A DNA stretch of 64,000 nucleotides from an uncultured delta proteobacterium (lineage in GTDB: Bacteria > Desulfobacterota > Binatia > Binatales > Binataceae). Made by a program: the position numbers and the translations under genes. Below, piece by piece: positions 1-64,000 of this stretch. Under the pieces are notes generated by a model. The model was not told the origin of the DNA. It worked only from the letters and a program-made list of their open reading frames with translations, and searched no databases. Positions within the stretch are counted from its first letter, which is position 1. Each line of letters opens with the position of its first letter. The stretch spans positions 960,001-1,024,000 of the forward strand of contig CAWJET010000001.1 of assembly GCA_963842085.1 (NCBI GenBank), in the 5' to 3' direction.

Positions 1-33
1 GTCCCGTATCTCGTCGAGACAGGGGGATCCATC

Positions 34-531
34 GTGCTAAGGAGAGCAGCAATCGGATTTATGTCCCTGTTGTGGTTCGTTACCTGTGCTCCAATCAACT
101 CATTGGCGGACGACCTGTTCATCTATCCGACCAAAAATCAGAGCGCCGAACAGCAAGACAAGGATAAGTGGGAATGCCGCGCCTGGGCGACCAAGCAGAC
201 CGGGTTCGATCCTGCGGCGCGCATGACCGCTTCGAGTCCGCCCCCTACACGCCAAGCGCCGAAAGCCGGCTTGGTGCGCGGCGCTGCGGGCGGTGCCGCA
301 CTCGGTGCAGTTGGGGGCGCAATTGCGGGAAATGCCGGAAAAGGAGCTCTGATCGGCGCGGCTGGAGGAGGATTGATCGGTACGGTGCGACGTAATGACC
401 AGATTCGACAGGAGGAGCATGCGCATCAACAATGGGCGCAGCAGAACGTCGCTCAGTACGAGCAGAATCGATCTAGTTGGGTTCGTGCCGTAAAAGCGTG
501 TCTTACAGGTCGAGGATATACGGTTCAATAG
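34..531 (+). CDS. Exported glycine-zipper protein
   Basis: Signal peptide; YP..Q+.EQQ.KD..EC..WA..QTGFDP motif; GAAGGAALGAVGGAIAG glycine zipper; C-terminal ACL.GRGYTV. Confidence 0.8.
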   Translation: MLRRAAIGFMSLLWFVTCAPINSLADDLFIYPTKNQSAEQQDKDKWECRAWATKQTGFDPAARMTASSPPPTRQAPKAGLVRGAAGGAALGAVGGAIAGNAGKGALIGAAGGGLIGTVRRNDQIRQEEHAHQQWAQQNVAQYEQNRSSWVRAVKACLTGRGYTVQ

Positions 532-602
532 TGGAAGACGTACGCAATAAACTGCGATTTGACTATGCATTCGAGCAGTCGAAAGGCAGGAGGAGGTCGC
601 TG

Positions 603-1190
603 ATGAAATACATAACGGTGATCGCTGTATGCATCGCACTCAACGTCACCTGTGCACGATTCGCAGTGGCAGCTGATCAGCCGCAAGCCGGGTCAACCGC
701 AGGTACCGGGGAGTCGGCACCTTCAGGTGATGAACTTCACTTTGTCAGCGTGCTGACGTTTCAGGGCGAAATTGTGGCCGTTGAACCGGCGAAACGACTC
801 GTCACGCTAAAGGGTCCGAACGGGGAGGTCTTGACGCTCGAAGCGGAGAAGGAGGAGGACCTGGCTGCGCGCAAGGTCGGCGATCGTGTACTGGTTCGAT
901 ACTTCGAGGGCGCTCAAGTTGCTAAGGAGAAGCCGGGAGAAGCGGCTCCGGTCCATCCGTTGAAAGATGGGATGATCGCCGCCGAGCCTGGCGAACCCAC
1001 CGGTGCAATAGCCGCGTCGGCAGAACGGGTCGATGCAGGGAACCAGGAGATCACGCTCAAGGGAGAGGATGGCAGCCTCGAGACGATCATGGTTTCCAAT
1101 CCCGAGCACCTCTCTGATGTCAAGGTCGGCGATCGGGTCTTGATCACGCAGCCTCAGGGGCTGGCCTTGTCGGTCGAGAGCGAAGGCTGA
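603..1190 (+). CDS. Exported hypothetical protein with two repeated OB-fold-like units
   Basis: ATG 603 after AGGAGG; signal peptide; duplicated TLKG..G....L / KVGDRV motif. Confidence 0.75.
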   Translation: MKYITVIAVCIALNVTCARFAVAADQPQAGSTAGTGESAPSGDELHFVSVLTFQGEIVAVEPAKRLVTLKGPNGEVLTLEAEKEEDLAARKVGDRVLVRYFEGAQVAKEKPGEAAPVHPLKDGMIAAEPGEPTGAIAASAERVDAGNQEITLKGEDGSLETIMVSNPEHLSDVKVGDRVLITQPQGLALSVESEG

Positions 1191-1442
1191 TCACGCCGAA
1201 TACGCTTCGGCGAGTAAGAACAATGGAAGATGGGCAATTGGGTTGCAGTAATTATCGCTTCGCGACTTTCGTGAGAACCTTGAATTGCGCAGATGCTACG
1301 TGCTGCTTGGGCTCTTACAAGAAAACCAAACTAATAATGTCGGGACGGCTGTCGGAGGCCTCCGGCAATCAAAGCGGTCGAGTAGAGAAGGTTTCTGGCT
1401 TTGATGTTAGTGCGCGCGAATTCCCGCAAGTCCAGCCTGAGC

Positions 1443-2315
1443 ATGAAGGCATCCCTCGTGCCGGCTCTGGCTCTGGTGGTTTGGAGCTTTGGTGCCGAGT
1501 GCCTGGCCCAGCAGACGACAGGGCCGAGCACCGCCCTCGCGGAGAGCCTGAGCGAGGAGGTTAACGACCCTACTGCCACGCTCACCCAGGCCCAGATCCA
1601 GGAGTTTTTCAGCCCGTCTGAGTTCGGCACGAACGCTCAGCCCAACACTCTGCAGGGCAGATTCATCCTTGCGGTTCTTCCACACGCCCCATTGAATCTT
1701 GCACAGATTGTGAGACCCACTTTTTCGCTGGTGACCATCCCTCAGAATAGGGGAGCTTCAACACGGACCGAATTTGGCGACCTCCAACTTTTGGATCTTT
1801 TTGTAATGCCACGGTGGATGACCGAAGGGATCGATTTGAGGTGGGCCCTGGGCCCGTACTGCGTCTTCCCAACCGCAAGTTCGAGCTCGGCCGGGCGAGG
1901 CGCGTGGCAGGCCGGTCCCGCCGCAGCATTCAGGTACCGTCCGATTCCTGGGTTGCTGATTTCGGGGCTCATGCAGCAGGCGACTTCGTTCGCTTATACG
2001 TCTCCACAGCGAACCCCAATCACTCGGTTAACCTTTCAGCCAATGCTCAGTTACCAGCTGGGGCGTGGCTGGTACATGAGATCGAGCGAGGCGATTTGGA
2101 GCTTTAATCTGCGTGACGCGACCTCGACCACAATTCCGCTTAGCGCCGGGTTCGGGAAGGTGTGGAACCTTTCCAGCGGTGAGGCAATCAACAGCTCGAT
2201 TGCCGCCTCGTACACGCGCGCAATTTGGGCACTTCCCCGGAGAATCCTCAAACCTGAGACTCGATGGCGGGTGATGCAGTCTGATGCGAACTGCTCTCCG
2301 CGTCAAATTCCCTGA
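1443..2315 (+). CDS. Outer-membrane beta-barrel-like protein ('neuromedin U'/transporter family), C-terminus probably truncated or replaced
   Basis: Signal peptide; NDPTA, RPTF, FGDLQL, GP...FPTAS, GPAA, FQP, IPL..GFGKV motifs; the tail after about 2200 reads through a non-coding repeat element. Confidence 0.65.
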   Translation: MKASLVPALALVVWSFGAECLAQQTTGPSTALAESLSEEVNDPTATLTQAQIQEFFSPSEFGTNAQPNTLQGRFILAVLPHAPLNLAQIVRPTFSLVTIPQNRGASTRTEFGDLQLLDLFVMPRWMTEGIDLRWALGPYCVFPTASSSSAGRGAWQAGPAAAFRYRPIPGLLISGLMQQATSFAYTSPQRTPITRLTFQPMLSYQLGRGWYMRSSEAIWSFNLRDATSTTIPLSAGFGKVWNLSSGEAINSSIAASYTRAIWALPRRILKPETRWRVMQSDANCSPRQIP

Positions 2316-2500
2316 TCATCAGGGAAAATACAGGGAATTTTCGCGATTTCAGCTGTCTCGGGGTCGATTGGAACCGGGAAAGGCCTTGTCTGCTCTGGGG
2401 TTTTTATCGAAATTCTCTACTCAACCGAACAGGGAATTATTTTCGCGTAACAGGGAATTTAATCGGCGTATCAGGCAATTTTCTTCGGAGAACAGGGAAA
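2265..2500. repeat. Phased CAGGGAATT array plus palindrome, probable mobile-element end
   Basis: Palindrome TTCCCTGATCATCAGGGAA at 2308-2326; motif copies at 2331, 2430, 2451, 2472 and 2493 (last four in 21-bp phase). Confidence 0.7.
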
Positions 2501-2697
2501 CCGCTTTGAGGGACATTCGACGGGGTAAAACCGGGCGACGGAGAGACAGCTCTATTCGTCAATCTGCCAAACATTTGACACCCAAGCGACGGATGACAAA
2601 GGGGTGGTGACGCATGGTGGCCGGATGCGGGTATCGATTGGAAAGGCGTTATTTCTGGTACGCCGACCCAATCGATCGGTCGCGGTCTCTTTCGCGG

Positions 2698-3846
2698 ATC
2701 AGGTTTTGAGGAGCCACAGGGGACCCTGGTCGGAATGACGCGGGCGAGTTCAAAGCCGCTCTTTTCCAGCAAGGAGCGAAACTCACCCACGGTACGTTCT
2801 CTTCCACCATCGCTCACGGCCAGCATGTGCAAGTCCAGGATGCGTCCGAATCGATCTGGAAAATTTCTTTCGTTCGACATAACGATATCCATCAGCACCA
2901 GTTTCCCGGATGGCTCTAGCAGGTTGCGGAAAAACTCAATGAAAGACGATTTCGGCGAAGAGTAAGCATTACTACGATCACGAGAATGCGTCTTGGATCA
3001 ATGTCATCAGGAGTCAAAAACCCTTTTTCCGCAACCTGCTAGTGCACGGCGGCAGTTGCTCAGGATCTGCAGGGACTTTTCATCGTTCCAGTCGTGGATG
3101 ACTTGGGATAGGAAATAGAGATCACCACCCTGCGGAACGGTGTCGAAAAAGCTCCCCGCTATGAACTCGCATCGGCCGGAAAGACCGTTCCTGGCGAAGG
3201 TCGCGCGCGCGCCGGCTTCAACGTGCGGCAGATCGAATACGACGCCGCGTATCGACGGGTAACTTTTCAAAACGCCGGCAAGAATCCTGCCGTATCCTCC
3301 GCCCACATCAACTATCTTCGCCACTCCGGCAAAGTCGTATGATTCGGCGAGGGAGGCCGAAAGGCCCGCGCCGTATGAAACCATCGCACGGTCGAAGTCG
3401 GCAGCCACTTCCGGATGCTTCGAGAAATATTCAAAGACCTGGCAACCAAAGACCCTCGGAAACGCAGGCTCTCCGAACCGGATGCTGTGATCGAATTCCG
3501 CCCACCCGCGATAGAGCTCTCCTGCCATCGCAACGCTCCAGTCGCGCAACGACTCTGGATGATCGGCACGCAGAAATTCGGCGGCCGGCGTGAGCACGAA
3601 CGTGCCGTCCTCCTGCTCGGCGAAGATGCCCTGTGCGGCGAGTGCGCGCAAAAGCCGCTCCAAGCTTGGTTCGTCCGTCTTGGTGAGCCGCGCGAGCTCG
3701 GAGGCTCCTCGCGGGCCATCGCGCAAAAGGTCGGCAATCCCTAAACGCGCAGCAGAAGCGAGGGCCTGCGAGATGCAGTAGCCCAAAATGAGTTCGCGTA
3801 TCTTTAGCGCAGCAGCCGATGAGAGAGTCGTGTCCATGCGAAACAC
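2698..3846 (-). pseudogene. SAM-dependent O-methyltransferase (family 2) interrupted by a MITE
   Basis: VDVGGGYG, FDLP, GSFF, IHDW motifs in 3007-3846; C-terminal LDLHML..GGRERT continues below 2919; removing the insert restores RRALEPSGKLVLMD. Confidence 0.9.
2920..3038. mobile_element. 119-bp MITE with 15-bp TIRs and CTAG target duplication
   Basis: CAGGTTGCGGAAAAA (2920-2934) / TTTTTCCGCAACCTG (3024-3038); CTAG at 2916-2919 and 3039-3042. Confidence 0.92.
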
Positions 3847-3944
3847 TCCTAAGCTAACGCTTGCGCGGGGCCCTGGTTGTGGCCACGAACCCCGCGCGGT
3901 CGGAACAAAACCAAGGCCAGATCAACCGGCTTCTTGACCTTCTT

Positions 3945-4177
3945 AGCTTATACCCCATCTTGATAAGACGACCGGCATTCCGGCTTTGCGAATCGATACC
4001 AGCGCACTGGCGCTGGGTTGGATGGCTCTCCGGATGATCTCAATATCCAACCCAGCGCGGTCGAACATGCCGCGACGCGTGGCAAAGTCATTCTGCATGT
4101 CTACAACCAGCGCCGCGGTTTCGCGCGAGATCTAGTTGAATGGGAGCCGGCCGCGCGTCGAGCATTAATGGTTTCAT
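3945..4177 (-). pseudogene. Truncated, frameshifted isochorismatase/cysteine hydrolase (RutB-like) N-terminus
   Basis: MKPLMLDARPAPIQLDLAR, frameshift, TAALVVDMQNDFATRRGMFDRAGLDI...IRKAGMPVV, frameshift, IKMGYK; VVDMQNDF is the family motif. Confidence 0.8.
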
Positions 4178-4469
4178 AGGGTGTCTCTCTCGTCCTTGGG
4201 GGGGCTCGATCGCTTACTCGACCCGCGACCGATTCGGCAATCAAATGACACACCAGATCACCGCGATGGTACTACTCGTAAGCGACGTGGGTCCTCGTCC
4301 TTGGCTATTGACTATCTGCGGAGCGCCGATAGGGCAAACCCAAAACGCTGATCGAATTGAGTAGCGGTTGTATAGTCATTTAGGCCGCTTGTTTTCGATT
4401 ATCAAGTCCACGATTAATTGAAACATCATACTCTTTCGTAAAGCTGCTGAGTACCAATTCGTGCGCCCC

Positions 4470-5771
4470 TGTCCCTACCAAAAAGCTCCGAAAGCGTTGA
4501 AAAGTCTGGTGATTTATTTCGGTCGGCCGTAGTGTCGCCGGCATGCACTCACTCTTCTCGGAACTCTTCTCATGGCTCACCTGTCGGTTTCGCGGCCGCG
4601 TAGAATTGGAGCTCGAGGTCATAGCGCTCCGCCATCAACTCGCCGTCCTGCGCCGCCAGCGGCCCGGACGCACTCAGCTTTTCGCGATTGATCGCCTAAT
4701 TTGGGTCTGGCTCTACCGGCTGTGGCCGCGATTCCTGGAGGCGATGGTGTTGGTCAAGCCGGCAACGGTAATCAAGTGGCACCGTCAGGGCTTCCGGCTG
4801 TTTTGGCGATGGCGCTCGAGATCAGGGCGACCCTCAGTAGCTCGCGAGGTTCGCGATCTGATTCGGCAGATGAGCAGCGCGAACCCACTCTGGGGTGCGC
4901 CCCGGATCCACGGCGAGCTGCGCAAGCTCGGCATCGAAGTCAGCCATGCGACCGTTGCGAAGTATATGGTGCGAAGGCGGGGAACACCTTCTCAGAACTG
5001 GCGGACTTTCCTGCGGAATCACACCGAAGGAATCGCCGCCATCGACATGTTCGTTGTAGCATCCGCTTCGTTTCGGCTGCTCTACGTCGTGATCGTTCTG
5101 GCCCACGATCGCAGGAAGATCATACGCACAGGTGTCACTGAGCATCCGACCGCGGCTTGGATCTCGCGGCAGGTAACCGATGCATTCCCATGGGGCACGG
5201 CGCCCCGGTATCTGCTGCGAGACCGCGACGCATCGTATGGCTCGGAGTTTCGCCGCCGAGTCGAAGCAATGAACATCACGGAAGTCATCACGGCACCGCG
5301 ATCACCTTGGCAGAACGCTTACGTCGAGCGAGTGATCGGATCGATACGGCGCGAGTGTCTCGATCACCTCGTGATCTTCAACGAGCATCATCTGCGGCGC
5401 GTCATGTCTTCGTACGTCGACTACTACCAATGCACCCGCACGCATCTTTCGCTCGACAAGGATTGTCCCGACTCTCGGCCGATTCAGCATCGCAGCGCCG
5501 GAAGAGTCGTCGCCATTCCAAAAGTCGGTGGCTTGCATCATCGCTACGAACGTCTCGCCGCTTGATTCGTCTCGACTCCTGCTCACCAATCGTTGCGCGG
5601 GCTGCCGCACAACGTCGTCTGAGGCTCTATGCATCGGAGGGTTTTTCGATCTCGAAGAGGGGACCAGCCGTTTGTGGTGCAGATCGCAGTCCATCATTTG
5701 AGCGCATCCTTTTGATAGCAATTGTCTCTGCCGCTCGAATTCCGATTCAGACGGAATTTTTGGCAGGGACA
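4470..5771 (+). mobile_element. Insertion sequence of about 1.3 kb, TGT...ACA ends, rve integrase-type
   Basis: TIRs TGTCCCTACCAAAAAGCTCCG (4470-4490) and the reverse complement of TGTCCCTGCCAAAAATTCCG (5752-5771); no clear TSD. Confidence 0.88.
4543..5565 (+). CDS. Transposase, integrase core (DDE) domain
   Basis: NPLWGAPRIHGEL HTH; AIDMF, LRDRD, PWQNAYVERVIGSIRRECLD; GGLHHRYER end. Confidence 0.95.
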   Translation: MHSLFSELFSWLTCRFRGRVELELEVIALRHQLAVLRRQRPGRTQLFAIDRLIWVWLYRLWPRFLEAMVLVKPATVIKWHRQGFRLFWRWRSRSGRPSVAREVRDLIRQMSSANPLWGAPRIHGELRKLGIEVSHATVAKYMVRRRGTPSQNWRTFLRNHTEGIAAIDMFVVASASFRLLYVVIVLAHDRRKIIRTGVTEHPTAAWISRQVTDAFPWGTAPRYLLRDRDASYGSEFRRRVEAMNITEVITAPRSPWQNAYVERVIGSIRRECLDHLVIFNEHHLRRVMSSYVDYYQCTRTHLSLDKDCPDSRPIQHRSAGRVVAIPKVGGLHHRYERLAA

Positions 5772-5779
5772 GGGTCGAA

Positions 5780-6655
5780 TCATTGCCAGCGTCGCGGCGC
5801 CGTGACGAGCCTATGGACGCCGAGCGCGTCGCACCAGCGCTCGAATTGCGCGCGCGGCACACCGCCGAACTTCAGGTCGTCGAGCAAGGCCTCGAGCGGG
5901 ACCGTGTCGATCAGCGTTGCCAGCTTGCGGTAGAGGAAAGCTTCGTCGCGCCTTTCGACGAGTGTCGCCCCGAGCTGGAGCGCGCCGCGTGGCTTGACCT
6001 TCCACTGGGATGCATCAGCGGGAATCCGTTCGAGATGTTCGTAGGCGCCGATCAGCATGGCCGCGCTTTTCTTGCCGAAGCCGGGCAGTCCGGGAAAACC
6101 GTCAGCACTGTCGCCCGTCAGCGCCAGGAAGTCGGGCATGCTGTCGGGTCCGAAGCCGCGCTCGGCGCGAAAGGCCGACTCGTTCGTCACTTTTTTCTGG
6201 CGCCGATCGACCTGCACCACCCGGTCGCGCTGTAAGCACTGGCCGAGATCCTTGTCCGGCGTGAGAATTCGCACCTGCTCGACCTCTTCGCGAAACCGGC
6301 GAGCACCGCTGGCGAGTCCATCATCGGCCTCGTACTCGCGCATCGGCCACACCGTCACGCCGATCGAACGGACCGCGTCTTCGGCCGCGTCGAACTGAAC
6401 GCGCAGCTCGGGCGGAACACCCTCATCACTCTTGTATGGCGGATACAGGTCGTTGCGGAACGAACGAATCGGGTTGTCGAACGCCACCGCAATGTGCGTC
6501 ACCGCCTCATCCGTGTCATGGAGCAGCGCCAGAATCGACTCGACGATGCCGACTGTAGCCTTGGCATCCGCGCCTGATGGATCGCGGTGAGCGGGGCGCG
6601 GCGAATAGTGCGCGCGATAGAGCTCGTAGGTCCCGTCGACGAGATGCAGCCTCAC
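5780..6655 (-). CDS. 5'-3' exonuclease / flap endonuclease (PolA N-terminal-like)
   Basis: LVDG, AFD, FRNDLYPPYK, EADD, DKDL, ALTGDSADGFPGLPGFGKK (H3TH). Confidence 0.93.
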   Translation of the reverse strand: MRLHLVDGTYELYRAHYSPRPAHRDPSGADAKATVGIVESILALLHDTDEAVTHIAVAFDNPIRSFRNDLYPPYKSDEGVPPELRVQFDAAEDAVRSIGVTVWPMREYEADDGLASGARRFREEVEQVRILTPDKDLGQCLQRDRVVQVDRRQKKVTNESAFRAERGFGPDSMPDFLALTGDSADGFPGLPGFGKKSAAMLIGAYEHLERIPADASQWKVKPRGALQLGATLVERRDEAFLYRKLATLIDTVPLEALLDDLKFGGVPRAQFERWCDALGVHRLVTAPRRWQ

Positions 6656-6719
6656 GCCGCGACAATAGCACTTGGCGGGCTGTGCGAGGGGGAAGCGAAC
6701 TTGCGTGTGGAATTAGAGC

Positions 6720-6748
6720 TTGACGGTAGGTTTGCAAGTAGATAACTT
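6720..6748 (+). promoter_or_regulatory. sigma70-type promoter of the peroxiredoxin gene
   Basis: TTGACG-17 bp-TAACTT, overlapping an AT-rich ATAA...TTAT box at 6742-6764. Confidence 0.5.
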
Positions 6749-6850
6749 AGTTAGTCTTATTTATCATCTTAACCGAAATGGGCATCGCCGTGACGTCTTC
6801 ACGGAGGTGACCCAGAGAGAAGAAAAAACATCAAGAGGCAGGCAACGAAT

Positions 6851-7489
6851 ATGGCACTTCACATTGGAAGCGTGGCGCCGGATTTTACGCAGGAATCGAC
6901 CGAGGGACCGATCCATTTTCATCAATGGATTGGCGACAAGTGGGCCATTCTATTTTCGCATCCCAAGGACTTCACCCCCGTCTGCACGACCGAGCTCGGC
7001 ACGGTGGCTAAGCTCAAGAGCGAGTTCGACAAGCGCAACATCAAGGCGATCGGAGTGAGCGTCGACGACGTGCCGTCGCACAAGAAGTGGGTCGGCGATA
7101 TCGAGGAGACGCAGCACACCAAGATGAACTTCCCGATTCTCGGCGATTCGGACAAGAAGGTCTCCAAGCTCTATGACATGATTCATCCCGAGTGGAACGA
7201 CACGTTGACGGTACGCTCGGTCTTCGTGATCGACAATAACAAGAAAATCCGCCTGACGCTGACCTACCCTGCAAGCACCGGGCGCAATTTTCAGGAGATC
7301 CTGCGCGCGATCGACTCGCTGCAGCTCACCGACAAGTACCAGGTGGCGACCCCGGCCGACTGGAAGAAGGGCGAGGATTGCATAATCGTGCCGGCGCTGC
7401 AGGACGAGAAGGTTCTCAAGGAAAAATTCCCCAAGGGCTACAAGGTAGTGAAGCCTTACCTGCGGATCACGCCCGACCCGAGCAAATAA
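6851..7489 (+). CDS. 1-Cys peroxiredoxin (Prx6)
   Basis: FSHPKDFTPVCTTE, TVRSVF, YPASTGRNF, VATPADW. Confidence 0.97.
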   Translation: MALHIGSVAPDFTQESTEGPIHFHQWIGDKWAILFSHPKDFTPVCTTELGTVAKLKSEFDKRNIKAIGVSVDDVPSHKKWVGDIEETQHTKMNFPILGDSDKKVSKLYDMIHPEWNDTLTVRSVFVIDNNKKIRLTLTYPASTGRNFQEILRAIDSLQLTDKYQVATPADWKKGEDCIIVPALQDEKVLKEKFPKGYKVVKPYLRITPDPSK

Positions 7490-7503
7490 GGGCGTCGCGC
7501 GGA

Positions 7504-7535
7504 GCAGGGGTGACCCCTGCACTCAGTATCAAGAA
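7504..7535. repeat. Dispersed palindromic repeat, motif B
   Basis: GCAGGGGTGACCCCTGCACTCAGTATCAAGAA; 31/32 identical to 48770-48801. Confidence 0.8.
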
Positions 7536-7536
7536 C

Positions 7537-7570
7537 AGCGGCTCTCCTGGCGGAGAGCCGCTTTCGTTCT
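7537..7570 (+). terminator. Intrinsic terminator after prx
   Basis: AGCGGCTCTCC-tggc-GGAGAGCCGCT stem followed by a T-rich run. Confidence 0.75.
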
Positions 7571-7643
7571 CACTTTCACTATTTGCGATTAGGCGCTCGT
7601 GATTTTAGTGGCATGGAGCGCGCGGCTGCGGAGCGCCACCGTG

Positions 7644-7662
7644 GAAACCCACCGCGGGTTTC
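7644..7662. repeat. Dispersed palindromic repeat, motif A
   Basis: GAAACCCACCGCGGGTTTC; related copies at 12883 and 51608. Confidence 0.65.
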
Positions 7663-7717
7663 GCGTTTGAATCGATTGATTTTCCTTTCCCCTACTACAT
7701 CTGCCGGCGCTCATGCG

Positions 7718-7746
7718 TTGACACGAGGCGCGGCGCGCCGGACAAT
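7718..7746 (+). promoter_or_regulatory. sigma70 promoter, probably giving a leaderless or near-leaderless rpoZ mRNA
   Basis: TTGACA-17 bp-GACAAT, 9 nt before the ATG; no SD. Confidence 0.6.
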
Positions 7747-7755
7747 TGACGCCTA

Positions 7756-7950
7756 ATGGCACGAATTACCGTTGAAGATTGCCTGGAAAAAATTCCCAAC
7801 CGCTTCGAGCTGGTGCTCGGCGCGGCGCGCCGCGCCAAACAATTGCTCAAGGGCGCGCGGCCGCTGGTGGAATCGGACAACAAAGAAGTAGTGACGGCGT
7901 TGCGCGAAATCGCCGCCGGCAAGGTCACGATCGAAGAACCCGAAACCTGA
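7756..7950 (+). CDS. rpoZ: RNA polymerase omega subunit
   Basis: [36 protein letters not shown]. Confidence 0.97.
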
Positions 7951-8057
7951 CCGGGCACGATCGAGCCGACAAGAACCGACACCGCTGCTCGCCGCCGACG
8001 GCTCGAGCATCGGTGTCCCTATTCCGTGCCAACATGTCGTGAAGCTGGAGCGATCCC

Positions 8058-9191
<1,134 letters not shown>

Positions 9192-9277
9192 CTTTCGCCA
9201 GTTTACCCCATTGCCGCTGATAGCCGCCGCTTGCGATAATGTCGATTGAGGCGGAGGCGCAAGGAGACTGCAATCGA

Positions 9278-10009
9278 ATGCGAGAACGCAGTTGCGCGCT
9301 GGTGGTGGTGGGTAACGAAATCCTTTCCGGCAAGGTACAGGACTCGAACGCGTATTTCGCGGCGCGCGAGCTGCGCAAGATTGGCGTCGCGCTGTCGCGT
9401 ATCGCAACCATCCCCGACGAGCTGGCGCTGATCGCGGGCGAAGTCGCGTATTGCTCGCGCAACTTCGATTTCGTGATCACGTCGGGCGGCGTCGGCCCGA
9501 CGCATGACGATCTCACGATGGAAGGGGTCGCGCGCGCGTTCAACCGGCGCCTGGTGATCAATCCCGAACTGGAGCGTCTCATCCGCGAACATTTCCGCGA
9601 GCGCTCGCTCGACGCCGGCCTCAAGATGGCTGAAGTGCCTGAGGGCGCTGTGCTTAATGAGGCGGGCGACATCCGGTTTCCGACCGTGCAGATCGAAAAT
9701 GTGTACGTGCTGCCCGGAATTCCGCAACTGTTCGAGGCCAAGCTGCGGGCGCTCAGCAGCCGCTTTGCGACCGATCCGTATTTCATGCGCGCGATTTACC
9801 TGACGGCAGGCGAAGGCACGATCGCCGGGCACCTGAATGACTGCATGCGCAATTTTCCCGAGTTGATGCTGGGTTCGTATCCGCGGATCGGAGACCCCGA
9901 CTACCGCGTAAAGTTAACGCTCGAGTCCAAGAACGCTGACTACCTCGAGCGCGCGTTTCGTCATCTGATGGGGCTGTTGCCGGCCGAGGCGGTGGTCAGG
10001 ACGGAGTAG
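9278..10009 (+). CDS. Molybdopterin-binding / CinA N-terminal domain protein
   Basis: VGNEILSGKVQDSN, TSGGVGPTHDDLT, LPGIP. Confidence 0.9.
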   Translation: MRERSCALVVVGNEILSGKVQDSNAYFAARELRKIGVALSRIATIPDELALIAGEVAYCSRNFDFVITSGGVGPTHDDLTMEGVARAFNRRLVINPELERLIREHFRERSLDAGLKMAEVPEGAVLNEAGDIRFPTVQIENVYVLPGIPQLFEAKLRALSSRFATDPYFMRAIYLTAGEGTIAGHLNDCMRNFPELMLGSYPRIGDPDYRVKLTLESKNADYLERAFRHLMGLLPAEAVVRTE

Positions 10010-10042
10010 CAATTTATGCCCGAGGTGGTGGAGGAGGAAATC

Positions 10043-10642
10043 ATGAGGAAAGGAAGCTTAAGATTCGCGTTGATCGCAATCGGATTGTCGGTGATGCTGG
10101 CGATGCCGGCCGGTCCGCTCGCTGAGTACGCCGCCGCGCAGACGCAGCCCGCCGGCGCGGCGACGCCGACGCAGGTCCCGCAGCCGCCGGACAATAGCGT
10201 CAACTGGCCGGGCGCAGGTTACGGCGCAGGCGCCCTGCTCTGCAACGTTCTCTACATCCCGGCCAAGCTGGTTTACGCGCTGCTCGGCGGTATCGTTGGC
10301 GGCGGAACATATCTGATAACTGCCGGCAATTCGCAGGCCGCCAACACCGTGTGGCGCAGCGCACTCGGCGGCGACTACGTCGTGACGCCGCAAATGCTCG
10401 CGGGCCAGCAGCCAATCAACTTCAGCGGGCCAACCGACACTCCGCCTGTCGCTCCGGCGCCCGTGACGAGCTCGTCGTCGGGCACGACGACGACTGCGAG
10501 TTCGGGCGGCGTCGCGCCGATAACGCCGCTGCCGGCGTCGGGCACGTCCGCGACCGCATCGTCGTCGACGGCAGCCGGGCAGCCGCTGGATCACGGCAGC
10601 GGTCCGGCGGGCGGAACGGCGTCGGGATCGAATATCGAGTAG
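10043..10642 (+). CDS. Exported/membrane hypothetical protein with S/T/A/P-rich tail
   Basis: GGAGG RBS; signal peptide; NVLYIPAKLVYA..GG..GGDYVVTP core. Confidence 0.75.
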   Translation: MRKGSLRFALIAIGLSVMLAMPAGPLAEYAAAQTQPAGAATPTQVPQPPDNSVNWPGAGYGAGALLCNVLYIPAKLVYALLGGIVGGGTYLITAGNSQAANTVWRSALGGDYVVTPQMLAGQQPINFSGPTDTPPVAPAPVTSSSSGTTTTASSGGVAPITPLPASGTSATASSSTAAGQPLDHGSGPAGGTASGSNIE

Positions 10643-10697
10643 CAGGGTCAGGCGCCTTGAAATCGGGAGCTTCGCGAGTTAGGCGAGCGGCCCGTTT

Positions 10698-10845
10698 GTC
10701 ATCCTGACGATGCGAGCGACGCGGGGTTTCCGTCATCCTGACGATGCGAGCGACGCGAGGTTTCCGTCATCTTGACGATGCGAGCAACGCGAGCTGAGGA
10801 AGGATCTCGGACAGCTTCGCGTAAGCGAAGCCGGTTCCGGTTTCT
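10698..10845. repeat. REP-like element: two 34-bp tandem partial units plus one full unit (left arm)
   Basis: GTCATCYTGACGATGCGAGCRACGCG at 10698, 10732 and 10766; the third extends to GAAGGATCTCGGACAGCTTCGC...CCGG. Confidence 0.9.
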
Positions 10846-10923
10846 TAATCGCGCGATGCGCGCGCTCGTTTTAGACTTGCCGGAGACGTTCCGCGGCACT
10901 TTTCTGATCTCGGAGGATCGCGT

Positions 10924-11274
10924 GTGAGAATGATCCGCTTTCTGTGGAAGTCGACCTGAACGACTTGCCGCGACGCAAGAAGTTTCTTGCGTAAGGATCT
11001 CGGCGCCGAGCTCGACGAGCGCGACTACGCGAAAGTTCCGCTTAATTCGGCGGAGCTGAAGAACCTGTTCGCGGGCCGCGACCCGCGCGATTTTCTAAAC
11101 CCGCGCAGCCCCGCGTTCAAGGCGATGGGCCTGGCAGGCAAATCGCTAACGCCCGAGCAGGCGTTGGCGCTGATGGCGAAGGAGCCGAACTTAATCAAGC
11201 GGCCAATCGTAATCGTCGGCAAAGAGATGATCGCAGGCTTCGATCGCGATAGGCTGCGCGCCGCGGTGAAGTAG
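10924..11274 (+). CDS. ArsC/Spx-family selenoprotein (UxxC)
   Basis: GGAGG then GTG 10924 (or ATG 10930): MIRFLWKST-TGA(10957)-TTCRDAR in frame with the ORF 10987-11274 carrying LIKRPI...GFD; TGA sits at the first Cys of the CxxC. Confidence 0.88.
10973..10992 (+). promoter_or_regulatory. Bacterial SECIS-like hairpin
   Basis: ACGCAAGA-AGTT-TCTTGCGT, 8-bp stem; apical loop with GU starts about 22 nt after the UGA. Confidence 0.7.
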
Positions 11275-11279
11275 GTCGC

Positions 11280-11360
11280 AGAACCGGTACCGGCTTCGCT
11301 GGCGCGAAGCTGTCCGAGATCCTTCCTCAACTCGCGTTGCTCGCGTCGTCAGGGACGGAA
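11280..11360. repeat. REP-like element, right arm (inverted copy of 10762-10845)
   Basis: Reverse complement aligns over about 80 bp with few mismatches. Confidence 0.9.
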
Positions 11361-11427
11361 GGGACGCGCTGCGCGTGCAATAGCGCGGGCGCGATGCTAT
11401 TTCCTGAGCCAGGCGAGGTGTTTTTTC

Positions 11428-12846
11428 ATGGCATTCTCTGACGATCTGTTTTTCGCTCCCGCCAACAAACTCGTTGCGATGCTGCGAGCGCGCGACGTGT
11501 CTTCGGTCGAGATGGTCGATGCTTTTATCGAGCGGATCGAGACGGTCAATCACGGCCTCAACGCGGTCGTCACGCTGGTCGAGGACCGCGCGGCGGGCGA
11601 AGCGGAGGACTCTGATCGGCGTCTGGGCGGCAATGGCGAGGTTCGCCCGCTCGAGGGGCTGCCGATCACAATCAAGGATTCGATAATCACCGAGGGCGTG
11701 CGCTCGACCTGGGGCATGAAGATTTTTGAGCATCACGTGGCGAAAGAGGACGCGCCCACTGTCGCGCGGCTGCGCGCGGCCGGCGCGATCGTTATCGGCA
11801 AGACCAACACGCCCGAGATGACGATGGACTACGACTGCGATAATCCCGTTTTCGGGCAGACCAACAATCCGTGGAATCGCGAGCGCGTGCCCGGCGGCTC
11901 AAGCGGCGGCGAGGCGGCGGCGCTCGCAGCGGGGATGTCGCCGCTGGGCTTGGGCTCGGACTATCGCGGATCGATCCGGGTGCCGGCGCATTTCTGCGGT
12001 GTGGTCGGGCTCAAGCCGAGCTGGGGAACGATCCCCTGCAGCGGGCATATGGCGCCGAGCGTTGCCGCGCCGCCGCCGCTCGCGCACATGGCGACGATCG
12101 GCCCGATGGCGCGCTACGTGGACGACCTGACGCTCGCCTACAACATCGTTAAAGGGCCGCATCCAAGCGCGCCGTACACGGTGCCATCACCAGACGTCCA
12201 TCCTGAAAAAATCGATCTGAAGAAAGTTCGATGCGCGATCTTTACCGACGCGTGCGACGTTCCGGTCACGTCCGACACGCGCGCCGCGATCGAGCGCGCC
12301 GGGCGCGAGTTGCAGAAGACGGGAATCGTCGTCGAGGTGGTGAAGCCGCCAGTCGACGAGGGCGAGCGGTTGTGGTGGGCGTACCAGGGCGCGGACGGCA
12401 ATCAACTTGTGCTGGAGGCGCTGGGCGAGAGCCTGAAGCTCTCGCGCGAGCGGCTGCGAAATTTCGTGGTTGCGGGCGAGGGAAAGTCGGCGGCCGAGTT
12501 CTTCAAGATCGCGATGGAACGCGACGCCTGGCGCGTGCAACTGGCGGAGTTCATGGAACGCTACCCGATAATTCTCGGACCGACGTTCTGCGTGACCGCG
12601 TTCAAGCACGGCGCCGCCGAGGTCGAAATCGACGGGAAGAAATATCCGTACATCCTTGCGAGCTGGCCGGTAGCGTGGGGCAATTGCGCAGGGCTGCCGG
12701 GCGCGGTCGTGCCGTGCGGAAGAGATCGCGAAGGGCTGCCGATCGGACTGCAGATCGTTGGGCGCGCGTTTGGCGAGGAGACCGTGCTGGCAGTCGCGAA
12801 GGCGGCGGAAGCGGCGCTGGGCGGCTATCAGAAACCGCCGCTGTGA
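11428..12846 (+). CDS. Amidase signature family protein
   Basis: PITIKD, GKTNTPE, GGSSGGEAAA, GSDYRGSIRVPA. Confidence 0.95.
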   Translation: MAFSDDLFFAPANKLVAMLRARDVSSVEMVDAFIERIETVNHGLNAVVTLVEDRAAGEAEDSDRRLGGNGEVRPLEGLPITIKDSIITEGVRSTWGMKIFEHHVAKEDAPTVARLRAAGAIVIGKTNTPEMTMDYDCDNPVFGQTNNPWNRERVPGGSSGGEAAALAAGMSPLGLGSDYRGSIRVPAHFCGVVGLKPSWGTIPCSGHMAPSVAAPPPLAHMATIGPMARYVDDLTLAYNIVKGPHPSAPYTVPSPDVHPEKIDLKKVRCAIFTDACDVPVTSDTRAAIERAGRELQKTGIVVEVVKPPVDEGERLWWAYQGADGNQLVLEALGESLKLSRERLRNFVVAGEGKSAAEFFKIAMERDAWRVQLAEFMERYPIILGPTFCVTAFKHGAAEVEIDGKKYPYILASWPVAWGNCAGLPGAVVPCGRDREGLPIGLQIVGRAFGEETVLAVAKAAEAALGGYQKPPL

Positions 12847-12880
12847 GCGGGGCGCGGCAAAGCGAACAACCAAAGTAAAT

Positions 12881-12923
12881 GTGAAACCCGCCGTGGGTTT
12901 CAGCAGGGATGACTGCTGCATCC
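12881..12923. repeat. Composite repeat, motif A plus degenerate motif B
   Basis: GTGAAACCCGCCGTGGGTTTCA followed by GCAGGGATGACTGCTGCATCC. Confidence 0.6.
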
Positions 12924-12934
12924 GATGGCTAGAC

Positions 12935-12970
12935 AAAAAACGGCCGAGTCATAATGACCCGGCCGTTTGT
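12935..12970. terminator. Bidirectional terminator between the amidase and LysR genes
   Basis: AAAAAACGGCCG...CGGCCGTTT. Confidence 0.7.
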
Positions 12971-12989
12971 CGTCATTGAATCTGTCGGG

Positions 12990-13985
12990 CTACGCCGTCT
13001 TCTCGGCCTTCTCGCTGCTGGCTTCGTTGTTGCGTTCGGCGCGCTCGCCGCGTGGCGGACGCTCGGTCTTGTCGCCGCCCTTGTCGCCACGGGCGCGGGG
13101 CACGATATTGCTGGTGGTCAGCACCTCGATGAACTTGCGCACCGCAGGCGAAAGCTCGCGGCCGCGCTTGTAGATGATGGCTAGCGGGCGGAGAAACGTG
13201 CCTTCCTGGAACTCGAGCATCCGCAGCGTGCCGCGGGTAATCTCATTCTCGACAGTCATGCGCGGCACGATCGCGCATCCAAGGCCAATCTCGACAGCGC
13301 GCTTGATGGTCTCGATGTTGTCGAATTCGAGCACGTAGGTCGGCTTGACGCCGTGTTCGCGCAGGATGCGATCGGAGGCCTTGCGCGTGGGGATGTCGCG
13401 TTCGTAGCCGACGAACTTCTGACCCTGCAACTGCCCGACGTTTACCTTCGTGTGCTTGGCCAGCGGATTGTCGGGCGGCACGGCGAGCACGAGTTCGTCG
13501 TGGCGGAACGGCACCGACACGATCTGGCTGCGCTTGGCGGGATAGGCGACGACGCCGAGATCGACCTTGCCCTCGATCAGGTCTTCGTAAATTTTGTTGG
13601 AGCGCAGATACTCGAGATGCACGTTGACGGCCGGGTAGTTGCGCAGGAATTCGGTCAGATACGGCGGCAACTCGTGCAGGCCGACGCTGTAAACGGTGCC
13701 GACACGAATCGAGCCCGCGACCACCGAGCCGATCTCGCGCAGCCGATTTTCCAATTCCAGGAAACGGCGCACGATTTCCTTGCTGGCGGCGTACAGAATC
13801 TGTCCGGCCGGCGTCGGTTTGACTCCGGCTCGTCCGCGTTCTATCAATCGGCAGTCGTACTTCTCTTCCAGACTTCGGACCTGCTGGCTGACCGCCGATT
13901 GAGTGACGAAGTTTTGCGACGCGGCATAAGAAAAGCTTCCGCTCTCGATTATGTCGCAGAAGACCTTTAGCGTTTCGATGTGCAT
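12990..13985 (-). CDS. LysR-family transcriptional regulator
   Basis: GSFSYAA..VTQSAVSQQVRSLE HTH; LysR substrate domain. Confidence 0.96.
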   Translation of the reverse strand: MHIETLKVFCDIIESGSFSYAASQNFVTQSAVSQQVRSLEEKYDCRLIERGRAGVKPTPAGQILYAASKEIVRRFLELENRLREIGSVVAGSIRVGTVYSVGLHELPPYLTEFLRNYPAVNVHLEYLRSNKIYEDLIEGKVDLGVVAYPAKRSQIVSVPFRHDELVLAVPPDNPLAKHTKVNVGQLQGQKFVGYERDIPTRKASDRILREHGVKPTYVLEFDNIETIKRAVEIGLGCAIVPRMTVENEITRGTLRMLEFQEGTFLRPLAIIYKRGRELSPAVRKFIEVLTTSNIVPRARGDKGGDKTERPPRGERAERNNEASSEKAEKTA

Positions 13986-14224
13986 ATTGCTGGGTTGATG
14001 TATAAGGCTACGTGATACTTAAATCCGAGGCAACTAGTAGCCGTGATAAGAGAATCTTCGGCCCCGAAACAGCCTGCGGAACGAACGGGCGCGGGTCAAG
14101 AGCGGGCGATGCCTGCAGGCGGGATTTCAGTCGGCCGAAAAGCCCTGCGACACGGCCGGACTATCGCGGCTGGCGGCCGGAAAAATAGAATAAAGCACCC
14201 TTCAAGAATCGGACGGAGCGCAAG

Positions 14225-15394
<1,170 letters not shown>

Positions 15395-15460
15395 GCGCAC
15401 GATGCGTTTACCGCGGTCGCGCGCGGTCGTGCTAGATCTTCAGCGCAGGGAGAAACGACA

Positions 15461-15823
15461 ATGATCAAAGCCAAGGCGTTCAATCATGCGGCGTTTCGGG
15501 TCAGCGATGTCGAGAAGGCAACTGCGTTTTACGAAAATGTGGTCGGGCTGAAGCGGATCCCGCGGCCGAACTTCGGCTTCGGCGGCGCGTGGTACGGGAT
15601 CGGCAACAACGCGCTGCATATCATCTCGAGCGAGAACCGCGGCCAAAAGCCCGATCCGCTCGGCGCGCACGTCGCATTCGATGTCGAAGACTTCGAAGAG
15701 ACCAAGCGCACGCTCAAGGAAATGGGAATCCAGTTTCTAGAGGGTCCGAACATGGGCGCCGGCCGTCAATTGTGGATCCTCGATCCCGACGGCAACACGG
15801 TCGAGCTGCGGACCGAGAAGTAA
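15461..15823 (+). CDS. VOC/glyoxalase family protein
   Basis: HAAFRVSD, FYENVVGL, HVAF, DPDGNTVEL. Confidence 0.93.
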   Translation: MIKAKAFNHAAFRVSDVEKATAFYENVVGLKRIPRPNFGFGGAWYGIGNNALHIISSENRGQKPDPLGAHVAFDVEDFEETKRTLKEMGIQFLEGPNMGAGRQLWILDPDGNTVELRTEK

Positions 15824-15857
15824 GCGCTCTCTCCAAGACTGCGAGGAAGATCAAACC

Positions 15858-16820
15858 ATGAGCTTGCTTCGCTTCGGCCCCGACTATCCAGCGGAGACCT
15901 ATGTCAGTCACGCCTTTACCGAGCAAACGATCGACACCGGCGAGACTGTCGTCAACTACGCGGTGGCAGGGGCGCCTGACAAGCCTGCGCTGTTGCTGAT
16001 TCCGGGACAGACAGAATCGTGGTGGGGCTATGAGCAGGCGATGGGCCTGCTGCAGGAGCATTTCCAGGCTTTCGCCGTCGACCTGCGCGGGCAGGGAAGA
16101 TCGAGCAGGACGCCGGGGCGCTACACCGTCGATAACTTCGGCAATGACCTAGTGCGCTTCATCGCGTTGGCCGTCGGGCGGCCCGTGATCGTCAGCGGGC
16201 TCTCGTCGGGAGGCGTGATCTCGGCGTGGCTATCCGCGTACGCAATGCCCGGCACGGTCCGCGGCGCGGTCTACGAAGACCCGCCGCTATTCTCCTCGGA
16301 GGTCAACACCTCGTGCGGTCCGCCTCTGCCTCAGACCATCGGGCCAATCTTCAAGTTGATGAGCAAGTACCTCGGCGACCAGTGGAGCGTTGGCAACTGG
16401 GACGGAATGCTCGAAGCCGCGAAAACGGAACTTCCCGGCTGGTTGTCGAACGCGATCGTCCCGATGATGTTCAGCGGCGACGGCCAGGTCTCGCAGCGGA
16501 TGAAGGAATACGATCCTGAGTGGGCGCGTGCGTTCTGGGAGGGCTCGGTATTCGCGAGCTGCGATCACTCGCGGATGCTCGCCGACGTCAAGTGCCCAGT
16601 CTTATATACACACCACTTCCGTCACGTCGATGACAATGATGGTCACTTGATGGGGGCCGCGTCGGACTTGCAGGCAAAGCGTGTATGCGAGCTGGTCTCT
16701 CAGGCCGGCCAGCCGATCGACTACCGGTCATTCCCGCAGATGCCGCATTCGATGCACGGTGAAGCGCCAGAGCAGTTTGTCGAAATGCTCGTCGAGTTCG
16801 CGGCGAAACTCAAGGCATAG
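15858..16820 (+). CDS. Alpha/beta hydrolase, ZenA (zearalenone lactonase)-like
   Basis: QTESWWGYE, VDLRGQGRS, DNFGNDLVRFIAL, GLSSGG nucleophile, LGDQWSVG, KEYDPEW, HSMH. Confidence 0.85.
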   Translation: MSLLRFGPDYPAETYVSHAFTEQTIDTGETVVNYAVAGAPDKPALLLIPGQTESWWGYEQAMGLLQEHFQAFAVDLRGQGRSSRTPGRYTVDNFGNDLVRFIALAVGRPVIVSGLSSGGVISAWLSAYAMPGTVRGAVYEDPPLFSSEVNTSCGPPLPQTIGPIFKLMSKYLGDQWSVGNWDGMLEAAKTELPGWLSNAIVPMMFSGDGQVSQRMKEYDPEWARAFWEGSVFASCDHSRMLADVKCPVLYTHHFRHVDDNDGHLMGAASDLQAKRVCELVSQAGQPIDYRSFPQMPHSMHGEAPEQFVEMLVEFAAKLKA

Positions 16821-16872
16821 CGCCTCCCGCCGACGGTTCAACCCGGGCTTGCGTGTCGACCGCGAGTGTTTG

Positions 16873-17118
16873 TCAGTCCAGGCAGTGGACCGGATCGCCG
16901 CGGCGAACGGCGCCGGGTTTCACGACGTCGGCGTAGACGCCTGCGCATGGAAGCGTTCCGAAATCGCCGGCCACTCGCATGTTGTGCTGTGCAATCGTGG
17001 GCAGGATCCTGGGGTTCTCCGCGTTGCACTTCGGGCAATGCTTTGCGAGCGCATTCCCGCACTTCGCGCAGAAGTTGTTGGTCGAAGGATTATTCGTCCC
17101 GCACTTTGAGCAGCGCAT
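16873..17118 (-). pseudogene. Chimeric remnant: double zinc ribbon fused to a MOSC-type C-terminus
   Basis: MRCSKCG..FCAKCG..CPKCNAENP joined to ILPTIAQHN..CAGVYADVVKPGAVRRGD. Confidence 0.7.
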
Positions 17119-17127
17119 CCGTTAAAC

Positions 17128-18558
17128 TCAGATACCCGCCAGCTTGCGCGCATAGGCGGCCACCGTCTTGAAGTCGTACTCGCGGTAGGCTTGCAGCTTC
17201 TCGGCTTCGAAGCCGCCTTCGGCGTGCACCGCGAGCACTTCCTGGTATCCCCCGAAATCCGACGACGTCAGGTCGCCGATCAGGTTCAGCAGCCGCAGGC
17301 GCTTCTCCGCATCGAAGCCCTTCGCGCCGCCCATGTATTTGAGCACGTACGCGCGCGTCGCCTCGCTCGTGAGATCTTCGGCCCCCGGCCCGGTAACCAG
17401 CAAGCCGCCGGCAAGGTCCTGCACGATCTGCACGGCCTGGTGGTAGTTGTGCGCGAAGTGAAACTTGGCGACGTTGGTGAGCAGCGTGTTCGGTACCGCG
17501 ACGCCGTCCTCGAACGTGCAGGTGCGCGCGGCGTGCTCGATCAGGCCGCGGACGGTCGTGTGATAGGCCGCAAGATGCGTGAGCTTGTCGCGCACGTGGC
17601 CCGCGCGCGAGATTCCGTTGGCCTCCGCGATCGCATGGCCGGCGCCCGCCATCAGTTCGAGCAGCGGCAGTTTGTACGACACCGCGGTGAAGCGATGGAA
17701 TCGCACGAAGGTCAGCGCGAGCAGTCCGGCGAAATCGATCTCGCCTTGCAGGAACACGCGCTCCTTGGGCACGAACACGTCGTCGAACACCGTCAGCGTC
17801 TCCATCATCTTGTGCCGCGCGCTGATCGGATGCTCGAAATCATTTTTGTGCGCGCTGCCGTGCGGCGAGGCGAGCAGCTTCAGCCCCGGCGTGTTGACCG
17901 GCAACGCGAACGCAACGGCGTAGGCCTTGTCTTCGGCGCGCATCGCGCGCGTCGGCAGGACTATAACCTCATTAGTATTGGTCGAGACGCTGGTGTGGAC
18001 CTTGGCGCCGCGCACGACGATGCCGTCGGGGCGCTCCTCGACGATTCGCACGTAGTAGTCCGGATGATCCTGCTGCGTAGGGCCGAGCGCGCGATCGCCC
18101 TTGACGTCGGTTTGCGCGACGGCGACGGCGAGATCGTTGTCGCGACAGTAGCGGTAGTACTTGCGGATGCGCTCGCGGTACTCGGGCTTGCCGGCGGCCG
18201 CCAGCCGCTCGCCGATAATGTGCAGCGCGAACAACGCGTCGGTGCCGATTTCCTTGATCAGCACCACCAGCGTCGCGCCCTCGCGCGTCGCGGCCGCGAT
18301 CAGCGCGCTGCGCCTCAGCAGGTCCTCCCCATTTTGCGGAATATGGTAGTAGCGGCTGTACTCGTCAGCGCCCTCTTTCACGACCGCTAGTTCGCGATAC
18401 TTCGGATCGTGCGCCATCCGGTAGTCGAGCGCCGCATGCTCGACCGCGATTCCGATAACAGGATGCGCGGTGACGTCCGCCACCCTTTCACCGCGAAAAA
18501 ATACCGCGCGTTCATCGCGCAGCGAGCTTTTGTACTGTTCCGCCGTCCGTAGTCCCAT
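17128..18558 (-). CDS. 4-hydroxyphenylacetate 3-hydroxylase (HpaB)/AbfD superfamily flavoprotein
   Basis: AQTDVKGDR, GIVVRGAKVH, VFDDVFVPKERVFL, QDLAGG. Confidence 0.9.
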   Translation of the reverse strand: MGLRTAEQYKSSLRDERAVFFRGERVADVTAHPVIGIAVEHAALDYRMAHDPKYRELAVVKEGADEYSRYYHIPQNGEDLLRRSALIAAATREGATLVVLIKEIGTDALFALHIIGERLAAAGKPEYRERIRKYYRYCRDNDLAVAVAQTDVKGDRALGPTQQDHPDYYVRIVEERPDGIVVRGAKVHTSVSTNTNEVIVLPTRAMRAEDKAYAVAFALPVNTPGLKLLASPHGSAHKNDFEHPISARHKMMETLTVFDDVFVPKERVFLQGEIDFAGLLALTFVRFHRFTAVSYKLPLLELMAGAGHAIAEANGISRAGHVRDKLTHLAAYHTTVRGLIEHAARTCTFEDGVAVPNTLLTNVAKFHFAHNYHQAVQIVQDLAGGLLVTGPGAEDLTSEATRAYVLKYMGGAKGFDAEKRLRLLNLIGDLTSSDFGGYQEVLAVHAEGGFEAEKLQAYREYDFKTVAAYARKLAGI

Positions 18559-18686
18559 CGTCGTGATTTCCCCTGGTCGGAGATTGGTGCAATCGCACGC
18601 GCGGCTTGTCGGTTGCGGCAGGTGCGAAACGCCAATATAGAAGCGCTGAGCATTCGCTGTCCAACTGCGGGTTTAGGAGAAGTGCA

Positions 18687-19451
18687 ATGGCGAGTCCAAA
18701 GATGTTCGATTTGAGCGGAGAGGTGGCCGTGGTCACCGGCGGCAACGGCGGGATCGGGCGCGGGATCGCGCTTGGATTTGCCGAAGCCGGCGCGTCGGTC
18801 GCGATTCTCGCGCGCAACGAGAAGAAGAATCGCGCCGTGGTGGACGAGCTCATGAAGGCAGGCGCAGCGGCGATAGCGATACCGCTCGACGTGACGCGCC
18901 GCGACGACCTGGGTCCGGCGATGGAGCAAGTCGAGCGCAAGCTGGGGCCCATCTCGATTCTCGTCAACAACGCTGGAATCGCGATCATGGGAGGCGCGTT
19001 GGATTTCAGGGCCACGGACTGGGATCGGGTGATCGAAACGAACCTGAGCTCGTGCTTTTTCCTTTCGCAGATCGCGGCGCGCTCGATGGTTGCGCGCAAG
19101 CACGGCAAGATAATTAATATCGCGAGCGAGTATTCCTCGTTCGGCGCGCAGAACCTGATACCCTACCCCGCGGCGAAGGGCGCGCTGGTGCAGGTGACCA
19201 GGACGATGGCGATCGAACTGGCGCCGCACAACGTCCAGGTCAACGCGATCGTGCCGGGGTGGATCGAAACCGACATGACGGTGGTTGCGCAGAGCGGACC
19301 GATGTTCCGGGAAATAATCATGCGCACCCCGGCCGGCCGCTTCGGCAAGCCCGAGGAGGTGGCGGGTGCGGCGGTGTTTTTGACATCGCACGCGTCGGAC
19401 TTCGTAACGGGATCGATCGTATACGTGGACGGCGGCTACGCGATCAGGTGA
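18687..19451 (+). CDS. SDR oxidoreductase (KduD/gluconate 5-dehydrogenase-like)
   Basis: TGGNGGIG, NNAG, YPAAK, VNAIVPG. Confidence 0.93.
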   Translation: MASPKMFDLSGEVAVVTGGNGGIGRGIALGFAEAGASVAILARNEKKNRAVVDELMKAGAAAIAIPLDVTRRDDLGPAMEQVERKLGPISILVNNAGIAIMGGALDFRATDWDRVIETNLSSCFFLSQIAARSMVARKHGKIINIASEYSSFGAQNLIPYPAAKGALVQVTRTMAIELAPHNVQVNAIVPGWIETDMTVVAQSGPMFREIIMRTPAGRFGKPEEVAGAAVFLTSHASDFVTGSIVYVDGGYAIR

Positions 19452-19457
19452 GAAGCA

Positions 19458-19841
19458 GTGAAAAAATGCTTAGCGACGAAATTCTACGAACTTCACGGCG
19501 TGCGCATTCTCGAATGTGCGCCGGATAGGGAGAAGCTGCGGACCTATCGCGATGCGGTCGACCTCGTCGGCAAGGCATTTGAGAATCGCGCCACGCTGAT
19601 CGTGATTCCGGTTGAGTGCCTCGACGATGATTTCTTCCGGCTGAGGACGCGCATCGCCGGCGAGTTGATCCAGAAGTTCGTGCAATATCGGCGGCGCCTG
19701 GCGATCGTCGGCGATATCTCGCGGCATCTGGCCGAAAGCTCCGCGTTGCGCGCCTTGGTGAACGAGTCGAATCGCGGGAAAGAAGTGTGGTTCGCGGCAA
19801 GCCTCGCGGAACTCAACGATCGGCTCGAGCAGGCGGTTTAA
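19458..19841 (+). CDS. DUF4180 family protein
   Basis: FFRLRTRIAGELIQKFVQYR..LAIVGD..S.ALRALVNESNRG. Confidence 0.85.
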   Translation: MKKCLATKFYELHGVRILECAPDREKLRTYRDAVDLVGKAFENRATLIVIPVECLDDDFFRLRTRIAGELIQKFVQYRRRLAIVGDISRHLAESSALRALVNESNRGKEVWFAASLAELNDRLEQAV

Positions 19842-19874
19842 CGCTGGCCGCGCGGCGGCGTAAGATGCCGCATC

Positions 19875-21416
19875 ATGGCTCGACGCAAAATGCCCTCTTC
19901 CGCTCGTCCTGAAACCGCGCGTCACGAGCACGGCCTGCCGGCGCTCAAGCCGTTGCGCGTGCTGGTGGCCGGCGAGGTAATCCTCGATCGCTATATCTGG
20001 GGCGACGTCGGGCGGATTTCGCCCGAGGCGCCGATCCCGATTCTGCGCGTGCAGCGGCGCGAGGAGAAGCCGGGCAACGCGGGCTTCGTGATGGCGAACC
20101 TGCGGGCGCTCGGCGCGGACGTGAGCGCGCTCAGCGTGGTAGGCGCGGATCGCAACGGCGGCCTGCTGCGCGAAATTTTCGCCGATCTCGGAATCGACAC
20201 CGGCTCGATTCTGATCGATCCCGACCGCCCCACGATCGTCAAAGATCGAATGCTCGGTTCCGTACAAGCGGCCCATCGCGCGACCCAGCAACTGCTCCGC
20301 GTCGATGAGGAAGACCCCAGCCCGCTCAAGCCGCCGCGCGAACGCGAGCTGATCGCGCGCCTCAAGTCGGAGCTGCGCAACTGCGACGGCGTTTTGATCT
20401 CGGATATCGATAAGGGCATGCTCACGCGGGCCGTGTTGCGCGCGCTGATCGACGGGGGCCGGGCGCGCGGAATCCCGGTGATCATCGATCCGCGCAGGAC
20501 CGAGGATTTTTCGATCTATCGCGGCGCCACCGCGCTCACCCCCAATCGCCACGAGACCGAAGTCGCAACCGGGATGCGCCTGACGGACCGCGACGCGTGG
20601 CGCAAAGCGGCCGAGACTCTCGTGCGCAAGCTTGGCCTCGAAGCGTGCCTGATAACGCTCGATCGCGACGGGATGTATCTGGCGGAGCGCGGCGGCCAGG
20701 ACACCTACGTCTCGACGATGCCGCGCGAGGTTTACGACGTGACGGGCGCGGGCGACGTGGTGCTGAGCGTGTTCGGGATGTTTGCGATCGCGGGGCTGGG
20801 CTTCTCGTCGGCGGCTAATATCGCGAACCTGGCCGCGAGCATCGAGGTAACCCGGATTGGCACGGAAGTTATCACGCGCGAAGATCTCGCGCGCGCATTG
20901 AGTCCCGCGCACTTAAGTTACGAGCGCAAAATCCATTCGGCGGACGAACTCAAGGCGGCGCTCGAACGCGAGCGGCGCGCCGGCCGGCGAATCGCCTTCA
21001 CCAACGGATGTTTCGACCTGCTGCACGCCGGACATATCCAGGCGCTCGCGTTTGCGCGCGCGCAGGCCGACGTGCTGGTGGTCGGACTCAACAGCGATCG
21101 CAGCGTGCGACAGCTCAAAGGCAACGGGCGCCCTATCTATCCCGCGGCGGAGCGCGCGAGAATCCTGGCCGCGCTGGAAGCGGTTGATTACGTCGTTGTG
21201 TTTGACGAAACGCGCGCCGAGAAGATTATTCGCGCGGTCAAACCCGACATTCTGGTCAAGGGCGAGGACTGGCGCGGCAAGCGGGTGGACGGCCAGGCGT
21301 TCGTCGAGTCGCGCGGCGGTAGAGTGGCGCTGGCGCCTTTGCTGGGCGGACGCTCCACCAGTGCGACTATCGATCGGATGAGTTCGACGGCGCGCGCGGA
21401 AAGAAACGGCGCCTGA
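19875..21416 (+). CDS. hldE: Bifunctional heptose-7-phosphate kinase / heptose-1-phosphate adenylyltransferase
   Basis: RISPEAPIP, DVTGAGD (PfkB), TNGCFDLLHAGH, GLNSD. Confidence 0.95.
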   Translation: MARRKMPSSARPETARHEHGLPALKPLRVLVAGEVILDRYIWGDVGRISPEAPIPILRVQRREEKPGNAGFVMANLRALGADVSALSVVGADRNGGLLREIFADLGIDTGSILIDPDRPTIVKDRMLGSVQAAHRATQQLLRVDEEDPSPLKPPRERELIARLKSELRNCDGVLISDIDKGMLTRAVLRALIDGGRARGIPVIIDPRRTEDFSIYRGATALTPNRHETEVATGMRLTDRDAWRKAAETLVRKLGLEACLITLDRDGMYLAERGGQDTYVSTMPREVYDVTGAGDVVLSVFGMFAIAGLGFSSAANIANLAASIEVTRIGTEVITREDLARALSPAHLSYERKIHSADELKAALERERRAGRRIAFTNGCFDLLHAGHIQALAFARAQADVLVVGLNSDRSVRQLKGNGRPIYPAAERARILAALEAVDYVVVFDETRAEKIIRAVKPDILVKGEDWRGKRVDGQAFVESRGGRVALAPLLGGRSTSATIDRMSSTARAERNGA

Positions 21417-23037
21417 TTTGGTCGCTGAATTGCTTGAGTTCCGGCATCGCCAGCATCCAGGCGCCGAACAAATAGAGCCCGCCGTAAGTCGAAAGAATCG
21501 CCAACCCCTGGATGCGTGGCCCGAATCCCGCCATCCGAAGTTTCAACATGAATCCAAGCGCAGCGGCTCCTAGAGCCAGCGCCCACAACTTCGCCAGATA
21601 CGGACGCTCGAGCCCGGTCCATCCGATGCGCCCGTTCAGCGCCCATCGCAGCATCGCAAACTCGACCCACCCCGCGGCGCCCGCCGAAACCGTCAGCCCG
21701 GCAACACCCCACTTCTGCGCGATTCCGAGCATCGGCGGCAGCGGCATCGCGCATAGATAGCCGAGCACCAGCGTCAGCACGACGCGGATCAGTGCGAATC
21801 GAAGCGGCGTGCGAGTATCGAACAGCGCGTAGAACGCCGAGTTGTACAGCCGGCCCATCGTAGCCGCTAGCAGCCCGATCCCCGAGCCCGCGAGCACGGC
21901 CCACACGTAGACCGCGTCGGCGCGGGTGAACGCGCCCGACTGATAAATCATCGCGACGATCACGTCGCCTAGAATCAAAAAGGCCGCGGACGACGGGACC
22001 ACCAGAAACGCGATTTGGCGCAGGCCGCGATTGAGCCGCCCGCGCAGGATCGTGCTCATCTGCTCCGGCATCGCACCTGCCGCGCGCGACATCGCGGGCA
22101 ACTCCGACGCCGCCACCGAGTATCCGAACAGGCTGATCGGCACCATGTAGAGCACCTGGCCGTAGTTGAGCGCGGCGACGGCGCCGGTCGGCAGGAGGCT
22201 CGCCAGCACGTTATCCACGTAGCTGCTCAGGTTGATGACGCCGCGGCTGATGACCACCGGCGTCAGATTGTGGAACACCGAGCGCAAGGGCGCGGCAACG
22301 CGCGCGAAGTCGATGCGATGCTTTCTGAGCAGCGCCAGCGTTTGCGGAACCTGCACCGCGATTTGCAAAGCGGAGCCGACGACAGACGCCCAAGAGATCG
22401 CGATCGCGAGACCGTCCTGCGAGCGGCGGGGGCCGTAATAAAGCAGCGCCGCGATCATCGCGATGTTCCACGCCACTGGCGCGGTGTACGAGACGAAAAA
22501 TTTGTGATGAGTGTTTAGAACGCCGAGAAACCATGCCGACACCACGAGCAACCCCGCCCCGGGAAACAGGATGCGCACGATCTGGATCGTCAAGTCGCGC
22601 TTGTCGCCCTCGAAGCCCGGCGCGATCACGTCGATCAGATACGGCGTCACCATCACGCCGATCGCCACCATCACCGAGACGCCGAGCGTCAGAATGGCGC
22701 CGACACCCCACGCGACCATGTCGGCGGTCTCGGCGTCGCCCTCGCCCAGCAGTTTTCCGTAAACCGGGATGAACGACGCGGACAGTACGCCCTCGCCGAA
22801 CAGGTTCTGCAAAACGTTCGGGATGCGAAAGCCCGCTTTGAACGCGTCTGCGGTGGCCGAATCGCCGAGGAAATGAGCGAAGATGCTGTCGCGGACGAGA
22901 CCGGCTATCCGGCTGAGCAACACGCCTGCGGCGATCGTGCCTGCCCGGCTGGCGCCCGAGCCGCTCGCGCCGGCGACGCCGGCAGGCGGCTTGACGCGCG
23001 GTTCGTTGCGATCGTGATTGGGTGCGATTTCGGACAA
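21367..23037 (-). CDS. murJ: Lipid II flippase MurJ/MviN
   Basis: SRIAGLVRD, FRIPN..LFGEGVLSASFIP; start uncertain. Confidence 0.93.
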   Translation of the reverse strand: MSEIAPNHDRNEPRVKPPAGVAGASGSGASRAGTIAAGVLLSRIAGLVRDSIFAHFLGDSATADAFKAGFRIPNVLQNLFGEGVLSASFIPVYGKLLGEGDAETADMVAWGVGAILTLGVSVMVAIGVMVTPYLIDVIAPGFEGDKRDLTIQIVRILFPGAGLLVVSAWFLGVLNTHHKFFVSYTAPVAWNIAMIAALLYYGPRRSQDGLAIAISWASVVGSALQIAVQVPQTLALLRKHRIDFARVAAPLRSVFHNLTPVVISRGVINLSSYVDNVLASLLPTGAVAALNYGQVLYMVPISLFGYSVAASELPAMSRAAGAMPEQMSTILRGRLNRGLRQIAFLVVPSSAAFLILGDVIVAMIYQSGAFTRADAVYVWAVLAGSGIGLLAATMGRLYNSAFYALFDTRTPLRFALIRVVLTLVLGYLCAMPLPPMLGIAQKWGVAGLTVSAGAAGWVEFAMLRWALNGRIGWTGLERPYLAKLWALALGAAALGFMLKLRMAGFGPRIQGLAILSTYGGLYLFGAWMLAMPELKQFSDQIRRRFFPRAPSNSSDR

Positions 23038-23115
23038 GTTGCCTCTGACGCAGGGAGTATAGCGACCGCCTGAGGCGCGTAGTAGCGGGCGTCGAAGGCG
23101 CGCTACAATCGACCC

Positions 23116-24270
23116 GTGAGCTTTTCGCTTTACGTCCATATTCCGTGGTGCCAATCGAAGTGCCCGTACTGCGACTTCAATTCGCATGCGGCGGCGTCGT
23201 GGCCGGAAGCGGATTACACGCGCGCACTGACTTCGGAGCTTGAATACAGGGCGAGCACTCCGTCGTATTCAGGTCAACGCCTCAAGACGATCTTTTTTGG
23301 TGGCGGAACGCCGTCGCTTTTCGAGCCCAAATCCATCGGCGCGATAATCGACGCCGCCAATCGCGTGTGCGGCATCGAACACGACGCCGAGATAACGCTC
23401 GAAGCGAATCCCGGCACGGTGGCCCTGGCGAAACTCGTCGGGATGCGCGCGGCCGGCGTGAATCGAATCAGCTTCGGCGCGCAATCGTTCAATGCGACGA
23501 CGCTCAAGTTTCTTGGCCGAATTCACAGCGCCGACCAAACCCGCGCGGCGGCAAAGATGGCGCATGGCGCGCGCTTCGATCGGCTCAATCTCGATTTGAT
23601 CTTCGCGGTTCCGGGACAAACGATTGCCGACGTGCTGTTCGACATCGAATCGGCGGCCGCGCTCGAACCGGATCACCTGTCGGCTTACAACCTGACCTTC
23701 GAAGAAGGCACCGCTTTTTTCACGGACTTGAAACGCGGACGAATCAAACAGCTCGCCACTGACGAGCAAGCCGCGATGTATCAAACGGTGCGCGAGGAAA
23801 TCCCGCGGCGCGGTTACGCGATGTATGAAATTTCGAACTACGCGGCGCCCGGTCACGAAGCACGCCACAATCTGACGTACTGGCGCGGGCAGACGTACCT
23901 CGGAATCGGCGCGGGCGCACATAGCTATGCAGGCCACGGGCGTGGCGGCCAGCGAAAGCGATGGTGGAATGAGAGACTGCCGGCGCGTTACATCGCCGCG
24001 ATCGAAGAGCGCCAAAGTGCGGAGGCCGGCGCCGAAACGATCGACGAAGCCACCGCACAGAGTGAGTTTGTGTTCCTGAATCTACGGCTGCGCGAAGGCT
24101 TCGCGCTGGCCGACTTTCACCAGCGCTTCGGCCGCAACTTCGAATGCATCTTCGGCAGTATCGCCACTCCGCTGTTCAACAACGGCTTGCTGACGCTCGA
24201 GCGCGGACGAATCAAACTGACCGACCGCGGCCTCGAGATGGCCGACTCGGTGTTCGCCGAATTCGTTTAG
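23116..24270 (+). CDS. hemW: Radical SAM heme chaperone HemW
   Basis: YVHIPWCQSKCPYCDF, FGGGTPS, YEISNY, HNLTYW. Confidence 0.93.
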   Translation: MSFSLYVHIPWCQSKCPYCDFNSHAAASWPEADYTRALTSELEYRASTPSYSGQRLKTIFFGGGTPSLFEPKSIGAIIDAANRVCGIEHDAEITLEANPGTVALAKLVGMRAAGVNRISFGAQSFNATTLKFLGRIHSADQTRAAAKMAHGARFDRLNLDLIFAVPGQTIADVLFDIESAAALEPDHLSAYNLTFEEGTAFFTDLKRGRIKQLATDEQAAMYQTVREEIPRRGYAMYEISNYAAPGHEARHNLTYWRGQTYLGIGAGAHSYAGHGRGGQRKRWWNERLPARYIAAIEERQSAEAGAETIDEATAQSEFVFLNLRLREGFALADFHQRFGRNFECIFGSIATPLFNNGLLTLERGRIKLTDRGLEMADSVFAEFV

Positions 24271-25886
24271 GCGGCTCGGCTGATGGTTGCGTCGAGCAGT
24301 TCGACGATGCGCGCCGGGGTGGCGAGCCGGATGAACGCGCCGAGGCGCGGGCCGCGCTCCTGGCCGAGAATCGAGCGATAGAGCAGCGGAAAAATCTTGC
24401 CGGGCTTGTCGTAATTTTCGCGTCCGAGATCGTAAATCTTCTTCTCGATCTCTTCGGCGCTCGCGCCCTGGTTTTCGCGCAGGTACGCCGCGAGACTTTT
24501 CAGTTGCGCGCGCTCGGTATCCGACGGCGTGTAGGGCTTCTTCGCGGGCTCGATAAAATCGCGGTAGAAATTGAGTGCGCATTCCATCAGCGCCCGCCCC
24601 ATCGCCTCGGTTTCGGGATCGCCCGCGATCGACGCGTCGTAGCGGACGATGTAATTCCAGATGAAATCGCGATCCGAACTGCCCAGCGCGGCGACCAGGT
24701 TCATCATCATCCCGAAGCTGAGCGTCGAGTTGAATCGCCTCGGCGTCGTGCTCTGGATGACGAATTCGAGAACCGACTCGCGCCGCTGTTCTTCCGACGC
24801 CGCCGCGTATTCGCGCAACGCGTCGAGGTATTCATCGACGTATTGCGGAATCGCCTCGAGAAACAACTTGCGCGCGCGGCGCGGATTGAGCAGCAGGAAA
24901 AATTTGAGCACCTCGATCGGCGCGTAACGCGTCCACTGCTCGACGGTCACGCCCCGGCCGACCGACTTCGAGACCTTGCGCCCGTCTTCGTCGAGGAACA
25001 TCTCGAATGGGAATCCGAGCGGCGGCTGCGCGCCCATCACGCGGAGAATCTGTCCCGAGAGCCGCGCCGAGTCGGTGAGATCCTTGCCGTACAATTCGTA
25101 ATCGACCTTGAGCACGTACCATCGCAGCGCCCAATCGACCTTCCATTGCACCTTGGCCTTGCCCCCGAGCACCGACTGCTCGCCGCGGAAACCGCAGCCC
25201 GAGGTGCCGCCCGCGCTCTTTTCGCAGGTAAACTCGATTGAAGCGCGCTCGGGGTGATACGCCGACACCGTTCGCTCGACGACTTGCCCGCAGTTGGGAC
25301 AAATCGGCATGAACGGCGACCATCCCGCGCGATTTTCCTCGCGCAGCGTCGGCGCGATGATCGCGATGATCTCCGCGTGTTTTTCGAGGATCACCTTGAG
25401 GCCCGCGTCGAAGCGCCCCGACGAGTACATCTCGGCCGCGCGCATCAGTTCGTACTCGACTTCGACCGGCGCCAGGAATCCGCCGAGCAACCCGAGCATG
25501 TGGTCGGCAAAGCTGGCGCAGCATCCGAATGGGTCGGGGATTTTCGAGACCGGGATGCCCAGGTACTGCTCGACGTCCTCGCGATTCGGCACGTTCTCCG
25601 GTACTTTGCGGAGTCCGTCGAGATCGTCGATGAAAACAATCAGGCGCGACGGCCGGGACGGCTCGATCTGATGAAACGCCTTGCGCACGAACGACGGGCG
25701 TAGAATCTCTGCCATCGTGCCCAGATGCGGCAATCCCGACGGCCCGAAGCCACTCTGGAAAATTACCGGACGCGCCGGCTCGTATGCTGCGACGCGCTCT
25801 GCGAGCCGCCGAGCTTCTTCACGCGGCCATAATTCGGCAACAACTGTGTTGCCTGGTTGCGAATCGGACCTCGAAGCACCCGCCAT
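24267..25886 (-). CDS. lysS: Lysine--tRNA ligase, class I
   Basis: GPSGLPHLGT, DDLDGLRKVP, WKVDWALRW, KVSKS, GQERGPRLG. Confidence 0.95.
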   Translation of the reverse strand: MAGASRSDSQPGNTVVAELWPREEARRLAERVAAYEPARPVIFQSGFGPSGLPHLGTMAEILRPSFVRKAFHQIEPSRPSRLIVFIDDLDGLRKVPENVPNREDVEQYLGIPVSKIPDPFGCCASFADHMLGLLGGFLAPVEVEYELMRAAEMYSSGRFDAGLKVILEKHAEIIAIIAPTLREENRAGWSPFMPICPNCGQVVERTVSAYHPERASIEFTCEKSAGGTSGCGFRGEQSVLGGKAKVQWKVDWALRWYVLKVDYELYGKDLTDSARLSGQILRVMGAQPPLGFPFEMFLDEDGRKVSKSVGRGVTVEQWTRYAPIEVLKFFLLLNPRRARKLFLEAIPQYVDEYLDALREYAAASEEQRRESVLEFVIQSTTPRRFNSTLSFGMMMNLVAALGSSDRDFIWNYIVRYDASIAGDPETEAMGRALMECALNFYRDFIEPAKKPYTPSDTERAQLKSLAAYLRENQGASAEEIEKKIYDLGRENYDKPGKIFPLLYRSILGQERGPRLGAFIRLATPARIVELLDATISRAA

Positions 25887-25902
25887 CGATTGAATCTCTT
25901 CC

Positions 25903-26154
25903 TCAGCTTTCCGGCTTGTCGGGATCTTTGCCGCGCAGCACGCTGGCGACCGCCTCGTGTATCCATGGATCGATCTGCAGGTCGCGATTTTTCTCCGAGG
26001 CGAGCCGCAGTTTAACCGCGCAGTTGCCGCAGATAAAGGCCTGCTGGCGAAAGCCCGCGGTATCTTCGACGGAAATGCGCAGCAGCCACTCGGCGAATTC
26101 GCGGCGGCAGATCACGCAGTGGTATTTGTTAGAATGTGAATTCGAGGATTCCAT
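25903..26154 (-). CDS. Small hypothetical protein with CxxC...CxxC zinc-binding motif
   Basis: HCVICRR and ICGNC; fills the gap upstream of lysS. Confidence 0.65.
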   Translation of the reverse strand: MESSNSHSNKYHCVICRREFAEWLLRISVEDTAGFRQQAFICGNCAVKLRLASEKNRDLQIDPWIHEAVASVLRGKDPDKPES

Positions 26155-26385
26155 GAGCGTTGTTATTCTATATCATTGCGTCAACTCTTTGCGCTGTGAT
26201 ATTCCCCTTCCACCGATGATTCCCACGACGCGTCGCCAGGATAGAGAATACCGCCGCTTGCATTTTCGGACCGCCGGTCCCGTTATTCGGGCCAATCGCG
26301 GGCCAGGCGCCACCACTCGAGCAGTCTGCAAATAAGCCGCTGACTCACCGGTCGTCGCTCGACGCGACCCGGGACTTTCCATTTT

Positions 26386-27432
26386 ATGGATCAGGCGTTC
26401 ACCAAACAGAAAATCAAGGAATTGCGCGCGCTGGTCGGCGAGGGCGATCGCATCGCTATCGTCTTGCAGGACGATCCTGATCCCGACGCCATGGCTAGCG
26501 CGATGGCGCTGCGCACGCTGCTCGGGCGCAACAAGCAGACCACGCCGTGCTTCGCGTTCAAGCCCGTCACGCGGCCGGAAAATCGCACGATGGTGCATCT
26601 GCTGGAGATAGCAATCCAGCCCGCCACCACCGAGGACCTGCGCTCGTTCGACAAGATTGCGATGGTCGACGTTCAGCCGCCGTACTTCGGCGAGAAACTT
26701 CCGCGCGCCGACATCGCGATCGATCATCATCCCGGCTACGCCGGCGGGGCCGCTCCGTTCGAGGACGTGCGCACGAAATACGGCGCGACTTCGACGATCA
26801 TGACCGAGTACCTGGTTACCGCTGACGAAAAAATCAGCGAGCGCTTGGCGACCGCGCTGCTCTACGGAATTCGCAGCGACACTTTGGCCTTGTCGCGCCG
26901 CGTGACCGACGACGACCTGCAAGCGTTCACGCTGCTCGTTCCGCTGGCTAACTACAGTTTGCTCCGGCAGATCGATCGTCCCGAGCTGCCGCTTAGTTTC
27001 GCGCAAATCCTGGCGCGCGCGATGAAACGGATGGTGGTCAAGGATCACCTGGTCGTGCTCAATCTTGGCCGCGTCGAGCGCGACGACCTGATCGTGCAGA
27101 TGGCGGACTTCTGCCTGCAGTTCGAGGGCGTGGCGTGGGTCGCGGTCGCGGGCAAACTTGGCGGCCAGCTCGTGATAAGTGTGCGCAACCACGGCATGAG
27201 CGGCAACAATGCCGGCGAGACAGTCAAGAGCTTGTTCGCCGATATCGGCAGCGCCGGCGGCCACCGCAACATGTCCAAGGCGGTAATTCCCTTGCGCGCG
27301 TGGCGCCGGCGCGAGGGCACTACCCGCGACTCGCAAATCGAATCGCGCTTGCGTGAGTTGTTCACCGCGCGCATCAAGGGCGAGGCCGAAGCCAACGCGG
27401 TTCGCGCTGCGCCCGGCCGCAACGGCAACTGA
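26386..27432 (+). CDS. DHH-family phosphoesterase
   Basis: DPDPDAMAS, IDHH, GIRSDT, SAGGH. Confidence 0.92.
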   Translation: MDQAFTKQKIKELRALVGEGDRIAIVLQDDPDPDAMASAMALRTLLGRNKQTTPCFAFKPVTRPENRTMVHLLEIAIQPATTEDLRSFDKIAMVDVQPPYFGEKLPRADIAIDHHPGYAGGAAPFEDVRTKYGATSTIMTEYLVTADEKISERLATALLYGIRSDTLALSRRVTDDDLQAFTLLVPLANYSLLRQIDRPELPLSFAQILARAMKRMVVKDHLVVLNLGRVERDDLIVQMADFCLQFEGVAWVAVAGKLGGQLVISVRNHGMSGNNAGETVKSLFADIGSAGGHRNMSKAVIPLRAWRRREGTTRDSQIESRLRELFTARIKGEAEANAVRAAPGRNGN

Positions 27433-27519
27433 CTCGCGAGGCACGGCGAGACCAGTCTGCCGTTTACCGGTTTTGCCGATTTCCATATCGTAGTTGGCGC
27501 CCGTGCGTAGTCTGTTGCG

Positions 27520-28974
27520 ATGAGTTCGAAGCCCTCCAGAATCTCCGCCTTCGAGTTTCTGGCGCCGATGATCGTCGGCTGCGCGCTGTTCATGGAAATG
27601 CTCGACGCGACGGTCATCTCGACCGCGCTGCCCGCGATGGCCAAGTCGCTGGGCGAGGATCCGATCAAGCTCAATCTCGCGATCACCTCCTACCTGCTGA
27701 GCCTCGCCGTTTTCATTCCGATCAGCGGCTGGATGGCGGATCGATTCGGCGCGCGCACGGTCTTTCGCGCTGCGATCGTGATTTTCACTGTCGGTTCGGT
27801 ACTCTGCGGACTGTCGCATTCGCTGCCGCAACTGGTCGCGGCGCGGATTGCGCAAGGCTTTGGCGGGGCCATGATGGTCCCCGTCGGCCGCCTGATCGTT
27901 CTGAAGACCGTCGCCAAGTCCGACCTCGTCACCGCGATGTCTTATCTGACCGTGCCCGCCGTGTTGGGTCCGGTGGTCGGGCCGCCGGTCGGCGGGTTCA
28001 TCGTGACCTACTATTCCTGGCGCTGGATTTTCTTCATCAACGTGCCCATCGGCGCGATCGGTATCACGCTGGTCACGTGGTACATCCCCAACATCCGCGA
28101 CAATAATGTTTTCCCGCTCGACCTGCGCGGCTTTCTGCTTACCGGCCTGGGGCTGGCGGGCATGGTCTCCGCGTTCGAGTCGATCGGCCGCGGCGTCATT
28201 CCCGCCGGCGTCATCATGTGCGTGATGGCCGCCGGAGGCATGTGCATGGCGCTTTACCTACTTCACGCGCGGCGCATCGACTATCCGATCATCAATCTTG
28301 GTTTGCTGAAAGTCCCAACCTTCGCCGCGGCTACTCTTGGCGGCGGACTCTTTCGCATGGGCATCGGCGCCTTGCCGTTCCTGTTGGCAATGCTGCTGCA
28401 ATTGGTTTTCGGTCTCAGCCCGTTCGCTTCCGGCATGCTGACGTTCACCAGCGCCGCCGGCGCCTTGTTCATGAAGGTCACGGCGACGCCGATCATTCGC
28501 CGCTTCGGGTTTCGCTCGGTGCTGATCTCCAACGGCGTGCTCAGCGCCTTCATCATGATGAGTTACGCGCTGTTCCGCTCGACCACGTCCCACTACGTCA
28601 TCGTGCTGGCGCTCCTGTCGGGAGGGTTCTTCCGCTCGCTCCAATTCACGGCGCTGGGAAGCCTGGCCTACGCCGACGTGCCCGACTCGTTGATGAGCAA
28701 CGCGAGTACCCTGGCGAGCATGGCGCAGCAATTGTTCTTGAGCCTCGGCGTGGCGATCGGCGCGATGCTGCTGCACCTCAGCCTGGGCGCGCGCGGCGCG
28801 GCTCACCTGTCAGCGCACGATTTCACGCCGGCCTTCGTGGTCATGGGAGTTCTCGCGCTGCTGTCGTCGCTGCTATTCATGCCGCTCGAGTATCATGCCG
28901 GCGCTGAAGTTAGCGGCCGTCAAAGAGGTGTCGAGCTTTCTCGCACGGCGCAGACGGTTCCGGAGGCGGATTGA
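27520..28974 (+). CDS. DHA2-family MFS efflux transporter
   Basis: LDATVISTALP, GWMADRFG, WRWIFFINVPIG. Confidence 0.95.
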   Translation: MSSKPSRISAFEFLAPMIVGCALFMEMLDATVISTALPAMAKSLGEDPIKLNLAITSYLLSLAVFIPISGWMADRFGARTVFRAAIVIFTVGSVLCGLSHSLPQLVAARIAQGFGGAMMVPVGRLIVLKTVAKSDLVTAMSYLTVPAVLGPVVGPPVGGFIVTYYSWRWIFFINVPIGAIGITLVTWYIPNIRDNNVFPLDLRGFLLTGLGLAGMVSAFESIGRGVIPAGVIMCVMAAGGMCMALYLLHARRIDYPIINLGLLKVPTFAAATLGGGLFRMGIGALPFLLAMLLQLVFGLSPFASGMLTFTSAAGALFMKVTATPIIRRFGFRSVLISNGVLSAFIMMSYALFRSTTSHYVIVLALLSGGFFRSLQFTALGSLAYADVPDSLMSNASTLASMAQQLFLSLGVAIGAMLLHLSLGARGAAHLSAHDFTPAFVVMGVLALLSSLLFMPLEYHAGAEVSGRQRGVELSRTAQTVPEAD

Positions 28975-29023
28975 TCGGGCGCGGTCGTTTACCGAAGCCG
29001 TCGATACCTTTATCGTAATCCCC

Positions 29024-29299
29024 GTGAACGTGGCGGAGGCGACTGTGGAGGTCAAAAACCGGCTCGGACTTCATCTGCGGGCCGCATCCGCGCTCGCGCA
29101 GACGGCCGCGCAATTCACCTCGAAGGTTATGATTGGTCCGGGCAAGGACGAGCTGGTCAACGCCAAAAGCATTTCCTACCTCATGATGCTGGGCGCCGCT
29201 CAAGGCTCCAAGCTCAAGGTCCGCGCCGAAGGCGCTGACGCGCGCGAGGCTCTCAAAGCCGTCCAGACTTTGTTCGACGACCGCTTCGGCGAGGAATAA
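29024..29299 (+). CDS. ptsH: HPr phosphocarrier protein
   Basis: NRLGLHLRAA (His15 region), VNAKSI (Ser46 region), FGEE end. Confidence 0.93.
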   Translation: MNVAEATVEVKNRLGLHLRAASALAQTAAQFTSKVMIGPGKDELVNAKSISYLMMLGAAQGSKLKVRAEGADAREALKAVQTLFDDRFGEE

Positions 29300-29346
29300 C
29301 CGCCCTGAGCTCAAACCGCCTGGGCCTACCCGCAGAAGCCGCTATC

Positions 29347-29422
29347 TTGATTCTGTCCGATTGGTCAGTTATACCTTCACTACCTGAAAATCTTACGGCG
29401 CACTGCCGTTTTTCCATTTTTC
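29347..29422 (+). promoter_or_regulatory. sigma70-like promoter followed by a terminator-like hairpin upstream of metK
   Basis: TTGATT-17-TATACC; ACGGC-gcact-GCCGT followed by T runs. Confidence 0.4.
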
Positions 29423-29570
29423 TACTGTCTGGCAGGCGCTATGCTGACCTTCTGGAACAGAACTCAATTGAAGCCCTCAGTCCGCCGCGCCGCCCGCATA
29501 AGTTGATTTCCGGTCTGCGACGGGCCACTCGAAAACCCGAAAAGCGCTTTCCAAGGAGCAATCGCGAATA

Positions 29571-30758
<1,188 letters not shown>

Positions 30759-30831
30759 CAGCTACGGCAACCCGTTTCACCAAACCAAATAAAAACTTTC
30801 GTGAAAAAGACTTTCGGAGTTTTGAAACACG

Positions 30832-32148
30832 ATGGCCACGACCGCAAGAAAGCTCAAAGCACTCCCTAAATCCCGCACCAACGGCAACGGCCGCGACTTC
30901 GACGTGCATGACCTCGGACTCGCCGAGGCCGGACGCAAGCGAATCGAATGGGCCGACAAGCAGATGCCCGTGCTGCGCCGGCTGCGCGAGCGATTCGCCA
31001 GGGAACTGCCGCTCAAGGGCCAGCGCCTGGGCGCGTGCCTGCATATCACCTGCGAGACCGCCAACCTGCTCCGCACGCTCAAGGCGGGCGGCGCCGAAGT
31101 GCTCGCGTGCGCGTCGAATCCGCTCTCGACGCAGGATGACGTGGCGGCGGCGCTGGTCGATCAGTACGGCATCCCCACCTTTGCGATTCACGGCGAGGAT
31201 CGCGACACCTACTACGGCCATCTGCGCGCCGTGCTCGAGCGCCGTCCAACGATCACGATGGACGACGGCGCCGACCTCGTCAGCCTGCTTCACACCGAGT
31301 TCGCTCGCCAGGCCGACGACGTCAAGGCCAGCATGGAAGAGACGACCACGGGAGTGATCCGGCTCCGCGCGATGGCCAAGGACGGCGCGCTCAAGATTCC
31401 GGTCGTCGCCGTCAACGACGCGCAGACCAAGCATCTGTTCGACAACCGTTACGGCACGGGCCAGTCCACGCTCGACGGCATCATCCGCGCCACCGGCGTT
31501 CTGATCGCGGGCTCGGTCGTGGTCGTTGCGGGCTACGGCTATTGCGGCCGCGGCATCGCGTCACGCGCGCGCGGCCTCGGCGCCGACGTAATCGTGACGG
31601 AAGTCAATCCGATTCGCGCGCTGGAAGCCGCGATGGACGGGTTTCGCGTGACGAAGATGGTCGAGGCGGCGAAGGTCGGCGACATCTTCATCACCGCGAC
31701 CGGCGACAAGCACGTTCTCACTTCCGCGCACTTCGGCCAGATGAAGGACGGCGCGTTCCTCAGCAACTCGGGCCATTTCGATATCGAGATCGACGTCGCG
31801 TACCTGAACGACGCCGCGAAAAAAGTCGAGCGCGACGTCACCCGCAACATCGACGCCTACCACTTATCCAACGGACGCATCGTGTATCTGCTCGGCGAAG
31901 GCCGGCTGGTGAATCTCGCATGCGCCGAAGGTCATCCGGCGCAGGTCATGGATATGAGTTTCGCCACCCAAGCGATGGCGTCAGAGTGGGCCGCAAAGAG
32001 CAATCAGCTGGCAGTCAAGGTCCACGAAGTGCCGGTCGAGATCGAAGAGGAAATCGCCGCCGTCAAGCTGGCCGCAATGAGCATCAAGATCGACACCCTG
32101 ACCGCCGAGCAGCGCAAGTACCTCGCGAGCTGGGAATCCGGCACTTAG
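30832..32148 (+). CDS. ahcY: Adenosylhomocysteinase
   Basis: [40 protein letters not shown]. Confidence 0.98.
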
Positions 32149-32170
32149 CGGGCGGTCATCCAGCACCGCG

Positions 32171-32950
32171 ATGAAGCCGGAGCGAATCGACCTCGAACAG
32201 GCCCGGCGCGCCAGCGGACTCCGAATCGTCACGCTTGCGTACGTACCCAGCCCGTGGGGAGAAGCGCTCAAGGGCATCCTGTATATCAAGCAACTCCCGC
32301 ACGCGCGGGTCGGCCATGTCTTCGGCTCGCCGACTCAGACCCTTCAGGAATGGACCGCGCAAGACAGCTTTCCCGTCATGGCATGGAACGACGAGCGTCC
32401 GCGCACCACCTGGATCGAACAACTCTATCTCGCCGAGCGGCTGGCTCCGACCCCGTGCCTCATCCCGGAGCGCCTCGAGGACCGGATCCTGATGTTTGGC
32501 TACAGCAACGAGATTTGCGGTGAGAACGGCATCGGATGGACCGAGCGCCTGCGCGGCGTGCATGAGCAAGTCACGAAACCCGGCGGCGATCCGGCCGGCG
32601 TCTCGGCATACCTGGGCAAGAAGTACGGCTACACTCCGGAAATCGGGAAACGCGCGACGGAGCGAGTCGTGTCCGGTCTGATCGCGCTCGCGGCGCGTCT
32701 GGAACACCAAAAAACTCGCGGCAGCCGATTCTTTGTCGGCGACTCTATCTCGGCGCTCGACGTCTACTGGGCCGCTTTCTCGAATGCGATGAAACCGCTC
32801 GCGCCCGAGCTATGCCCAATGCCGGAGATGATTCGCGAGATGTTCACGACGACCGAGCCGAGCATCGTTGCCGCGACCAAACCGATACTAATCGAGCATC
32901 GCGATTTCATCTTCAAGAACTACCTCGAACTGCCGGTAGATCTGTCGTGA
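32171..32950 (+). CDS. Glutathione S-transferase-like protein
   Basis: PSPWGEALKG N-terminus; FFVGDSISALDVYWA. Confidence 0.75.
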   Translation: MKPERIDLEQARRASGLRIVTLAYVPSPWGEALKGILYIKQLPHARVGHVFGSPTQTLQEWTAQDSFPVMAWNDERPRTTWIEQLYLAERLAPTPCLIPERLEDRILMFGYSNEICGENGIGWTERLRGVHEQVTKPGGDPAGVSAYLGKKYGYTPEIGKRATERVVSGLIALAARLEHQKTRGSRFFVGDSISALDVYWAAFSNAMKPLAPELCPMPEMIREMFTTTEPSIVAATKPILIEHRDFIFKNYLELPVDLS

Positions 32951-33010
32951 CGCGACGAACTGCCGCGCCTTGAGGTCTGCATCAGGCGGCGACTGATCCG
33001 TAATCCGCCG

Positions 33011-33715
33011 CTACTCGTCGATTTTGACGCGCGACCAGCGGCGGTAGATCTCGCCGCATCCGACCGACGTGCCGATCAACAAGAGCGCAAGGAAGAACTT
33101 TGGCGACAGCGGATGCCAGAGCGCGTCGCCCAAAAAGGCGAACAGAATCGTGCCCGGAATCATGCCGATCATCGTCGCCCAGAAATAATCGTTAAAGGTA
33201 ATCGGAGAGGCGCCCGCCAGCAGGTTCAGCGCGTTGTACGGAATCACCGGGACCATCCGCAGGTAGAGGATTATCTGGAAGCCGTGTTTCGCGATTCGGT
33301 GCAGCATCGCATGGAATCGCTCGCCGACGATCCGCTCGACGAACGACTTGCCGAGAAATCTTCCCGCCGCAAATGCAACCATCGCGCCGACATCGCCGCC
33401 GATGAGCGAGTACACCGAGCCCCATTTGGTGCCGAATGCCAGACCGCCCGCAATCGTCATCACCGCGCCGGGCACTAGGAACGACGGACCCACGGCGTAC
33501 AGCAGCATATAGACGACGGGTCCCCACGCGCCCCACTGAATCACCTGGGCTTTGACCGTCGCGGGATCGGAGAACCAATTCCAATGCTCAATCAGAAGCC
33601 AGATTGAGCCGCCAACCAGGATCGCGATGATCGCGATCTTCACGACGTTCATCAGCCGCGAGCCGTTGGTGCCGGGCTTTCCTGCTTGAGTTCCGATTGG
33701 ATTCACGGCGGCCAT
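33011..33715 (-). CDS. TVP38/TMEM64 (DedA/VTT) membrane protein
   Basis: PGAVMTIAGGLAFG, LRMVPVIPYN, GMIPGT. Confidence 0.92.
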   Translation of the reverse strand: MAAVNPIGTQAGKPGTNGSRLMNVVKIAIIAILVGGSIWLLIEHWNWFSDPATVKAQVIQWGAWGPVVYMLLYAVGPSFLVPGAVMTIAGGLAFGTKWGSVYSLIGGDVGAMVAFAAGRFLGKSFVERIVGERFHAMLHRIAKHGFQIILYLRMVPVIPYNALNLLAGASPITFNDYFWATMIGMIPGTILFAFLGDALWHPLSPKFFLALLLIGTSVGCGEIYRRWSRVKIDE

Positions 33716-33842
33716 GAGCCCCCAATGATATTGGGCGTCGGCGGACTGAGACAAGGCTTCGCGGCGCGTTGTCGGCGCGTCGCGTTGCTATTAAAGTCGG
33801 CGCAGTGCTCAACCTCGCGAAATCTCCAAGGAAACCATCTCC

Positions 33843-34625
33843 ATGAACGAACTCTCGGATAAAGTCGCAATCATCACCGGCGGCGGCTACGGCATCGGCA
33901 AACAGATCGCGCTGAAGTATGGCGCGGCCGGCGCGAAGATTGTCATCGCGGCGCGTTCGCTCGAACCGATGAAGCAGACCTGCGCCGAGCTCGAGCGCGC
34001 CGGCGCCCAGGCGATTTACGTGAGCACCGACGTCAGCAAGGAAGCCGACTGCGCCAAGATGGCCGCCGAGACGGTCAAGGCATTCGGCCGCATCGACATC
34101 CTCGTCAACAACGCCGGCATCTCGGGACCGACCAAGCGGATCACCGACATGTCGCTCGCCGAATGGCAGGAGACGCTCGACATCGACCTGACCGGGACGT
34201 GGCTGGCGACTCGCGCCGTGCTGCCGGCGATGGACAAGCAGCGCTCCGGCAACATCATCAACATCTCATCGGGCGCGGGTCGGCGCGGCTATCCGATGCG
34301 CTCGCCGTACGCGGCGGCGAAATGGGCAATGATCGGGCTCACGCAAACGATAGCCGGCGAATGGGGCCAGCGCGGGATCCGATGCAACTGCATTTGCCCG
34401 GGCGCGATCGAGGGCGAACGAATCGAGCGCGTGATGCGCGCGCGCGCCGACGCGCTGAAGCAGCCGTACGAACAGATTCGCGGCCAGTTCCTGTCGCAGG
34501 CCGCGATGAACAGAATGGCGACGGAGGAGGAGGTCGCGCGCGTGGCGCTGTTCCTGGCGCTCGACGCGTCGGCCGGAGTCACCGGTCAGACGATGAACGT
34601 CGATTGCGGCAGCATCATGAACTAA
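33843..34625 (+). CDS. SDR oxidoreductase
   Basis: TGGGYGIG, NNAG, YAAAK. Confidence 0.94.
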   Translation: MNELSDKVAIITGGGYGIGKQIALKYGAAGAKIVIAARSLEPMKQTCAELERAGAQAIYVSTDVSKEADCAKMAAETVKAFGRIDILVNNAGISGPTKRITDMSLAEWQETLDIDLTGTWLATRAVLPAMDKQRSGNIINISSGAGRRGYPMRSPYAAAKWAMIGLTQTIAGEWGQRGIRCNCICPGAIEGERIERVMRARADALKQPYEQIRGQFLSQAAMNRMATEEEVARVALFLALDASAGVTGQTMNVDCGSIMN

Positions 34626-34636
34626 CGGCGGCTTCT

Positions 34637-35404
34637 GTGCGGAGACAGAGTCCCGAACCGCGCGCGCAACGATTGCCGCATCACCAAGTTCTGATTGCTG
34701 GCCTGGAGAAACATCGGCGGAACCGCGCGCACTCCCAGACGAACGACAGCTACCTGAGCAGCGGACATCACTATTACGACGTCTCGATTCCGACCCTCAG
34801 GATGCTCGCGAAAGTGTGGCTCAAGGAAAACGGCGGCATCCCGGACGCAGAGTTCCTGGTGGTTCTCGATGGTCTCTATAGCGGGAAATCATACGAGGAG
34901 AAGGTGCTCGCGAGCATCCTGCTCTCCTATCATCGAACTCTTCCTCGAACGATCGGGCCAAAGCTTCTCGATGGCTGGCTCAATCATCTTGTTGGATGGG
35001 CAGAAATCGATTCGCTTTGCGTATGCTTGGCGTCGGATGCGAGACGCAATTTCACGGAGGACGAGATCCTCGCAGGCTGGACCGAATGGGCGCGATTCAT
35101 ACGAACACTCTCGCGCGACAAGAACATCAACAAGCGCCGCGCGGCCTTGGTCTTCTTGACCGTCCCGCTCCGCTATTCGGAGGATAAAAGACTGGCTGCG
35201 CTTGGGTTCGAAGTGATCGAAAAGCTGAAGCCTGAGCGACAGATCATGATTACCAAGGCAGTATCCTGGCTACTGCGCAGTATGGTGCGGCACCACAAGC
35301 GCGCGGTCGCCGCTTACGTCCGGGAAAACAGGCAGTCGCTTCCGGCAGTTGCGGTGCGCGAAACTACCCGCAAGATCACGACGGGACGGAAAGTAAGCAA
35401 CTAA
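34637..35404 (+). CDS. DNA alkylation repair (AlkD-like HEAT) protein
   Basis: YEEK, WAEIDSLC, KAVSWLLR motifs; start uncertain. Confidence 0.8.
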   Translation: MRRQSPEPRAQRLPHHQVLIAGLEKHRRNRAHSQTNDSYLSSGHHYYDVSIPTLRMLAKVWLKENGGIPDAEFLVVLDGLYSGKSYEEKVLASILLSYHRTLPRTIGPKLLDGWLNHLVGWAEIDSLCVCLASDARRNFTEDEILAGWTEWARFIRTLSRDKNINKRRAALVFLTVPLRYSEDKRLAALGFEVIEKLKPERQIMITKAVSWLLRSMVRHHKRAVAAYVRENRQSLPAVAVRETTRKITTGRKVSN

Positions 35405-35420
35405 CAAAGCGAGGAATGAA

Positions 35421-36296
35421 CTAGCGCGCGATGTCGTTGTCGCGCACGCTGCTGACGAAACCGCCGCTCTCGAGGCGTTTCATTAGCTCGCGCGCGAGCA
35501 CGGGTGAGCGATGGCGTCCGCCGGTGCATCCGAGGCCGACCGTCAGGTAACTCTTGCCCTCGCGCTGATAGAGCGGAATCAGAAAATCGAAAAGGCGGCC
35601 GACCTCGTCGATAAAGCGCTGCGACTCCGGCTGCGCCATCACGTGCTCGCGCACGCGCGGGTCATTCCCGGTGAGCGGCCGCAGCTCGGGGACGAAAAAG
35701 GGATTCGGGATAAACCGTACGTCGAGCACGACGTCCATCCCGACCGGCAAGCCGTACTTGTAGCCGAACGAGACGATCGACACCGCCATCCGCGAGCCGG
35801 CGCCCGCGCCCAGCACGGCCGCTGTAACAACCTCGCGCAATTCGTGGACTGTGAGCGTGGTTGTGTCGATCACCCGATTGGCCCGCTCGCGCATCTCGGC
35901 CAGCGCGAGGCGTTCGGCCCGAATGCTCTCGGCGACGGTCGCTCCGCTGGCCGCCATCGGATGCGGCCGGCGGCTCTCAGAATAACGGCGGGCGAGCACG
36001 TCGTCGGACGCGTCGAGAAAGATTACTTCTGGATGGATTCCGGCCGCATCGAGTTCCGCGAATATGCGCGGCCATTGCGGGAAGAACAGCCGCTCGCGCG
36101 GATCCACTCCGAGCGCGACGCCCTTCAGCGCGGGGTCGCGTCCGGCAGCGAGCATCGCGACATTGGGCGCCAGCGCCACCGGCAGATTATCGACGCAGTA
36201 AAAGCCCAAATCCTCGAGCACGCGCATCGCAGACGCGCGTCCCGAACCTGAGACGCCGGTGACTATTATCAGGCGGGGTGGCTGAGGCGAGCTCAT
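35421..36296 (-). CDS. rapZ: RNase adapter RapZ
   Basis: TGVSGSG, GFYCVDNLP, SFGYKYG, DVRFIPNP, GCTGGRHRS. Confidence 0.96.
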   Translation of the reverse strand: MSSPQPPRLIIVTGVSGSGRASAMRVLEDLGFYCVDNLPVALAPNVAMLAAGRDPALKGVALGVDPRERLFFPQWPRIFAELDAAGIHPEVIFLDASDDVLARRYSESRRPHPMAASGATVAESIRAERLALAEMRERANRVIDTTTLTVHELREVVTAAVLGAGAGSRMAVSIVSFGYKYGLPVGMDVVLDVRFIPNPFFVPELRPLTGNDPRVREHVMAQPESQRFIDEVGRLFDFLIPLYQREGKSYLTVGLGCTGGRHRSPVLARELMKRLESGGFVSSVRDNDIAR

Positions 36297-36344
36297 CGGG
36301 CTCTGGCTCCGTGCCGCGGGGCGAAGCGGACGCGATTGGCGGTC

Positions 36345-36806
36345 TCAGTACTTGTTGTCTTCTTCCTTGATCAGGGAATAAAGCTCGGCGCTGTCTTTGG
36401 CCTCGAGCAGGCGGCTGCGAAAGGACCCGTCCTTGAGCAAGCGCGAGACGCGCGCGAGCGCTTTCAGATGCAGGCTGGCGGAATCCTCCGGCGCGACCAG
36501 CACGAAGAACAACTGCGAGGGGCCGCCGTCGAGCGAATCGAAATCGACGCCCTGCGCATGGCGGCCGAACGCGCCGATTATCTTGGTCACGCCGCGGAGC
36601 TTGCCGTGCGGAATCGCGATTCCGTCGCCAATCGCCGTCGAGCCGAGCCGCTCGCGTTCCGCGAGCACCGCCGCAAGATCGCTGAGCTTGATTTCCGTGT
36701 ACTTGGCCGCCAGCGCTTTCGCGAGTTCATTGAGGACGTCGGGCTTGGTCGCGCCCTTCAAGTCGGCAATGACCATGTCAGCGCTGAGGATGTCGGTAAT
36801 TTTCAT
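36345..36806 (-). CDS. ptsN: PTS EIIA (nitrogen-regulatory)
   Basis: RERLGSTAIGDGIAIPH, DFDSLDG, HLKALA. Confidence 0.93.
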   Translation of the reverse strand: MKITDILSADMVIADLKGATKPDVLNELAKALAAKYTEIKLSDLAAVLAERERLGSTAIGDGIAIPHGKLRGVTKIIGAFGRHAQGVDFDSLDGGPSQLFFVLVAPEDSASLHLKALARVSRLLKDGSFRSRLLEAKDSAELYSLIKEEDNKY

Positions 36807-36881
36807 CTCATCGTCCAGGTCCGGTCAAAATCCAAATACGCGAACGGATTGGCTGCCTCGCAGCGGGCAAACCGCCGCGAA

Positions 36882-37307
36882 TCAAATTTCCTCGCTGGCG
36901 CTCAAGACCTCGCCGGTCGAGGGCGATCTGACTTTCTTCGCCTTGAATTTCCCCAGATGTTTCTTCAGTTGGCGTCCGACCTTGTCCGTGAGCAGGTCGA
37001 TCACCGAGTAAAGATCCTTGGTTTCCTCTTGCGCACTCACCGACAAACGCCCTGATTTGACAGTAACTTCGCCGTGCTGCCGATATTTGTCAACCGTGAG
37101 AATCAGGTGCGCCTGACAATTGCGGTTGATCAACTTGCCAACGTGCGCGAATTTTCGTTCCGCGTACAGCCGGATCGCGTCGGTCGGCTCGACGTGTCGA
37201 AACGTCACGGTGACTTCAGTCGCCGGAGCGTCGGCGAGCCGCTCCGCGCGGCGCACTTTGCGGGCTGATGCACGGCCGCGCTTTCCCTGCCCGTGGTTTT
37301 TGTTCAT
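36882..37307 (-). CDS. hpf: Ribosome hibernation factor HPF/RaiA (short form, basic N-terminal extension)
   Basis: VTFRHVEPTDAI, DLYSVID..KVGRQLKK; follows rpoN. Confidence 0.9.
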   Translation of the reverse strand: MNKNHGQGKRGRASARKVRRAERLADAPATEVTVTFRHVEPTDAIRLYAERKFAHVGKLINRNCQAHLILTVDKYRQHGEVTVKSGRLSVSAQEETKDLYSVIDLLTDKVGRQLKKHLGKFKAKKVRSPSTGEVLSASEEI

Positions 37308-37331
37308 CCTGCTTCGCCTGTACCCCCAGCT

Positions 37332-38897
37332 TCATCCGATCTGTTTGCGGTTTGCCGACGGGGGAATTCCCATCGCTTGACGATACTTGGCCACCGTGCG
37401 CCGGGCGATATTGATCTGCTTGGCGCGCAGCATCTCCGCGATTGCCTGATCCGAGAGCGGATTCTGCGGAGTCTCCGCCGTCACCATCCCGCGGATCTGT
37501 TCCTTGACCGTCTCGGCGCTCACGTCCTCGCCGCCGGCGCCCTTGACTCCCGAGGTGAAGAAGAACTTCAACTCGTAGATTCCCTGCGGCGTGTGCGCGT
37601 ACTTGTTGGCGGTCGCGCGGCTGATGGTGGATTCGTGCATCCCGATATCTTCGGCGACGTCCTTGAGCACCAGCGGTTTCAGCAGGCTGATGCCGTGATC
37701 GAAGAACGCGCGCTGGAATTTCACGATCGAGGTCGCAACCTTGAAGATCGTTTGCTGGCGCTGGTAGATCGATTTCACCAGCCAGCGAGCCGAGCGCAGC
37801 CGCTCCTGCAGGTACTCCTTGGTCTCGGGCGCAACGTCCACGTCTGTCAGCACGCGCTGGTAGTAACCCGCCAGGCGCAGGCGCGGGACTGCGTCGCGAT
37901 TGAGCGTGACGACGTAGTCCTCTCCAACCTTGTGGATATAAACGTCCGGCACGACGTAGGTCGGCTCGTCGCCGCCGTAGTCGCGTCCGGGCTTGGGCTC
38001 GAGCAGCGAAATTACTTTGGCCGCCTGCCCTACAGTCTCGACCGGCACGCTGAGAACCTTGGCAATCTCGGCGTAGCGATGCTTTTCGAGCAAGTCCAGA
38101 TGACCGCTGACGATTCGCGCCGCCAGCGATTCTTCCATCCCGAGGGTCTGCAGCTGCGCGAGCAGGCATTCACGTAGATCGCGTGCGGCGACGCCCGGCG
38201 GATCGAAACGCTGCACGCGCGCGAGCACGCGCTCGACTTCGGCGGGCGCAATTTCAAGCTGCGCCGCCAGCTCATCGACCGGAGTTTCGAGGTATCCGTC
38301 TTCATTGAGATTGTAGATGATAGTCGCGCCGATCTGCTGGTCCGATTCGGTCAGGTTCGAAAGCCTGAGCTGCCACATCATGTGGTCTTCGAGCGAACTT
38401 CGGCGCAGCGGCGTGTTTTCAAGCGCGCTGCGATGGTCGTCGTCGGAATCCGCCGGCGCGCTTTCCTGCCAGTTGTTCGAGTAGGTCTCGAGGTACTCGC
38501 GCCAGTCGAGCTTTTCGAGATTGTTCAGTTCCTTGATTTCGAGCGCGGCGTCACGCGCCTCGGTCTCGACGCTGGGCGCGGGTTTTTCCTCGCGCGACCC
38601 GGTTTCCCAGTCGTCATCGGAATTCGCGCTGGCGGCGCCATCGGCCTCGGGCGGCAGCGGCTCGCCGTCGGCCTGGGCGGCGGCTTCAGGCTCCGACATC
38701 TCGGATTCGGACGCGGCTTCGGCGGGACTTTGATCGAGCGGCTCGAGCATTGGATTCTGCTCGAGTTCGGACTGCACAATCGCCTCCAGTTCGGGCAGCG
38801 AAAGCTGCAGGATTTTGATCGCCTGCTGCAACTGCGGCGTCATCACCAGTTGCTGGCGAAGCCGCAGGTCCTGTCCGAGTTTTACTTCAAGCGCCAT
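37332..38897 (-). CDS. rpoN: RNA polymerase sigma-54 factor
   Basis: QQLVMTPQLQQAIKILQL, HESTISR, RpoN box ARRTVAKYR. Confidence 0.98.
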   Translation of the reverse strand: MALEVKLGQDLRLRQQLVMTPQLQQAIKILQLSLPELEAIVQSELEQNPMLEPLDQSPAEAASESEMSEPEAAAQADGEPLPPEADGAASANSDDDWETGSREEKPAPSVETEARDAALEIKELNNLEKLDWREYLETYSNNWQESAPADSDDDHRSALENTPLRRSSLEDHMMWQLRLSNLTESDQQIGATIIYNLNEDGYLETPVDELAAQLEIAPAEVERVLARVQRFDPPGVAARDLRECLLAQLQTLGMEESLAARIVSGHLDLLEKHRYAEIAKVLSVPVETVGQAAKVISLLEPKPGRDYGGDEPTYVVPDVYIHKVGEDYVVTLNRDAVPRLRLAGYYQRVLTDVDVAPETKEYLQERLRSARWLVKSIYQRQQTIFKVATSIVKFQRAFFDHGISLLKPLVLKDVAEDIGMHESTISRATANKYAHTPQGIYELKFFFTSGVKGAGGEDVSAETVKEQIRGMVTAETPQNPLSDQAIAEMLRAKQINIARRTVAKYRQAMGIPPSANRKQIG

Positions 38898-38911
38898 CGA
38901 AGAATTGTTGG

Positions 38912-40345
38912 CTAATCCGTCGCAGCGGCCGGCGCCGCACTCGCACCTGGCGATGCGTCCGAATGAGGGAAGAGCACGGCATGAGCGCAATCGACGACAC
39001 TCTGGTTGGTATTCAGATAGACCGTGATCTTGCAGCCGGTAATCTGATCGTTGCCGTCGTGCGCGACTGGGCTGCCGGTCAAGACTACCGTGCGCTTGGT
39101 CTGGTCCATGACGCCGTGCTGGCCAGTAGCCCATCGCGTGCCCTGGCTGAGCCGGACGTTCCCGTCCGCGACCATGTCCTTCATCTGCTTGAAGTCTTTG
39201 TCGAAGTAGTTCACGCGCAACTGGTCGCTGGTAAGTTGCGCGCCCGCCTGGGTAGCGTGCACATTTCCGGTCCACAGCACCGAATGATTCTGGTAGTCGA
39301 GCGACATCGATTTGGACTGAATGTAGATGGGGGCCTTGCTGTTGCCGAATTGCATCCCGGCAAACGCACCGCCTTGTTGCGGCGGATTTGATGCGAGCTT
39401 GGTCTCGCCGCCGCCGCCACCCTTAGACGCTTTGTGCGACGCTACCGCCGCCGCGGGCGCCGAAGCGCTCGCCGGCGGCGCTTCGGGCGCGGGCGCGCTG
39501 ACTGCAGAGGCGGGCGCTTCGGGCGCGACCTCTGCCGGCACCGGCGCGAGTATCATCGGCGGTGCGATCGCGCCGGGCGGAACGGTCGCCGCCGTCGTTA
39601 CCGGTGTTGAATCCGGGACAGGCGCTGCAGGAGCGGCCGCAGTGGTCGTAGCGATCGAAGGCGCCGCGGCGGGCGCGACGTCCGCCGCAGTTACTGGCAC
39701 GTCGGGAGCCGGCGGCGGCGCGGGAGCCGGCGCGGCTGCGACGGCCGGCGCAGGTGCGCTCGCGACAGGGGGCACCGACGGCGGCGCTGGCGCAGGTTCG
39801 CTGGCGACAGCAGGCGCCGACGGCAGCGGTTCGATCGGCGCGACCGCCGTCGATGGCGCCGCGGCAGGCGCCACGTCGGCCGCGGTCACCGGCACGTCGG
39901 GAGCGGTGGCCGGTGCCGGAGCAGGAGCCGTCGCGATGGCGGGCGCTGAAGGCGGCGCCGGAGCAGGTGCCGCTGCTTCGGCAGGAGCCGAAGGAGGCGC
40001 CTCTACCGGGGCAGTCGCGACGGCCGGTTGCGCCTGCGAGGTGTCCGACGCGGGTGCTGAAGGCGGCGCGCCCGGCACTCCGCCGGTCACGCTGATCGAA
40101 TCGCTGCTCAAATCGCCGCTGTCAGCCGCAGGCGGAGCGGACGCGGCCGGCGGTGCCGAATTCGCGGGCTCGTTGCGAATCGAATTACCGACCGTCCCCG
40201 AACCAGGCACTGCCGCTGCCGAATCCGGCGACGACATCGGAGTGTTGACGCCATCCTGTGCCCATGCGGGTGACGCGAGCGCGAGCGCGACTATCGCCGC
40301 CGCGACAATCCGCGACGCCCGGCTAACTTTGCTTGGGTTTTTCAC
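38912..40345 (-). CDS. lptA: LptA/OstA-family protein with a very long Pro/Ala-rich linker
   Basis: Signal peptide; about 300-aa low-complexity region; C-terminal PIYIQS..GNVHATQ..ADGNVR..VLTGSP..ITGCKI; position after lptC. Confidence 0.85.
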   Translation of the reverse strand: MKNPSKVSRASRIVAAAIVALALASPAWAQDGVNTPMSSPDSAAAVPGSGTVGNSIRNEPANSAPPAASAPPAADSGDLSSDSISVTGGVPGAPPSAPASDTSQAQPAVATAPVEAPPSAPAEAAAPAPAPPSAPAIATAPAPAPATAPDVPVTAADVAPAAAPSTAVAPIEPLPSAPAVASEPAPAPPSVPPVASAPAPAVAAAPAPAPPPAPDVPVTAADVAPAAAPSIATTTAAAPAAPVPDSTPVTTAATVPPGAIAPPMILAPVPAEVAPEAPASAVSAPAPEAPPASASAPAAAVASHKASKGGGGGETKLASNPPQQGGAFAGMQFGNSKAPIYIQSKSMSLDYQNHSVLWTGNVHATQAGAQLTSDQLRVNYFDKDFKQMKDMVADGNVRLSQGTRWATGQHGVMDQTKRTVVLTGSPVAHDGNDQITGCKITVYLNTNQSVVDCAHAVLFPHSDASPGASAAPAAATD

Positions 40346-40925
40346 TCTCTTTCTTCGGCGTGACTACCGTCTCTACCTGCGTGAGAAGCTGGAAGACTCG
40401 CGTCTTGGGATGACCGGTCAATCCGACTCCGGTCACTTTCAGTCCATCGCCGACGACGGTGACCAGGCCCGGCGCTTCGACTTTGTCGTCATCGGGCATG
40501 AAGGTCGCCGAGTCGGTGGTGAGGACGTAATCGCCGAAGTGGATGATCGTGCCTCCAGTCAAATACGCGCGCGTCACGTGGTTTCCGTTCAAGGTCAAAT
40601 CCGCATGCGGTGCGTTGACGGTCACGGGCTTGCCGTCCGACGAGACCATCGTAACGACCGCCTCGGTCAGCTTCAGCGTGGTTTTGTCCGCCGAGTAGTC
40701 AGCCTCGCGCGCGGTCAGCACCCACTGCCGCTCGCCAGCCTTCATTTGCGTCCAATGAAAGTTATGCGCACGAAGGAGCGTTCCGGGGACCAGCCCGGCT
40801 GCGGTCTGCAACACTTGGGTGGCCGAGCGATGGCGCACGATCCAAACGGTCGCGACCAGCAGGACAACCAACGCGACCGCGCCGAAGCCGGCCAGCGCCT
40901 TAGCGATTCGCCTGGGACTCAACAT
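40323..40925 (-). CDS. lptC: LPS export protein LptC
   Basis: N-terminal TM; W.L.A..A.Y motif; position between kdsA and lptA. Confidence 0.85.
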   Translation of the reverse strand: MLSPRRIAKALAGFGAVALVVLLVATVWIVRHRSATQVLQTAAGLVPGTLLRAHNFHWTQMKAGERQWVLTAREADYSADKTTLKLTEAVVTMVSSDGKPVTVNAPHADLTLNGNHVTRAYLTGGTIIHFGDYVLTTDSATFMPDDDKVEAPGLVTVVGDGLKVTGVGLTGHPKTRVFQLLTQVETVVTPKKESEKPKQS

Positions 40926-41070
40926 CTTCGATCAATGACGGTATCAAGTGCTTTTTTTCAAGTAAACCGAGCGGCGCTTCGGCATCATACTTGCAATCCG
41001 CGGCGAACTTGCACTCACTATTTCGCAAACGGCGGGGCGCGGAACCTCGCGCAAACGCGCCTGGCTCAGG

Positions 41071-44325
<3,255 letters not shown>

Positions 44326-44456
44326 AAACTTTCTCCGCTGTTCGAGGTTGTCGATCCGAGGGGCACATACATTGGTAACCGACCGCCGCAACCCTTGTCA
44401 ATTTCGCGCGGGACGATTGTCAACATTTCGCGGATCGCCGCGGGTTTTCTCACGTG

Positions 44457-44488
44457 ACAAAGAAACGGGTGACCGTTAACGGCCACCC
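44457..44488 (-). terminator. Intrinsic terminator after the small basic ORF
   Basis: GGGTGGCCGT-TA-ACGGTCACCC stem then GTTTCTTT on the minus strand. Confidence 0.65.
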
Positions 44489-44519
44489 ATCGAAAAACAT
44501 CACGATGACGCGCGCGAAA

Positions 44520-44645
44520 CTACTTGCCGCGGATTCTTGTGCGGCGCATCTTGCGCAGGCGGGACTTTGCCTGATGCGGATCGCTCTTCTTCTTGCGCGC
44601 TAGTTTGCGATTGCGCCGGTTTCGCTGCTTCGAGGCTACCTTCAT
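44520..44645 (-). CDS. 41-aa highly basic small protein (not in the ORF track)
   Basis: MKVASKQRNRRNRKLARKKKSDPHQAKSRLRKMRRTRIRGK; ATGA overlap with the upstream stop, GGAG SD, terminator downstream. Confidence 0.7.
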   Translation of the reverse strand: MKVASKQRNRRNRKLARKKKSDPHQAKSRLRKMRRTRIRGK

Positions 44646-45922
44646 TGGTTCTCCCGGTTCGGATTGTCCGACGGCGGCGCCGACGCGTTGTAGGCCTCGC
44701 CCGGCCCTGTCTGCGCGCCCGCAAACGTGATCGGGCTTATCGCCATAACTTCCGTCATCACCTGCCCCTCGTCCTGAACGAGCACTCGACCGAGCGGTTC
44801 GCCTGCCACGACCGAGCCGTCGATTGCCGGCGGGATGTCGTACACGAGCTTGACCGCCGAGGCATCGGCCTTCGGCACTACGACTTTGAGCGCGCTCGCC
44901 GCGACCGGTTGAATGAGCGGACCCTCATGGACCTGCACCTCGACCGGAAGCGGCTGGTTCGACCTCAACAGTGACACCGCGGTGTATCGGTCAAAGCCCC
45001 ACTCCAACACTTTCGCGGCCTGCGCAAAGCGCTGCGCATTGGACGGCGCGCCGAGGATCACTGCGATCAGCCGCATATCGCCGCGCTTGGCTGTGGCGGT
45101 GACATTGAACCCGGCCATGTACGTAAAGCCGGTCTTGAGCCCGTCGCATCCTTCGAAATGGCCGATCAGGTGATTGGTGTTGTTCAGCATGCAGACGCCG
45201 TTGTCGAAATCCATCTTCTCCTGGCTCGACCACATCAGCAGGTTGGTCTCGCGGATAAGTGCGCGGCCCACTGTGGCCAGGTCGTAGGCGTCGGTGCGGT
45301 CGGCGTCATGGGTCGGGCGCGGCGGCAGTCCATCGACGGTCTGGTACTCGGTGTGCGTCATCCCCAGTGCCTGCGCCCGCTCGTTCATCATGCGCACCGT
45401 GGCCTCGACCGAGCCGCCGATCTTTTCGGCGACTGCGACCGCGGCGTCGTTGGCCGATTTGACCAGCGCCGCCTTCATCAGCTCGCGCAGCGGATAGACG
45501 TCGCCTTCCTTAAGGCCGACGCGCGAGCCGCCGGTATGCGCGGAGCGTTCGGAAATTCTGACCGGATCGTTGCCGCTAAAACGACCGGAATTGATCTGCT
45601 CCTGCGCGACCAGCAGGAGCATCATCTTGGCCATCGAGGCCGGCGGCCACTCCATGTCGGCGTTGTAGGCCATCAGCACGCGGCCGCTGTCCGCGTCCTC
45701 GAGCAGCGCGCCCTTATAGAGCGGGGTGCCGGCCGCGCTCGCCGTACGCTTTGAATGTACCACCCGATGCCGGCGCGATTGCTTGGTTGCGCCGGCGGGC
45801 GACGCGGCGAACACGACCGCCACGCTCAAGAGCGCAGCCGAGCCGAACAACGCGGCCGATTTGAAGTTAGCGCTCGCCGGACGCCACCTCGACAAATTCC
45901 ACCGCTTCCTCAATTCCACCAC
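44642..45922 (-). CDS. D-alanyl-D-alanine carboxypeptidase (peptidase S11)
   Basis: PASMAK (SxxK), SAN (SxN), GLKTG; start uncertain. Confidence 0.93.
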   Translation of the reverse strand: MVELRKRWNLSRWRPASANFKSAALFGSAALLSVAVVFAASPAGATKQSRRHRVVHSKRTASAAGTPLYKGALLEDADSGRVLMAYNADMEWPPASMAKMMLLLVAQEQINSGRFSGNDPVRISERSAHTGGSRVGLKEGDVYPLRELMKAALVKSANDAAVAVAEKIGGSVEATVRMMNERAQALGMTHTEYQTVDGLPPRPTHDADRTDAYDLATVGRALIRETNLLMWSSQEKMDFDNGVCMLNNTNHLIGHFEGCDGLKTGFTYMAGFNVTATAKRGDMRLIAVILGAPSNAQRFAQAAKVLEWGFDRYTAVSLLRSNQPLPVEVQVHEGPLIQPVAASALKVVVPKADASAVKLVYDIPPAIDGSVVAGEPLGRVLVQDEGQVMTEVMAISPITFAGAQTGPGEAYNASAPPSDNPNRENQ

Positions 45923-45959
45923 CTGCCTTTGTCGTGTTCCGTAATCCGATACGTCGCGG

Positions 45960-46667
45960 TTAAGGAATGCGAATGAAACCAGTCGGTTCGGCCGCACCCT
46001 TCGAGCCGCTGCGCTCGACCTGTTGCAGAATCGCGAGGTTGGTCCGCGCCGGCGTGTAATCGGGTATCTCACCTACCAGCTCGTTCCATTCCTGGCTCGC
46101 TCTGATGTAGTTGCCTTCCTCGGCGTAAATTGCGCCGAGCGTGTTGCGCGCATCCGGTTGACTCGGATCGATTTGCAATGACAGTAGCGCTTCCTGCTCG
46201 GCCTGGGCGAGCGCTCCGCGCCGCTCATAAGCCAGCGCGAGGTTGAAATGCGTCTCGGGCCGCTCCGGTCCGAGCAGCGCCGCCAGCCTCAGTACCTGGG
46301 TCGCGTCACGGGTCTGCCCGTTTTCGAGGTAGAGCAAGCCGAGATTCAGGAACAACTGCCAGTCGTCGAGGCCGAGCGCGATCGCCCTTTGATACTCGGC
46401 GAGTTCCTGACGATGCTGGCCGACCACGCCGTACGCAAACCCCAAATGGTAATGCGCGAGCGCGTTGGACGGATCCTCGTCGATCACGATGCGATGACGG
46501 CGGATGGCCTCGGGGTAATCTTCCATGCCCAGGAAATAATCTGCCAGCGGGTCGCAAACCTGCTCGTCGTTGGAACTGCTGTTCGCACTGGCGCGCGCAC
46601 TGATCGGCGACTGGAGTACCAGCACGATCAGAATGACAAGACAAATGCTCGAACGCCGACAGCTCAA
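45960..46667 (-). CDS. Exported tetratricopeptide repeat protein
   Basis: Signal peptide; repeated AHYHLG/FLNLG/HFNLA/RNTLG TPR units. Confidence 0.88.
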   Translation of the reverse strand: MSCRRSSICLVILIVLVLQSPISARASANSSSNDEQVCDPLADYFLGMEDYPEAIRRHRIVIDEDPSNALAHYHLGFAYGVVGQHRQELAEYQRAIALGLDDWQLFLNLGLLYLENGQTRDATQVLRLAALLGPERPETHFNLALAYERRGALAQAEQEALLSLQIDPSQPDARNTLGAIYAEEGNYIRASQEWNELVGEIPDYTPARTNLAILQQVERSGSKGAAEPTGFIRIP

Positions 46668-46899
46668 CGACTAATTATCTCCCACGGCCCCGCGTTGCCC
46701 GCAGGAAGAAATACGATGCTAGCAGGAATTCCTGCTACAAAAAAACGCGCAATGTGGGTCGACGCCGGGCGCAAGGAAAAAAGCGTCGCGCCAGCCGCGC
46801 GCGAAATTGTGCCCGGGGTCGCGCGGCCAAGGAAACGCCGAACGCGGGAAGCATGGCCAACTCTGCCCCCCGACCCTGAATTGGATCGATCTGCCTTAG

Positions 46900-46940
46900 G
46901 CAAATCGAAACAGGGCGACCGATTCGCGCGGTCGCCCTGT
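46900..46940 (-). terminator. Terminator after the collagen-like gene
   Basis: ACAGGGCGACCG...CGGTCGCCCTGT stem then TTCGATTT on the minus strand. Confidence 0.65.
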
Positions 46941-46959
46941 CCAACCGTCCGTCAAACTA

Positions 46960-47286
46960 TTACGGATTCGCAGGCGCTCCGGTTGCTCCAGGTGCGCCCG
47001 GTGCGCCCGGCGCTCCTGGTGCTCCTGGTGCTCCCGGTGCGCCAGGGGCTCCGGGAGCTCCCGTCTCACCGGTGGCTCCGGTTTCGCCGGTCGCGCCGGT
47101 TTCACCGGTAGCTGCCTTCTTGTGATGGCGGTGATGATGATGATGGGTGGTCGCGGCCGGCGATGCCTCCGCAGCCGGGGCAGCCATGCTCGACTCAGCC
47201 GCTGGCGAGGCTTCCTGGGCGAAAGCCGGCATCGCCAACGCGGCAGCGAAGAAAGCTGCGGAAAGGACGGAAAGGGTGCGCTTCAT
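46960..47286 (-). CDS. Small secreted His-rich, collagen-like (Gly-X-Y)15 protein
   Basis: AAGGAG RBS; signal peptide ending AFA; HHHHHRHH; 15 Gly-X-Y triplets. Confidence 0.85.
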   Translation of the reverse strand: MKRTLSVLSAAFFAAALAMPAFAQEASPAAESSMAAPAAEASPAATTHHHHHRHHKKAATGETGATGETGATGETGAPGAPGAPGAPGAPGAPGAPGAPGATGAPANP

Positions 47287-47348
47287 ACTCGTGGATCTCC
47301 TTGATCTCGGCGGCCCTTAATGGACCGCAATGTGACTATTGAGGGTAT

Positions 47349-47364
47349 TGCTATACCTGTGCCA
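47349..47364 (-). promoter_or_regulatory. sigma54 (-24/-12) promoter
   Basis: TGGCAC-AGGTA-TAGCA with correct GG-N10-GC spacing, about 60 nt upstream of the ATG. Confidence 0.65.
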
Positions 47365-47497
47365 TCGGGGTGTCGGCAAGAACTTGAGGGGATATCGCGA
47401 TAATTTCTTCGGGCAGGGGCGTCGCGATGACGCAATCGGTCTATCGCCTATCCGCTTTGCGTCGGGGCTTGGCCCCCGGTCCCCGAACGCTGCGCCC

Positions 47498-48223
47498 CTA
47501 CCTTGGGCCTTGGCGCTCGGCTTTTAGCTCGCGGTATAGCGCTATCAGCTCCTTAAACGCCCGTGCGACCACCTTGAGATTGGCGCCCGACTGCTCACCG
47601 GTCAGCCGCGGCAGATGCTGCACGTCCACCTCTTTTACCTTTGCGTTACGCCCTGCCAGCCGCGCCATCAGCTCGGTCGAGATCATCGCACCATGGGCGC
47701 GCAATTCCATCCCATCGAGCTTCTCGCGCTTGAAGAGTTTGAAGCCGCAATCGATATCGCTGATCGTGATGCCGAGCAAAGCACGCACGAGAAGCGTCCA
47801 TGCCTTGCCGTTGATCCTGCGGATCAGATGGTCGGCACGACGCACGCGGTGCCCGGCAACGACGTCGTACTCGGGAACAAACGGCGTCAACCGCTCGAGA
47901 TCTGAGGGATCGAACTGTCCGTCACCGTCGCATAGCAGCGCGTAGGGCTGGGTCGCGGCCCGAATGCCGGAAATCACCGCACCGCCGTAGCCGCGGTTGA
48001 CCGGATGACGGATGACCTTGACGTGCGGGTCCTCCGCGGCGAGGCGCTCGGCGATCTCGCCGGTGCGATCGCGGCTGCCGTCGTCAACCACGATTACCTC
48101 GAAGTCATCCGCGACGCGCGGGCATTCGGTCACCCATGAGCGCACGACGCGCTCGACGTTGCCTTCTTCGTTGTGCGACGGCAGGAAAACGCTGATTCCG
48201 GGGATTCGCGCCGGGCCACTCAC
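47498..48223 (-). CDS. Glycosyltransferase family 2 (DPM1/GtrB-like)
   Basis: PSHNEE, VVDDGSRD, DGDGQFD, DIDCGFKL. Confidence 0.93.
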   Translation of the reverse strand: MSGPARIPGISVFLPSHNEEGNVERVVRSWVTECPRVADDFEVIVVDDGSRDRTGEIAERLAAEDPHVKVIRHPVNRGYGGAVISGIRAATQPYALLCDGDGQFDPSDLERLTPFVPEYDVVAGHRVRRADHLIRRINGKAWTLLVRALLGITISDIDCGFKLFKREKLDGMELRAHGAMISTELMARLAGRNAKVKEVDVQHLPRLTGEQSGANLKVVARAFKELIALYRELKAERQGPR

Positions 48224-48236
48224 ATCGGCATGCGAT

Positions 48237-48716
48237 CTAGTCGCCGATCTCGCGGTAGCCGCCGCGGAAAAACAGCAGCGGTTTGCCTTCGTGGGGAGTC
48301 TCGGCCTGCTCAATCTCGCCGACGTAGATCGTATGGTCGCCGCCGTCGAGCGAGGCCGTGACCTTGCACTCGAGGTAGGCGAGCGCGCCGTCGAGGATGG
48401 GGGCGCCGTTCGCGCCGATTTTGTAACTCACGCCCTCGAACTTGTTGCCGCCGCTGACCGCGAATCGACGCGACAGCGCTTCCTGCTCCGAGGCCAGCAC
48501 GTTGACAGTGAAGATCCTGCTCTCCTCGAAACACGGATAGCTCTCGGCCTTCTTGTCCACGCAGACCAGCGCCAGCGGAGGGACCAGTGAGACCGACGTA
48601 AACGCGTTGGCGGTCAGGCCGTGCAGCTCGCCCGAGCGGCGCAGCGACGTGATCACCGTGACGCCGGTTGCGAAATGACCCATCACGCGCCGCAGTTCGT
48701 TCTTTTCGATTGGCAT
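48237..48716 (-). CDS. Flavin reductase (HpaC/RutF family)
   Basis: FATGVTVIT, SVSLVPP, GDHTIYVG, PLLFFRGGY. Confidence 0.95.
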   Translation of the reverse strand: MPIEKNELRRVMGHFATGVTVITSLRRSGELHGLTANAFTSVSLVPPLALVCVDKKAESYPCFEESRIFTVNVLASEQEALSRRFAVSGGNKFEGVSYKIGANGAPILDGALAYLECKVTASLDGGDHTIYVGEIEQAETPHEGKPLLFFRGGYREIGD

Positions 48717-48769
48717 TCAGAGACTCTCCGCGCGCGGATGCTATCAGACGATTTTGCCGACCGTCAAAG

Positions 48770-48801
48770 GCAGGGGTGACCCCTGCACCCAGTATCAAGA
48801 A
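48770..48801. repeat. Dispersed palindromic repeat, motif B
   Basis: GCAGGGGTGACCCCTGCACCCAGTATCAAGAA, matches 7504-7535. Confidence 0.8.
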
Positions 48802-48878
48802 AAAAGCAATCGGCGGGTCCGCGGAAGCGGGACTTCGTCCCGGTTAGAAAGGCTTGAGCGGGCCAAGCGCGAGGCGCG

Positions 48879-49394
48879 TCAGTCCCATCCGGAGCGATCG
48901 CGCGCGACCATCTGCCTGCCACCCAGGTAAACGTAGTCGAGCTCGAGTGAGGTCAACGGCCGATCGTTCGCGCTCACGCGTACGCCGACCGGCGACGCGA
49001 CGAAAATCGTATGGTCGCCGGCGGCGCGGCTCTCGATCACGCGGGCTTCCAGGGCGATCATGGCGAGCTTCAGCCAGGGCACGGCGAGCGTCGGAGACAG
49101 CTCGAACTCGATGGCGTCGAGATTATTGTCGCGCCGTGCGCGCGATGAATAAAAGTAGTCCTCGAGCTGCCGGCCACGGCGTCCCACGACGTTCAGTCCG
49201 AACGCACCGGTTCTCAAGATCACGCCGCTGCTGAAGTGCGCGTTGTCGACCGCCGCCGTGAACAGCACCGGCTCGCCCGAGACCTGCGCGACCCACGACG
49301 ACGACATCCCGTGGCATCGCCCATTCTCATGGGTGGTCAAAACGTATATTCCGGTGGTGAGGGCGGCCATCGCGCGGGCGAGATTGTTGTCCAT
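48879..49394 (-). CDS. Flavin reductase family protein
   Basis: GIYVLT, SWVAQVSGEP, AGDHTIFVA. Confidence 0.9.
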   Translation of the reverse strand: MDNNLARAMAALTTGIYVLTTHENGRCHGMSSSWVAQVSGEPVLFTAAVDNAHFSSGVILRTGAFGLNVVGRRGRQLEDYFYSSRARRDNNLDAIEFELSPTLAVPWLKLAMIALEARVIESRAAGDHTIFVASPVGVRVSANDRPLTSLELDYVYLGGRQMVARDRSGWD

Positions 49395-49522
49395 CGAATG
49401 AATGCTCCCGGGATTAAATCGCCGACAAAATCGCAGATTGACGCTACTTTAGAATTGACCTTCGCACCAAGCGTTCACAAAATAGATAATGTGACCGCGA
49501 TGCTGGAGCTTTGCTGGAGTTG

Positions 49523-50347
49523 ATGGGCCGGATTGCCGGATCGATCGCCGCCGCATTGATTGCTGCGACAATAGTAGTGATTGGTGCCGCCGAGCCCGCG
49601 CACGCCGCACCCGCCGCGGCGGTCGCGCAGGACAACACGCCGATCACCGCGGGCGACGCGGAGAAAGCAGGCTTGCAGCCGCCGGCTCCGCGCTACGATC
49701 CAAACCAGAAGTACGTCATTTCGGGCATACCGACGCCCGAGCCCGATTACACGGCCACTCCCACTTCCACCCCGACGCCGACCGCGACGCCGACTCCACT
49801 CGCGCAGGTGAAAATCGACGGCGTCCGCACCGATCTCGTGCCGACCGCGGGTCAAATTCTGTTCGACGAGACGCGCGACATTGCATTCATGGATCCGCTC
49901 AACTGGTCGGTGATGATCTTCAAAAAGCGACATAAGCTGATCGTCTATTACAAAGGCCGGCTGTTTAAGACCTACCACGCCGTGTTCGGGCGCAGCTTCG
50001 AGCCGGGCACGAAGCTGTGGGAGGGCGACCGGCGCACGCCCGAAGGTGTCTACACGATTGTCGGGAAGCATCCGAGCCGCCGCTGGGATTGGTTCCTCAC
50101 ACTGAACTATCCCAACGCGATTGACCGCCACCGTTACGAGGAACTGCGCGACGGCGGCGAGGTGCCGATCGAGGACGGCCATCCGATCGGCGTAGGCGGC
50201 CGAATCGGAATCCACGGCACCGACGAACCGAAACTGAACAGCGGCAATATAAACTGGACCACGGGGTGCATCTCAGTGGACGACGAAGCCGTCGAGGAGC
50301 TGACGCGGCTGCTGCCCAAGGGCACGGTCGTGATAATCAACCCGTGA
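49523..50347 (+). CDS. L,D-transpeptidase (YkuD) family protein
   Basis: GDRRTPEG, LNYPN, IGIHG...WTTGCI; TPTPT linker. Confidence 0.92.
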   Translation: MGRIAGSIAAALIAATIVVIGAAEPAHAAPAAAVAQDNTPITAGDAEKAGLQPPAPRYDPNQKYVISGIPTPEPDYTATPTSTPTPTATPTPLAQVKIDGVRTDLVPTAGQILFDETRDIAFMDPLNWSVMIFKKRHKLIVYYKGRLFKTYHAVFGRSFEPGTKLWEGDRRTPEGVYTIVGKHPSRRWDWFLTLNYPNAIDRHRYEELRDGGEVPIEDGHPIGVGGRIGIHGTDEPKLNSGNINWTTGCISVDDEAVEELTRLLPKGTVVIINP

Positions 50348-50413
50348 GACCTTAAGCGGCGGGCGAGGCCCCGAATTTCGGTTCGTTTATTTCTTTCGTC
50401 AGGAGAAGCGAAA

Positions 50414-51592
50414 TTGGACAAGACCGCTGGCGAATATCATTTCACGCGGCTCGAGACTGTAGTCTTCGCCGCCGGCAAGGCGGAAGCGCTCGGGCGCGAA
50501 TTGTCGCGGCGCGGGGCGAAGCGCGCGCTCATCGTAACCGGCAAGACGCTCGGCGGCTCCAAATTGCTGGACAAGGTGAAGAGTGCGGCCGGGCCCGCGT
50601 TGGCCGGAGTGTTCACCGGCGCGGCGCAGCACGTACCGTCGCACACGGTCACCGAGCTGGTGGCCGAGGCGCGCCGCGTCGGCGCCGATGCGATGGTGAG
50701 TTTCGGCGGCGGCAGCCCAATCGACACCGTTAAGAACGCCGCGTGGCAGTTGATGGGCGGGCGCGCGGGCTCGCGCACGATCGATTTCAGCTCGGCGGCG
50801 ACCGAGTCGGGCGCCGGACGCGAGATTCTGCATATCGCGATGCCGACCACGTTGTCGGCCGGCGAGTTCACGCCGGCGGGCGGCGTCACCGACGAATCGA
50901 CCAGGGTGAAAGGGGGAGTTGCCGACCCGCGCCTGCAGGCCAGGGTGGTCATCCTCGATCCGGCGCTGACGGTCGAGACGCCGGCGTGGCTGTGGGCCTC
51001 GACCGGGATGCGCGCGCTCGATCACGCGGTCGAAGGCTCATACTCGACGCGCCATCAGCTGGTTACCGACACGCTCGCGACGCGGGCGATCGCGCTGCTC
51101 AATGAGCATCTGCTGCCGTCGCTGCAAACGCATGGCGAAGAAGAACTCGAGCATCGCGTGCAATGCCAGCTCGCGGCGTGGCTCTCGATTTTCGGCATGT
51201 CGAACACGCGCGGTGGTATCTCGCACGCGCTGGGGCATCAGATCGGCCCGATGTGGAACGTGCCGCACGGCATCACGTCATGCATCACGCTGCCGCACGT
51301 GATGCGCTTCATGGCCGGCGTCGCCGCGGATCGCTTCGCACCGATCGCCGACGGATTCGGCGTGCGCTTCGACGCGCGCAGTCCGCGCTCATCGGCGCTT
51401 GAATGCGCCGATCGCACGGCCAGGTTCATCGGCAAGTTCGAAGTACCGGCGCGGCTTCGCGACGTCGGCGTGCCGCGCGAGGAAATTTCGCGAATCGCAG
51501 GCACGGTGCTCGAAGAAGTGAAGCGCGCGAACACGGTGGGCGCCGACGTCGCGCTGGAACAGTTAGTGGGGATACTAGAGGCGGCCTATTGA
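50414..51592 (+). CDS. Iron-containing alcohol dehydrogenase family (maleylacetate reductase-like)
   Basis: GGGSPID, PTTLSAGE, DHAVE, HALGH, PHG. Confidence 0.92.
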   Translation: MDKTAGEYHFTRLETVVFAAGKAEALGRELSRRGAKRALIVTGKTLGGSKLLDKVKSAAGPALAGVFTGAAQHVPSHTVTELVAEARRVGADAMVSFGGGSPIDTVKNAAWQLMGGRAGSRTIDFSSAATESGAGREILHIAMPTTLSAGEFTPAGGVTDESTRVKGGVADPRLQARVVILDPALTVETPAWLWASTGMRALDHAVEGSYSTRHQLVTDTLATRAIALLNEHLLPSLQTHGEEELEHRVQCQLAAWLSIFGMSNTRGGISHALGHQIGPMWNVPHGITSCITLPHVMRFMAGVAADRFAPIADGFGVRFDARSPRSSALECADRTARFIGKFEVPARLRDVGVPREEISRIAGTVLEEVKRANTVGADVALEQLVGILEAAY

Positions 51593-51606
51593 GAAACCAA
51601 TTGTAA

Positions 51607-51660
51607 TGAAACGCACCGTGGGTTTCACACTTCCTTGGGCAGAAGTGAGCCCTGCACTCC
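51607..51660. repeat. Composite repeat, motif A plus degenerate motif B
   Basis: TGAAACGCACCGTGGGTTTCA ... GCAGAAGTGAGCCCTGCACTCC. Confidence 0.6.
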
Positions 51661-51666
51661 ATGCTG

Positions 51667-52005
51667 CTACGGACCGATGGGGCCGACGTCGTGAGAATAT
51701 GGGTTTAGCTGCAGCGTGCCCCATTGCGAGCCGGGCAGAGTTGGCAAGGGCGTTTCGGATGGCGCGTCGGGGCCGTCCACGGTAATTTCGCCCCCGCCGG
51801 GAATTGGAATCGTCACGATATCCGGATTGGTGGAGTCATCCAGCGGTGGCATCGGGAGATCGGTTGGCGACTGATAGCTGTTGGCACTGTTGCCGTACGA
51901 GGAATCGGGAATCGGCACCGTGCCATCTTGCGCGCTCGCGATGCCGCTTGCGAGCAGGAGCATCGCGGCAATTGCCAACGCGGCGCTGGCGTGTCGTAAT
52001 GACAT
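51667..52005 (-). CDS. Small exported Pro-rich hypothetical protein
   Basis: Signal peptide ending ASA; acidic Pro-rich mature part. Confidence 0.65.
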   Translation of the reverse strand: MSLRHASAALAIAAMLLLASGIASAQDGTVPIPDSSYGNSANSYQSPTDLPMPPLDDSTNPDIVTIPIPGGGEITVDGPDAPSETPLPTLPGSQWGTLQLNPYSHDVGPIGP

Positions 52006-52307
52006 CGCGATCGATTGTTGCACGCGTCGAGCCGGAATGCATCCGCGCAGCGCGCACGGATCAGACGGATCAAAGAGCAGGCGCGATGAAATAGCTTGGA
52101 GCAGCAAATCCGACGCGAAGTGAATTTTCGGCAGCCATATTGACTTTGAGCGTCCCGGCTGTAGCTTTCATATGTGTAGACTCGTCGGTTTTGGCTTGTG
52201 CCTCGTCGCGCGGCCGACGTTTTGAGTAGGGGGAGAGACGGGGCTGCGGACAATTGGGTCTGTTCGCCGGTTCCGAGAAAATCTGGTAATGAGGTCAAGG
52301 TGATCTG

Positions 52308-53027
52308 ATGCCTGCATGCGGGCAGTGCGGCAAAGATAACCCGGAGGGCACGGTATTCTGCGGTTACTGTGCGACTCCGCTGGCGAAGCCGGCAGGCGAG
52401 CCCAAATCGCCAAAGCCGTCGAGCGGCAATCCTGCCGCTTCGCCGCCACTGCGTGGGTCGTCGCCGCAGTCCAAGCCATTTAAGGCCGAACTTCGCACGC
52501 CGGTGATCCGCACGTCGTCGCCAACCCCAAGCGGCGACGGCAAGGGCAAGGGAGGATTCGAGTGGATCCCATGGAGCGAGCTTTCAGCGGGTCAGAGAGC
52601 CGGACGCGTGATCGCCGGGGCCGTGGTGTTGCTTTTGATTTTTTTCTTCGTCAGCGAAATGTTGCGGAACCTTGCGGGGATTGGAGTGAATGGGACGGCG
52701 CCGTCGGCACAGAGTTCGGACGTTCCGATTACGCCGGGCGATCGTAAAGACGGAATCGAATCGCTGTGCAAGGTATTTCAGATATATGGGTTGCCCAAGA
52801 ACGACCACGATGCGACCGAAGCGGCGCGCAACGCGTCTGAATTATTCAAGCTCGCCGGCAATCAGTCGCCGGAGCGCAGCTCGTACATCCTGACTACTAT
52901 TGCGGGAGAGTTCCGCAGCGGCAAGCTGGGTCAACCCGACTGCGCCGAAGCGGGCGCGCCACTCGCCACCACAGACCAAAGCAGCGACAGTTCGACGCCG
53001 GACGTCAACCGAGACAGCAACCAATAG
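52308..53027 (+). CDS. Zinc-ribbon membrane protein
   Basis: CGQCG..FCGYC N-terminus, Pro-rich linker, one TM. Confidence 0.8.
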   Translation: MPACGQCGKDNPEGTVFCGYCATPLAKPAGEPKSPKPSSGNPAASPPLRGSSPQSKPFKAELRTPVIRTSSPTPSGDGKGKGGFEWIPWSELSAGQRAGRVIAGAVVLLLIFFFVSEMLRNLAGIGVNGTAPSAQSSDVPITPGDRKDGIESLCKVFQIYGLPKNDHDATEAARNASELFKLAGNQSPERSSYILTTIAGEFRSGKLGQPDCAEAGAPLATTDQSSDSSTPDVNRDSNQ

Positions 53028-54476
53028 CTATCGCCGCGCCGAGCGGGCGCGGGAGGTTGTCCAGTAGTAAATCGGGACGCCGCTCAGCGCGATCAGCAGT
53101 CCGGGCCAGGTATAACCTGGCTTCACGATCAACAGATCGACCATCAGGGCCGAGGCCGCGATGACGTAAAGCGCGGGCACGACGGGATAGCCCCACGCGC
53201 GGTATGGACGCGGCGCGCCGGGGAGGCGGCGGCGCAGCACGAAGACGGCGGACACCGTCAGCACGTAGAACATCAGCTGCGCGAAGATCACGTAGTCGAG
53301 CAGTTCGGAATAAGTTCCCGACAAGGTGAGGATAGCGGCCCAGACTCCCTGCATTACGAGCGCCACGGCAGGCACGCTCGCGCGATTGAGGCGGGCACCG
53401 GCGGCGAAGAAGACCCGGTCCTGTGACATCGCGTAGATGACGCGCGCGCCCGTCAGGATCAGTCCGTTGGCACATCCGAATGTGGAGATCATCACCAGAA
53501 TTGCGGTTAACCGGGCGCCCGCGCCGCCCCATACGACTTCCATCGCGGCGGCCGCGACCCGATCGCTGGCAGCATGCGCGATTCCGCTCCCCACTACCGT
53601 TGCCGCGGCCGCATTTCCCGACGCCGGCAATTCGCAGAGATAGGCGACGTTGGTGAGGAGGTAGAGCCCGATCACCACGCCGGTTCCGAACGCAAGCGCC
53701 AAGGGAAGATCGCGTTTGGGATTGCGGACCTCGGCTGCGGTGAAGGTGACGCTGGCCCATGCGTCGGCCGAGAACAGGGCGCCGACCATCGCGGCGCCGA
53801 ACACGCCCGCTCCAGCTAGCGACATGGAAGGGCTGCCGACGAAGGCGGTCGAGCTGCCGAAGTTTGCGTGAATCGCGGCGGGATTAGGTGCGATCAGGCA
53901 TCCGACCACAACAATCAAACAGAGCGATAGAATTTTTGCGCTGGTGAAGGAATTCTGCAGCCACTTGCCCATGTCCAGCCCGCGCAGATTCGCCCCGGTG
54001 AGGACCGCGATCACCGCGATGGCGCCCACGCGCTCGCCCGACAGTCCGGCGCCGCCGATTCCTACCCAGAGATTCGAGCCGAGCACCGGCCACATGACGC
54101 CGGCGAACCGCGCAAACGCAACTGCGACCGCCGCGATCGTGCCGGTCTGAATGACGAGCAGGAGCGTCCAGCCGAACATGAACGCCCACATCCCGCCGTA
54201 AGCCTCGCGCAGATAGACGTATTGTCCGCCCGCAGCCGGCATCATCGCGGCGAGCTCGCCGTACGCCAGCGCGCCCGCGATAGTCATTACGCCGGCCACC
54301 AGCCAGACCATCAGCAGCGCGGCCGGTGTGCCGACCTGGCGGGTGATATCGGCGGAAACAATGAAGATGCCCGAGCCGATCATCGAGCCGGCGACCAGGG
54401 TCGCGGAATCGAAGAGCGAAAGACCGGGCTTCAGGTGCTGGGAAGGCGCAGAAGGTTCGGGGATGGTGGCGGCCAT
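53028..54476 (-). CDS. APC-family amino acid permease
   Basis: GSMIGSGIF, ELAAMMP.AGG.YVYL, EVRNPKR, RPYRAWGYP. Confidence 0.95.
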   Translation of the reverse strand: MAATIPEPSAPSQHLKPGLSLFDSATLVAGSMIGSGIFIVSADITRQVGTPAALLMVWLVAGVMTIAGALAYGELAAMMPAAGGQYVYLREAYGGMWAFMFGWTLLLVIQTGTIAAVAVAFARFAGVMWPVLGSNLWVGIGGAGLSGERVGAIAVIAVLTGANLRGLDMGKWLQNSFTSAKILSLCLIVVVGCLIAPNPAAIHANFGSSTAFVGSPSMSLAGAGVFGAAMVGALFSADAWASVTFTAAEVRNPKRDLPLALAFGTGVVIGLYLLTNVAYLCELPASGNAAAATVVGSGIAHAASDRVAAAAMEVVWGGAGARLTAILVMISTFGCANGLILTGARVIYAMSQDRVFFAAGARLNRASVPAVALVMQGVWAAILTLSGTYSELLDYVIFAQLMFYVLTVSAVFVLRRRLPGAPRPYRAWGYPVVPALYVIAASALMVDLLIVKPGYTWPGLLIALSGVPIYYWTTSRARSARR

Positions 54477-54600
54477 TGCGAACGCATCGTAGCAGCAGGG
54501 GCCAATCGCTGCACCTCAATCAGGAGTAGAATTGCGGGCGTAGTCAGCGTTGCGGGATAATGGAATTGGCGATGAAACGCTTTGCAACCGGAGGCGACGG

Positions 54601-55164
54601 ATGCCGACAAAGAAAAAACCAGCGAAACGGAAGAAGGCCGCGAAGCCCGCGCTCGGGCAACTCGAGCAACTGCGCAAGACCGTCAAGGCGCTGCGGGTCA
54701 AGTTCGAGCGCGAGGCCAGGGCGCGAAAGATCGAAGCGCGCTTCAGAAGCGAGGCGCAAAAGGCGCGTGCGCAACTCGCGTCGCAGATAGCGGCACTGCG
54801 CGACCAGGGACGCAAGCTCGCGTCCGAGCTAAGGTCCGCGCTGGGCGACGCTCGCAAGCGCGACGCAGCCCGTCAGCAGGCGATGGCCAGGATTGCGGAC
54901 CTCAGGGCGGAGTATTCGAAGAAGTCCGCGGAGCTGAGGTCGGAGCTATCGCGCACGACCGCGGAACTGGCGCGCAAGTCGGAGGAACTGAAGAAGCTTG
55001 CGGGCGAGGCGGCGCATCGCGCGGTCGAGATAATTCGCAGCGAAGCGCCTCACGCGGCGCCCGAGCCGTCAACCAGCGGGGGCTCAGAACCGCGTGCGGA
55101 ATCCCGGGCTACTTCGGAGCTTGAGGCCAGCGGCTATGAAAAGGAACCTGACGAAGAGCAATAG
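54601..55164 (+). CDS. Basic coiled-coil hypothetical protein
   Basis: GGAGG RBS; K-rich N-terminus; heptad pattern. Confidence 0.7.
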   Translation: MPTKKKPAKRKKAAKPALGQLEQLRKTVKALRVKFEREARARKIEARFRSEAQKARAQLASQIAALRDQGRKLASELRSALGDARKRDAARQQAMARIADLRAEYSKKSAELRSELSRTTAELARKSEELKKLAGEAAHRAVEIIRSEAPHAAPEPSTSGGSEPRAESRATSELEASGYEKEPDEEQ

Positions 55165-55316
55165 CCGCCGAAGTGACATGAGAGGACCGGCAGCGCGCGC
55201 CCATCAGGCCCGATTCAGTGATCGGGCCGGTTCTTCCGGGGGGCGCGGTCAGCGAGTCTCCCGCGCGCCGACGGCTCTAAACGGCGCGCGGGAACCCGCC
55301 AGGAAAACGAAATGAA

Positions 55317-55511
55317 TTAGGGCGCGGCCGGGCTGGCTGCGGCAGCAGGGCTCTCGGCCTCGGCAGCGCTGGGCGCCATCGCGGGGCTGGCGGCCTCGGC
55401 AGGCGCGGCCGCCGACGCAGCAGTTTCGGGAGCGGGAGCCGTCTCTTCGGATTTACTGCAGGCCGTCGCGAAGAACATCGAAACTAGTGCCAGAAGCAGG
55501 ACCTTGCGCAT
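55317..55511 (-). CDS. Small Ala/Pro-rich lipoprotein
   Basis: AAGGAG RBS; lipobox ATAC; low-complexity mature part. Confidence 0.8.
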   Translation of the reverse strand: MRKVLLLALVSMFFATACSKSEETAPAPETAASAAAPAEAASPAMAPSAAEAESPAAAASPAAP

Positions 55512-55720
55512 CGCTTTCTCCTTGGTTGGTCGGTGCTCAATTGAGCGCGGAAACTCGAAACGGGGCAAGAATACGATAGGTGCAGGACAACTTCAAGCGC
55601 GCGTTTTGCCCGGCGTCGGGCAGCCCTGCGCAGTTCGCTCACGGGCGGGCGAGCGAGAAATTTTTTGACTATTTCGTGGGCATCTGTATCATTCGATCAT
55701 TATTTTGCGCCTTGGGGCGG

Positions 55721-55969
55721 ATGAGTGGAGGTAGTCGGGTGGAAGAGCGGCGCGTTATTCTCGTGGGCATTGGGCTCGCAAATCGGCACAATTCTCGAAT
55801 CGTCGAGCATGAACTCGACATGGTGCGAAGCGCGGAGCGTTCGGTCGCAGGTGTGCGGCCACTGACGCGAATTCTCAACTGGCTGATGCCATCGGGACGG
55901 CTGGTAGGTCCTCCGATGCGCTCGGTGGCGCGAGAACTCGAAGAGGCGTATCCCGGCCGCGATATCTGA
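55721..55969 (+). CDS. Small hypothetical protein
   Basis: ORF fills the gap upstream of the RidA gene; no motif recognised; start uncertain. Confidence 0.45.
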   Translation: MSGGSRVEERRVILVGIGLANRHNSRIVEHELDMVRSAERSVAGVRPLTRILNWLMPSGRLVGPPMRSVARELEEAYPGRDI

Positions 55970-56020
55970 GCAAAGACTCGCGCGCATATCCTGACTTCGC
56001 TCGCGGGGAGGGAGACTACG

Positions 56021-56491
56021 ATGAGCGCGATCTCGCGAATCTCGAGCAATACGCCCTGGGAACCGATCTTCGGATATTCGCGGCTGGTCAGGGCGGGCGA
56101 CATTGTCGCGGTCTCGGGCACCACGGCCACCGACGAGCGCGGGCTGATCGTCGGCGCGGGACAGATGTACGTGCAGGCGCGTCAGGCGCTGGTCAACATC
56201 CGCACGGCGCTCGAGCGCGCGGGGCTCGCGATGCATCAAGTAATTCGCACGCGGGTGTTTGTCACGGACATGGGACGCTTTGCGGAAGCAGCTCGCGCGC
56301 ACAAGGAATTCTTCGCCGACTCGCCGCCCGCATCGACCATCGTAGGAGTGCGCCGGCTAGCTAATCCCGACATGATGATCGAGATAGAGGCCGACGCATA
56401 CGCGGGTAGTCAGACGGCGAGCGCGAAGCCCAAGCCGGCGATGAAATCCGCGAAGAAGCCGGCGTCGAAAAAACCCGCGCGCCGCAAGTAA
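56021..56491 (+). CDS. RidA/YjgF family protein with K/A/P-rich tail
   Basis: WEPIFGYSR, VSGTTA, VIRTR, PAST, IEIEADA. Confidence 0.92.
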   Translation: MSAISRISSNTPWEPIFGYSRLVRAGDIVAVSGTTATDERGLIVGAGQMYVQARQALVNIRTALERAGLAMHQVIRTRVFVTDMGRFAEAARAHKEFFADSPPASTIVGVRRLANPDMMIEIEADAYAGSQTASAKPKPAMKSAKKPASKKPARRK

Positions 56492-56511
56492 ACGCGCTCG
56501 ACAGGGCGGGG

Positions 56512-58008
56512 CTACGGATCGAGGGCGGCGGCGTGAATTCCTTCGGCGCCGCTGGCGGACTGAAATGCGTTGGCGGCGGAAGCGATATACGGCTGGGGAT
56601 AGACTCCGATCAAGATCGTAGCGAGTGCGGCCAGTCCGATCGAAGCCACCAGCGCGGGACGTGTACTCAGTCGCCGAACTTCGACGCCGCCCTCCTGCAT
56701 ATACATCGCGACCAATACATAAAAATAGTAATAGGCAGAGACTACGCTATTGAGTACAGCGATTATTACCAGTCCTACGTAGCCCTGATGCAGCGCCTCG
56801 CTGAAGATGTAGACTTTGCCGACGAAGCCGGCCATCGGCGGAACCCCGGTCAACGACAACAGGAAGACAGCCATTGCGCCCGCAAGCAAGGGTTGACGCG
56901 CCGCCAAGCCGCGAAAGTCGCTGATCTGATTGCCTACTTCGCCGCGCTTTTCGAGTGCGATTACTACCGAGAACGCGCCCAGGTTTGTGAATGCATATCC
57001 GAGTAAGTAATAAAGAATCGCCGGACCGGATTGCACTCCCGCCGCTATCCCCAGCAACAGGTAGCCCGCGTGCGCAATCGCGGAGTATGCAAGCATCCGC
57101 TTGATATTGGTCTGGACGACGGCGAGCAGATTTCCGCCCGTCATCGTCAACGCCGCAACTATCCACAGCACTGTCTGCCAGTGCGCGCCGATGGATGCGA
57201 AATCGACCAGGAAAACGCGGACAAAGGCGGCAAACGCGGCGAGCTTGACGCCCACCGCCATGAACGCGGTCACGGGAGTCGGCGCACCCTCGTAAACGTC
57301 AGGCAGCCACATATGAAATGGCACCGCGGCAACCTTGAAGCCGAAGCCGATCACCATCAGGCCGATGCCGAGCAGCAGCAGGGGATTCGATTCCATCGCG
57401 CCCGAGGCAACCGCGTCGTGAATCGGGCCGAGCTTGATCGTACCGGTCGCGCCGTACACCAGCGCGATTCCATAGAGCAGAAACCCGGTCGAGAACGCGC
57501 CCAGCAGAAAATATTTTATCGCCGCTTCATTCGATTTGGCGTTGCGGCGCATGATTCCCGCCAGCACGTACACCGTGATCGACATCGTCTCGAGACCGAG
57601 GAAGATGACTATCAGGTCGCCGGCCGCCGCCATCAGCATCATGCCAAGCGTGGAGAACAGCAGCAGCGAATAGTATTCGGCGCCGGGAATAAGGTTGTCG
57701 GCGGCGTAGTCGAGCGACATCATCACGGTGAACATCGCGGCGATCAAAATCACCAGCTCGAAAAATGCCGAGAAGCTGTCGATCGAGATCGCGCCCGCAA
57801 AGGCGAGACCGCTCTGTCCGAAGATTCCGAGTGTGAATACGAACGCCACGGCCAGCGACGCGAGCGTTATCAGGCCCAACCCTTCGCTCTCGCTATCGTC
57901 CACCTTCACGCCAACCAGCAGCACCACCATCGCGGCCACCGCAACGATGACCATCGGCAGAATTGGCAGCCACACGAAGTTGACCGCGGCCAGGTTAAAC
58001 GGACTCAT
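56512..58008 (-). CDS. nuoN: NADH-quinone oxidoreductase subunit N
   Basis: EAAIKYFLLG, FKVAAVPFHMWLPDVYEGAP. Confidence 0.96.
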   Translation of the reverse strand: MSPFNLAAVNFVWLPILPMVIVAVAAMVVLLVGVKVDDSESEGLGLITLASLAVAFVFTLGIFGQSGLAFAGAISIDSFSAFFELVILIAAMFTVMMSLDYAADNLIPGAEYYSLLLFSTLGMMLMAAAGDLIVIFLGLETMSITVYVLAGIMRRNAKSNEAAIKYFLLGAFSTGFLLYGIALVYGATGTIKLGPIHDAVASGAMESNPLLLLGIGLMVIGFGFKVAAVPFHMWLPDVYEGAPTPVTAFMAVGVKLAAFAAFVRVFLVDFASIGAHWQTVLWIVAALTMTGGNLLAVVQTNIKRMLAYSAIAHAGYLLLGIAAGVQSGPAILYYLLGYAFTNLGAFSVVIALEKRGEVGNQISDFRGLAARQPLLAGAMAVFLLSLTGVPPMAGFVGKVYIFSEALHQGYVGLVIIAVLNSVVSAYYYFYVLVAMYMQEGGVEVRRLSTRPALVASIGLAALATILIGVYPQPYIASAANAFQSASGAEGIHAAALDP

Positions 58009-59588
58009 CGTGCGGCCGCCGCCATCTCGGGTTCGCGGTTTGGTAGCGGCCGAGCCGCCGCAAGAGCGGGCAGGCGATTCGGCTGTCGTTCAAGCTCGAT
58101 TTGCGCCTCGGCGAAATTCGCTCTCGCCAGCATCGCAGTCACCGACGGCTCGATCCGGCTGATGAGCGGACGCGGGAAAAGCCCCATGAACAGCATCAGC
58201 GCGATCACCGGCACCATCACGGCGATCTCGCGGGCGTTCAGATCGCGAATCGTTTCGTTCACCGCTCTGGTGATCGGTCCGAACATCACGCGCTCGTAAG
58301 TCCAGAGCATGTACAGCGCCTCCAGGATCACACCCACGACTGCTATAGCCGTCGCCAGCCTGATCCGGATAAACGCGCCGAGCATGATCAGAAACTCGCC
58401 GACGAAGCCGTTGAGTCCGGGCAGCCCGATCGACGAGAGCATCACGACCATGAAGATCGCGGCGTAGACAGGCACGCGCTTCCACAGGCCGCCGAACTCG
58501 GAAATCTCGCGCGTGTGGCGCCGCATGTACAGCATGCCGACCAACAAAAACAATCCGCCGGTGGAAACGCCGTGATTGAGCATCTGGTAAATGGCGCCGT
58601 CGATACCCTCGGGGTTGAGCGCGAAGATTCCCAACATCACGAAACCGAGGTGACTGACCGATGAGTATGCGATCAGGCGTTTGAGGTCGGGTTGCATCAT
58701 CGCGACCAGCGCGCCGTAGATGATTCCGATTATGGCCAGCGCCATGAACAGCGGGATCGCCTCGACGGCGACCGTTGGAAACAGGGGAATCGCGAAACGC
58801 AGGAATCCGTAGGTACCCATCTTGAGCATCACCCCGGCAAGGATAACCGAGCCGGCGGTGGGCGCGTTGGTGTGGGCGTCGGGCAACCAGGTATGCACCG
58901 GCCACATCGGGACCTTGATCGCGAACGCCAGCGCGAAGGCCGCGAACAGCCAACGGCCCTGGGTATGCGTGAGCGGCACCTGGTAGAGCAGCGGCAAATC
59001 GAAGCTGATGCGGTTGAAATGCACGTGCGCCTGGTACACCAGGTACAGGATCGCGACCAGCATGAGCAGCGAGCCGACCATCGTGAACAGTACGAACTTG
59101 ATGGCGGCGTAAACCTTTCGGCCGTGCCCCCAGATGCCGATCAGGAAGTACATCGGGATCAGCATGATTTCCCAGAACATGTAGAACAGGAACAAATCGA
59201 CCGCGAGCAGTGTGCCGAGCAACCCGGTTTCCAGCACCAGCATGAAGAAGCAGAATTCGCGCGGCCGCTCTTCAATATCGCCGCCGCCGGAGTAAAGGAT
59301 CGACAGAGTAATCAAAATAGTAGTCAGTAGAACGAGAAACAGGCTAATGCCGTCAATACCGATATGGTATGTAATGCCGAATGCGGGAATCCAGTCGTAT
59401 TGCTCGGCGAACTGGTAGTCCGCGAGCTGCGGGTTAAATTCAAACAGGACGTAGAAGCTCAGCGCGAGCGGAAGCAGCGAGAAGATAAACGCGGAGTTCC
59501 AGATCGCACGCTCCTCACTCTGCATCAGGATGAAGAGCGCGCCGATCAGCGGCAGGAAAATCAGAGCTGTCAGCACGCCGCCGTTCAT
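58005..59588 (-). CDS. nuoM: NADH-quinone oxidoreductase subunit M
   Basis: GIDGISL, FWEIMLIPM, HTWLPDAH, LIAYSSVSH. Confidence 0.96.
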   Translation of the reverse strand: MNGGVLTALIFLPLIGALFILMQSEERAIWNSAFIFSLLPLALSFYVLFEFNPQLADYQFAEQYDWIPAFGITYHIGIDGISLFLVLLTTILITLSILYSGGGDIEERPREFCFFMLVLETGLLGTLLAVDLFLFYMFWEIMLIPMYFLIGIWGHGRKVYAAIKFVLFTMVGSLLMLVAILYLVYQAHVHFNRISFDLPLLYQVPLTHTQGRWLFAAFALAFAIKVPMWPVHTWLPDAHTNAPTAGSVILAGVMLKMGTYGFLRFAIPLFPTVAVEAIPLFMALAIIGIIYGALVAMMQPDLKRLIAYSSVSHLGFVMLGIFALNPEGIDGAIYQMLNHGVSTGGLFLLVGMLYMRRHTREISEFGGLWKRVPVYAAIFMVVMLSSIGLPGLNGFVGEFLIMLGAFIRIRLATAIAVVGVILEALYMLWTYERVMFGPITRAVNETIRDLNAREIAVMVPVIALMLFMGLFPRPLISRIEPSVTAMLARANFAEAQIELERQPNRLPALAAARPLPNREPEMAAAAR

Positions 59589-61510
59589 CGGCCCGTCACC
59601 AGGAACAGGTAGTAGGCCACGATGCCCAACGCACCCAGCAGGTAAACGAATGCGTAGTGCTGGACGTTGCCCGTTTCGGCCCGGCGCGCTACCTGACCGG
59701 AAGTCTGGACGGCAAGTCCGGCGCCCTCGGCGGCGCCGTCGATCACGAAGGTGTCGATTGCGCGGTTGAGTACATTATTCGATACCCAGAACAGAGGACG
59801 CGTGACGATGAAATTGTATAGTCCGTCGATGTAGTACTTGTTGAGTAGCAAGTCGTAGCCGGCCTTGAGCCGCCACGCCAGCAGCATCGGGATTCCCGGC
59901 AGGCGCAGGTACAACACGTATGCGAGCGCTATCCCGAATGCTGAAAAGGCGCTCGCGACGAAAGAGAGGGAAGTTGGGTTCGCCTCGAAGATCGGTTTGA
60001 AGGTACCGACGGCCGGCGTGAGGAATCGCACGAACGCATTTCCCCACAGCAGTCCGCCGGGAAGGTTTATCCATCCGCCGACCGTTGCGAGAATAGCCAG
60101 TACGATCAGCGGAATAGTCATTACGGCCGGGGATTCGTGGATGTGATGCTCTTTCTCAGCATCAACGTGTGACTCGCCGAAGAACGTCATGAAGATCAGG
60201 CGGAACATGTAGAACGAAGTGAAGCCGGCGGTGATCACACCGAGAAACCAGAGCCACGAATGTCCCGAGTCGTACGCGGCTTCGAGGATCAGGTCCTTGG
60301 AAAAATAACCAGAGAAAGGAGGCACGGCAGCGATCGCGAGCGTCGCGACGAACATGGTCCAGAACGTGATCGGCACCTTGCGGCGCAACGCGCCCATCTT
60401 GTTCATGTCCTGCTCGCCGCCGAGAGCATGCATCACTGAACCGGCGCAGAGAAACAGCAGGCCCTTGAAGAACGCGTGGGTCATGAGGTGGAAAATGCCC
60501 GAGGCATACGCGCCCGAGCCGACGCCGAGAAACATGTAGCCGAGCTGGCTGATGGTAGAGTAGGCGAGCACCTTCTTGATGTCGGGCTGGACGATCGCGA
60601 TGCTCGCGGCAAACAGCGCGGTAACCGCGCCAATCGTCGCCACCAGGTCGAGCGCGCTGGGCGCCATCGCATAGATGAAGCCGAGGCGCGCGATCATGTA
60701 CACGCCGGCGGTGACCATCGTCGCTGCGTGGATCAGCGCGCTGACCGGAGTCGGGCCGACCATCGCGTCGGGCAGCCACACATAGAGCGGAATCTGCGCT
60801 GACTTGCCGGTCGCGCCGATGAAGAGCAGGAACGCCGCCGCGGTCGCCGCGGCGCCGCCGAGCAAGGCAGTGTTGTTGCGCAGCTCGACGAAGTTCAGCG
60901 TCCACACGCCGTGCGCGCCGAGGGTGGCGACGATGGTGAAGATTCCGAGCAGAAAGCCCGCGTCACCGATTCGGTTGACGACGAATGCCTTGCGGCCGTT
61001 ATAGGCGTACTGAGGATTGGTGTACCAGAATGCGATTAGCAAGTAGGAACATAGTCCGACACCCTCCCATCCCACGAACATCATTAGCAAGTTGTCCGCA
61101 AGAATGAGTATCAACATCGATAGTGCGAAGAGGTTCATGTAGGTAAAGAAGCGCGCGAAGTCCTCGTCGTGCGCCATGTACCCAACTGAGTATAGATGGA
61201 TTAGTGCGCCGACTCCGGTGACTATCATCACCATCACGCCCGATAGCGCGTCGAGGCGCAGTCCGAACTCGGTGTGGAAGCGGCCCGCCTCGATCCATCC
61301 CCACAGATGCGCGGCCAGCGCGCCGCCCGGGGGCATCGCGAGCAGCGTCACAAATGCCCACGTCGCAACGCCGAAGGCAGCGAAGATGACGCCCGGGCCG
61401 ACGATGTTGACCGCGCTGCGTCCGTACCTGGCGCCGAAGAACAGGTTGAACACGACGCCGAGCGCCGGGAACATCAGGATTAGCGCGAGTGCTGGAAACT
61501 CAACCGTCAT
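59585..61510 (-). CDS. nuoL: NADH-quinone oxidoreductase subunit L
   Basis: WEGVGLCSYLLI, GKSAQIPLYVWLPDAM.GPTPVSALIHAATMV. Confidence 0.97.
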   Translation of the reverse strand: MTVEFPALALILMFPALGVVFNLFFGARYGRSAVNIVGPGVIFAAFGVATWAFVTLLAMPPGGALAAHLWGWIEAGRFHTEFGLRLDALSGVMVMIVTGVGALIHLYSVGYMAHDEDFARFFTYMNLFALSMLILILADNLLMMFVGWEGVGLCSYLLIAFWYTNPQYAYNGRKAFVVNRIGDAGFLLGIFTIVATLGAHGVWTLNFVELRNNTALLGGAAATAAAFLLFIGATGKSAQIPLYVWLPDAMVGPTPVSALIHAATMVTAGVYMIARLGFIYAMAPSALDLVATIGAVTALFAASIAIVQPDIKKVLAYSTISQLGYMFLGVGSGAYASGIFHLMTHAFFKGLLFLCAGSVMHALGGEQDMNKMGALRRKVPITFWTMFVATLAIAAVPPFSGYFSKDLILEAAYDSGHSWLWFLGVITAGFTSFYMFRLIFMTFFGESHVDAEKEHHIHESPAVMTIPLIVLAILATVGGWINLPGGLLWGNAFVRFLTPAVGTFKPIFEANPTSLSFVASAFSAFGIALAYVLYLRLPGIPMLLAWRLKAGYDLLLNKYYIDGLYNFIVTRPLFWVSNNVLNRAIDTFVIDGAAEGAGLAVQTSGQVARRAETGNVQHYAFVYLLGALGIVAYYLFLVTGR

Positions 61511-61519
61511 TGATATTCG

Positions 61520-61822
61520 TCACCATCTCAACAGGGTTAGGTCGTCGGCGTGGACGGTTTCGCGATTTCGGAAAATCGAAATTATAATGCCCAGGCCAAC
61601 GGCCGCTTCGGCCGCCGCGACCGTCATTACGAAGAACACGATCACCTGACCGTCCATCGAGCCAAACCGGCTGCCGAGCGCGATGAATGCGAGATTCACG
61701 GCGTTGAGCATCAGCTCGATCGACATGAACATCACCAGAATGTTGCGGCGGATGATCACGCCGGCGACACCGATGGCGAAGATGATCGCACTCAGCGACA
61801 TCATGTAGGTGAGCGGGATCAT
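61520..61822 (-). CDS. nuoK: NADH-quinone oxidoreductase subunit K
   Basis: RRN, SIELMLNAVNL, VAAAEAAVGL. Confidence 0.96.
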   Translation of the reverse strand: MIPLTYMMSLSAIIFAIGVAGVIIRRNILVMFMSIELMLNAVNLAFIALGSRFGSMDGQVIVFFVMTVAAAEAAVGLGIIISIFRNRETVHADDLTLLRW

Positions 61823-62355
61823 GATGCGATCTTCTTCGCCTTAGCGAGGGGATCATCGGTACCCGGCAGCCGCCGCGCCAGCGCTATCGAACCGACCACC
61901 GCCGCCAACAGCAGCACCGAGGTCACCTCGAACGCGACCAGATAGTCAGTGAACAGCTTGCCGGCGAGGCTTGCGAGCGAACCGTAGCCGACCGGCCCAT
62001 GAGTTAACTCCACCTGTAGATGAGGGGGCGCGAAGATTAACAGCAGCTCGGTCATCAGCAGAGCGGCTGCCAGCGAGCCGAAAACCTTGAGCGCGAGATG
62101 ACCCGTGGGACCGGTTTCGACCTGAAGATTCAACAGCCAGATCACGAACAGGAACAGAATCATGATCGCGCCGGCATAGACGATGATCTGCAGGAAACCG
62201 ACCACGACAGCGTTCTCGCCAATAAACAGGATGGCGATGGTCATCAGGGTTGAGATCAGGGCGAGCAGCGAATGTACCGGATTGCGCTGGACAATGACGC
62301 CGAGGGCGGAGACGATCGCCAACGCGCCAAGAAAGATGTAGAGGAACGGCGGCAT
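61819..62355 (-). CDS. nuoJ: NADH-quinone oxidoreductase subunit J
   Basis: RNPVHS, QIIVYAGAIMILFLFV, FEVTSVLLL; ATG overlaps the nuoH stop. Confidence 0.94.
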   Translation of the reverse strand: MPPFLYIFLGALAIVSALGVIVQRNPVHSLLALISTLMTIAILFIGENAVVVGFLQIIVYAGAIMILFLFVIWLLNLQVETGPTGHLALKVFGSLAAALLMTELLLIFAPPHLQVELTHGPVGYGSLASLAGKLFTDYLVAFEVTSVLLLAAVVGSIALARRLPGTDDPLAKAKKIAS

Positions 62356-63470
62356 CACTGGACTCTCCCGGTTGCGACCACGACGAATGCGGTCAGCAGC
62401 ACATTGAGGAGTCCGAGTGGCACCAGTCCTTTCCACCCCAGGCGCATCAATTGATCGTAGCGGAAGCGCGGCAGAGTCCATCGCACCATGGCGAGAAAGA
62501 TGCACAGCGCGACCACCTTGACCAGGAACGCGACGACGCCCAACAACGAGACTGCAAGCGCGGGAACCGCGATAAATGCGCCGCCCGGCAGGTGAAATCC
62601 ATCGAGCATCAGCCACGGAACCTGCCATCCACCGAGGAAAAACGTCGTCAGCAGCATCGCGACCAGCGACTGCTCGGCAAAGTCGGTGAGCATGAAGACC
62701 GCCTGCTTGCCGCCCGAGTATTCGGTGAAATAGCCCTGGATCAGCTCCGACTCGCTCTCGGGCAGGTCGAACGGAATGCGCTTGGATTCCGCCGCGCCCG
62801 CTACGAGCAGGAGAATGAAGGCGAGCGGCTGCGTAAAGATTCCCCACCGCGGCAGAAATCCGAACCACACGCCGCCCTGCCCGCGCACGATTTCCTGCAG
62901 GTTCAGTGTGCCGAAGGTCATGATCACCGACACGATCGCGAGTCCCATCGCCAACTCGTACGAGATCATCTGCGCGGTCGCGCGAATCCCGCCGAGCAGC
63001 GCCCATCGATTGTTCGAGGACCATCCCGCGAGCGCGATGCCGTATACGCCAAGCCCGATCGTCGCGAGCAGGTAGAGCGCGCCGGCGTTGAGGTTGGCGG
63101 CCTCGAGACCGATGCGATGGCCGGCGATCGAGATCGTGTCGCCAAACGGGATCACGACGAACGTGATCATCACCGGGAACAGCGCCAGGAACGGCGCGAG
63201 CGTGTGCAGGAATTTGTCCGCGCCGGCCGGGATGAAGTCTTCCTTGGTGAACATTTTAATGGGGTCGGCGATGGTGGTGTTGATGATGCCGAGGTTGGGC
63301 ATCCCTATGCGCTTGCCGAGGCCGGTGACGGTGACGCGATTCGAGCCGATTCGGTCCTGGATGAGCGCGCTGCCCTTGCGCTCGAAATAGAGCAGGAACA
63401 GCGACAGGCTCAATCCGAGCACGATCATCAGGATCGCTTTGATTGCGCCCGCGATTAACTCAATTGTCAC
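62355..63470 (-). CDS. nuoH: NADH-quinone oxidoreductase subunit H
   Basis: ERK, QDRIG.N, ADPIK, AQMISYE, PFDLPESESEL, PRFRYDQL. Confidence 0.95.
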   Translation of the reverse strand: MTIELIAGAIKAILMIVLGLSLSLFLLYFERKGSALIQDRIGSNRVTVTGLGKRIGMPNLGIINTTIADPIKMFTKEDFIPAGADKFLHTLAPFLALFPVMITFVVIPFGDTISIAGHRIGLEAANLNAGALYLLATIGLGVYGIALAGWSSNNRWALLGGIRATAQMISYELAMGLAIVSVIMTFGTLNLQEIVRGQGGVWFGFLPRWGIFTQPLAFILLLVAGAAESKRIPFDLPESESELIQGYFTEYSGGKQAVFMLTDFAEQSLVAMLLTTFFLGGWQVPWLMLDGFHLPGGAFIAVPALAVSLLGVVAFLVKVVALCIFLAMVRWTLPRFRYDQLMRLGWKGLVPLGLLNVLLTAFVVVATGRVQ

Positions 63471-63960
63471 GTGCGGCAAGCTCGTCGATGAGTTTGAGGG
63501 TGCTTTCTTCGGTGAGGTTTTCGACGAACGCGTCCTGGTTGAGCTGGAGCATCGGCGCGGTCCCGCACGAGGCCAGGCATTCGACCGAGGCCAGCGTGAA
63601 CTTGCCGTCAGGCGTCGTTTCGCCGAGCTCGATTTTCAGCCGGCGCCGGATGCAGTCCACGATTTTGTCGGCGCCGCGCAGCCGGCACGAGAGATTCGTG
63701 CACACGTCGAGCAGGTAGCGGCCGACGGGCTTGCGATGGTACATCGTGTAGAAGGTGACCACGGCGCGAACGTGCGCCGGCGGCAGTTCCATCAGATGTG
63801 CGACGTAGTCCTGCGTCGCATCGCTGAGCCATCCGAACTCGCGCTGCGCGATCCACAGCGTCGGCAGCAGCGCTGCCTGCCGCGTCGGATAGCGGGTGAG
63901 CATTTGGCGGTACTCGTCGAGCGCCGCGTCGGAAAACCTGGGTTGATCGTTCTCGGGCAT
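63460..63960 (-). CDS. nuoE: NADH-quinone oxidoreductase subunit E ([2Fe-2S])
   Basis: TFYTMY, CTNLSC, ECLASC..AP. Confidence 0.95.
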   Translation of the reverse strand: MPENDQPRFSDAALDEYRQMLTRYPTRQAALLPTLWIAQREFGWLSDATQDYVAHLMELPPAHVRAVVTFYTMYHRKPVGRYLLDVCTNLSCRLRGADKIVDCIRRRLKIELGETTPDGKFTLASVECLASCGTAPMLQLNQDAFVENLTEESTLKLIDELAARDN

Positions 63961-64000
63961 GGCCGGAGTATTACTGAGCCTTCAACATCGAAGTTCTTGA

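Follow-up and report, generated by a model that had tools for sequence, protein, structure and literature searches.

Selenoproteins described as 'ArsC-like' appeared in a survey published in 2006 (PMC1794560), and a GOS paper from 2008 then listed 42 selenocysteine (Sec) and 238 cysteine (Cys) sequences under the name 'Arsenate reductase 2, cd03032, UxxC' (PMC2398784). The accessible sections of two reviews, from 2022 and 2026, include both an arsenate reductase (UxxS) and an arsenate-reductase-like protein (UxxC) (PMC9312934, PMC13188914), the UxxC entry of the 2026 review being NF041106 (PMC13188914). As for how Sec is inserted in bacteria, the same sections describe that SelB, together with Sec-tRNA(Sec), recognises a hairpin located just 3' of the UGA codon (PMC9312934), and guanosines in the loop of bacterial SECIS elements are reported as conserved in the available part of an earlier study (PMC1088965).

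Here, we analysed a locus of this kind in a window of 64,000 nucleotides (the whole stretch of DNA under analysis, from an uncultured delta proteobacterium of the Binatia). As far as the accessible parts of the Zhang/Gladyshev papers describe their ArsC-like UxxC sets (PMC1794560, PMC2398784), these resemble the window protein in having an ArsC/Spx-type domain with Sec as the first residue of UxxC, in that Cys homologues outnumber Sec forms and in that they were predicted from TGA/Cys pairing together with a downstream stem-loop, whereas they came from marine metagenomes and from a few Deltaproteobacteria, when the window member is from soil Binatia. It is likely that both belong to the same family, compared by description and not by sequence. 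The NF041106 model (ArsC_rel_Se_1, 'ArsC family (seleno)protein') also stands for a selenoprotein with an ArsC fold and a UxxC motif, but the window protein reached only 19.9 bits and eight other members 21-40 bits when the cut-off is 85 (0/8 pass), and a search of the window's genome with this model gave no match at E 0.01. Since these scores are under the cut-off and since the genome gave no match, the window family is a different lineage of the ArsC fold, whose annotation NF041106 cannot rescue. Considering that NF041106 failed and that the terms 'TIGR01617', 'cd03032', 'Spx', 'PF03960' and 'COG1393' are absent from the text of the 2026 review (PMC13188914), the window family may be the 'Arsenate reductase 2' family of 2008, matched by description and now without a curated model. 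A literature search pairing 'Binatia' with 'selenocysteine' found no paper in the library covered. The gene is of a known selenoprotein type (ArsC-like UxxC, in print since 2006-2008), and it mostly exposes a gap in how soil bacteria are annotated.

Direct reading and translation of positions 10924-11274 on the forward strand gave a single frame of 116 codons when the internal TGA was read through as U. Judging from sequence comparisons, this is very probably a genuine selenoprotein gene, predicted to encode a U-x-x-C redox centre in an ArsC/Spx thioredoxin-like fold. Its features are the following:

10912-10916 (+): Shine-Dalgarno sequence GGAGG, 7 nt ahead of the GTG start
10924..11274 (+): predicted full coding sequence of a 116-aa ArsC/Spx-family selenoprotein (from translation, the Pfam ArsC match and the start codons of relatives)
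10924-10926 (+): GTG start codon (from the sequence)
10930 (+): ATG, alternative start (from the sequence)
10957-10959 (+): in-frame TGA, predicted Sec12 (U12 of U-T-T-C; aligns with Spx Cys10, and TGA/TGC pairing in the genus)
10966-10968 (+): TGC, Cys15, putative resolving Cys of the U-x-x-C centre (from translation; invariant in a 30-row alignment)
10973-10992 (+): predicted SECIS hairpin (from the centroid fold, the invariant block, pairing counts and a covarying closing pair)
10973-10980 and 10985-10992 (+): stem arms of the hairpin, with the loop AGUU at 10981-10984 (from the fold)
10982-10983 (+): G26-U27 of the hairpin loop, counted from the U of the UGA (from the position count)
10987..11274 (+): truncated 95-aa ORF, whose TTG start at 10987 lies within the 3' arm of the hairpin (from the mechanical ORF listing)
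11272-11274 (+): TAG stop codon (from the sequence)

Between 10900 and 11000, the window reads TCGGAGGATCGCGT GTG AGA ATG ATC CGC TTT CTG TGG AAG TCG ACC TGA, followed by ACG ACT TGC CGC GAC GCA AGA AGT TTC TTG CGT AAG, and the frame is V/M-R-M-I-R-F-L-W-K-S-T-TGA-T-T-C-R; with the TGA read as U, the N-terminal part of the full product is V/M-RMIRFLWKST-U-TTCRDARSFLRK. A start codon was found at the position aligned to GTG 10924 in 30/30 loci of the genus (24 ATG and 6 GTG), and GGAGG or GGAGA precedes it in the same upstream stretch of three relatives (L027, L031 and L039). When we compared 21 whole Sec forms of the genus (excluding L047, truncated at the edge of its contig, and L050, in which the frame is broken further downstream), codons 5-11, located upstream of the TGA, varied at their third positions (diversity of 0.40-0.61) and hardly at their first and second positions. 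Since these codons vary almost solely at third positions, the stretch upstream of the TGA is translated in this frame.

The mechanical ORF listing finds just the 95-aa ORF starting at TTG 10987, which lacks a CxxC motif, and products of 95 aa were found in 69 of the 120 database clusters listed, the window's own product being P0037. In the model of a Cys orthologue presented below, strand 1 (residues 3-8) and most of the helix formed by residues 13-25 come before residue 22, and since these two elements precede or include that residue, a 95-aa product would miss the core strand and the active-site helix. This gene and many of its relatives thus stand in public collections, including some NCBI records, as 95-aa fragments without an active site, and a model built specifically for this family, in which the Sec position is marked, would correct how the gene is annotated in no fewer than 119 species genomes. 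A preliminary description of this DNA had put forward the Shine-Dalgarno sequence, the start and the 116-aa frame with KST-TGA-TTC-R, a tracked ORF devoid of CxxC, a TGA standing at the position of a Cys, a hairpin of 8 bp that has an AGUU loop and begins 14 nt beyond the UGA, and a truncation of the gene by standard gene callers; all of these claims held when the sequence was read and translated, when Spx Cys10 and the TGC codons of 12 genus orthologues were aligned to the TGA and when the database clusters were inspected.

The read-through protein matched the Pfam family PF03960 (ArsC) over residues 9-113 with 59.9 bits (cut-off 24, E 3e-16). It remained under the curated cut-off of every specific NCBIfam model, with TIGR01617 (Spx/MgsR) as the best one (61.1 bits for a cut-off of 75.05) and with 52.4 bits for TIGR01616. 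An AlphaFold model was built from the natural Cys orthologue P0002 (90% identical) and 29 relatives; it had a pLDDT of 93.1, and C15 was invariant in the corresponding 30-row alignment. This model matched the structures of Spx (1z3e_A, TM 0.84), YffB (TM 0.83) and E. coli ArsC (TM 0.73), and because of these values the fold does not separate the Spx, YffB and ArsC subfamilies.

We could show that the frame is translated, to which family the protein belongs, that the genome has the Sec machinery, that Sec and Cys forms are paired at one codon and that an RNA-level constraint is tied to the TGA; selenium insertion itself, the redox cycle and the substrate are what we infer, as follows. Translation would start at GTG 10924 and the UGA at 10957 would be recoded to Sec by SelB and Sec-tRNA(Sec), recruited by the hairpin at 10973-10992, which would present a G-U in its tetraloop, at a distance of 26-27 nt counted from the first base of the UGA. 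The resulting U12-T-T-C15 centre would be located at the start (N-terminus) of helix 1, where the U12 selenolate may act as a nucleophile that attacks an oxidised substrate or an oxidant; Cys15 would then resolve the adduct into a selenenylsulfide, before a thioredoxin- or glutaredoxin-type reductant regenerates the centre. With some reserve, we favour a function as a small thiol/selenol oxidoreductase, which leaves some room for other roles.

[quoted passage not shown] We consider this reading unlikely, even if several observations fit with it: TIGR01617 is the best NCBIfam model and three of the eight U-T-T-C family members tested do pass its cut-off (at 77.6-81.9 bits), the best matches among solved structures are Spx proteins by sequence (3l78 and 1z3e in a HMMER alignment, with E. 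coli ArsC also among the matches) and by fold, U12-T-T-C15 falls exactly on C10-x-x-C13 of Spx, and the R-P-I motif as well as an Arg aligned with Spx R60 are present. The window protein thus resembles Spx of Bacillus subtilis and its relatives (1z3e, 3l78) in where the redox pair lies, in sharing R-P-I and in having a core domain of similar length. It differs from them in having Sec in place of Cys10, in its score under the TIGR01617 cut-off and in its length of 116 aa without a C-terminal tail, when Spx chains have 131-132 aa. Moreover, Spx G52, a residue required for the contact with the alpha-CTD according to the accessible part of the source (PMC2801614), is not clearly kept, since it faces a Pro or an Asp near a gap in the HMMER alignment, with a Gly found 2-3 residues earlier. 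The partner also speaks against this reading: Bacillus subtilis is a Firmicute and the window organism is not, and the alpha-CTD of the window's genome matches that of E. coli better (85 bits) than it does the B. subtilis chain in 1z3e (55 bits), reading VRAFNGLQ where E. coli has VRSANCLK, while the Spx contact residue Y263 is described in the same part of that source as confined to Gram-positives (PMC2801614). In addition, the structural match to Spx is hardly better than those to YffB and other ArsC-like folds (TM 0.84 vs 0.83). A prediction of the complex between alpha-CTD residues 258-342 and the Cys-orthologue alignment gave a score of 0.07 for a mark of 0.32, in a run without controls that speaks neither for nor against binding. 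To our knowledge, no selenoprotein transcription factor has been described to date. If the protein were such a regulator, a selenenylsulfide switch on RNA polymerase could provide a faster or over-oxidation-proof oxidant sensor, and it is only in that case that the locus would open up a new kind of system.

That the protein would instead be a true glutaredoxin-coupled arsenate reductase, with Sec replacing the catalytic Cys, is very improbable. It does belong to the ArsC Pfam family, and it shares its fold and its Sec column, the one of the catalytic Cys, with the UxxS arsenate reductase selenoprotein (TIGR00014; accessible part of PMC1088965). However, it scored 37 bits against the TIGR00014 arsenate reductase (glutaredoxin) model, for which the cut-off is 106.05, and its motif is UxxC, whereas the arsenate-reductase selenoproteins described in the available parts of two studies have UxxS (PMC1088965, PMC2398784). 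The same genome also carries a separate UxxS gene elsewhere, whose product is 30% identical to the window protein and reaches 105.5 bits on TIGR00014, and none of the neighbour genes that we inspected next to the selenoprotein gene is an ars gene.

Returning to the preferred reading, that of a selenoprotein gene, the genome from which the window comes (4.93 Mb in 2 contigs, 100% complete by markers) carries the machinery for Sec insertion, all of it scoring above the curated cut-offs: a tRNA-Sec (70.9 bits, called SeC with anticodon TCA by ARAGORN), selA (558.5 bits), selB (367.5 bits) and selD (380 bits), the last of which adjoins selB and has itself an in-frame TGA at ...CKAAG-U-AGKLGP. We then searched 61 genomes with the protein in six frames, and this found an orthologue in 35/37 genomes of the genus, including the window's own, 23 of them with one TGA and 12 without, and reading the DNA showed that the 12/12 TGA-less orthologues have TGC at that codon. 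A survey of selA over the same 61 genomes found this gene in 22/23 genus genomes with the TGA form (one copy being cut by a contig end and one being in pieces), the only one without a match being 64% complete. Among the 12 genomes with the TGC form, selA was whole in four (G016, G030, G032 and G034), present as two abutting pieces in two (G012 and G028) and not found in six (G002, G005, G008, G010, G014 and G018, which are 82-98% complete); selB was likewise not found in the five of these six genomes that were searched for it. All genus genomes in which neither selA nor selB was found thus carry TGC. These genomes are kin, meaning that the Sec/Cys and selA counts are not independent events, and they include two genomes flagged as unpublished, G018 (Cys form without selA) and G023 (TGA form). 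On a DNA tree calculated without the columns of the Sec codon and of the hairpin, five Sec/Cys changes are needed and the well-supported branches force at least three, for a tree of 33 rows that is based on a short gene and has many open forks. TGC relatives without selA and selB correspond to the usual pattern of Sec-to-Cys replacement and do not point to a nonsense mutation here, and the genus provides a clean small example of such a replacement going together with the decay of selA and selB.

The hairpin ACGCAAGA-AGTT-TCTTGCGT has eight Watson-Crick pairs and begins at the 14th nt after the UGA, with a spacing of 13 nt. It is the centroid structure of a 60-nt stretch, but the folding energy of that stretch is no better than chance (z = -0.18, with 78/200 shuffles folding as well), and folding energy is uninformative as a hairpin test in this GC-rich DNA. 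That the predicted hairpin stands above chance rests on comparative evidence and not on folding energy. Third-position diversity in the 21 whole Sec forms was 0.06 in the seven hairpin codons vs 0.40 in the 104 others, when it was 0.39 vs 0.36 for the same codons in the 12 Cys forms. Among the Sec forms, no invariant run exceeds 19 nt, and this longest one corresponds exactly to the hairpin, the runner-up being of 5 nt. The hairpin was present in 23/23 TGA forms of the genus (8/8 pairs in 17 of them and 7/8 pairs in the six others), and only two distinct hairpin 20-mers exist among these 23 Sec forms vs 10 among the 12 Cys forms. Counted from the loop, the 12 TGC forms of the genus have at most two contiguous pairs, while in register they retain 3-6 of 7 pairs and several of them can make a shifted GC-rich hairpin; because of these retained pairs, part of the self-complementarity is either a by-product of encoding A-R-S-F-L-R or a remnant of a former state.

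Extending the comparison to 49 distinct Sec forms (54-mers), we found that G26 and U27 are at least 90% conserved and that 92.1% of cells are paired in the named 7-pair helix, a value that dropped to at most 65% when the 3' partners were slid by 1-3 columns and that was reached by 0/500 shuffles. The closing pair covaries among these forms (CG 21, AU 12, GC 2, GU 2, other 12), and 62.5% of cells were paired in 16 Cys forms. RNAalifold did not return the hairpin as a consensus of the 49 Sec forms and proposed a 3-bp helix elsewhere instead, and an Rfam scan of 10600-11500 at E 1 gave no match; we know of no general bacterial SECIS model in Rfam. When we compared the SECIS shapes of three Sec genes of the genome (selD, the UxxS arsC gene and the window gene), all of them folded and no motif common to them could be read with confidence. 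Numbered from the UGA, G23 and U24 are the loop bases that matter most in E. coli fdhF, and compared with these the window hairpin has its G26/U27 one codon further.

Outside of the genus, two genomes of another family of the class have homologues that are about 41% identical to the window protein, with the TGA and the same 16-nt core (GCAAGAAGTTTCTTGC). More broadly, the exact pattern TGA-ACN-ACN-TGY-CGN-NNN-core was detected in at least 119 species-representative genomes. In the 80/80 loci that we fetched, this pattern was in frame in an ArsC-like ORF, with the U at residue 11-20, and 79 of the 80 products were 38-89% identical to the window protein (median of 45%). The phylum labels of these 80 loci are Binatota (24), Acidobacteriota (19), 'Deltaproteobacteria' (12), Myxococcota (10), Thermodesulfobacteriota (6) and singles of four other phyla, all being the submitters' labels of MAG bins, some of them old, with the single Nitrospinota, Verrucomicrobiota, Chloroflexota and Bacteroidota records possibly being binning errors. 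Because the labels are those of MAG bins and partly old, we claim a range of Binatia, Acidobacteriota and Syntrophobacteria alone, and an argument for horizontal transfer from these labels was rejected as the labels are too mixed. On metagenome contigs, a search with the hairpin-context pattern that allowed TGA, TGC or TGT returned TGA in 120/120 matches.

To obtain a sample that was not constrained by the hairpin, we used a protein search (E 1e-15 or better) of 121 genomes from the class of one Bryobacterales member (Terriglobia). Homologues were found in 31/121 genomes of this other class, 27 with TGA and four without, and the 26/26 TGA forms whose DNA was read carried a hairpin at the same place. 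These 26 forms have eight different cores, seven of which were read by eye as stem-loops, and their G26-U27 is nearly invariant: GCAAGAAGTTTCTTGC is found in 10 forms, GCAAGAGGTCTCTTGC in nine (same stem, with the loop GGUC) and GCGAGAAGTTTCTTGC in two (with a G-U wobble), the main stem being GCAAGA/UCUUGC with a loop AGUU or GGUC. The five single variants (GCCAAG...CTTGGC, GCCAGG...CCTGGC, GCGAAG...CTTCGC, GCGAGG...CCTTCGC and one that is GC-rich) keep the stem through changes on both sides, some of them in a register shifted by one. The four Terriglobia Cys forms have TGC or TGT at the codon and unrelated sequences at the hairpin site. This sample includes two genomes flagged as unpublished, G140 (the GC-rich variant) and G171 (a Cys form). 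The hairpin illustrates how the joint demands of coding for a protein and of carrying an RNA signal can fix 16-19 nt across distant lineages. If the protein were the Spx-like regulator considered above, the 16-nt SECIS core, unchanged in every letter among proteins as little as 38% identical, would be the mark of a dual code under strong constraint.

The preliminary description had implied that the host possesses the Sec machinery, and selA, selB, selD and tRNA-Sec are indeed all there; it had also looked to a joint conservation of the TGA and the hairpin in relatives, which is what the genus, the metagenome contigs and the forms of the other class display. As for the outcome that it gave as contrary to its proposal, namely TGC at the codon, no conserved hairpin and no Sec machinery, it was seen only in some of the relatives, those in which selA and selB are missing as well.

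These comparisons also bear on how the UGA is read. A read-through in which it is not decoded as Sec, through a near-cognate insertion of Trp or Cys or through a reassigned code, is highly improbable: we found nothing specific in its favour, and against it stand the co-occurrence of TGA and selA within the genus, the hairpin, whose loop conserves a G-U and whose spacing from the UGA does not change, and, for a reassigned code, the 64-kb window full of ordinary table 11 ORFs. Finally, that TGA 10957 is a nonsense mutation in a broken gene, from which the 95-aa product starting at TTG 10987 or nothing at all is made, would fit with the public annotation that calls the 95-aa ORF and with the TGC found at this codon in 12 genus relatives, but it is extremely improbable given that the TGA is kept in 23 genus genomes, two of another family, 27 of another class and at least 119 species genomes, that the 11 codons upstream of the TGA are under purifying selection, that the hairpin is frozen only where the TGA is present, that the Sec machinery is complete and that the 95-aa product would miss strand 1 and most of helix 1.

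Concerning the surroundings of the selenoprotein gene, the gene order in the genus is a MoCF_biosynth protein, a hypothetical protein, the selenoprotein gene and an amidase, with the first two neighbours present in 29/30 genus loci and the amidase in 21/30. The neighbours differ in Terriglobia, where they are a CoA-transferase, a 3-hydroxyacyl-CoA dehydrogenase, an enoyl-CoA hydratase and Fer2_2 plus MoCoBD, and no constant redox partner gene was found beside the selenoprotein gene in the genus and Terriglobia loci. A 70-nt inverted repeat that flanks the gene was considered as a part of its mechanism and rejected, since it turned out to be a dispersed repeat, matched 52 times across the genome.

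Contigs from RNA libraries (metatranscriptomes, 4 runs) also matched the region across the UGA, at 10932-11126, 10935-11163, 10916-10964 and 10945-11032. These contigs, which are no proof of transcription, are silent on Sec insertion and were not counted as evidence, are 85-95% alike to the window and therefore come from relatives. One of them extends upstream into a relative's own Shine-Dalgarno sequence and ATG.

The genome in which the window lies (G000) also holds, at a different place, another hidden ArsC-family selenoprotein gene:

G000 contig 2, locus L290:394-741, minus strand: hidden ArsC-family selenoprotein gene of the UxxS type, reading M-E-R-I-T-L-Y-H-N-P-G-U-G-N-S-R

The predicted UxxS protein scored 105.5 bits on the arsenate reductase model TIGR00014 (cut-off 106.05) and shared 30% identity with the window's protein, with Sec in the same column of both. 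In a stop-to-stop listing, the gene is represented by a frame of 104 aa from which the N-terminus is missing.

The same genome also carries genes of the Sec machinery:

G000:C1:2099530-2102506 (loci L012 and L010): selD adjoining selB

An in-frame TGA lies within this selD (...CKAAG-U-AGKLGP), itself a selenoprotein gene. Among genomes of the genus (Candidatus Binatus) that carry the Cys form, with TGC at the Sec codon, selA consisted of two abutting or overlapping pieces in G012 and G028, suggesting that it is frameshifted and decaying in these two genomes. For six other Cys-form genomes of the genus, no selA match was obtained, and selB was not found in any of the five of these six that were searched for it.

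In Cys forms of the genus belonging to one clade (L016, L017, L019, L028 and L032), a shifted GC-rich hairpin (GCGCGA...TTGCGC, loop containing AGUUUC) can still be folded at CDS positions 50-69, with energies of -7 to -11 kcal/mol. This structure either remains from a former SECIS or simply results from the codons used for A-R-S-F-L-R. Two copies of the TGA form appeared damaged 3' of the hairpin, by a frame break in L050 (genome G020) and by an early stop in L109, reflecting either assembly errors in the MAGs or real decay.

Repeats surround the window's gene:

Window 10698-10799: three tandem units of 34 nt, running into the upstream copy of the 70-nt repeat
Window 10773-10842 and 11282-11351: inverted copies of a dispersed repeat, 70 nt each and 93% complementary, bracketing the gene

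This 70-nt repeat had 52 matches across the genome, frequently clustered. Since the repeats push the window's gene and its upstream neighbor apart, their spacing is 280 nt, compared with about 15-40 nt in most relatives of the genus. No sigma-70-like promoter was found in window 10600-11500, and the repeat-rich spacer contains a terminator-like signal:

Window 10850-10864: GC hairpin with a T-run on its 3' side, located ~60 nt upstream of the SD of the gene

In several genomes of the Terriglobia, the homologue is adjoined by a dehydrogenase pair with [2Fe-2S] (Fer2_2) and molybdopterin-binding (MoCoBD_1) domains, and likewise by CoA-transferase/3-hydroxyacyl-CoA dehydrogenase genes (L298, L299, L307, L308, L316 and others). 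In Binatus, a MoCF_biosynth-domain gene precedes the selenoprotein-family gene. These neighborhoods hint, weakly, at a possible molybdenum-cofactor theme.
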